Positions 1 through 35,283 of a stretch of DNA of 35,283 nt are shown in pieces. The notes below the pieces were generated by a model, which was not told where the DNA came from, did no database searches, and saw nothing but the letters and a program-made list of their open reading frames with translations. This stretch comes from an uncultured Collinsella sp. (GTDB lineage Bacteria > Actinomycetota > Coriobacteriia > Coriobacteriales > Coriobacteriaceae). The position numbers and the translations under genes were made by a program. Position 1 is the first letter of the stretch. Every line of letters starts with the position of its first letter. The stretch covers positions 1-35,283 of the forward strand of contig CAAFGI010000068.1 in the NCBI GenBank assembly GCA_900762405.1. The letters run 5' to 3'.

Positions 1-3
1 CGA

Positions 4-1032
4 CTACAGGTCGATGTGCGATTCCTTGATCGGGAACGGCTCCGCGAAGTGACAGGCGCAGCAGTGACCCGGGGCAACTTCCTTAAACTCGGGAAGTTTC
101 TCGGAGCAGATGCCCTGAGCGATCGGGCAGCGCGTGTGGAAACGGCAGCCGGTCGGCGGATCCAGCGGCGACGGCGGATCGCCAGCGAGGATGATACGCT
201 TGCGGGTCTTCTGGATATCCGGATCGGGCACCGGCACAGCAGACAGCAGTGACTGCGTGTACGGGTGGTGCGGCTCACTATAGAGCGTCTTCCAGTCCGA
301 AACCTCGACCATCTTGCCCAGGTACATAACGGCAACGCGATCGGAGATGTGCTGCACGACGGAGAGGTCGTGAGCAATGAAGAGATAAGCAGTACCGAAC
401 TTATCCTGAAGCTCCTTCAGCAGGTTCAAAACCTGGGCCTGAATGGAAACGTCAAGTGCAGAGACAGGCTCGTCGCAGATGATCAGCTTGGGCTTCAGAG
501 CGAACGCGCGGGCAATGCCGACACGCTGACGCTGACCGCCGGAGAACTCGTGCGGATAGCGGTTGATGTGCTCGGGGTTCAGACCGACGACGTCCAGCAG
601 CTCGCGGACACGCTCAATACGCTCCTCCTTGGTGCCCACGCCGTGAATGGTCATGGGCTCGGAGACGATCTCGCCGATGGTCATACGAGGGTTGAGCGAA
701 GCATAGGGATCCTGGAAGATAAACTGCATCTCGCGACGCATGTCCTTGATCTCATGCTTGCTCATCTCGGCAACATCTTTGCCCTGGAAGAACACCTTAC
801 CGGCGGTCGGCTTGGTCAAGCGCATGATGGTGCGACCCGTCGTGGACTTACCGCAACCAGACTCACCAACCAGACCAAAGGTCTCGCCAGGATAAATCTC
901 AAAAGAGATGTCATTTACAGCAGAGACGACACGCTTGGAAAAACGCTTGGCGAACATGCCGGACTCAGCGGGGAACTCCTTAGAGAGGTGCTCGACCTTC
1001 AGCAACGGAGTACGCTCGTTGGTATCTGCCAT
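4..1032 (-). CDS. oppF: Oligopeptide/dipeptide ABC transporter ATP-binding subunit
   Basis: Walker A GESGCGKS, signature FSGGQRQR, Walker B ICDEP, C-terminal GCRFHTRCP domain. Its start overlaps the oppD stop (TAATG). Confidence 0.93.
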   Translation of the reverse strand: MADTNERTPLLKVEHLSKEFPAESGMFAKRFSKRVVSAVNDISFEIYPGETFGLVGESGCGKSTTGRTIMRLTKPTAGKVFFQGKDVAEMSKHEIKDMRREMQFIFQDPYASLNPRMTIGEIVSEPMTIHGVGTKEERIERVRELLDVVGLNPEHINRYPHEFSGGQRQRVGIARAFALKPKLIICDEPVSALDVSIQAQVLNLLKELQDKFGTAYLFIAHDLSVVQHISDRVAVMYLGKMVEVSDWKTLYSEPHHPYTQSLLSAVPVPDPDIQKTRKRIILAGDPPSPLDPPTGCRFHTRCPIAQGICSEKLPEFKEVAPGHCCACHFAEPFPIKESHIDL

Positions 1033-2123
1033 TACGCCTCGCCTCCCTTCTTGGAATCCTTGCGCGTACGGGACGTCTCAGGAGCGTTCTTGAGAAACTC
1101 AGGGTCACCGGAGTAGTGGCACGCAGAGTAATGACCAGACTCGGTGACAACGCGCTCGGGGCGCTGCTTGCGGCACTTATCGGTCGCATAGGGACAACGA
1201 GGCGAGAACACGCAGCCCTCGGGCAGGTTCATGAGCGAAGGCGGGTTGCCGTGAATCGGCGTAAGCGGCTTCTTCTCTTCGATGGCCTGCTCCGGGATGG
1301 AGCGGATAAGCCCCCAGGTGTAGGGGTGGCGGCTCTCGTAGAAGATTTCCTCAGCAGTACCGAACTCGACGGGACGGCCGGCGTACATAACCATGATCTT
1401 GTCGGCCATGTCGGCGACGACGCCCAGGTCATGGGTAATCATGATGATGGCGTTGCCGTTCTTCTCCTGCATTTCCTGCATAAGCTCAATAATCTGAGCC
1501 TGAATGGTAACGTCCAGGGCAGTCGTGGGCTCGTCGGCAATCAGAATATCGGGATCGCAGGCAAGAGCCATGGCAATCATGACGCGCTGACGCATACCGC
1601 CAGAGAACTGGTGCGGATACTCGTTGACGCGCTTCTCGGGCTCGGGAATACCAACGAGGTCCAAAAGCTCGGTGGCGCGCTTGAGCGCCTCCTGCTTGGA
1701 GTAACCACGGTGCAGACGAAGGCCCTCGCCCACCTGCTTGCCGATCTTATAGACTGGGTTCAAGGAGGTCATGGGGTCCTGGAAGATCATCGCGATATCG
1801 TTGCCGCGAATGTGCTGCATCTCTTCCTCGGTCATCTCGAGGATAGAACGACCGCGATAGCGAACGTCACCGCCCTCGATCTTTCCCGGAGGCATCGAGA
1901 TAAGGCCCATGATGGTCATGGCAGTCACGGACTTACCAGAGCCGGACTCACCGACGACACCAAGGGTCTCGCCACGATCGAGCGTGTAGGACACACCATC
2001 GACAGCGCGAACGACGCCATCCTCGGTGTGGAAATACATCTTAAGGTCATCGACCTCGAGCAGATGCTGGCCCTCGGGAACCGGCTGGTCCTTCAGGTCC
2101 ACATAGTTCTTGTTCTTCTTCAT
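1032..2123 (-). CDS. oppD: Oligopeptide/dipeptide ABC transporter ATP-binding subunit
   Basis: GESGSGKS, FSGGMRQR, IADEPTTALDVT, C-terminal GCVFSPRCP. Confidence 0.93.
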   Translation of the reverse strand: MKKNKNYVDLKDQPVPEGQHLLEVDDLKMYFHTEDGVVRAVDGVSYTLDRGETLGVVGESGSGKSVTAMTIMGLISMPPGKIEGGDVRYRGRSILEMTEEEMQHIRGNDIAMIFQDPMTSLNPVYKIGKQVGEGLRLHRGYSKQEALKRATELLDLVGIPEPEKRVNEYPHQFSGGMRQRVMIAMALACDPDILIADEPTTALDVTIQAQIIELMQEMQEKNGNAIIMITHDLGVVADMADKIMVMYAGRPVEFGTAEEIFYESRHPYTWGLIRSIPEQAIEEKKPLTPIHGNPPSLMNLPEGCVFSPRCPYATDKCRKQRPERVVTESGHYSACHYSGDPEFLKNAPETSRTRKDSKKGGEA

Positions 2124-2125
2124 CC

Positions 2126-3061
2126 TTATGCGTCCTTCATCTTGACGTCGAGGGCGTCGCGCAGACCGTCACCCAGCAGGGTGAAGGCGAGCACCGTCGA
2201 GAGAATTGCCAGACCGGGCATGATCATCATCCAGGGAGCGGTCAGAAGATACTGCTGACCGTCCTGAATCATGGAGCCCCACGAAGGCGTAGGCGGAATA
2301 ACGCCCATGCCGAGGAAGGACAGAGCGGACTCGGTCAGAATGGCGCCACCAATGTTCATGGTTGCGTAGACCACGATAGAGGCGACGGAGTTCGGGAAGA
2401 TGTGACGCACGACGATACGAGCATCGGATGCACCCATCGCGCGCGCAGCGTCAACATAGTCGTTTTCCTTGACCGTCAAGATTGCAGAGCGGAAGACGCG
2501 CGCAATCGAAGGCCAGCCGAGAATACCGATGGCGATAAAGACGTTCTGAAGACCACGGCCGATAACGGCGATCATGGCGACAACGAACAGCACGTACGGG
2601 AACGCCAGGAAGATGTCCGCACAGCGCATGATGATCGTATCCCAGATGCCGCCGTAGAAACCGGCCAGAGCACCCATGACCAGACCGATCAGCGTGGAGA
2701 TCGCGGTGGCCATAATGCCGACGGACAGCGAAACACGTGCACCGTAGATAACGCGGACGAGAATGTCACGACCTAGGGCGTCGGTGCCAAACGGGTGCTC
2801 GGCACACGGAGCCAGCAGCGACGTCTGAGCCATGGTGGTCGAGTCGGAAGCCGTCGGCGAACCGAGCCAGGGCTTAGCCCACAGATCTGCGGTCAGGGCA
2901 ACCACAACGACGATGATGATCCAGCAGACACCGATAACGGCGAGCTTGTTCTTACGAAGACGCTTAAAAGCGTCGCCCCACAGCGTGCGGGACTTGGCGG
3001 GAGCAGATGCGGCCTTGGTGGCGGTAGCCTGCTCCTGAGACTGAGAATCAGTTTCCTGCAT
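2126..3061 (-). CDS. oppC: Oligopeptide ABC transporter permease
   Basis: HPFGTDALGRD, EAA-like loop YVDAARAMGAS, C-terminal GDGLRDALD. Confidence 0.92.
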   Translation of the reverse strand: MQETDSQSQEQATATKAASAPAKSRTLWGDAFKRLRKNKLAVIGVCWIIIVVVVALTADLWAKPWLGSPTASDSTTMAQTSLLAPCAEHPFGTDALGRDILVRVIYGARVSLSVGIMATAISTLIGLVMGALAGFYGGIWDTIIMRCADIFLAFPYVLFVVAMIAVIGRGLQNVFIAIGILGWPSIARVFRSAILTVKENDYVDAARAMGASDARIVVRHIFPNSVASIVVYATMNIGGAILTESALSFLGMGVIPPTPSWGSMIQDGQQYLLTAPWMMIMPGLAILSTVLAFTLLGDGLRDALDVKMKDA

Positions 3062-3075
3062 GAGACGTACCTCCC

Positions 3076-4113
3076 TTAGGCCTTATCCGACGGACCGCCA
3101 AGGCGGATGCGCGGGTCGAGGAATGCATAGCTAATGTCGACGAGCAGGTTGATCACCATAACGACGACGACGATGAGCGTAACGCCGCCCATAACGATGG
3201 GCCAGTCACGCATGCTAATGGCGCGATAGACCTCATAGCCGATACCGGGCCAGTTAAAGACCGTCTCGGTCAGGATGGCGCCCGAAAGCATGCCACCAAA
3301 GTCGACACCAATATAGGTAACGACGGGGATGAGTGCATTCTTAAGCGCATGCTTGACGATGATCGCGCGATTGGAGAGACCCTTCGCCTTTGCCGTACGG
3401 ATGTAATCCTGGTTCATGACGTCAAGCAGCTGCGAGCGCATAATGCGGGCGGCATAAGCGGTCGAAACCGAAGCCAGCGTAATGGTCGGAAGCACATAGT
3501 GCATCCAATCCTGATACTGAGAGCTGGAACCGCCGGCACCCGAGATCGGCATGGAGAATGCACCGCCCGTGGCGTCCTTGAGAATGACGCCAAAGAACAG
3601 CTGCAGCAACATACCGAGCCAGAAAGCCGGGACGGCAACGAGAATCGACGTGGTGAGCGTTACCAAAATATCCCAGAAGGAATAACGCTTAACCGCCGAA
3701 ATGATACCCGCACCGATACCCATGATTGCCTCGAGCACGATGGCGCACGCGGCGAGTTTGACCGTATACGGATACTTCTGGGCAAAGATTTCCGTAACCG
3801 GCAGCTTGCGCTGATACGAATTGCCCAGATCGCCATGAAGCAGGCCGTTCATGTAATACAAGTAACGGTCTACGAGCGACGTTTGAACGGGGTCGCCGTT
3901 CTCGTCAAGGATCGCGTTGCCGTCCTCGTCCGACTGGACCAGGTGATAGCGAACGCGAAGCTGAAGCTCCACCTCGGGGGACAGAGCCTTGTCTCCACCG
4001 ATCAGCTTGATCGGGTCTCCCGGCACGATATTCTGGAGGGCGAACAGAATCAGCGTAACGCCCAAAAACACCGGGATGAACTGAAGCACACGTTTAACGA
4101 TGTACTTACCCAT
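3076..4113 (-). CDS. oppB: Oligopeptide ABC transporter permease
   Basis: PGDP, GDLGNS, DYIRTAKAKGL, ETVFNWPGIG, LDPRIR motifs. Confidence 0.92.
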   Translation of the reverse strand: MGKYIVKRVLQFIPVFLGVTLILFALQNIVPGDPIKLIGGDKALSPEVELQLRVRYHLVQSDEDGNAILDENGDPVQTSLVDRYLYYMNGLLHGDLGNSYQRKLPVTEIFAQKYPYTVKLAACAIVLEAIMGIGAGIISAVKRYSFWDILVTLTTSILVAVPAFWLGMLLQLFFGVILKDATGGAFSMPISGAGGSSSQYQDWMHYVLPTITLASVSTAYAARIMRSQLLDVMNQDYIRTAKAKGLSNRAIIVKHALKNALIPVVTYIGVDFGGMLSGAILTETVFNWPGIGYEVYRAISMRDWPIVMGGVTLIVVVVMVINLLVDISYAFLDPRIRLGGPSDKA

Positions 4114-4140
4114 ACCACTCCCCTATCTAGGGATTAACCT

Positions 4141-4173
4141 AAATGGGATGCCGATCGCCAGACCGGCATCCCA
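4141..4173 (-). terminator. Intercistronic stem-loop after oppA (weak terminator or mRNA stabiliser)
   Basis: Inverted repeat TGGGATGCCG...CGGCATCCCA (4144-4173) followed by TTT on the minus strand. Confidence 0.55.
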
Positions 4174-4269
4174 AAATTACCATCAGCCAGTTTACCCCAG
4201 GTTAGGGAGAACTGTATGTTTCCCATGAGGTCTACGTAAATACTTGACCCTCACGGAAGCTGCAAACTC

Positions 4270-5946
4270 TTAGGCGAGCTCAGCGGTACCCAGCTCGGCA
4301 TGCTTCTGCGGATCGACATAGAGGTGCTTGATGCGATCGGAGCCGACGATGGTGTGCGTGTAGAACATAATCGGGATGACCGGGCAGTCGGCAGCGACCA
4401 TTGCGTCGGCCTCCTGCATCTTAGCGACGCGCTCCTCGTCGTCAACAATAGTACGAGCCTCGTCGACCTTGGCGTCGAACTCGGGGTTGTTGTAACCAGA
4501 GCGGTTATCGCCACCGAGGGAGTCGGAGTGGAACAGCGGATACAGGAAGTTGTCCATGATCGGGTAGTCGGCAATCCAACCCAGACGACCGAACTGATAG
4601 TTAAAGTTCTGATACTGCTCGAGCAGGGCAGACCACTCAGGGGTATCGGAGACAGCGGTAACGCCAACCTTGGCGAGGTCGCCGATGATGGACTCCATGA
4701 TCTCCTTGTGACCGCCGTCCTGGTTGTAGGAAAGGGTCACGCTAATGCCACGATCCCCGTTAGCGCCAGCGGGAGCAACCTTGTCGAGGTACTCGTTAGC
4801 CTTGTCGACATCGTAGGAGCAGAACTCCCATGCGCCCTCCTTGTAGCCATCGATGCCCGGAGGAACAATGCCGTCGGCAGGGGTACGGGTACCCTTGAAG
4901 ATGGTCTTGCAGATGGCCTCACGGTTAATGGCCAGGGAGATGCCCCTACGCAGGTCGGCGTTGTTGAACGGCTCGGCCGTGGTGTTGCAGGTCAGATAGT
5001 ACGTGGAAGGCTCGGCGCCGAGCAGCATGCGCTCGCCGTCACCCATGGTGTAGCCGTCCTTGGACACGCCGCGATCCTTCTTGGCGGCATCGATCTGAGC
5101 GACGGGAACGTCGCAGACATCGAGGTTACCGGCCTGGAACTCCTTGTAAGCGGTCTCCATGTCCTTGATGACCTGGAAGTGGATGCCATCGATCTTGGCC
5201 TTGTCGCCATAGTAATCGTCGAACTTCTTGACGTTGATCTCCTGGCCATCCTCCCACTTGCCGTCCATCATGAACGGGCCGTTACCGACCGGGGCAAGAT
5301 AGAAGCTCTTGACATCGGACTCGGCGCACTCGGGAACCGGGGCCAGAGCCGGATGAGAGGCGACGAAGGGGAAGTCAGCGTAAGCGGAAGACAGCTTGAC
5401 GACGAGGGTCTCATCGTCGGGGCACGTAACACCGCTGAGCTCGGTAGCGTTACCGGCAAGCAGGTCGTCATAACCCTCGACCATGGAAAGGTGATAGGAG
5501 ACCTCGGAAGGACCGTACTCGGTAGCGATGGCCGACTTGGTGTTGACCAGACGCTCCCAACCGAGCTTGAAGGACTTGGAGGTAACGTCGTCACCGTTGT
5601 GGAACTTGGCCTTCTTGATCTTGAAGGTAAACTCGGTGGCGTCGTCGTTGGACTCAAAGGACTCGCAAGCCAGCGGAACGATCTCGCCCTTCTCGGCGTC
5701 GTAAGAGGTCAGAGCGTCAAAGAGCTGGTACTCGACCTGAGTGCCCTGGTCCTCCTGGACATTGTAGGGGTCGATGCAGACCGGGTTGTTGATGTAGAAG
5801 TTCAGCGTCGAACCGGACTCAGAACCGGAAGCGTCGCCACCCTTCTTGCCACATGCGGCAAGAAAAGCCATGGAGCTCGCAGCAAGGGTGCCGCCAACAA
5901 AGGCGCGACGACCCATAACGGGCTGGTGGAACATAGAATCAGCCAT
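4270..5946 (-). CDS. oppA: Peptide ABC transporter substrate-binding lipoprotein (family 5)
   Basis: RRAF twin-arginine motif plus lipobox LAAC; KFHNG, VGNGPF, WIADY motifs; RBS AAGGAGG. Confidence 0.9.
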   Translation of the reverse strand: MADSMFHQPVMGRRAFVGGTLAASSMAFLAACGKKGGDASGSESGSTLNFYINNPVCIDPYNVQEDQGTQVEYQLFDALTSYDAEKGEIVPLACESFESNDDATEFTFKIKKAKFHNGDDVTSKSFKLGWERLVNTKSAIATEYGPSEVSYHLSMVEGYDDLLAGNATELSGVTCPDDETLVVKLSSAYADFPFVASHPALAPVPECAESDVKSFYLAPVGNGPFMMDGKWEDGQEINVKKFDDYYGDKAKIDGIHFQVIKDMETAYKEFQAGNLDVCDVPVAQIDAAKKDRGVSKDGYTMGDGERMLLGAEPSTYYLTCNTTAEPFNNADLRRGISLAINREAICKTIFKGTRTPADGIVPPGIDGYKEGAWEFCSYDVDKANEYLDKVAPAGANGDRGISVTLSYNQDGGHKEIMESIIGDLAKVGVTAVSDTPEWSALLEQYQNFNYQFGRLGWIADYPIMDNFLYPLFHSDSLGGDNRSGYNNPEFDAKVDEARTIVDDEERVAKMQEADAMVAADCPVIPIMFYTHTIVGSDRIKHLYVDPQKHAELGTAELA

Positions 5947-6187
5947 GCCATCCTCCTTATGAGATAGGACAAAGAAATGTTCAGTCGGATATATGTCGAG
6001 ACAATCCGATCCGAACCATCAAAACGCCGCCCGCTGCTATGGCTGGTTATGCACAACGGACCAACGTTTTGCAATACAGTAGCGCATTTTATGCACGATT
6101 TGGGGCTAATTCCGGTTAACGGTCGAGAATTTCTTTAGTTGGGCGAAGTATGTGGGGATATTTTGACTCTGTTACAAATATGTAAAC

Positions 6188-6214
6188 AAAAAGGGTCCCG
6201 CACATGCGAGACCC
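6188..6214 (-). terminator. Rho-independent terminator of secG
   Basis: Minus strand GGGTCTCGCATGTGCGGGACCC followed by TTTTT. Confidence 0.75.
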
Positions 6215-6239
6215 ATTGCAAACGTATATACGCCGATGC

Positions 6240-6494
6240 TTAGTAGCCGACGATGCCCTGCGGGAAGAAGAACATGCACAGGACGACGCACACGGCAAAA
6301 ACAACAGCCATAATTACCGTCAGGCGGTCGAGGTTCTGCTCCATGACTCCCGTGGCAGAGCTGGAGTTATACAGCGAGCTAGCGATCATATCCGAAACGC
6401 CGGTGCCCTTACCGGAATGCATCAGGACGAGAATCGTCAGCGCCACGGCAGAGACAGCCCAAACGACAAACAGAAGAATCTGGAACGGACCCAT
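6240..6494 (-). CDS. secG: Preprotein translocase subunit SecG
   Basis: Two hydrophobic segments, LMHSGKGTG and EQNLDRLT motifs, RBS AAGGAG, canonical position after the tpiA cluster. Confidence 0.9.
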   Translation of the reverse strand: MGPFQILLFVVWAVSAVALTILVLMHSGKGTGVSDMIASSLYNSSSATGVMEQNLDRLTVIMAVVFAVCVVLCMFFFPQGIVGY

Positions 6495-6598
6495 AGATAA
6501 GCTCCTTAATAGAACAGTTTAAACTCCAGTACTGTACCACAATCCCCCGCTCTCCCCTACCTGCCACTCAAGGACGGGGTGGAAATGGCAGAAATACC

Positions 6599-6633
6599 AA
6601 AAAGGGGGTTGTCCGGTTGTGGACAACCCCCTT
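6599..6633 (-). terminator. Rho-independent terminator of the glycolytic operon
   Basis: 13-bp stem AAGGGGGTTGTCC/GGACAACCCCCTT with a T-run, just after the gpmI stop. Confidence 0.85.
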
Positions 6634-6658
6634 ACTAGAAAACGGTATTTGTTTTCTA

Positions 6659-8212
6659 TTAGGCCTCGGTGGCGAGCACGCGACCCGTCATCTCGGCGGA
6701 AGGCTCAATACCAGCCATGGTGAGCATGGTCGGAGCGATATCGGAAAGACGGCCGTCCTCGATACCGGTGAGCTTGGCCTTCTCATCAACGATGATGAAC
6801 GGAACGCGGTTGGTGGTGTGAGCCGTAAACGGATGCTTGGAACCGTCGGAAGCAACGTCAAACATGTGATCGGCGTTGCCGTGGTCGGCGGTGATCAGCG
6901 CAAAGCCGCCCTTGGCGAGAATCGCCGGGACAACCTTAGACAGGGCATCGTCAACGGCCTCGACGGCCTTAACGGCGGCGTCGAAGACACCGGTGTGACC
7001 AACCATGTCGCAGTTCGCGAAGTTCACGATGTAGAAATCAGCGCGATCCTCGTTGATGGCGGCGACAAGCTTCTCGGTAACCTCGGGAGCGCTCATCTCG
7101 GGCTGCAGATCGTAGGTAGCGACCTTGGGGGAAGCGACGAGCACGCGCTCCTCGCCCTCCTTGGGCTCCTCGATGCCGCCGTTGAGGAAGAACGTCACGT
7201 GGGCGTACTTCTCGGTCTCGGCGGTGTGCAGCTGCTTCAGGCCGTTGGCGGCGATAACGTCGGCCAGGACGTTCTCGGGGAACGTCTTGGGGAAGGCGAC
7301 CTCGACGTCAAACGTCGGATCGTACTCGGTCATCGTCACAAAGTGCGAAAGCTTGATCTGCTCGCGCTCAAAGCCGTCGAACTCCTTGTCCGTGAACACG
7401 CGGGTCATCTGACGAGCGCGGTCGGGACGGAAGTTGAAGAAGATGGCCGCGTCGCCCTCGTGGATGCCCTCGTTGTGGGCAGCGAAGGGCTCGACGAACT
7501 CGTCGCCGCGCGGATCCTTCTCGTAGTAGGCCTTGATACCGGCAACAGGGTCGACATCGGCATCGGACGCGTTGACCATGACGTCGTAGGCGCGCTGGAT
7601 GCGCTCCCAACGATTATCGCGGTCCATGGCCCAATAGCGGCCAGAAACAGTGGCGACGCGAGCGTCGCAACCGGTCTCCTCGGAGATCTTAGCCAGGAAG
7701 GCGCAGAACTCACTCATGTAGCCAGCGCCGGACTGCGGGTCGACGTCGCGGCCATCCATGAAGGCGTGGACGCGAACGGTCTTGACACCGTGCTCAGCAG
7801 CCATCTTGACCAGAGCCTCGACGTGGTTCATGTGGGAGTGAACGCCGCCAGGGCTCATAAGGCCCATGAGGTGAAGAGTCTTGCCGTCAGCCTTGACGTC
7901 GTCCATAGCCTTGACGAAAACCTCGTTCTTGGCGATGGAGCCGTCCTTGATGGCATTGTTGATGCGCGAAAGCTCCTGGAACACGATGCGGCCAGCACCG
8001 ATGTTGAGGTGGCCCACCTCGGAGTTACCCATCTGGCCATCGGGAAGACCCACGTCCTCGCCCGAAGCGCCGAGCGTGGTGTGGGGGTACTTCTCATACA
8101 GGCTGTCAAGGAAGGGCGTCTTGGCGGCAGCGACGGCGTTCTCGCCATCGGCCGGAGCCAGGCCGCAGCCGTCCATGATAATCAGGAGTGCAGGAAGATG
8201 ACGCTGTGCCAT
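6659..8212 (-). CDS. gpmI: 2,3-bisphosphoglycerate-independent phosphoglycerate mutase
   Basis: MGNSEVGH, GRYWAMDRD, ETEKYAHVT, DMVGHTG, TADHGNA motifs. Confidence 0.97.
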   Translation of the reverse strand: MAQRHLPALLIIMDGCGLAPADGENAVAAAKTPFLDSLYEKYPHTTLGASGEDVGLPDGQMGNSEVGHLNIGAGRIVFQELSRINNAIKDGSIAKNEVFVKAMDDVKADGKTLHLMGLMSPGGVHSHMNHVEALVKMAAEHGVKTVRVHAFMDGRDVDPQSGAGYMSEFCAFLAKISEETGCDARVATVSGRYWAMDRDNRWERIQRAYDVMVNASDADVDPVAGIKAYYEKDPRGDEFVEPFAAHNEGIHEGDAAIFFNFRPDRARQMTRVFTDKEFDGFEREQIKLSHFVTMTEYDPTFDVEVAFPKTFPENVLADVIAANGLKQLHTAETEKYAHVTFFLNGGIEEPKEGEERVLVASPKVATYDLQPEMSAPEVTEKLVAAINEDRADFYIVNFANCDMVGHTGVFDAAVKAVEAVDDALSKVVPAILAKGGFALITADHGNADHMFDVASDGSKHPFTAHTTNRVPFIIVDEKAKLTGIEDGRLSDIAPTMLTMAGIEPSAEMTGRVLATEA

Positions 8213-8217
8213 ATGTC

Positions 8218-8985
8218 CTACTCGCCTGCCTTGACGACCATAGAGGCGAAGTCGGCCGCCTTGAGCGAAGCGCCGCCCACGAGGGCGCCGTCAACGTCGG
8301 GCTTGGCGACGAGCTCGGCAATGTTGCCGGGCTTGGCAGAGCCACCATAGAGAACGCGGATGCCGTTAGCGAGCTCCTCGCCGAACATCTCCTTGAGGGT
8401 CTCACGGATAGCGCCGCAGACCTCCTGAGCGTCCTCGGCGGTAGCGGTCTTGCCGGTGCCGATGGCCCAGATGGGCTCGTAGGCGACAACGACCTGCTTG
8501 GGGCAGGTGATCTCAAGACCAGCAAGGCCAGCCTTGACCTGGTTCACGACGTGCTCGACATAGGTGCCAGCCTCGCGGACCTCGAGGGACTCGCCGCAGC
8601 AGAAGACGGGAACAAGACCGGCGGCAACGAGGGCCTTGGCCTTCTTGTTCTGATCCTCATCGGTCTCGTGGAAGTAATCACGACGCTCGGAGTGACCGAT
8701 GATGCAGTAGGTGCAGCCAGCGGACTTGAGCATGTCGCAAGAGGACTCACCGGTGAAGGCACCCTTGGCCTCCCAGTACACGTTCTGTGCACCGAGGGCG
8801 ATGGGGGCAGCCTGAATGCGGTCATGAACCGTGGTGATGTCGATGGTCGGAGGGCAGACGAGCACCTCGACGCCAGCCGGAACCTCGGGCAGAGCCTGAG
8901 CCAGCTCGTCGGCGAGCTTGGCGGCCTCGGCGACGTCGTTGTTCATCTTCCAGTTACCAGCGATAAGAAGGGTGCGATTAGGCAT
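8218..8985 (-). CDS. tpiA: Triosephosphate isomerase
   Basis: AGNWKM, IGHSERR, AYEPIWAIGTG, LVGGASL. Start set at MPNRT (8985), overlapping the pgk stop. Confidence 0.97.
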   Translation of the reverse strand: MPNRTLLIAGNWKMNNDVAEAAKLADELAQALPEVPAGVEVLVCPPTIDITTVHDRIQAAPIALGAQNVYWEAKGAFTGESSCDMLKSAGCTYCIIGHSERRDYFHETDEDQNKKAKALVAAGLVPVFCCGESLEVREAGTYVEHVVNQVKAGLAGLEITCPKQVVVAYEPIWAIGTGKTATAEDAQEVCGAIRETLKEMFGEELANGIRVLYGGSAKPGNIAELVAKPDVDGALVGGASLKAADFASMVVKAGE

Positions 8986-10168
8986 CGAGAAGCGCCTCCA
9001 CTCCGGGCAGGGCCTTACCCTCGACGAGCTCCATGGAAGCGCCACCACCGGTGGAGATCCAGCTCATCTTGTCGGCCAGGTTGAACTTGTTGACAGCTGC
9101 GACAGAGTCGCCACCGCCGATGATCGAGGTGCAGTCGGCCTCGGCGACAGCCTCGGCGATAGCCTGGGTGCCGTGAGCGAAGTTGTCGAACTCGAAGACG
9201 CCCATGGGGCCGTTCCAGAACACGGTCTTGGCGCCCTTGACGGCCTCGGCGTAAAGCTCCTCGGTCTTGGGGCCGATGTCCATGCCCTCACGATCGTCGG
9301 GGATAGCGTCGGAAGCGACAACCTCGGGAACAGCGTCCTCGCCAAAGTGATCGGCAACGCGGTTGTCGATGGGGAGCAGGATCTTGACGCCCTTCTCCTC
9401 GGCCTTCTTGAGCATCTCGCCAGCGCGCTCGACCCAGTCCTCTTCCTTGAGGGACTGACCGACGGTCAGGCCCTGAGCCAGGAAGAAGGTGTAGGCCATG
9501 CCGCCACCGATGATCAGGGTGTCAGCGGAGTCGATGAGGTGATCGAGAACGCCGATCTTGGAGGAAACCTTGGAACCGCCGACGATAGCGACGAAGGGGC
9601 GCTCGGGCTCGGCGAAGATGCCGGTCAGCGTGTCGACCTCCTTCTCAAGCAGGAAGCCAGCGACGGCAGGCAGGTAAGCGGCGGGGCCCACGACGGAACC
9701 CTGGGCGCGGTGGGCGGTGCCGAAGGCATCGAGAACGAAGACGTCACCATAGGAAGCGAGCTTCTTGGCGATCTCGGGATCGTTCTTCTTCTCACGCTTA
9801 TCGAAGCGGACGTTCTCGAGAACGAGAACCTTGCCCGGCTCGACGGCAGCGACAGCCTCGGCAGCCTTCTCGCCGTAAGTGTCGGCGACAAAGGCAACGT
9901 CGAGACCAGAGAGCTCGGCGAGCTTCTTGGCGACGGGCTCGAGGGACAGCTCGGGCTGGAAGCCGGTGCCATCGGGACGGCCGAGGTGGCTCATGAGGAT
10001 GACGCGAGCGTTGTGCTCAACGAGATAGTTGATGGTGGGCAGGGCAGCCTTGATACGGGTGGTGTCGCCAACGACGCCATCCTTGATAGGCACGTTGAAG
10101 TCAACGCGGACGAGAACGCGCTTGCCGTCGACATCGATGTCGCGGACGGTCTTCTTGGTAAAGGCCAT
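8978..10168 (-). CDS. pgk: Phosphoglycerate kinase
   Basis: RVDFNVP, SHLGRP, FGTAHR, WNGPMGVFE, ISTGGGAS. Start at MAFTKK after RBS GAAAGG. Confidence 0.97.
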   Translation of the reverse strand: MAFTKKTVRDIDVDGKRVLVRVDFNVPIKDGVVGDTTRIKAALPTINYLVEHNARVILMSHLGRPDGTGFQPELSLEPVAKKLAELSGLDVAFVADTYGEKAAEAVAAVEPGKVLVLENVRFDKREKKNDPEIAKKLASYGDVFVLDAFGTAHRAQGSVVGPAAYLPAVAGFLLEKEVDTLTGIFAEPERPFVAIVGGSKVSSKIGVLDHLIDSADTLIIGGGMAYTFFLAQGLTVGQSLKEEDWVERAGEMLKKAEEKGVKILLPIDNRVADHFGEDAVPEVVASDAIPDDREGMDIGPKTEELYAEAVKGAKTVFWNGPMGVFEFDNFAHGTQAIAEAVAEADCTSIIGGGDSVAAVNKFNLADKMSWISTGGGASMELVEGKALPGVEALLDA

Positions 10169-10224
10169 GTTTGCTTCTACCTTTCGTACGTGTCTGCCTC
10201 CCATTACGGCAGACGATTTCCTAT

Positions 10225-10271
10225 AAAAAGGGCGCGACCCTAGGGTGTAAGCCCTATGAGGCCGCGCCCTT
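10225..10271 (-). terminator. Intercistronic terminator/stem-loop between gap and pgk
   Basis: AAGGGCGCG...CGCGCCCTT stem followed by a T-run on the minus strand. Confidence 0.65.
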
Positions 10272-10308
10272 CTTTAGACGCTCAACGAGCTATTCGCTAA
10301 AAGCTAAA

Positions 10309-11334
10309 TTAAGCAACGAACTTCTCGAAGTACTTGATGGTGCGGACCATCTGAGAAGTGTAGGAGTTCTCGTTGTCGTACCAAGAGGTGACCTGAACGA
10401 GGGTCTGGCCGTTGCCGAGGTCAGAGCACATGGTCTGAGTGGCGTCGAAGATGGAGCCGTGGGTCTCACCGATGATGTCGGTGGAGACGATGTCGTCCTC
10501 GTTGTAACCGAAGGTCTCGGAGATGGTGGCAGCGTAGGCCTTCATAGCGGCGTTGACCTCGTCGACGGTAACCTTCTTGTCAACGACAGCGTAGAGGTTG
10601 GTGATGGAGCCGGTCGGCGTCGGGACGCGCTGGGCAGCACCGATAAGCTTACCGTTGAGCTCGGGGAGAACCAGGCCGATAGCCTTGGCAGCACCGGTGG
10701 TGTTGGGGACGATGTTGACGGCGCAGGCGCGGCTACGACGCTTGTTGCCCTTGCGCTGCGGGCCGTCGAGCGGCATCTGGTCGCCGGTCCAGGCGTGAAT
10801 GGTGGTCATGATGCCGGACACGATGGGAGCGAAGTCGTTCAGACCCTTGGCCATCGGGGCGAGGCAGTTGGTGGTGCAGGAAGCAGCGGAGATGATGTTG
10901 TCCTCAGCGGTCAGCGTCTCATGGTTGACGTTGTACACGATGGTGGGCAGATCGCTGCCGGCCGGAGCGGAGATGACGACCTTCTTGGCGCCAGCGTTGA
11001 TGTGGGCCTGAGCCTTAGCCTTGCTGGTGTAGAAGCCGGTGCACTCGAGAACGACGTCGACGTCGAGGTCGCCCCAAGGCAGGTTGTTGGCGTCGGCCTC
11101 CTTGTAGATCTTGATCTCCTTGCCGTCAACGGTGATGGAATCCTCGCCAGCAACGACCTCGTGATCGCGAGCGTAGTTGCCCTGCGTGGAGTCGTACTTC
11201 AGCAGGTAAGCGAGCATATCGGGAGAGGTGAGGTCGTTGATAGCGACGATCTCGGAGCCCTCATGACCGAACATCTGACGGAAAGCCAGACGACCGATGC
11301 GACCGAAGCCGTTAATAGCAACCTTTACTGCCAT
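10309..11334 (-). CDS. gap: Type I glyceraldehyde-3-phosphate dehydrogenase
   Basis: [16 protein letters not shown] active site, TGAAKA, WYDNE. Start at MAVKV after RBS AAAGGAG. Confidence 0.97.
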
Positions 11335-11468
11335 TGTGTCTCCTTTCGTAAGGCCCCCGCGAGCTACAGCGCCCGCCGTTGAGGCCCACAAACTAACCAC
11401 TCGCCTAATATACCTTTTTTTTGACTTGAATTTCACGAGAATGCTCGAAATTGAAAATCAAATTTACG

Positions 11469-11482
11469 TTAAAACGTTTTAA
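11469..11482. promoter_or_regulatory. Perfect 14-bp palindrome TTAAAACGTTTTAA upstream of gap (candidate LacI-family operator)
   Basis: Palindrome with central CG in the AT-rich gap upstream region; the regulator assignment is inference. Confidence 0.35.
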
Positions 11483-11527
11483 AGAATAAAATAGCAGCTA
11501 AATCCGTATATACGTCGATACTTTAAA

Positions 11528-12457
11528 CTACTTGTTTGCTTCAATGAGCTTTTCAAGCCTCAAAACTCGATGGTAGAGGGCCGACTTCGACAAGGGAGGG
11601 TCAGCCATCTCCCCCAGATCGCGCAGTGACAGATCGGGATAGCGCTCGCGCAGGTCGCAAAAGACCGCCAAGGCGTCCGGAAGCGTGTCGCGCAAACCCC
11701 GCTGTTCGAGCTCATCGATCAACGCAAGCTGATGCTGGGCGGCACCCGCGCTTCTGGTCTGATTGGCCAGTTCGGCATTCACGCGACGGTTTACGTCGTT
11801 CTTAACCAATTTGACCGCGCGCGCTTCCTCGATCTCGGCAACGCTGCGCTTGGCGCCGACCAGCTTTAGGAGCTGCTCGATCTCCTCGGCGCTCTTAATG
11901 TAGACAGCAAAGGATCCGCGCCGCGCGTTAACGCGCGCATGGACCCCAATCTGCTCCAATAGATCGCAAAGTCCCCGGGCATACTGCTCGCCTTGCACCG
12001 CGATCTCCAGATGAAAGTCGCCACGGGGATCGGCCACGAAACCGCCGGCGATGAGCGCGCCGCGGATGTAGGCAAGCCTGCAGCAGGGACGGGCAACGAT
12101 ATGCCGGGGAACACCAGCGACGAGCCCTCCCCTTCGGTCGAGGATGCCCAGCAGCACCAGAGCCTTGTCCAGGTCGGGTTGATCGGGCAGGGTAATGAGA
12201 TAGTTACGGACCTTATGCAAGACCGATTTACGAACGGTGAATTCCGTTTTGAGCTTAAGGATGCGATGCGTCAGTGTGATCATCGTGCGCGCGACGGCAC
12301 CCGTCTCGGTCGCGACCGTCAAACGATACCGCCCGGAGCCGGCCAGCGAAAGTGTACCGCTCACACGCGTCAGGGCGGCAAGCGTCGACAAATCGCAGTA
12401 TTCACATTCGGGTTCGCAGCGCGCGAGCTCGTCACGCACCTCGGCGGTAAACGACAT
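11528..12457 (-). CDS. whiA: DNA-binding protein WhiA
   Basis: MSFTAEVRDEL N-terminus, NRRVNAELAN, C-terminal HTH (LSLRDLG...LSKSALYHR); located downstream of rapZ. Confidence 0.93.
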   Translation of the reverse strand: MSFTAEVRDELARCEPECEYCDLSTLAALTRVSGTLSLAGSGRYRLTVATETGAVARTMITLTHRILKLKTEFTVRKSVLHKVRNYLITLPDQPDLDKALVLLGILDRRGGLVAGVPRHIVARPCCRLAYIRGALIAGGFVADPRGDFHLEIAVQGEQYARGLCDLLEQIGVHARVNARRGSFAVYIKSAEEIEQLLKLVGAKRSVAEIEEARAVKLVKNDVNRRVNAELANQTRSAGAAQHQLALIDELEQRGLRDTLPDALAVFCDLRERYPDLSLRDLGEMADPPLSKSALYHRVLRLEKLIEANK

Positions 12458-12463
12458 GCAGGC

Positions 12464-13384
12464 CTATGCTTTCGTGTTGGCGCGCGACAGGTCGCGATGA
12501 GAAATGCTCACGTGATACTGGGCGCCTTCCAAATAACGTGCCGTGGCCTCGGCGATGGCAACGCTGCGGTGTTGACCGCCCGTGCAACCGATGGCAATAG
12601 AAAGCTGTGGCTTGCCCTCCGCGATATAGCCGGGCATGACCGTATCGAGCAGCTGCGTCCAGGCCTTCCAGAACTCCTGGGTCTTGGGATGGTCCAGAAC
12701 AAAGTCAGAGACTTTCTTATCGAGACCGGTCATCGTGCGCATCTCGGGATCGTAGAACGGATTGGGCAGGAAGCGAACGTCGATCATAATGTCCGCCTCG
12801 ACGGGCATACCGTGCTTAAAGCCAAACGAGAACACGTGAACGTCCATGAGCTGCTGGTCGGACAACTCGGAGAACGCCATGCGCAATTTGTTGCGCAGAG
12901 CAGAGGTGCGCAAGCGGCTCGTATCGATAATCATGTCAGCTCGGTCGCGAACGCCCTGCAGCTGCAGGCGCTCGCGCTGAATCGCATCGGCCGTAGTCTC
13001 CCCCGGCTTGGCAATGGGATGGCGGCGGCGGTTTTCACTATAACGACGGATCAGCACCTCGTCAGAGGCCTCGAGAAACACGATGTCACAGCTCATCTCG
13101 CGCTCCTCGAGTGCGGCAACGGCATCGAGCAGCTCATCGAACAAGCCCTGGCTGCGCAGGTCGCAGGTGACGGCAAGATGCCTGCCCACGCCCGTATTGA
13201 TGCCGACGAGTTCGGCAAGCTGGGCGATCAGACGCGGAGGCAAGTTGTCGATGCAAAAGTAGCCCATGTCCTCGAACACATGCATGGCCTGCGTTCGGCC
13301 CGATCCAGACATTCCGGTGATGATGACGATATCGGGGATGCGCTCCGAGCGCTCCGCCGCATCCATGGCATCTCCCTTTTGCAT
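12464..13384 (-). CDS. rapZ: RapZ/YvcJ-family P-loop nucleotide-binding protein
   Basis: TGMSGSGRT, IDNLPP, SFGFKHG, DVRFLPNP, GCTGGQHRSV. Start at 13384 after AGGAGG; a second ATG six codons later is possible. Confidence 0.93.
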   Translation of the reverse strand: MQKGDAMDAAERSERIPDIVIITGMSGSGRTQAMHVFEDMGYFCIDNLPPRLIAQLAELVGINTGVGRHLAVTCDLRSQGLFDELLDAVAALEEREMSCDIVFLEASDEVLIRRYSENRRRHPIAKPGETTADAIQRERLQLQGVRDRADMIIDTSRLRTSALRNKLRMAFSELSDQQLMDVHVFSFGFKHGMPVEADIMIDVRFLPNPFYDPEMRTMTGLDKKVSDFVLDHPKTQEFWKAWTQLLDTVMPGYIAEGKPQLSIAIGCTGGQHRSVAIAEATARYLEGAQYHVSISHRDLSRANTKA

Positions 13385-13396
13385 GTGCTGCCTCCT

Positions 13397-13432
13397 AAAA
13401 CAAGCGCGGGACCCGGCCAGCGGATCCCGCGC
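13397..13432 (-). terminator. Terminator-like hairpin between nanE and rapZ
   Basis: Minus strand GCGCGGGATCCG-CTGGC-CGGGTCCCGCGC-TTGTTTT. Confidence 0.65.
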
Positions 13433-13483
13433 GATCAATTGCCTTTATTGAGTATACCGCCCCAAGCGGATACGAGGCCTGTC

Positions 13484-14170
13484 TTACGCCTCAAGTGCAG
13501 CCTTGAACCAACTCGTAATACTCGTGGGGTGCGTAATGGCAGTGCCTACGACAACTGCCCAGGCGCCCGCATCAATCGCGGCGCGGGCCTCCTCGGGCGT
13601 GTGCACGCGGCCCTCGCAGATGATGGGAAGACCGGGGAATTCCTCGGTCGCCTGGCGCAGGAGCGGCAGATCAGGGCCATCGGCCATGGTGCAGTCGATG
13701 GCGGCGACACCGTGAGAAAGCGTAGTGGATACCAGGTCAAAGCCCATATCAACTGCACGGCGAATGTCCTCGATGGTGGCACAATCCGCCATCAGGAGCA
13801 CGCCCTCCTCGTGCAGCGGACGGAAGGTGTCCTCGACGGTCTTGCCATCGGGACGTGGGCGATCAGTGGCATCAATTGCCACGATGTCGGCACCGGCGGC
13901 AACGCAGGCGCGAGCATGACGCAGCGTCGGCGTGATGTAGACGCCCTCGTGCCCATCCTTCCACAAGCCGATGACGGGGACCTCGCAGCGGCCCTTAATG
14001 GCGGCGATGTCGGCAAGACCCTGGCAGCGAATAGCGGCGGCGCCACCAAGCTCGCAGGCGCGAGACATCTGAGCCATGGTCTCGGGCGTACGAAGCGGCT
14101 CGCCCATATAGGCCTGAACGCTCACGACGAGCTTGCCCTTTAGGGACTGGATCAAAGGATCAACGGTCAT
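13484..14170 (-). CDS. nanE: N-acetylmannosamine-6-phosphate 2-epimerase
   Basis: LVVSVQA, PVIGLWK, VYITPT, AIDATDRPRPDG, CEGRVHTP, VVGTAITHP. Start at MTVDP after GAAAGG. Confidence 0.92.
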   Translation of the reverse strand: MTVDPLIQSLKGKLVVSVQAYMGEPLRTPETMAQMSRACELGGAAAIRCQGLADIAAIKGRCEVPVIGLWKDGHEGVYITPTLRHARACVAAGADIVAIDATDRPRPDGKTVEDTFRPLHEEGVLLMADCATIEDIRRAVDMGFDLVSTTLSHGVAAIDCTMADGPDLPLLRQATEEFPGLPIICEGRVHTPEEARAAIDAGAWAVVVGTAITHPTSITSWFKAALEA

Positions 14171-14195
14171 GTTCGACTCAACCTTTCTCAAAACA

Positions 14196-14293
14196 GCCTT
14201 CTGAGACACCGCACCTTGACGTTCAAACCGTCGCTCGCATACCAAAGTACGCTTCGCTCCTCTTTCACGTCAATCTGCGGCACCTCAGAAGGC
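14196..14293 (-). repeat. Structured intergenic repeat, copy 1 (~98-nt hairpin)
   Basis: Long hairpin whose G-T wobbles form on the minus strand; aligns with 15348-15448 (+). Confidence 0.7.
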
Positions 14294-14310
14294 GCACTTG
14301 GTAGTTATGT

Positions 14311-15276
14311 TTACTTCAACGACGCAAGAAGGTGTTCGGCGGCACCGATAAGCGGCGCGTCGCCCTCCAGAGAACCGATGAGGATCGGCGTGTCCTGAAG
14401 CGGGTCGAGCGCCTGGCTGGCATAGCCCTCGTGCACCGAGTCCTTCCACGTTTGCGAGCGCCAATCGGGACCCTGGTGAATCACACCTCCCGAAAGCACG
14501 ATGACCTCGGGATCCAAGATGTTGGCAAGCGAGCCCAAGCTGGCGCCCAGCGCAAAGCCGGCGTCATGGATGACCTCGGTCGCCTTTGCGTCGCCCGCAC
14601 GGCACAGGTCGTTCACATCGCGACCGACCGAAGGACGGCTGGGGTCGACGCGACCAAAGCGCTCATCGTACATACGACCAATGGAAGTGCCCGAAGCAAC
14701 CGACTCAAGATGACCAGAACGTCCGCAGGCGCAGGGAATGCCGGCGGCAGCCGAGCACTCGATATGGCCCATATGGCCGGCAGCACCATGGAAGCCTTGC
14801 ATCACGCGGCCGTCCTCGACATATGCGCCGCCGATGCCTGTACCGATGCCCAGACACAAGACGGAGAACTTGCCCTTGCCGACGCCCCAGTGGGCCTCGC
14901 CCAGAGCATGAGCCTGCACGTCGCCCACAACGGCAACGGGAAGACCAAGGTCCTCCCGCAGACGCGGCCCCAACTGAACGCCGGACCAGCCGGGCATGAT
15001 CTCGTTGGCATAGGCGATGGCGCCCGTCTTGGGATCGACGACGCCTGCGGCACCGATACCGACGCCGAGGACCTTGACATCGGGATTCGCCTCAAGAGCG
15101 GCCTTAATGGACGCCTCGATACGCTGGAAGACGGCCTCGCCGCCCTCCTGGGCCTCTGTAGGAACCTCGGCCTCAAATACGGGATGGGGCACGCTGCCGT
15201 CAGCCGGATACTCCATAATGGCAGTCGCAATTTTGGTGCCGCCGATATCGACGGAGCAAACGTACTTGTTCTCCAT
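14311..15276 (-). CDS. nanK: ROK-family kinase, probable N-acetylmannosamine kinase
   Basis: VDIGGTKI, GTGIGG, NanK-like GHMGH, CACGRSGHLE metal motif; lies between nanA and nanE; RBS AAGGAG. Confidence 0.8.
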   Translation of the reverse strand: MENKYVCSVDIGGTKIATAIMEYPADGSVPHPVFEAEVPTEAQEGGEAVFQRIEASIKAALEANPDVKVLGVGIGAAGVVDPKTGAIAYANEIMPGWSGVQLGPRLREDLGLPVAVVGDVQAHALGEAHWGVGKGKFSVLCLGIGTGIGGAYVEDGRVMQGFHGAAGHMGHIECSAAAGIPCACGRSGHLESVASGTSIGRMYDERFGRVDPSRPSVGRDVNDLCRAGDAKATEVIHDAGFALGASLGSLANILDPEVIVLSGGVIHQGPDWRSQTWKDSVHEGYASQALDPLQDTPILIGSLEGDAPLIGAAEHLLASLK

Positions 15277-15347
15277 GTCGCTCTCCTTAGGAGATAAAAA
15301 CAACTACAGGAAATGCGCCGTCAGACTAGCCGCCACAGCGCGGTAAA

Positions 15348-15448
15348 GGTTTTCCAGGTGCCCGAGGTTGGGGTGAAAGTGGTCAGGCGTTGACCTAATG
15401 GGTCATGCCCGACCACTTGAGCCCCAAGATTGGGTGCCTGGGGAAGCC
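15348..15448 (+). repeat. Structured intergenic repeat, copy 2 (~101-nt hairpin)
   Basis: Long hairpin whose G-T wobbles form on the plus strand; homologous to the reverse complement of 14196-14293. Confidence 0.7.
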
Positions 15449-16369
15449 TTACAGGAGACCGTTGTCCTGGAGGACCTTCTTAATCGCCTCGACGTTCTCG
15501 CCGGTCATGGCCTTCACCGGGCGCGGCATGGTCGGGCTGTCGAAGATGCCCATGAGGTTCATAGCGGTCTTGAAGGCGCCGACGCCACCGGCATAGCCCT
15601 GGACGCCCGAGGTGACATCCCAGATGTGCGAAATCTCATTGAGGCGATCCTGCTCGGCCTTGACGGTAGCCCAGTCACCAGCCTGAGCGGCCTTCCACTG
15701 ACGCACGTAGCCCTCGGGCTCAACGTTGGCGAGACCCGGGACGGAACCGTCGGCGCCACCGAGGTAGGCGCCATCGACAACAACCTCGTGACCGGTAAGG
15801 ATGCTCATCGGATGGCCGTTCTTCTCGTTCTCCTGAACGAGGTAGCGGAACGAGATGTCATCGCCCGAGGAATCCTTGACGCCGGCCAGGACGCCCTCGG
15901 CGCCGAGCTTGGCAAGGAGCTTCCAGGGGAGCTTGGTGTGGACGCACACGGGGATGTCGTAGGCGAAGATGGGCAGGTCGAGCTCCTCGTGCAGGATGCG
16001 GAAGTGCTCCTCGACCTCGGTCATGCCCTGCAGGGCATAGAACGGGCAGGTAGCGACGAGGGCATCGGCGCCCAGCTCCTGGGCGACCTTGCCGTGCTCG
16101 ATCATGCGCTCGGTCTCGGTGTCGATGATGCCGACCAGAACGGGAACGCGGTGGTCGACGATGCGCACGGCCTCGGCGATGATCTGACGGCGACGCTCGT
16201 CGGTGGAGAAGACGACCTCGCCCGAGGAGCCCAGGAAGAACAGGCCATCGACGCCGGCATCGATCATGCGGTTGATGCTGCGCTCAAAGGAGGCAACGTC
16301 AAGCTGGTGGTCTTCGGTATCGGGAACAACGACGGGAGGGATAACGCCGGTGAATTTCTGAGTTGCCAC
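15449..16369 (-). CDS. nanA: DHDPS-family aldolase, probable N-acetylneuraminate lyase
   Basis: GSSGE motif, catalytic Tyr (AYDIP) and Schiff-base Lys (GVKDSSGD); GTG start after AAGGAG; nanK/nanE context. Confidence 0.82.
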   Translation of the reverse strand: MATQKFTGVIPPVVVPDTEDHQLDVASFERSINRMIDAGVDGLFFLGSSGEVVFSTDERRRQIIAEAVRIVDHRVPVLVGIIDTETERMIEHGKVAQELGADALVATCPFYALQGMTEVEEHFRILHEELDLPIFAYDIPVCVHTKLPWKLLAKLGAEGVLAGVKDSSGDDISFRYLVQENEKNGHPMSILTGHEVVVDGAYLGGADGSVPGLANVEPEGYVRQWKAAQAGDWATVKAEQDRLNEISHIWDVTSGVQGYAGGVGAFKTAMNLMGIFDSPTMPRPVKAMTGENVEAIKKVLQDNGLL

Positions 16370-16437
16370 AAGAATCTCCTTAGTTGTCTGGCGGGCGACC
16401 CTATGCCACCCACTCTTGTTGGCAGTGTCCAGGCCGT

Positions 16438-17289
16438 CTAGGCCAAAGAACACGGGTAGAACGTTTGGTTAAAGAAGTCGACGACTTCGTTTTCGAACGC
16501 ATTGATGCGCTCATGAGCGTATTTGGCATAGATGATATGCCTCCGGTCACACTCAAAACCGTTGAATACGGCAAACTGACCCTTGGGGTCGCTCACGGTA
16601 TCCATAAGCGATGTGCCCATGAGCACCGAGCCGCGCACCCGAGACGACAGTGCCTCGAGGCCACCGGGAATCGGATTGGCGACCGCCGTGCAGGCGAGGC
16701 CCTGCTCATCCAAAGCAGAAACCGCCAGCGCGACTCCGCCGCCAAGGCCCTCGCCCCATGCAAAGATGCGGTCGGGGTCCATGCCATCAAGATTGCGCGC
16801 AACCTTCGCCAACGCGCAACCCCAACGGACGCGCTCGACAAAAGCGGGCGAGGTAATCCCCTGCTGCAGATCGTCCGCACCAGCAACATCGTCATCCAGC
16901 GCGAGAACGGCATACCCCATGGCGGCAAATCTCGTCATGTGATGCCAGCCGCGCACAGGCCGATCGATGTCGTGAAACATCAGGCACAGCGGCACACGCT
17001 CAGATACTCGGGCACGACCAACAGGCTCAATCAAACGAGCGTGGACCGCATCGTCACCGAGTTCAAAGGAAACCTCGGAGTAACGGGCGCAGGGGTTAAC
17101 AAAGTCAATCGCCGTAATGGCCAGGCCTTGAATCTCAAGATTCGAAGCGCATGCCTCTAAATCAGAAACATCTGCTTGGACGTCACCGTACCAGCCCCGA
17201 TATTCTGCGAGCCTTAACGAAATCGTTCCAGGAATTCCCACGAGCCCGGGGACTATCAGCTCGTCAACATTGCTCTCGCACTTAGACAT
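16438..17289 (-). CDS. Acetylxylan-esterase (CE7)-like protein lacking the catalytic serine
   Basis: Collinear with the upstream esterase, but GEGLG replaces GxSQG; HE is retained; RBS GGGGAGG; 8-nt overlap with the upstream stop. Confidence 0.7.
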   Translation of the reverse strand: MSKCESNVDELIVPGLVGIPGTISLRLAEYRGWYGDVQADVSDLEACASNLEIQGLAITAIDFVNPCARYSEVSFELGDDAVHARLIEPVGRARVSERVPLCLMFHDIDRPVRGWHHMTRFAAMGYAVLALDDDVAGADDLQQGITSPAFVERVRWGCALAKVARNLDGMDPDRIFAWGEGLGGGVALAVSALDEQGLACTAVANPIPGGLEALSSRVRGSVLMGTSLMDTVSDPKGQFAVFNGFECDRRHIIYAKYAHERINAFENEVVDFFNQTFYPCSLA

Positions 17290-18259
17290 GAGCCTCCCCT
17301 CCCTTGCAGAAAAACGGAATGATCAGATCATCAAAGTCCTGAATCTCCTCGTGGCCAAAGCCCTCAAAGAACTCATGACGCTTGTCGCAGGACAGGTTGT
17401 TGTACACCGCAAACTGCGTTGCCGGCGGGCAGACGATATCGGCCGTGCCCGTGCCAAACAGCACGGGGCACTTGACCATGGGGGCAAAATTCTTGGAATC
17501 GAAGTACGCCAGCTTGGCATAGGCTTCCTCGATACGAGTCGAGTCCTCGTCAAACCAACGCGACCAATAGCGCAGGCCCTCGTAGGCAATATCGTCGGCG
17601 TCCAGATCCCAAACCAGGCGGAAGTCCGATAAGAAGGGATAGAGGATGGCCGCGCGGTCAACCAAATCGCTGTTAAGCGCGCAGGTCGCAATACCCAAAC
17701 CGCCGCCCTGCGATGCGCCGTTCACATACACGCGGGTAAGATCGATGCCCTCGAGCTCGCGAACGATACGGCACAGAATGCGAATATCCTGGTGCAAGCG
17801 GACATAGTAGAGATTGGCCGGGTCGCCGTCGATACCGGCGACGATATGGCCCGCGACCGTCGTGCCCTCAAATCCACCAATATCCTCGGAGGGGCCACCC
17901 TGGCCGGGGCAGTCGAGAGCAATGAGCGCCATGCCCATGCCCGCAAACGACGCCTGCTCAAACCAGCTGCGGCTCGCACCCGGATATCCATGGAACTGAA
18001 GCACCAGCGGCATGGGCTCCTCCGAGACCGGCTTGAGGTACTTGGCATGCAGGCGTGCACCACACATGCCGGTATACCAGAGGTCGAAAAACCGACAGGT
18101 CGCGGAATCCGCAACCGAAGCCGCCTCGATCGCGTAGTCGAGCTCGACGGCGTCGGCCTCGGCCATGCGGTCCTTCCAAAAGAGATCGAAATCCGATGGA
18201 CGGGGCATAGCGCCTCGATATTCACCAAATTGCTGTTGTAGCTCTTGAGCACTTGGCAT
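17282..18259 (-). CDS. Acetylxylan esterase/cephalosporin-C deacetylase (CE7) family, putative sialate O-acetylesterase
   Basis: PSDFDLFW, FHGY, PGQ, GASQGG nucleophile elbow, Asp (ADIVCPP), GHE. Start uncertain (ATG 18259 vs TTG 18274). Confidence 0.82.
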   Translation of the reverse strand: MPSAQELQQQFGEYRGAMPRPSDFDLFWKDRMAEADAVELDYAIEAASVADSATCRFFDLWYTGMCGARLHAKYLKPVSEEPMPLVLQFHGYPGASRSWFEQASFAGMGMALIALDCPGQGGPSEDIGGFEGTTVAGHIVAGIDGDPANLYYVRLHQDIRILCRIVRELEGIDLTRVYVNGASQGGGLGIATCALNSDLVDRAAILYPFLSDFRLVWDLDADDIAYEGLRYWSRWFDEDSTRIEEAYAKLAYFDSKNFAPMVKCPVLFGTGTADIVCPPATQFAVYNNLSCDKRHEFFEGFGHEEIQDFDDLIIPFFCKGGEAHV

Positions 18260-18295
18260 GGCTCGTGAACCCAACCTTTCGAAATCGCAACGGAG

Positions 18296-18323
18296 GTGCG
18301 CCCGGCAAGGGAACCGGGCGCAC
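18296..18323. other. 10-bp perfect stem-loop between the ABC ATPase and esterase genes
   Basis: GTGCGCCCGG...CCGGGCGCAC; no U-tract on the minus strand. Confidence 0.5.
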
Positions 18324-18339
18324 GGGAGGGAAAGCGAGG

Positions 18340-19167
18340 CTACTCGCCGAGCTTGGGATGCAGCAGCGACGGCGCAGCGCCGAGCAGCATCTTGGTGTAG
18401 GGGTCCTGAGGATGCTGGAAGACCTGCTTGGCCTCGCCATGCTCGACGATCTTGCCGCCATTCATAACGATGATGTCGTCAGAGATATAGCGGACCGTCT
18501 GGATGTCATGGCTGATGAACACCATGGCCAGGCCGAGCTCCTTCTTAAGGTCGGTCAGCAGGTTCAGAATCTGCGCGCGGACCGAAACGTCCAGAGCCGA
18601 GGTGGGCTCGTCGGCGATGATGGCATCGGGGTTCAGCGACAGGGCACGGGCAATTGCGACGCGCTGGCGCTGGCCGCCCGAAAGCTGGCCGGGAAGAACC
18701 TCGGCGGCGGAGCTGGGCAGACCGGTGAGCTCCAAGAGCTCCTTGACGCGCTTCTCCTGCTCGGCCTCGGTACCCAGGTTGTGGACGCGCATGGGGTCGA
18801 GCAGTTGCTCGCGAACGACCATGCGGGGGTTGAGCGCCGTGGCCGGGTTCTGGAACACGACCGAGATGACGCGACCCATGTGGCGACGGTCCTCGGCGGT
18901 ACGCTTGGTAACGTCCTTGCCCTTAAAGTAGACCTTGCCGCTCGTGGGGGCCTGCAGGCCGCACATGACGTTGGCGGTGGTGGACTTTCCGCAACCGGAC
19001 TCGCCGACGATGCCGATGGTCTGTCCGGGCATGAGCTTAATCGTTACACCCTGGACGGCGTGAACCAGGTTGGGGTGCAGAATCGAGCCGGTACGGGTCC
19101 TAAAGGTGACGTGGACGTCATCAAGGAAGATGATCGGCTCGACGCCGTTGACTGCGGTCTCGCTCAT
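18340..19167 (-). CDS. ABC transporter ATP-binding subunit (SatD/SiaI-like, sialic acid uptake)
   Basis: GESGCGKS, LSGGQRQR, IADEPTSALD; nan operon context. Confidence 0.85.
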   Translation of the reverse strand: MSETAVNGVEPIIFLDDVHVTFRTRTGSILHPNLVHAVQGVTIKLMPGQTIGIVGESGCGKSTTANVMCGLQAPTSGKVYFKGKDVTKRTAEDRRHMGRVISVVFQNPATALNPRMVVREQLLDPMRVHNLGTEAEQEKRVKELLELTGLPSSAAEVLPGQLSGGQRQRVAIARALSLNPDAIIADEPTSALDVSVRAQILNLLTDLKKELGLAMVFISHDIQTVRYISDDIIVMNGGKIVEHGEAKQVFQHPQDPYTKMLLGAAPSLLHPKLGE

Positions 19168-21183
19168 CTACATCACCTCCGCGTGAGGGGTCAAACCATT
19201 TGCCTTGAGCACCTCGTCGGGGAGCTCGGAATAGAAGTGCTCGGTGCCGGGCACGCGCTTGAAGACCGGACGGGTGTCCAGGCCAATGCGCGGATGGCTC
19301 GAGCGGGGCGCGAAGCGATCGCCCTTGGGGAAATCGCGCGGGCTCGGAACGGCGCCGGGCACCTGGTGCAGGCGGCCCGAACCGCTCTCGATGGACAGGA
19401 CGGAACCCAGAAGGCCGCGGGTGTACTCGTGAATCGGGTTGGTGAGCAGCTCCTTGGTGGGCGCCTGCTCGATAACCTGGCCGGCGTACATAACCGTGAT
19501 GTTATGAGCGACCTCGGCGACCAGTGCCAGGTCGTGCGAAACGAAGATCATGGCAAAGCCGAGCTTGGCCTGAAGGTCGTTAAGCAGCTTGATGACCTGC
19601 TTCTGGACGGTAACGTCCAGAGCGGTCGTGGGCTCGTCGCAGATGACCAGCTTGGGGTCGCGGGTAAGGGCCATAGCGATCAGAACGCGCTGACGCTGAC
19701 CACCGGAAAGCTCATGCGGATAGCTCTCGAGCGTACGCTTGGGGTCGAGGCCCACGAGCTCCAGGAGCTCCTCGGCGCTACGGGTGCCGCCGCGCTTGGT
19801 GAGCTGCTTCATCTGGGCGGAAATGAGCATGGAGGGGTTGAGCGAGGACAGGGCGTCCTGATAGACCATGGCGATATCGGTACCGCGCAGGCCGAACCAC
19901 TCCTTCTTGCTCATCTTGAGCAGATCGCGGCCCTCCCAGAGAACCTCACCGGAAAGATGCTCGTCATCGTCGGTCAGGCCCATGATGGCCAGCGTGGTGA
20001 TGGACTTACCGCAGCCGGACTCACCTACCAGGCCCATGGTCTGGCCGGGACGGACATCAAAGTTGACATGATCGACGACGTTGATGTCACCGTGGTGCTC
20101 AAACTGGATGCAGAAATCGCGGACCGAAAGGATCGGCTCAACGGACTCATCGGGCACATGGCGGTCGTTACGCTTGAGTTCGACATCACGCAGAGCGCCA
20201 AGACGGGCGGACAGGGACTGAGCCTGCTCCTTGTAGGCGCGAACGGGGTCGGAGACCAGCAGGTCGGCCTCGCGGCGCTTGGAGGAGTCGGTCGGATCCA
20301 GGGCGGCGGAGGGAGCAGCGGCCATGGCGTCGGTAATGCCCTCGGAGAGGATGTTGAGCGCCAGGCAGGTGATCATGATGGCCAGGCCCGGGAACAGCGC
20401 CTGCCACCAACGGCCAGCGAGCACGCCACCGCGAGCATCGGCGAGGATGTTGCCCCAGGTAGCGGTAGGCTCCTGAATGCCAGCGCCGATAAAGGTCAGC
20501 GAGGCCTCGAAGATGATGGCGTCGGCGACCAGAGTAACGGTGAAGACCATGATCGGGGCGATGCAGTTACGCAGAACATGCTTGATCAAAATCCACGGAG
20601 CCTTAGCGCCGGAAACGATGACCGCGCGGACATAGTCCTCGCCGTACTCGGACACGATGTTGGCGCGCACGATACGGGCAATCTGCGGAGTGTACATAAA
20701 GCCGATGGCGAAGATGATCGACGGCACGGAATTGCCCAGGATGGAGACGAAGACGGCAGCGAGGGCGATGCCCGGGATGGACATGATGATGTCCAGGATG
20801 CGCATGATCGCCTCGGAAACGGACTTGCGCGAAACCGCCGCGAGGGCGCCCACGACCGAGCCGCAGACCAGAGCCATGGCAGTGGCGCCAAAGCCGATGA
20901 TCAGCGAGTAACGGCCACCGTAAAGCATACGCGACAGGATGTCGCGGCCTTTATCGTCGGTGCCGAAGATAAATCCATTGCCGGGAGCCTGGCGAGCAGT
21001 GAAAATCTCGACCGGGCTATAGGGGGCAAGAAGGGGCGCCAGAATCGCGGTCAGGGCGACCAACACCAGCACGACGGCGGCAATCTTAGAAGACAGCGTC
21101 ATCTTCTTCCAGCCACCGAGCTTGAGCCCCTTGGAGGCAGCTTTCTCGAGCTGCTCGGTTTGCTTCTCTCGAATCTTTACCAT
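19168..21183 (-). CDS. Fused permease + ATPase ABC subunit (SatC/SiaG-like)
   Basis: N-terminal OppC-type permease (FGTDDKGRD) fused in frame to an ATPase (GESGCGKS, LSGGQRQR). Confidence 0.87.
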   Translation of the reverse strand: MVKIREKQTEQLEKAASKGLKLGGWKKMTLSSKIAAVVLVLVALTAILAPLLAPYSPVEIFTARQAPGNGFIFGTDDKGRDILSRMLYGGRYSLIIGFGATAMALVCGSVVGALAAVSRKSVSEAIMRILDIIMSIPGIALAAVFVSILGNSVPSIIFAIGFMYTPQIARIVRANIVSEYGEDYVRAVIVSGAKAPWILIKHVLRNCIAPIMVFTVTLVADAIIFEASLTFIGAGIQEPTATWGNILADARGGVLAGRWWQALFPGLAIMITCLALNILSEGITDAMAAAPSAALDPTDSSKRREADLLVSDPVRAYKEQAQSLSARLGALRDVELKRNDRHVPDESVEPILSVRDFCIQFEHHGDINVVDHVNFDVRPGQTMGLVGESGCGKSITTLAIMGLTDDDEHLSGEVLWEGRDLLKMSKKEWFGLRGTDIAMVYQDALSSLNPSMLISAQMKQLTKRGGTRSAEELLELVGLDPKRTLESYPHELSGGQRQRVLIAMALTRDPKLVICDEPTTALDVTVQKQVIKLLNDLQAKLGFAMIFVSHDLALVAEVAHNITVMYAGQVIEQAPTKELLTNPIHEYTRGLLGSVLSIESGSGRLHQVPGAVPSPRDFPKGDRFAPRSSHPRIGLDTRPVFKRVPGTEHFYSELPDEVLKANGLTPHAEVM

Positions 21184-21186
21184 AAT

Positions 21187-22143
21187 CTACACCGTCCTGA
21201 TGCGCGGGTTGATGAGCAGGTAGAGCATGTCAACCACGATGTTGATGATGATGAAGGCAAGAGCAACGACGATGACGACGCCCTGAACCAGGTTCGCCTC
21301 GTTGCCCTGAACGCCCTGCAGAATCGCAGTGCCCATGCCGGGGAGGTTGAAGATGACCTCGATGACGACGGCGCCGCCCATAAGGTAGCCGATCTTAAGA
21401 CCGAGGGTGGTGACCGGGGTAATCAGCGCGTTGCGCAAAACGTTGATGCCGACGACGACCTTCTCGGGAACGCCGGCGCCACGGGCCATGCGGACATAGT
21501 CCTTATCGAGCTCCTCGACCATGGCCGTACGCACGATACGAGTCATCTGACCCGTCAGCGGGAATGCCAGGGCGATGGCGGGCATGATCATACGTCCCAG
21601 ATAGCCAGCCGGGTTGGTGGTGAAGTGAGGCAGAGCACCGGACGCCGGGAGCACCTTAAGGTAGGAAGAGAACAGCAGGATCAACAGAACGGCAAGCCAG
21701 AACGACGGGGTTGCCAGGCCGGCGATGGAAAAGACGCGGATCACTTGGTCCGGCCATTTGTCGCGGTACAGTGCCGCGATGACGCCGAGCAAAAACGAGA
21801 CGACCGCGCCGATGGCAAGACCGATGAAGGTCAGCTGCATCGTGACGGGCAGGGCCGTGGAGATGCGCTTGGCAACGGAGTTGCGAGCAGCACCATAGGT
21901 GCCCATGTCGCCATGGATCAAATCGCCCATGTAGCGCACGTAGCGCACGGGCCAGGGGTCGTCCAGACCATACTTCTCATGGTACTCGGCAACCGCCTCG
22001 GGCGAGGCACCGTCACCCAACGCCGTATAGGCGGGGTCGGTCTTGGAGAACGACATAAGGAAGAACACCAGGACGGTGACGCCCAATGCCATGATCGGCA
22101 GCGCCACGAGACGCCTTCCAATCAAACGTAGAAAGTTGTTCAC
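21187..22143 (-). CDS. ABC transporter permease (SatB/SiaF-like)
   Basis: OppB-type motifs GDMGTY, DYVRMARGAG, FNLPGMG, NPRIR; GTG start after a purine-rich RBS. Confidence 0.87.
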   Translation of the reverse strand: MNNFLRLIGRRLVALPIMALGVTVLVFFLMSFSKTDPAYTALGDGASPEAVAEYHEKYGLDDPWPVRYVRYMGDLIHGDMGTYGAARNSVAKRISTALPVTMQLTFIGLAIGAVVSFLLGVIAALYRDKWPDQVIRVFSIAGLATPSFWLAVLLILLFSSYLKVLPASGALPHFTTNPAGYLGRMIMPAIALAFPLTGQMTRIVRTAMVEELDKDYVRMARGAGVPEKVVVGINVLRNALITPVTTLGLKIGYLMGGAVVIEVIFNLPGMGTAILQGVQGNEANLVQGVVIVVALAFIIINIVVDMLYLLINPRIRTV

Positions 22144-22204
22144 GTTCTCTCCCCTTTCTTTTGTCGGTAGGACCAACTGGTATATGAGTATGGATACTCA
22201 TTAC

Positions 22205-22238
22205 AAGACCCGAGCGACATCGAGGTCGCCCGGGTCTT
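22205..22238 (-). terminator. Intercistronic stem-loop after the nan substrate-binding protein gene
   Basis: AAGACCCGGGCGAC...GTCGCTCGGGTCTT 14-bp stem on the minus strand; weak U-tract. Confidence 0.55.
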
Positions 22239-22298
22239 TGTTTCAACTATGAGGACGTTGCCTTACGACCGACGCCCCACATATGACTCAAGCGAGTC

Positions 22299-23912
22299 TT
22301 AGGCCTTGACGGTCGCGACGCCCCTGAAGGACATGCTCGTCGTGCCGATGCCCTTGAAGCCATCGAGGGCCTCGCCGTTGGGCGCGGTGGACGGATCGTC
22401 CCAGGAAGCGGAAACGGTCTTGACGTGGACAACGGGGTACAGAACAGCGTTGTCGGCGATGATGTCGAAGCACTCGTTCCACTTCTTCTGCTGCTCGTCG
22501 CCCTCGGCGGCAAGAGCCTCGTCCATGAGACCGTGGAGCTTCGCCCACTCAGCGGAATCCTTCCACGGGCAACGGGTCTGCATCCAGACGTTGTCGCCAT
22601 ACCACCAGTTGAGCAGCAGGTCGGGGTCGGCGCCGAAGCAGGACGGATCGCCAGGAGCGAGAAGGATATCGTAGGCCTCGCCGCCGTCGATGGCAGCGTA
22701 GGTGGCCGGCGAGGTATCGGTCTGGATGGTCACATCGAAGCCGAGGGCGTCGAGGTCGTTCTTGACCTGAGCGGCCATGCCCTTGATCTGCTCGTTGTCG
22801 GTGGTGCGCAGGGTGATGGCGCCCGGGGTGATGCCAGACTCTTCGATGAGCTTCTTGGCCTTCTTGGCGTCAGTCTTGTACACCGTGGAAGCCTCATGAT
22901 AGTTGGTGAAGCTCTTGGGCAGGTAGCAGCTGGCAGCGGTGGCAAGGCCGGCGAAGGTGTTGGTGATCATCTTCTCGGTGTCGAGCGCGTACATGACGGC
23001 CTGACGGACCTTGACGTTGTTCCAAGGCTCCTTGGCGACGTTGAACATGATGAAGCGGGTGCCGAAGCCCTGGACGTTGTCGATCTTGCAGCCAGCGCTC
23101 TCGAGCTGGTCGACGGCGTCAGCGGTGACGAGCTCCATAACGAGCGTGGAGCCCTCCTGCTGAGCGGTAACGCGAGCGGTGGGGTCGGTCAGGATGCTGT
23201 ACTGGATCTTCTTATCCTCGGCAGCATACTCACCGTTGTACTCGGGGTTGGGAACCAGGGTGATCTCGGTATCGGAGATAGAGTCGTACATCCAGGGGCC
23301 GGAGCCGATCGGCTGCTTGGCGCGATCCTCCTCGGCCTGGGTGGCCGGGGTAACACGGATGATGGCCAGACGATCCTTAAGCAGGGAGAAGTTGGGGACC
23401 TTGGTCTTGACCGTTACAGTGCTGGCGTCCTTGGCCTCGATGGACTCGAAGGGCTGGAAGAACGGAGCATAGGTAGCGGAAGCGGCGCAAGCGGTGTAGG
23501 AAGCGACGACGTCGTCAGCGGTGACCTCGGTACCATCGGAGAACTTGGCACCCTTGCGGATGGTGACCTCGAAGGTAGTGTCGTCCACGGACTTGGGATC
23601 GTCGGTGGCGAGCTCGTTGAAGGTGCTGTAGTCGTGGTAATCGATGCCGTAGAGGCCCTCGATGACGTGCCAGTTAGCACCCAGGCCCACAGCAGAGCCG
23701 GTGCTGGCGGGGTCGAAGCTGGACGGAGCGTAAGCGGAACCAGCGGTGATCACGCCGCCGCCACGGTTGGCGGAATCGGTGGAACCGGAAGCGGAACCTT
23801 CGTCGCTAGAGCTGCCACCGCAGCCAGTGAGACCAAGCCCTGCGACAGCAGCGACGCTGCCGGTGAGGCCGAGGAACGAACGCCTGGACATACCCTTGTT
23901 GATGATGGCCAT
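22299..23912 (-). CDS. Family-5 substrate-binding lipoprotein (SatA/SiaE-like, sialic acid)
   Basis: SRRSFL twin-arginine motif plus lipobox LTGC; KFSDG, IGSGPW; first gene of the nan operon; RBS AGGAG. Confidence 0.82.
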   Translation of the reverse strand: MAIINKGMSRRSFLGLTGSVAAVAGLGLTGCGGSSSDEGSASGSTDSANRGGGVITAGSAYAPSSFDPASTGSAVGLGANWHVIEGLYGIDYHDYSTFNELATDDPKSVDDTTFEVTIRKGAKFSDGTEVTADDVVASYTACAASATYAPFFQPFESIEAKDASTVTVKTKVPNFSLLKDRLAIIRVTPATQAEEDRAKQPIGSGPWMYDSISDTEITLVPNPEYNGEYAAEDKKIQYSILTDPTARVTAQQEGSTLVMELVTADAVDQLESAGCKIDNVQGFGTRFIMFNVAKEPWNNVKVRQAVMYALDTEKMITNTFAGLATAASCYLPKSFTNYHEASTVYKTDAKKAKKLIEESGITPGAITLRTTDNEQIKGMAAQVKNDLDALGFDVTIQTDTSPATYAAIDGGEAYDILLAPGDPSCFGADPDLLLNWWYGDNVWMQTRCPWKDSAEWAKLHGLMDEALAAEGDEQQKKWNECFDIIADNAVLYPVVHVKTVSASWDDPSTAPNGEALDGFKGIGTTSMSFRGVATVKA

Positions 23913-24277
23913 GTCTTCTCCTATCAATAGAGAATCTTACCCGGGAGCACCTAGACTTGCCCCCGCGCAACTTGCGGACGATATATACCTTACCTACCGA
24001 CGAACCCAACTGAGGTGCCGCGCTCGGCGACCGATACATACATACGCTTGAACGGTATTTACTACCGTTCACCGAATTCATTGACAAATGATTCGACAGA
24101 CAGTATGTATCGACGAGGTGAGATATCAGTCTTCGTCAACCCGCAGGATAGCAGTGTTGTTCACCATGGCTAGTCAAACGTTTTAGCGTTAATAAAACCC
24201 GAAATCGGCAGGTAATCACCGCGAAACAAATGATTGAAAATTGACCAATCATGTATATCAGTTGTTTAGAAGCGCGT
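23913..24277. promoter_or_regulatory. Upstream control region of the nan operon
   Basis: Relatively AT-rich 365-bp gap with IR TGAACGGTA-N5-TACCGTTCA (24049-24071) and repeated CGATAYATAC. Confidence 0.5.
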
Positions 24278-26224
24278 TTAGTTTTCGGATCGGTTGGCCG
24301 ATGCCTGGGCGCGCTCGGCATTCCATGCAACAAGTGCCTCGTGGACCGCTTTGGCGACATCGGCCGGAACGCCTCGAACTTCTGCAATCTCCTGCTCGCT
24401 TGCTGCGCGCAAACGCTTCATCGAGCCAAAATGGCGCATAATGGCACGTTTTCTGGTGGGTCCCACGCCCGGAACGTCGTCAAGCACCGAAACCGTCATA
24501 GCCTTATCGCGCAACTCGCGGTGGAAGGTAATCGCAAATCGGTGGGATTCATCGCGAACCTGCTTGATCAGATAAAGCGAAGCGGAGCCGGTCGGCAGCA
24601 CGACGGGAGTCTCGTCCCACGGCACGAAAACCTCCTCATCGGCCTTTGCCAAGCCACAAACTGGTATATCGAGACCGAGTGCCTCGAGTTGCTTAATTGC
24701 AGCGGTCAATTGCGGCTTGCCGCCATCGACTACGAGCAAATCGGGGCGCGAGCCAAAGCGCTCGTCCGCCATGCGCTCGGGAGCATAGCGACGCCCCAGA
24801 ACCTCGGACATCGATACGAAGTCGTTCGCCTCGTCCAATTCGGCCTGAATTTTAAAGCGACGATACTGGCCCTTGTCGGCACGGCCGTTGGTAAATACCA
24901 CCATCGAAGCGACGGTAAAGGTGCCGTGCAGCGTCGAGATATCGAAGCACTCGATGCGCAACGGCGGCGCAGGCAGCGCCAGCGCGCTTTCGAGCTCCAG
25001 GAGCGCCTGATTGGTGCGATCATCAGCATACCCCGTGCGCATCATGTAGCGCATGAGGGCATGGCGCGCATTTTTGGAAGCCATATCGAGCAGGCGGTGC
25101 TTTTCGCCGCGCTGTGGCCTATGGAGATGGCAAGAGCGTTCGCGCTTGCCCGCAAGCCACTCCCCCAACGCTTCGGCATCCTCAAGCTCGACAGAAAGAT
25201 TGATCTCGGCTGGAATATCAGCCGTCTCGTCGTAATAGCGCTTAAGAAAGCCCGATTGAAGCTCTTCCTCGTCGACATCCAGGCCCTTATCGAGGATGAA
25301 CTCACAAGTTCGAACCGTTCGGCCCTCGCGAACGACAAAGACACAGGCGGCAGAGATAGTCTCTTCGCGATAGAAGCCGATGACGTCGATATCGACGCTT
25401 GATGGAAAAACGACCTGTTGGCGATCGTCCAGGCCCCTAATGACTTCCAGGCGACGCTTGACGCGCGCCGCACGCTCAAAATCGAGCGTCTCGGCTGCCT
25501 CCGTCATCTCGGACGTGAGCTCGTCGACGACATCCTTGCGATGGCCCGACAAGAAACGTTCGACACGCTTGACGTTCTTGGCATAGTCGGCAGGCGAAAT
25601 CGCGCCGACGCATGCGCCCGGCCCGCGCCCGACATGGTAGTCAAAGCAGGGACGCCCGTTTTGCGCGCAAATCATATTGACGATGTCTTCTTCGCCCTTA
25701 TGAGATTCGACGATGCGGCGGCAGCGGCGCCATTCCGCACAGGATGCCGAGCAAATAGGAATAACCTTGCGTAGCGTATCGATGGTCTCACGCGCCGCAC
25801 GGCTATCGGTATAGGGGCCAAAATAGCGCGTTCCCGGTTTATGACGCTCTCGCGTGTATTTAATAGCCGGAAACAAGTCGCTCTTGGTAATGGCGATAAA
25901 GGGATAGCTTTTATCGTCTTTGAGATCGACGTTAAAGTACGGATGGTACTGGCCAATCAGATTGCGCTCGAGCACCAATGCCTCGTGCTCGGTCTCCACC
26001 ACGATATAGTCGAAGCTCGCCACCAGCTGCATCATGAGCGGAATCTTTTGACGCTCGTCCTGCAGCGTCACGTATTGACGCATACGGGCACGCAAGTTTT
26101 TTGCCTTGCCCACATAGACGACATCGCCCTTGGCATCTTTCCAAAGGTAGCAGCCGGGTTGCGTGGGAACGCGCGAAACCTGTTCGGCAAGTGTTGGAAT
26201 GTTGTCGTGACCTGCCACACGCAC
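24278..26224 (-). CDS. uvrC: Excinuclease ABC subunit C
   Basis: GIY-YIG (YVGKAKNLR), YFGPY, ECFDIS, VDGGKPQL, RDESHRFA, HhH (PGVGPTR). GTG start at 26224 or 26218. Confidence 0.96.
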   Translation of the reverse strand: MRVAGHDNIPTLAEQVSRVPTQPGCYLWKDAKGDVVYVGKAKNLRARMRQYVTLQDERQKIPLMMQLVASFDYIVVETEHEALVLERNLIGQYHPYFNVDLKDDKSYPFIAITKSDLFPAIKYTRERHKPGTRYFGPYTDSRAARETIDTLRKVIPICSASCAEWRRCRRIVESHKGEEDIVNMICAQNGRPCFDYHVGRGPGACVGAISPADYAKNVKRVERFLSGHRKDVVDELTSEMTEAAETLDFERAARVKRRLEVIRGLDDRQQVVFPSSVDIDVIGFYREETISAACVFVVREGRTVRTCEFILDKGLDVDEEELQSGFLKRYYDETADIPAEINLSVELEDAEALGEWLAGKRERSCHLHRPQRGEKHRLLDMASKNARHALMRYMMRTGYADDRTNQALLELESALALPAPPLRIECFDISTLHGTFTVASMVVFTNGRADKGQYRRFKIQAELDEANDFVSMSEVLGRRYAPERMADERFGSRPDLLVVDGGKPQLTAAIKQLEALGLDIPVCGLAKADEEVFVPWDETPVVLPTGSASLYLIKQVRDESHRFAITFHRELRDKAMTVSVLDDVPGVGPTRKRAIMRHFGSMKRLRAASEQEIAEVRGVPADVAKAVHEALVAWNAERAQASANRSEN

Positions 26225-28525
26225 CTACTTGCGACGAAGCAGCGCCGAGACCTCGGGCATCTTAAAGACGAAGGCAAGGCCAAAAGTCACGGCGAGCGAG
26301 ACGACGCCTGCAACACAAACGTAGCCCAGGGTAATGAGGATCGAGCTGCCAAGCATTCCGACAAAGTGCTCAAGTGCCCACATGACGCCGGCGCCCGCGG
26401 CAGCGCCCAAGCCACCGAACAACAGGCCGAAGAAACCGCCGTGCAGGATAGACTTGACCTGAAGGCCATGCAGACGACGGCGCAGCCACCACAGTGAGCA
26501 TCCGACCAAGACCACGTAGTCAACGACGTACGAAAGCGCAATTGCCGGCATACCGTAGCCCAGCACCACGCCAAACAGCAGCACCGAACCGGCCTGACCG
26601 ATAGCGGAGTACAAGCAATAGCGGCTATAAGGTTTCATATCGAGTAGGGCCGAGAAGCTCTTCTGCATCAGCACGACCACGCCGTAGAGCGGCAGGGAAA
26701 GTGCCAGATAGATAAGGAACTCCGACACCAGCGCCACACCGGATTCATCGAACTTGCCGGCGCAGTAGATCATGTTGAGTGGACGGGCGAAGACGATCAG
26801 GTACATCGCAAACGGAATCAGGAAGAAGAGCATCTGGGCGACACCGCGCGAAATGCCTGTGCGGACGCTGTCGTAATCCTTCTCCTGTGCATCGTGAGAG
26901 AGTTCGGTATAGAGTGCCGTCGAAAGCGAGGCAGCGATCAGCGCATAGGGCAGCGTGTACCACAGGCGCGCATATGCGATGACGGAAGGGCCGGTCTCGG
27001 GCTGCACCACCAGCGCGGCGGCATTGGTAATGGAAGTCGAGACAAACATGCACACCGTGGCGAGCAGCGTCGGGATACCAAGCGCAATCGTCTGTCGCAG
27101 CGCGGGGTCCTTAAAGTCGATATGGATATGAGGATGCACGCCATGCTTGCCGAGCGCGGGAATCTGACAGGCCATCTGGACAAAGACGCCGAGGGTCGTA
27201 CCAGCTGCGATCAAGATAATACCGACCCGCTCGCCAAATTGTGCAGACACGGGAGCAAAGCCCATAAAGCTGGCGATGACGATGACATTGTTGAGAACCG
27301 GGGCAAACGTCGACCAGAAGTAGTCGCGGTGTGCGTTGAGAACACCCGAGAACACCGAGCCCAAGCCATAAAACAGAATTTGGATAGCAAAGAAGCGGAA
27401 CATGAACGCAGCGGTATCCATGCTGTCGCCATTACCCGAAAGAAACGACTGCGTCCAAATAAAGCCGGGAGCAAACACGGTGCCCAGCAGCGAGATGCCG
27501 CCCAGCACCAGAAGCAGAATACCGAGCAGGTTGCCGACATACTCGTTCGATGCCTCGCGGCCCTGCTCGCGCCTCACGCCCATATAAACCGGCAAAAACG
27601 CCGTAACGAGCATGCCGCCCATCACGAGCTCGTAGAGCATGTTGGGCAGGTTGTTGGCAACCTGATAGGAGGACGAGAGCAGCGACATGCCGATGGCGGC
27701 CGCCATGGCCCACGTGCGGATAAACCCGGTGACGCGCGACACGATGGTCAGCACGGTCATGAGGCCAGCAGAACGACCAACCGTGGAGTAGTCCGAAGAA
27801 CCCATATCGTCTACGTCGTCCTGAGAGTCCTCATGAACCTCATCTTGTGGCAGCAAATCGTCCACGACGGCAAAGGAGCCGGTCATCGCAAAGGGATCGT
27901 CAACCAAAACGGCGTCATCAGCAGGTGCGGCGTCATCGCTGTTCGGCATGTTGTTACCGGATACGGCATCATCATCGAATATGGCATGGTCGCCAAACAC
28001 CGTGTCAACTTCTTTGGCGGCGACGGTTCGGGCAGAAAACGACAGAGGGTCCCAGTCGTCATCACCGTCGATGGCCACGCCCTCGACGGGATCGGTCGAA
28101 CCAAGCGGCGACCATTCGTCATCCGAAAGAAGCGGCTCATCATCATGAGCCGCGGGCTTGGCGGAACGAGCGACAGGAGCGCTCTGCGGCGTGCTCTTTC
28201 CCTGGGCTGCCATCAAAAACACCGCCGTCTCATCGGGACGCGGCACACGGGGAGCCTCGGAGGCGACCGGCGTCACGCTGGCGCTCGATTGAGCGGCGGC
28301 CAAAAAGACAGCCGTCTCATCGGGACGAGCCGAAGAAAGAACCGTACGGGGAAGCGCCGTGCCGGCACCGGCGGCACGCAAGTACACGGCCGTCTCGCCC
28401 GGGTCGGCGGCAGCGGACCAGGCGTTTCGAATCTCGTTATCGAACGAAGCAGCCTCGGGCGCGGGCGCCTGAGGAGCCGACCCTTTTGCAAAGTGAGCTC
28501 CGCGCTTTGATTCTTCCTGCGGCAT
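26225..28525 (-). CDS. murJ: Lipid II flippase MurJ/MviN with a long acidic N-terminal extension
   Basis: SRVTGFIR, ANNLPN, AFLPV, APVLNN motifs and a multi-TM body after ~245 low-complexity residues. Confidence 0.85.
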   Translation of the reverse strand: MPQEESKRGAHFAKGSAPQAPAPEAASFDNEIRNAWSAAADPGETAVYLRAAGAGTALPRTVLSSARPDETAVFLAAAQSSASVTPVASEAPRVPRPDETAVFLMAAQGKSTPQSAPVARSAKPAAHDDEPLLSDDEWSPLGSTDPVEGVAIDGDDDWDPLSFSARTVAAKEVDTVFGDHAIFDDDAVSGNNMPNSDDAAPADDAVLVDDPFAMTGSFAVVDDLLPQDEVHEDSQDDVDDMGSSDYSTVGRSAGLMTVLTIVSRVTGFIRTWAMAAAIGMSLLSSSYQVANNLPNMLYELVMGGMLVTAFLPVYMGVRREQGREASNEYVGNLLGILLLVLGGISLLGTVFAPGFIWTQSFLSGNGDSMDTAAFMFRFFAIQILFYGLGSVFSGVLNAHRDYFWSTFAPVLNNVIVIASFMGFAPVSAQFGERVGIILIAAGTTLGVFVQMACQIPALGKHGVHPHIHIDFKDPALRQTIALGIPTLLATVCMFVSTSITNAAALVVQPETGPSVIAYARLWYTLPYALIAASLSTALYTELSHDAQEKDYDSVRTGISRGVAQMLFFLIPFAMYLIVFARPLNMIYCAGKFDESGVALVSEFLIYLALSLPLYGVVVLMQKSFSALLDMKPYSRYCLYSAIGQAGSVLLFGVVLGYGMPAIALSYVVDYVVLVGCSLWWLRRRLHGLQVKSILHGGFFGLLFGGLGAAAGAGVMWALEHFVGMLGSSILITLGYVCVAGVVSLAVTFGLAFVFKMPEVSALLRRK

Positions 28526-28528
28526 CGC

Positions 28529-29029
28529 TCAGTCCTCTCTCGTGATCGGGGCAACCGTCGCCCCGCAAAATGCAACTAAGTCATCGGGAGCAAGCTCAAG
28601 CTGATAGCCGCGCTTGCCACCCGAGATAAAAATGGTATCCCAAAGGACGCATGTCTCATCGATCAGCGTCCGGAAGCACTTTTTCATACCGACCGGGCTG
28701 CAACCGCCGCGGACATACCCCGTCGCGGCAAGCAAATCTTTGACATGCATCATGGTCAGCGACTTTTCGCCTGCGGCGCGCGCGGCGGCCTTGAGGTCGA
28801 GCTCGTCGGCAACGGGAATGCAGCACACGACATGGTCGTTGGACGGCGTCGTGCAGACCAGGGTCTTAAATCCTTGACCGGGCTCCTCGCCAAGCTGCTC
28901 GGAAATCGCGACGCCCAGACCTGACGATTCATCGCCATCGTCTTCGTACGTATGGAGAACATAGGAGATGCCGGCGCTTTCCAGCTCGCGCATCGCATTG
29001 GTTTTTGGCGTCTTAACAGCCTTTGCCAT
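28529..29029 (-). CDS. ybaK: Cys-tRNA(Pro) deacylase YbaK/EbsC
   Basis: KTNAMR, FKTLV, LDLK, TGYVRGGCSPVG, SGGKRG. Start at MAKAV after AAAGGA. Confidence 0.92.
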   Translation of the reverse strand: MAKAVKTPKTNAMRELESAGISYVLHTYEDDGDESSGLGVAISEQLGEEPGQGFKTLVCTTPSNDHVVCCIPVADELDLKAAARAAGEKSLTMMHVKDLLAATGYVRGGCSPVGMKKCFRTLIDETCVLWDTIFISGGKRGYQLELAPDDLVAFCGATVAPITRED

Positions 29030-29108
29030 GGCACATCCTTTCCCTCGCAGAGCGACGCAAGGATTAAGTATAGGGCCAATTCCGCCGCATATGCCATCTC
29101 GACACACA

Positions 29109-29145
29109 GAAGCGCCACCGAATCAGAAGGAATCGGTGGCGCTTC
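29109..29145 (-). terminator. Stem-loop downstream of uvrA
   Basis: 13-bp stem GAAGCGCCACCGA/TCGGTGGCGCTTC; weak U-tract. Confidence 0.6.
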
Positions 29146-29162
29146 GGTACTGCAACGTCTCT

Positions 29163-32042
29163 TTACTGTGCGTCGAGCTGCGCCTGACGCTCACGGTCAC
29201 GCTTGAGCAGCGGCGCCAAGAACTTGCCCGTGTAGCTCTGCGAACATGCCGCGACTTGCTCGGGCGTGCCTGAGACCACGACGGTTCCGCCGCCATTGCC
29301 GCCTTCGGGGCCCATATCGATCAGGCGGTCGGCAACCTTGATGACATCAAGGTTGTGCTCGATCACCAGAACCGTGTTGCCCGCATCGACCAGGCGCTGC
29401 AACACGTCGAGCAGCTGGCGAACATCCTCAAAATGAAGGCCGGTTGTGGGCTCGTCCAAAATGTAGAACGTCTTACCTGTCTGACGACGATGAAGCTCCT
29501 TGGCGAGCTTCACGCGCTGCGCCTCGCCGCCCGAAAGCGTCGTAGCGGGCTGGCCCAAGCTCACGTAGCCCAGACCCACGTCATATAGGGTCTGCAGCTT
29601 GCGCTTAATCTGCGGGATATTCCCAAAGAAGGCGAGTGCTTCGGTGACACTCATGTCGAGCACGTCCGAGATTGTCTTGCCGCGGTAGGTAACCTCGAGT
29701 GTCTCGCGGTTATAACGTTTGCCGCCACATACCTCACAGGGGACATAGATATCGGGAAGGAAGTGCATCTCGATCTTGATCTGGCCATCGCCCTTGCACG
29801 CCTCGCAGCGACCGCCGCTTACGTTAAAGGAGAAACGTCCCGGCGAGTAGCCGCGCGCCTTCGACTCCGGCGTGCTTGCAAATAGCGCACGCAGATCATC
29901 CCACAGGCCAATATAGGTCGCAGGGTTCGAGCGCGGCGTGCGACCGATCGGTGACTGGTCGATATCGATTACCTTATCGATGCACTCGATGCCCTCAATC
30001 TTCTTGTACGGCTCCACGGGACGCGTCGAACGGTGGATGGCATTCGTAAGCGCGGGCGCAATCGTATCGGTGACCAGGGAGCTCTTGCCCGATCCCGAAA
30101 CACCGGTAACGACTGTGAGCGTACCGAACTCAATCTTGGCGGTAACGTTTTTGAGGTTGTTGGCGCGGGCGCCCGTGATCTTAAGACAGCCGCGGCCGGG
30201 CTTGCGGCGCTCATCGGGCACGCGGATCATCCGCTTGCCGGTCAAATAAGCACCCGTCATGGAATCGGGGCACGCCATGATATCGGCAGGCGTTCCTGCA
30301 GCGACCACGTGTCCGCCGTTAACGCCCGCACCGGGACCCATATCGATCACGTAGTCGGCAGCGCGAATTGTATCTTCGTCGTGCTCGACGACGATAACGG
30401 TATTACCGATATCGCGCAAGCGCTCGAGCGTCTTGATCAGGCGCTCGTTATCGCGTTGGTGGAGACCGATCGACGGCTCGTCCAGAATGTACAGAACGCC
30501 CATGAGGCCGGCGCCGATCTGCGTTGCCAGGCGAATGCGCTGGGCCTCACCGCCGGAAAGCGTCGCCGAGGCGCGATCGAGCGTCAGATAGTCGAGTCCG
30601 ACATCGACCAGAAAACGCAGGCGCTCCAGGATTTCCTTGACGATGCGCCCGCCGATAAACTGCTGACGCTCGGTAAGCTCCAGGCCCTCAAAAAACTCGA
30701 GCGACTCGCGACACGACAGGCAGCAGACATCGTAAATGGACTTGCCGCCCACGGTGACGGCAAGCATCTCGGGACGCAGGCGAGCACCGTGACAGCTCGA
30801 GCATGGCTCTTCGCGAATGTATTTCTCCAAGCGAGCTCTGGTGTTCTCGTTCGTCGTCTCGTTGTAGCGCTCGTACAGGATGTTGCGCACGCCCGAGAAC
30901 TTAGTGTCCCACTGGCTGCGACGCCCATCGAGCTTTTGATAGTCGACCGAAATCTTCGTGTCGCCCATGCCATCCAAAAACGCACGACGCACCCGCGGGG
31001 GCAGGTCCTCCCATGGCGTATCGGCACTCACCTTAAAGTGTTTGCAGACCGCAGCAAAAATCTGCGGATAATAGTTGGAATTGCCGAACAGGCTGCCAAA
31101 GACTCCGTCGGCAATCGACTTTGAGGGGTCTTCGATCAGTGCCTCGGCATCGACTGTCTTTTTAAAGCCCAGGCCATCGCACTCGGGACATGCACCATAG
31201 GGCGCGTTGAATGAGAAATCGCGCGGCTGCAGGTCATCGATGGAATGCCCGTGCTCCGGGCACGCCAGTGCCAGCGAATACTCCAGCAGCTCGCCCTCGG
31301 TTCCCTCGGGAGCGTCGCGGTCGGGCAGCATGTACACGTTCACGTTACCGTGCGCCAGTGCCGTCGCCTGCTCAACGGACTCGGCAATGCGGCCCAGGGA
31401 GTTCTCTCGAATCACGATACGGTCGACCACGACCTCAATGTCGTGTTTGAACTTCTTGTCCAGGTCGATAGGGTCGTCAAGCGAGCGCACCTCGCCGTCG
31501 ACGCGCACACGGCTAAAGCCCTCCGCACGCAGGTCCTCAAACAGCTTGGCATATTCGCCCTTGCGTCCACGAACCACCGGCGCCAACACAAACGCGCGAC
31601 GGCCCTCCCCCGCCGCCAGCACCTTATCGGCGACCTGATCGGTCGTCTGACGCTCAATGACGCGACCGCACTCAGGACAGTGCGGCGTTCCCACGCGAGC
31701 AAACAGCAGACGCAGATAGTCGTAAATCTCGGTTACGGTGCCCACCGTCGAGCGTGGGTTTTTGGACGTCGTCTTCTGATCGATCGACACAGCCGGCGAC
31801 AGGCCGTCAATCGAGTCCAGATCGGGCTTGTCCATCTGGCCCAAAAACTGACGCGCATAGCTCGAAAGGCTCTCGACGTAACGGCGCTGGCCCTCGGCAT
31901 AGATGGTATCGAACGCCAGTGAGCTCTTGCCCGATCCGGAAAGACCGGTTATGACCACGAGCTGGTCACGCGGAATGGAAACATCGATATCGCGCAGGTT
32001 ATGCTCGCGCGCGCCGCGAATAACGATAGAAGAATCAGACAT
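29163..32042 (-). CDS. uvrA: Excinuclease ABC subunit A
   Basis: GAREHNL, two Walker A motifs ([16 protein letters not shown]), two LSGGEAQR, CxxC zinc modules. Confidence 0.98.
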
Positions 32043-32103
32043 GGAAGCTCCTTGCCTCCTACAGCTTCAAATCACACTGACGATGAGTTTAGCGCACTCG
32101 ACG

Positions 32104-32117
32104 CGCACAGATGTTCG
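32104..32117 (-). promoter_or_regulatory. LexA (SOS/Cheo) box upstream of uvrA
   Basis: CGAACATCTGTGCG is 1 mismatch from CGAAC-N4-GTTCG and lies over the -35 position of a TAAACT -10 (32086-32091). Confidence 0.65.
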
Positions 32118-32301
32118 TAATACAAGATTCGCAGACCTTTTGCGTTGTCTGACGCCGCAGGCCGCACGCTCGGTCCGTACTTTCGAATACTGTCGATCGC
32201 CTACCACGCATCATGAATGACTCCCGCTCGCAAACGAGGGTACAATGACGCTCGTGTCACACCGCGGGGCTCAGGCCCCAACATATACAAAGGAGTCAAA
32301 C

Positions 32302-33132
32302 ATGGGTTGCGAGCACGCACAGGCAGCCGGCGGGCAAACGTCGCCGTCGCAATTTGAGGAGAATACGCTGTCCGAAGTCAAGCGCGTTATCGCCGTGCTT
32401 TCCGGCAAGGGCGGCGTCGGCAAGTCATTCGTCACCGGCGCCATCGCCACTGAGCTTTCCCGCCACGGTCACAAGGTCGGCGTCCTCGATGCCGATATTA
32501 CCGGCCCCTCTATCCCTAAGATGTTCGGTATGAGCGGACGTCACGTCCATGCCCTCGGCAACCTTATGCTGCCCGAAATCTCCGAGCACGGCGTCAAGGT
32601 TATGAGCTCTAACCTGCTGCTCCAAAACGAAACCGACCCCGTCCTCTGGCGCGGTCCGGTTATCGCGGGTGCCATCAGGCAGTTCTGGAGCGAAACCTCA
32701 TGGGGCCCCATCGACTACCTGTTGGTCGACATGCCTCCGGGAACGGGCGACGTCGCCCTCACTGTCTTCCAGTCGCTGCCCGTCGATGGCATCGTCATCG
32801 TCACGAGCCCGCAGGATCTGGTCTCGATGATCGTCGCCAAGGCAGTCAACATGGCCGAGAAGATGAACGTCCCCATTCTGGGAATCGTCGAAAACATGAG
32901 CTATATCGAGTGCCCCGATTGCGGCAAGAAGATCGAAGTCTTTGGCAAGAGCAAGCTCCCCGAGGTCGCCGAGCGTTACAACCTCGAGATCCTAGGGCAG
33001 CTTCCCATCAATCCGGCACTCGCCGAGGCTTGCGATAAGGGCGAGGTTGAGACCGCACTGCCCGACGGTATGCTGCCCCAGGCCGTCTCCGCCGTCGAGG
33101 CCATTGCCCCGCACGAGACCGTCGAGGCTTAA
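32302..33132 (+). CDS. mrp: Mrp/NBP35/ApbC-family Fe-S cluster carrier ATPase
   Basis: SGKGGVGKS, DADITGPSIP, WRGP, DMPPGTGD, ENMS..CPDC; RBS AAGGAG; TACAAT at 32241-32246. Confidence 0.9.
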   Translation: MGCEHAQAAGGQTSPSQFEENTLSEVKRVIAVLSGKGGVGKSFVTGAIATELSRHGHKVGVLDADITGPSIPKMFGMSGRHVHALGNLMLPEISEHGVKVMSSNLLLQNETDPVLWRGPVIAGAIRQFWSETSWGPIDYLLVDMPPGTGDVALTVFQSLPVDGIVIVTSPQDLVSMIVAKAVNMAEKMNVPILGIVENMSYIECPDCGKKIEVFGKSKLPEVAERYNLEILGQLPINPALAEACDKGEVETALPDGMLPQAVSAVEAIAPHETVEA

Positions 33133-34404
33133 GTGAACACAAACGCCTCCTATGACGTCTTGGTAATCGGCGGCGGGGCCTCGGGTCTCGCCGCCGCCAT
33201 TACGGCCGCACACGCAGGCAAAAGCGCCTGCATCGTTGAGCGCGATGTTGCCTGCGGCCTTAAACTCCTTGCGACCGGCAACGGCCGCTGCAACCTTTCC
33301 AACGAATCAATTGATTTCCAGCGGTACAACCACCCCGCATTCGTCGAATCCGTCATGGGTCCCCAGCCCGAGCAAGAGCTCGACAGTTTCTTCTCCTCGC
33401 TGGGCATCATGACGACCTCCGAGGAGGGCCGCCTGTATCCGCGCTCCCTTCGTGCCGAATCGGTGCGCGATGCGCTTCTCAACGCTTGCAATCACCTGGG
33501 TATCACCTTGATCTGTGGAGCAAACGTTGCCTCGGCATTCAAAGCCTCCGAGGGCTGGACACTCCAAATAGACCGTCCTGCGCGAGCACTCAAGGCAAAA
33601 AAGCACGACGACCGAAAAACGGAGGTCCGCTCGCTTCGGAAGGCGCTTGCCGACACCCCTCGCAAGAACGAGACGCTGCAGGCAAAGGCCGTAATTATCG
33701 CTACGGGCGGCAGCCCCGCCGACATCGCGAAGACGTTCAATCTTTCCCTCACACCGCAGCGCCCCGTCCTCTGTCCCGTGTCGGCATCGGTCTTCAGCGA
33801 CCAGACTGCGCTCAAGACGCTGGATGGCCTGCGCGTCCGCGCCCGTTTGACGCTCACCCACAATCACGAGGAGCTCTGGCGCGAAGACGGCGAAGTGCTC
33901 TTCCGAACCTTTGGCATCTCGGGCGTTGCCGCCTTTAACCTCTCCCGTCGCGTCCAGCGCGGAGACACGATTCTGCTCGACGTTTTTCCCGACCTCTCCA
34001 AAGACGAGTTGCTCGATATGCTCAACCAGCGAGTTGAGTTGCTCGGCGGTTTTTCACCCCGCGACCCCCGCTGGCTCGACGGCATGCTCGCCCCGCAGTT
34101 CTCTCGCGTTGTCTGCACCGCATTCGAACAGTGCCACCCCGGGTCGCACGACGTCATCCATCTGGCCTCAATCCTCAAGCACTTTAAGCTGCTCGTCGAG
34201 GGAACGACAGAGGAGCGTTCGGCCCAGGTCACGCGCGGTGGCGTGCCCATCGAGAGCGTCTCAGCTCCCAACCTCTGCGCGAGCAACGCGGCAGGCGCCC
34301 CACTTTACATCTGTGGCGAGGCGCTCGACATCGATGCCGATTGCGGCGGTTTCAACCTTGCGTGGGCTTGGATCTCGGGTATTCGCGCTGCAAGCAGCCT
34401 ATAG
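33133..34404 (+). CDS. HI0933/YhiN/BaiN-like flavoprotein (NAD(P)/FAD-dependent oxidoreductase)
   Basis: IGGGASG, KLLATGNGRCNLSN, GRLYP, ATGG, VTRGGV, GEALD...GGFNL. Confidence 0.87.
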   Translation: MNTNASYDVLVIGGGASGLAAAITAAHAGKSACIVERDVACGLKLLATGNGRCNLSNESIDFQRYNHPAFVESVMGPQPEQELDSFFSSLGIMTTSEEGRLYPRSLRAESVRDALLNACNHLGITLICGANVASAFKASEGWTLQIDRPARALKAKKHDDRKTEVRSLRKALADTPRKNETLQAKAVIIATGGSPADIAKTFNLSLTPQRPVLCPVSASVFSDQTALKTLDGLRVRARLTLTHNHEELWREDGEVLFRTFGISGVAAFNLSRRVQRGDTILLDVFPDLSKDELLDMLNQRVELLGGFSPRDPRWLDGMLAPQFSRVVCTAFEQCHPGSHDVIHLASILKHFKLLVEGTTEERSAQVTRGGVPIESVSAPNLCASNAAGAPLYICGEALDIDADCGGFNLAWAWISGIRAASSL

Positions 34405-34483
34405 CCGCGCAGTCTATAATCAAAACGCATTCGGGCCGTCTGGGACACCGGGCGGCCTCTTTCTTGCATCTAAGGAGACCTCG

Positions 34484-35246
34484 ATGATCGAAATCACCCA
34501 AGTCCACGCGTCACTCGATGAGGCCGGCGACGAAGCCGCCTGCCTTGCTATTGGTAGACGCGCCGTCAAACGAGCCCTGCGATGCGAGGATTCCCAGATT
34601 AAAGCCATTGAGCTCCATCGCAAGTCAATCGACGCCCGTAAAAAGCGAGATGTCCATTATATTTTGAGCTTTCGAGTCGAGCTGACAAGCTCTCGACTCG
34701 AGCAGGAGGTGGTCGACCGCGTCGCCGAGCGCGACCGCTCGCGCATCCGCATGGTAGACGGCGAGGCTCCTTCATTCCCCAGCCCTGTCCCGAATGTACC
34801 CAAGGGGCGTCCCGTCGTTGTCGGCGCCGGTTGCGCCGGTCTCTTCGCCGCCCTGACCCTTGCCGAAGCGGGCCTTAAACCCCTGCTTATCGAGCGCGGC
34901 GACCCCGCACTTCGCCGCTCGCAAGCGATTGATCTCTTTCTTAGGGAGCGTATCCTCGACCCCGAAAGCAATATCCAATTTGGCCTGGGCGGCGCAGGGA
35001 CCTTCTCGGACGGCAAGCTCAACACGGGAACCAAGAATCCTGCCCATCGACTGATTCTTGAAACATTCGTCGAAGCGGGCTCACCTCGTGACATCCTGTG
35101 GGACGCCAAGCCGCACATTGGCTCCGACATCCTCCCCACCGTCGTCACCAACATTTCTCAGCGCATCGAGCAACTCGGTGGAACCGTCCGCTATCGAACA
35201 AAGCTCGTCAATATTCGAACCGATGAATCTGGCGCCATAGGCAAGA
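34484..35246 (+). CDS. FAD-dependent dehydrogenase (COG2509-like), 3'-truncated; absent from the ORF track
   Basis: RBS AAGGAG then ATG at 34484; reads MIEITQ...KSIDARKK...VVGAGCAGL...FGLGGAGTFSDGKL...KPHIGSD; open until the adapter. Confidence 0.85.
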
Positions 35247-35283
35247 AGATCGGAAGAGCGGTTCAGCAGGAATGCCGAGACCG
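35247..35283 (+). other. Illumina paired-end adapter (assembly artefact)
   Basis: AGATCGGAAGAGCGGTTCAGCAGGAATGCCGAGACCG matches the Illumina PE adapter/PCR primer 2 read-through. Confidence 0.95.

Follow-up and report, generated by a model that had tools for sequence, protein, structure and literature searches.

Two hairpins in a Collinsella nan operon belong to a dispersed, strand-specific repeat family of Coriobacteriales

Results

Two structured repeats in the spacers of a nan operon

The window, by which we mean the whole 35,283-nucleotide stretch of DNA from an uncultured Collinsella sp. that was analyzed, carries genes of a nan operon on its minus strand. Two long hairpins lie in the spacers between these genes, in opposite orientations:

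13487..14170, minus strand: nanE, N-acetylmannosamine-6-phosphate epimerase (Pfam PF04131, E = 7e-51), downstream of copy 1
14190..14195, minus strand: UGUUUU tail, read from the sequence, directly 3' of copy 1 in the operon sense
14196..14293, minus strand: copy 1, a stand-alone A-type hairpin repeat (from its fold; covariance model match 14190-14298, minus strand, 102.2 bits)
14314..15276, minus strand: ROK-family sugar kinase, nanK-like (Pfam PF00480, E = 3.5e-50), between copies 1 and 2
15343..15452, plus strand: copy 2, an A-type hairpin repeat (from its fold; covariance model match 15343-15453, plus strand, 95.3 bits)
15449..15451, minus strand: TAA stop codon of the NanA-like lyase (open reading frame 15449..16453, minus strand), inside the outer stem of copy 2
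15452..16453, minus strand: DHDPS-family lyase, NanA-like (Pfam PF00701, E = 3.1e-41), upstream of copy 2

Copy 1 is sense to the operon and lies 19 nt past the stop codon of the ROK kinase, while copy 2 is antisense to it and takes up the greater part of the spacer that separates the nanA-like gene from the ROK kinase gene. The two point in opposite directions because copy 1 is one of the rare sense-oriented copies of its family. An earlier note, made from the sequence alone, had located both elements correctly, its 15348-15448 being the core of copy 2. When folded as RNA, the own strand of copy 1 reached −56.5 kcal/mol (z = −6.5) and that of copy 2 −75.7 kcal/mol (z = −10.8), with 0 of 200 shuffles equally stable in either case; their complements reached −38.6 and −57.5 kcal/mol, respectively.

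In a five-sequence MAFFT alignment, the copies are identical at 58 of 106 shared columns (55%), which is lower than the 65-70% arm identity that had been estimated by hand. The differences do largely preserve pairing, as the same note had claimed for the outer stems: among 40 consensus pairs, 17 are identical, 7 have changed on one side and 10 on both sides with pairing kept, and 6 are broken in one copy. Both copies also contain the non-canonical features it described, namely a tandem of G.U pairs at GGTGCC/GGTG(C/T)C, a 2x2 purine loop, and a GA/GA tandem. The similarity between the copies is not due to chance, because copy 2 alone, used as a BLAST query, and genome-wide profiles both retrieve further copies. 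No sigma-70-like promoter was found around either copy, and a scan of positions 13400-16600 for consensus intrinsic terminators returned 0 sites, leaving the UGUUUU tail of copy 1 unflagged as well.

A repeat family of Collinsella and related families

A family had initially been proposed from these two copies, and further homologs are indeed present in the same draft genome and in its relatives. Iterated nhmmer searches, run to convergence, detected 39 family sites in the genome, each on one strand and 4 of them cut by contig ends. A covariance model (R1) detected 28 distinct sites, with scores far higher on the forward than on the reverse strand (e.g., 120.8 vs 50.6 bits). The family is carried by 23 of 24 other genomes of the genus (species sampled), with copy numbers per genome from 0-2 to 35 or more. 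Across the class, it was found in 31/33 genomes of family f1, 16/24 of f3, 1/14 of f6, and 1/1 of f9, and in 0 of 78 genomes from 20 other families. It spans the genus and two further families of the order. An exact pattern of the left arm matched at least 135 stretches, nearly all in Collinsella records; searches of other replicons gave 0 plasmid matches and 2 viral contigs.

No Rfam family, Collinsella-1 included, matched at its gathering score anywhere in the window, and the initial description of an unrecognized family of strand-specific structured elements stands. Rfam scans by E-value of positions 14100-15550 and of five other copies returned nothing beyond chance matches to hairpins of miRNA precursors, which scored far below threshold. 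Such a repeat is not described in the literature that we searched on repeats and structured RNAs of Collinsella and Coriobacteriia, and it has apparently not been described before. Fremin and Bhatt 2021 (PMC8040213) list many Collinsella candidate RNAs and 250 palindromic candidates, and the family may be present in this catalog without a name.

Architecture and strand-specific pairing

The 39 copies fall into two subfamilies that share a common architecture. From base to tip, the 110-nt hairpin consists of an outer stem, a tandem of G.T pairs, a 2x2 purine loop, a stem of 6-7 bp, a GA/GA tandem, and a variable apical hairpin, which is frequently capped by a TTCG or TTTG loop. Of 92 distinct sequences, 19 have the apex GCGTAC-TTCG-GTACGC and 23 have its TTTG variant. 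In relatives outside the genus, the hairpin is part of a longer unit, composed of a left module, CAGCGAGG, the hairpin, GCAGCGTC, and a small hairpin. CAGCGA(GG) and GCAGCGTC are the conserved flanks of the element. Two copies with 100% identical hairpins of 105 nt carry different small hairpins beside them. No regular T-run was present in the flanks of the 39 copies, the UGUUUU tail being confined to copy 1. "Empty" composite units (CAGCGA, short hairpin, GCAGCGTC), which could be targets, were absent from the window's own genome, and no family of short hairpins with the common outer stem was found.

Covariation, which had been noted between the two copies, holds throughout the family. In the 92 sequences, the proportion of paired cells is 96.7% and both sides have changed in 27 of 32 pairs, a level that 0 of 500 shuffles reached, with slid controls at 47.5% or less. 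The GA/GA tandem is found in 78 of the 92, and GA/GG loops are conserved as well. Outside the conserved tandem, G.T was counted in 137 cells and A.C in 21; among orthologs of copy 2, which are antisense to the operon, the counts were 200 and 27. The forward strand was more stable in 28/28 copies with RNA parameters and in 26/28 with DNA parameters, although the complements also fold (−38 to −64 kcal/mol). Pairing is thus conserved on one strand only, and the structure follows the polarity of the element rather than that of the operon, as the wobbles in the two copies had led the earlier note to expect. Mutation bias was considered as a source of the G.T excess and rejected on theoretical grounds, as cytosine deamination on an exposed strand would raise A.C, not G.T.

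These features are consistent with a functional RNA transcribed from the own strand of the element, for example an antisense or small RNA that binds protein, whose rod of G.A loops and UUCG-type cap would form the binding surface. Such an RNA would fit the one-strand pairing with its strong preference for G.U over A.C, the conserved purine loops, the recurrent TTCG and TTTG apices, and the conservation across families of the order; purine loops together with a frequent TTCG apex are, in our view, reminiscent of protein-binding structured RNAs. We nevertheless consider this explanation unlikely. No upstream flank that might serve as a promoter is conserved among the stand-alone A-type copies, a −10 position in the composite form would land in the hypervariable stem, and no sigma-70-like promoter was found around the two window copies. 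In addition, most copies lie antisense to mRNA within tight operon spacers, their number ranges from 0-2 to 35 or more in a single genus, and they have no relative in Rfam.

Position, orientation, and replication

All 39 copies lie between called genes or overlap gene ends only. They abut stop codons and are nearly always antisense to the gene ending there: in the window's own genome, 23 are antisense to both neighbors, 2 are sense to both, 8 lie between convergent genes, 6 have a one-sided context, and none lies between divergent genes. All 8 convergent copies are antisense to whichever gene ends at the forward 3' end of the element. The contexts in the complete genome G021 were similar in kind (19 antisense, 4 sense, 6 convergent, and 1 divergent).

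Orientation was also compared with the direction of replication in three complete genomes, in which dnaA lies at 1.8 kb (G185), 2.606 Mb (G191), and 1.770 Mb (G021). The strand of the element switches at dnaA, with 28/29, 32/35, and 25/30 sites following this pattern, respectively (85/94 in total). In these genomes, the stably folding strand is the template of the leading strand. The far switch in G191, at 0.88-1.30 Mb, is not opposite dnaA, and with the terminus set half-way round 29 of its 35 sites fit, not 32. Approximately 84% of the neighboring genes are co-oriented with replication, so that gene direction and replication direction are confounded; among some 10 sites that separate the two, 7 follow the replichore and 3 the gene, a count based on crude gene calls and including several sites with large gaps.

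The preference for sites right behind the stop codons of co-directional or convergent genes (divergent contexts 0/33 in the window's own genome and 1/30 in G021), the folding of the complement, and the U-rich tail of copy 1 could all reflect a function at the level of mRNA. Intercistronic or 3'-end stem-loops might block exonucleases, provide sites for RNase III, or serve as U-tract-poor terminators, thereby tuning the relative expression of neighboring genes, and REP and Correia elements are known to tune relative expression in this manner. However, it is the weaker complement that is present in the mRNA at 31 of 33 two-sided contexts. The wobbles likewise show that pairing is kept on the non-mRNA strand (in the mRNA, the ratio of A.C to G.U is approximately 6:1), and most copies lie inside operons and have no U-tract. 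We regard a selected role in mRNA as doubtful, to much the same degree as the functional RNA.

Turnover and mobility

Of the 48 orthologous nan loci that were read, 47 contain copy 2, in two allelic forms, and copy 2 is an old resident of this site. G054 carries 1.5 tandem copies. Copy 1 is present in 33 of the 48 loci and absent from 14, in which nanK is retained and a short terminator-like hairpin takes the place of the repeat. At the copy 1 site, G054 has an identical outer stem and tail that lack the core; a related short hairpin is found in 13 other genomes, and no target duplication was seen at the site. The UGUUUU tail and the outer stem of copy 1 look like a pre-existing intercistronic terminator or attenuator hairpin, and the tail appears to be inherited from such an older short hairpin. 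Copy 1 would then likely have been gained within the loop of a terminator-like hairpin between nanK and nanE, an order of events that rests only on the outlying G054. Long and short copy 1 alleles are intermixed in a tree of nanK, in the manner of two old haplotypes that recombination has shuffled.

Presence, absence, internal deletion, and tandem duplication were all observed at single sites of the family. At another element site, which is empty in G012, the copy in G055 is shortened by an internal deletion between the two GGYGCC repeats, and an unrelated hairpin is present in G067 and G069. The only empty site contains a 6-nt direct repeat (GAAACC), which is explained equally well by deletion or insertion. 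With respect to the features of MITEs, the whole element is an inverted repeat, no clean target-site duplication was seen, and the search for a parent insertion sequence covered Y1_Tnp. Extra blocks of 3.7-5.5 kb found at one element site in G020, G060, G056, and G051 were considered as cassettes, and they carry no elements at their borders.

Searches for Y1_Tnp and for an integron integrase did not identify a mobilizing enzyme. A REPIN-RAYT system, with a domesticated transposase of the Y1 (IS200-like) type mobilizing the hairpins, is suggested by the REPIN-like size of the hairpin and by the presence of Y1_Tnp in 31/33 genomes of the window's own family. The window's genome itself contains genes for three Y1_Tnp proteins; in NCBIfam, they best match the REP-associated tyrosine transposase, with scores of 62, 44, and 55 bits where the cut-off is 80. 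The three contigs encoding them contain no copy of the element, however, and the Y1 genes are not flanked by matching hairpins. The two distributions also diverge: in family f3 the element occurs in 16/24 genomes and Y1_Tnp in 6/24, in genus g23 the element occurs in 5/5 and Y1 in 0/5, and about 30-35 copies are present in each of G185 and G191, neither of which gave a Y1 match. A conserved GTAG-like 5' tetranucleotide beside a short imperfect palindrome is characteristic of REPs and REPINs, and no GTAG-type 5' motif was present in the flanks. Finally, the stable strand lies on the leading-strand template, which is opposite to the strand preference reported for IS200/IS605. Taken together, this makes a REPIN-RAYT system very unlikely.

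Least credible of all are readings of the hairpins as attC-like sites in a cassette system resembling an integron, or as the recombination ends of a mobile module containing nanK: strand-specific hairpins just past stop codons with the structured strand antisense to the gene, variable stems between conserved flanks, and two genes flanked by pairs of copies would fit, but no integron integrase was found (TIGR02249, 0/4 genomes over the cut-off, best 71 bits vs 265), copies are scattered singly rather than in arrays, the extra gene blocks in four genomes are not bordered by elements, and nanK is collinear in 33/33 full-length orthologous matches and remains in place at the 14 loci without copy 1, which rules out a module specific to nanK.

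Discussion

The earlier note had left three options, of which that of recombination ends bracketing nanK fails and that of an ERIC/BOX/REP-like repeat is borne out by 39 copies in one genome and a distribution throughout the genus and beyond the family. These are many dispersed, homologous intergenic hairpins, whose number varies between relatives. We consider it reasonably probable (roughly 0.6) that the family is a chromosomal mosaic hairpin repeat of Collinsella and other Coriobacteriales, similar to REP, BIME, and ERIC, rather than a device belonging to the nan operon, that it persists through a strand-specific fold of single-stranded DNA, and that selection acts on one strand of the DNA. 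As such, it is likely to persist as a selfish folded-DNA element. The family would occasionally spread as a strand-specific fold of single-stranded DNA, with new copies arising when hairpins recombine or undergo gene conversion with one another, or through some enzyme. Survivors would mainly be copies oriented such that the stable fold does not lie on the lagging-strand template, on which hairpins would promote deletion.

Like the REP, BIME, and REPIN sequences of proteobacteria, the Collinsella repeat occurs as tens of intergenic hairpins past the stop codons of co-directional or convergent genes, is a mosaic of several modules, has a REPIN-like hairpin of approximately 100 nt, and changes in both arms together. 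It differs from them in lacking sequence relation, a GTAG-type motif, and a RAYT link, in forming one long rod, interrupted by three to five purine-purine internal loops, instead of paired short REPs, and in its strong replichore polarity. ERIC/IRU, Correia (nemis), BOX, and RUP elements are likewise imperfect palindromes of 100-150 nt in transcribed intergenic regions, which form long RNA hairpins and occur in both orientations, and BOX is modular, as is the composite form of the Collinsella repeat. These elements have effects on mRNA processing. They belong to a different phylum and differ in sequence, whereas the Collinsella repeat has no TA or other clear target duplication, its better-folding strand is nearly always the non-mRNA strand, and its orientation tracks replication.

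Integron attC sites resemble it in conserving structure over sequence, in a strand-specific fold with unpaired bases, and in their position immediately after a gene, where the strand that folds is the one opposite to the mRNA; the attC folding strand of chromosomal integrons is on the leading-strand template. In contrast, the Collinsella repeat has no integron integrase, arrays, or, in the sequences read, R''/R' core sites, and the genes it flanks are conserved operon genes. MITEs derived from IS200/IS605 (PATEs) share the hairpin basis and the replication-biased orientation, but the Collinsella repeat has neither their two-end LE/RE structure nor their dependence on a Y1 transposase, and its stable strand lies on the other template strand.

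The great stability at orthologous sites (copy 2 in 47/48 loci) and the age of the family fit a host function as well as they fit a selfish repeat. A rather improbable reading is that of a new class of replication-polarized, strand-specific folded nucleic-acid elements across Coriobacteriales, which would be read by a host or mobile protein and be independent of RAYTs and integron integrases. Its features would be a 110-nt rod with periodic tandem G.A loops, tandem G.U pairs, and a UUCG-type cap, located at the ends of genes on the leading-strand template. If true, this would imply a role in genome architecture or in the traffic between replication and transcription, or a new hairpin-based mechanism of mobility.

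The non-coding repertoire of Collinsella and its relatives, which are common bacteria of the human gut, is almost undescribed. The repeat occupies many of their operon spacers, and annotators of small RNAs, terminators, and regulatory motifs will keep encountering it. Its strand reports the replichore, making it a useful marker for strain typing and orientation, and it offers a natural case for studying the survival of long palindromes in bacterial chromosomes and the long-term foldability of one strand. Both copies would still form long stem-loops in the nan mRNA and could alter its local decay or read-through, although any such effect would be a side effect rather than the property under selection. 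For the operon itself, the repeat matters only in the form of these two large stem-loops, which may change how stable the nanA, nanK, and nanE messages are relative to one another.

Two related hairpins flank the kinase gene of the nan operon

The nan operon runs on the minus strand from a NanA-like lyase gene through an ROK kinase gene (nanK-like) to nanE, and each of its two spacers holds a hairpin. Genes were called with a custom codon-usage caller, and the calls in the window were checked against Pfam.

14196-14293, minus strand: copy 1, hairpin in the nanK-like/nanE spacer
15343-15452, plus strand: copy 2, hairpin in the NanA-like/nanK-like spacer
16441-17289 and 17285-18274, minus strand: a pair of neighboring esterase genes of the AXE1 family, upstream of the NanA-like gene
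10312-13438, minus strand: RapZ, WhiA and GAPDH genes, on the same strand directly downstream of nanE

Each copy folds into one long hairpin on the strand listed (-56.5 kcal/mol with z -6.5 for copy 1, -75.7 kcal/mol with z -10.8 for copy 2), a fold matched by 0 of 200 shuffles in either case, and the complement strands fold worse by 18 kcal/mol. The earlier note had described the pair as homologous and 65-70% identical by hand alignment; the two can indeed be aligned, but they are identical at only 58 of 106 aligned columns. Its observation that pairing outlasts these differences held, as 10 of the 40 consensus pairs were changed on both sides and another 7 on one side, all still paired. The features it named were also found: the tandem G.U pairs (GGTGCC on both arms), the 2x2 purine loop, and the GA/GA tandem. 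A consensus scan around the two window copies detected nothing promoter-like or terminator-like.

The hairpins belong to a dispersed repeat family

With copy 2 as BLAST query, 3 further copies were found in the source draft assembly (hereafter, own genome). A covariance-model search, suggested earlier and run with a model built from five copies, yielded 28 distinct sites there, with forward scores about twice the reverse ones, forward being the better-folding strand. An iterated nhmmer profile converged at 39 own-genome sites, each on a single strand, 4 of them truncated by contig ends. Twelve are of the type of the window pair (type A), while 27 belong to a type B that shares the inner architecture and differs in its stems. 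Type B is housed in a conserved unit of ~200 nt, consisting of a left module, TCAGCGA, the hairpin, GCAGCGTC, and a small second hairpin, and two A copies (contigs C65 and C46) retain these flanks. In two complete genomes from another family of the order, 20 of 20 copies read carried an A-type hairpin within the composite unit. The composite thus probably came first, with the window copies as stripped versions of it.

A further short repeat (motif GGAACGTCCCCAA, partly palindromic with TAGTCATTGGGGACGTTCTTAAACGACTAG) lies 40-120 nt from composite units in the own genome, whose intergenic DNA is thus built from several repeat modules in mosaic fashion. It was seen flanking B-type copies on, for example, C56, C195, C189, C153, C10, and C109, none of which lie in the window.

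The exact 24-letter left-arm pattern matched at least 135 stretches in the species collection. Among the 80 matches listed, nearly all were Collinsella records, C. aerofaciens included; the only one outside Coriobacteriia, in Lawsonibacter hominis (NZ_JACOPP010000022.1:35773-36096), is probably a chance match, as it gave no covariance-model match at E <= 1e-8. The family was present in 23 of 24 other genomes of the genus, with copies per genome ranging from 0-2 to more than 35 (the upper figures being lower bounds). A draw of 150 genomes from across the class, with model matches counted per family, gave matches in 31/33 genomes of the own family, in 16/24, 1/14, and 1/1 genomes of three other families of the order, and in 0/78 genomes of 20 further families. 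The plasmids searched gave no match, and 2.9 million viral contigs gave two. In Rfam, proposed as a check on novelty, nothing matched at gathering score, and the weaker hits were only noise from miRNA hairpins. No published description of the repeat was found in the literature searchable as full text; the catalogue in PMC8040213 may, in parts outside that text, list the family unnamed.

The fold is conserved on one strand

Conservation of the structure was tested on a MAFFT alignment of 94 sequences (92 distinct), comprising the 2 window copies, 62 pattern-scan loci (of 78 with a forward model match, 16 same-score duplicates being dropped), 20 copies from the other family, and 10 own-genome copies. 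Standard pairs filled 96.7% of cells and two-sided changes occurred at 27 of 32 pairs, figures in which the left arm is partly fixed by the pattern scan in 62 rows and cell counts are inflated by relatedness. None of 500 shuffles reached any of the measures, and slid controls were at most 47.5% paired. The tandem G.U pairs were swapped for Watson-Crick pairs in some relatives (12/92 and 9/92 rows). The inner loop was GA/GA in 78/92 sequences; the outer loop was GA/GG, GG/GA, or GA/GA in 84/92 and never GG/GG. TTTG (23) and TTCG (19) were the commonest apical loops.

The claim that the structure follows the polarity of the element was borne out. With the conserved tandem excluded, G.T outnumbered A.C by 137 to 21 cells, at 22 versus 11 positions, and the forward strand was the better folder in 28/28 copies with RNA energies and 26/28 with DNA energies. 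The conserved fold is therefore that of the element's own strand. Among 38 distinct orthologues of copy 2, a copy that runs antisense to the operon, the ratio was 200 to 27, and every long-lived wobble position was G.T on the element's strand.

Orientation relative to genes and replication

Of the 39 own-genome copies, 23 lay antisense between co-directional genes, 8 between convergent genes, and 0 between divergent genes; 2, copy 1 and one type B copy, lay in the sense direction, and 6 had one side missing. In 31/31 antisense or convergent cases, the gene adjoining the forward 3' end of the element was transcribed toward it, with the stop codon ~0-40 nt away. In A copies, the stop often falls within the outer stem, as does that of the NanA-like gene (15449-15451).

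In three complete genomes, the element strand flips at dnaA. The fit was 28/29 sites in G185 (dnaA at 1.8 kb), 25/30 in G021 (1.770 Mb), and 32/35 in G191 (2.606 Mb) with the terminus at the observed far switch (0.88-1.30 Mb), or 29/35 with the terminus set opposite dnaA. The well-folding strand is thus the leading-strand template, the complement of the leading strand. About 84% of neighboring genes are co-oriented with replication, and gene direction and fork direction are therefore confounded; at ~10 sites where gene and replichore disagree, 7 followed the replichore and 3 the gene, these being weak calls, some with large gaps.

Loss and probable gain and replacement at individual sites

The nan region was matched in 59 of 61 genomes of the genus (33 matches full-length and collinear), and 48 loci were read. 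Copy 2 was single in 46 of these and missing in the divergent G050, where the spacer is 58 nt. Genome G054 has ~1.5 tandem copies: its 251-nt nanA-like/nanK spacer (L087, G054:C1:23900-26300) holds a partial and then a complete element, in a tandem or nested arrangement. Copy 2 alleles fall into two forms (20 and 26 loci) with a common outer stem and apical loop. Both inner stems differ by many fully compensated changes despite flanking genes that are ~93-95% identical, which points to conversion (replacement) rather than stepwise drift.

Copy 1 was present and nearly invariant in 33 of the 48 loci. Comparison of strains, advised in the earlier note, did reveal loci that lack copy 1. In 13 of them, a 55-nt spacer holds an 11-bp hairpin followed by a GTTCTGAG tail. 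G054 also has a 55-nt spacer, in which the short hairpin is exactly the copy 1 outer stem, followed by the same GTTTTGAG tail as in copy 1. On the nanK tree, the long alleles are scattered among the short ones, a strongly supported pattern with G054 as the outlier, and the two are therefore old haplotypes shuffled by recombination. The short hairpin could have been left in G054 by deletion of the copy 1 core, but that same hairpin makes it likelier that a terminator-like hairpin came first and that the core was inserted into its loop.

A second site, on contig C6, is empty in G012, where a 6-nt direct repeat marks the junction; in G055 the outer stem alone is left, by deletion between two GGYGCC direct repeats, and G067 and G069 have an unrelated hairpin. 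The first C6 site is longer by ~82 to 91 nt in G019 and G052, resembling the G054 copy 2 site. At C6:7372-7476, where the own genome reads gene-element-gene, four genomes (G020, G060, G056, and G051; L236-L239) have 3.7-5.5 kb of extra co-directional genes, and the borders of these blocks carry no elements.

A mosaic hairpin repeat with a strand preference

Taken together, the results match an interspersed repeat of mosaic build and hairpin form, of the REP/BIME/ERIC type and new to this clade; the ERIC/BOX/REP-like option raised in the earlier note agrees with 39 dispersed own-genome copies and a genus-wide presence. Three features are unusual: a rod with periodic purine loops is conserved on one strand only, that strand is almost absent from mRNAs, and the element is polarized with respect to replication. 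Because no upstream flank is conserved among stand-alone copies and the majority of copies lie antisense within operons, we think that the strand is selected as DNA, not RNA.

Survivorship appears to be the simplest account of the orientation, and leans on work on hairpin-prone repeats: a long palindrome would be lost by deletion if the lagging-strand template exposes its stable strand, and would be kept if that strand serves as template for the leading strand. The internal deletions and precise losses observed are of the kind expected under survivorship. There is also evidence of copying between sites, in the identical 105-nt hairpins with different flanks and in the two-form replacement at copy 2. 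An obvious missing piece would be a protein reading the fold.

No integron integrase was found in the genomes searched. Three Y1_Tnp (IS200-like) proteins are encoded in the own genome (C42:17851-18354, C55:3910-4836, and C127:17543-18391), their best NCBIfam match being the REP-associated tyrosine transposase, below the curated cut-off; two of them are complete in the assembly, at ~280-310 aa and with a C-terminal helix-turn-helix tail. Neither elements nor flanking repeats were found around the three genes. The presence of Y1_Tnp does not follow that of the element across the class (element 16/24 versus Y1 6/24 genomes in one family, f3; 5/5 versus 0/5 in one genus, g23), and G185 and G191 have no Y1 match.

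As part of the nan mRNA, each window copy would still fold into a large stem-loop, that of copy 1 having the strong orientation and a U-rich tail, and an influence on transcript ends or stability is plausible.

Of the neighboring genes, the first AXE1 gene matches only the last ~60 profile positions over 283 aa, and may therefore be a diverged or decayed paralogue. The RapZ, WhiA, and GAPDH genes that follow the nan genes form a conserved housekeeping cluster.
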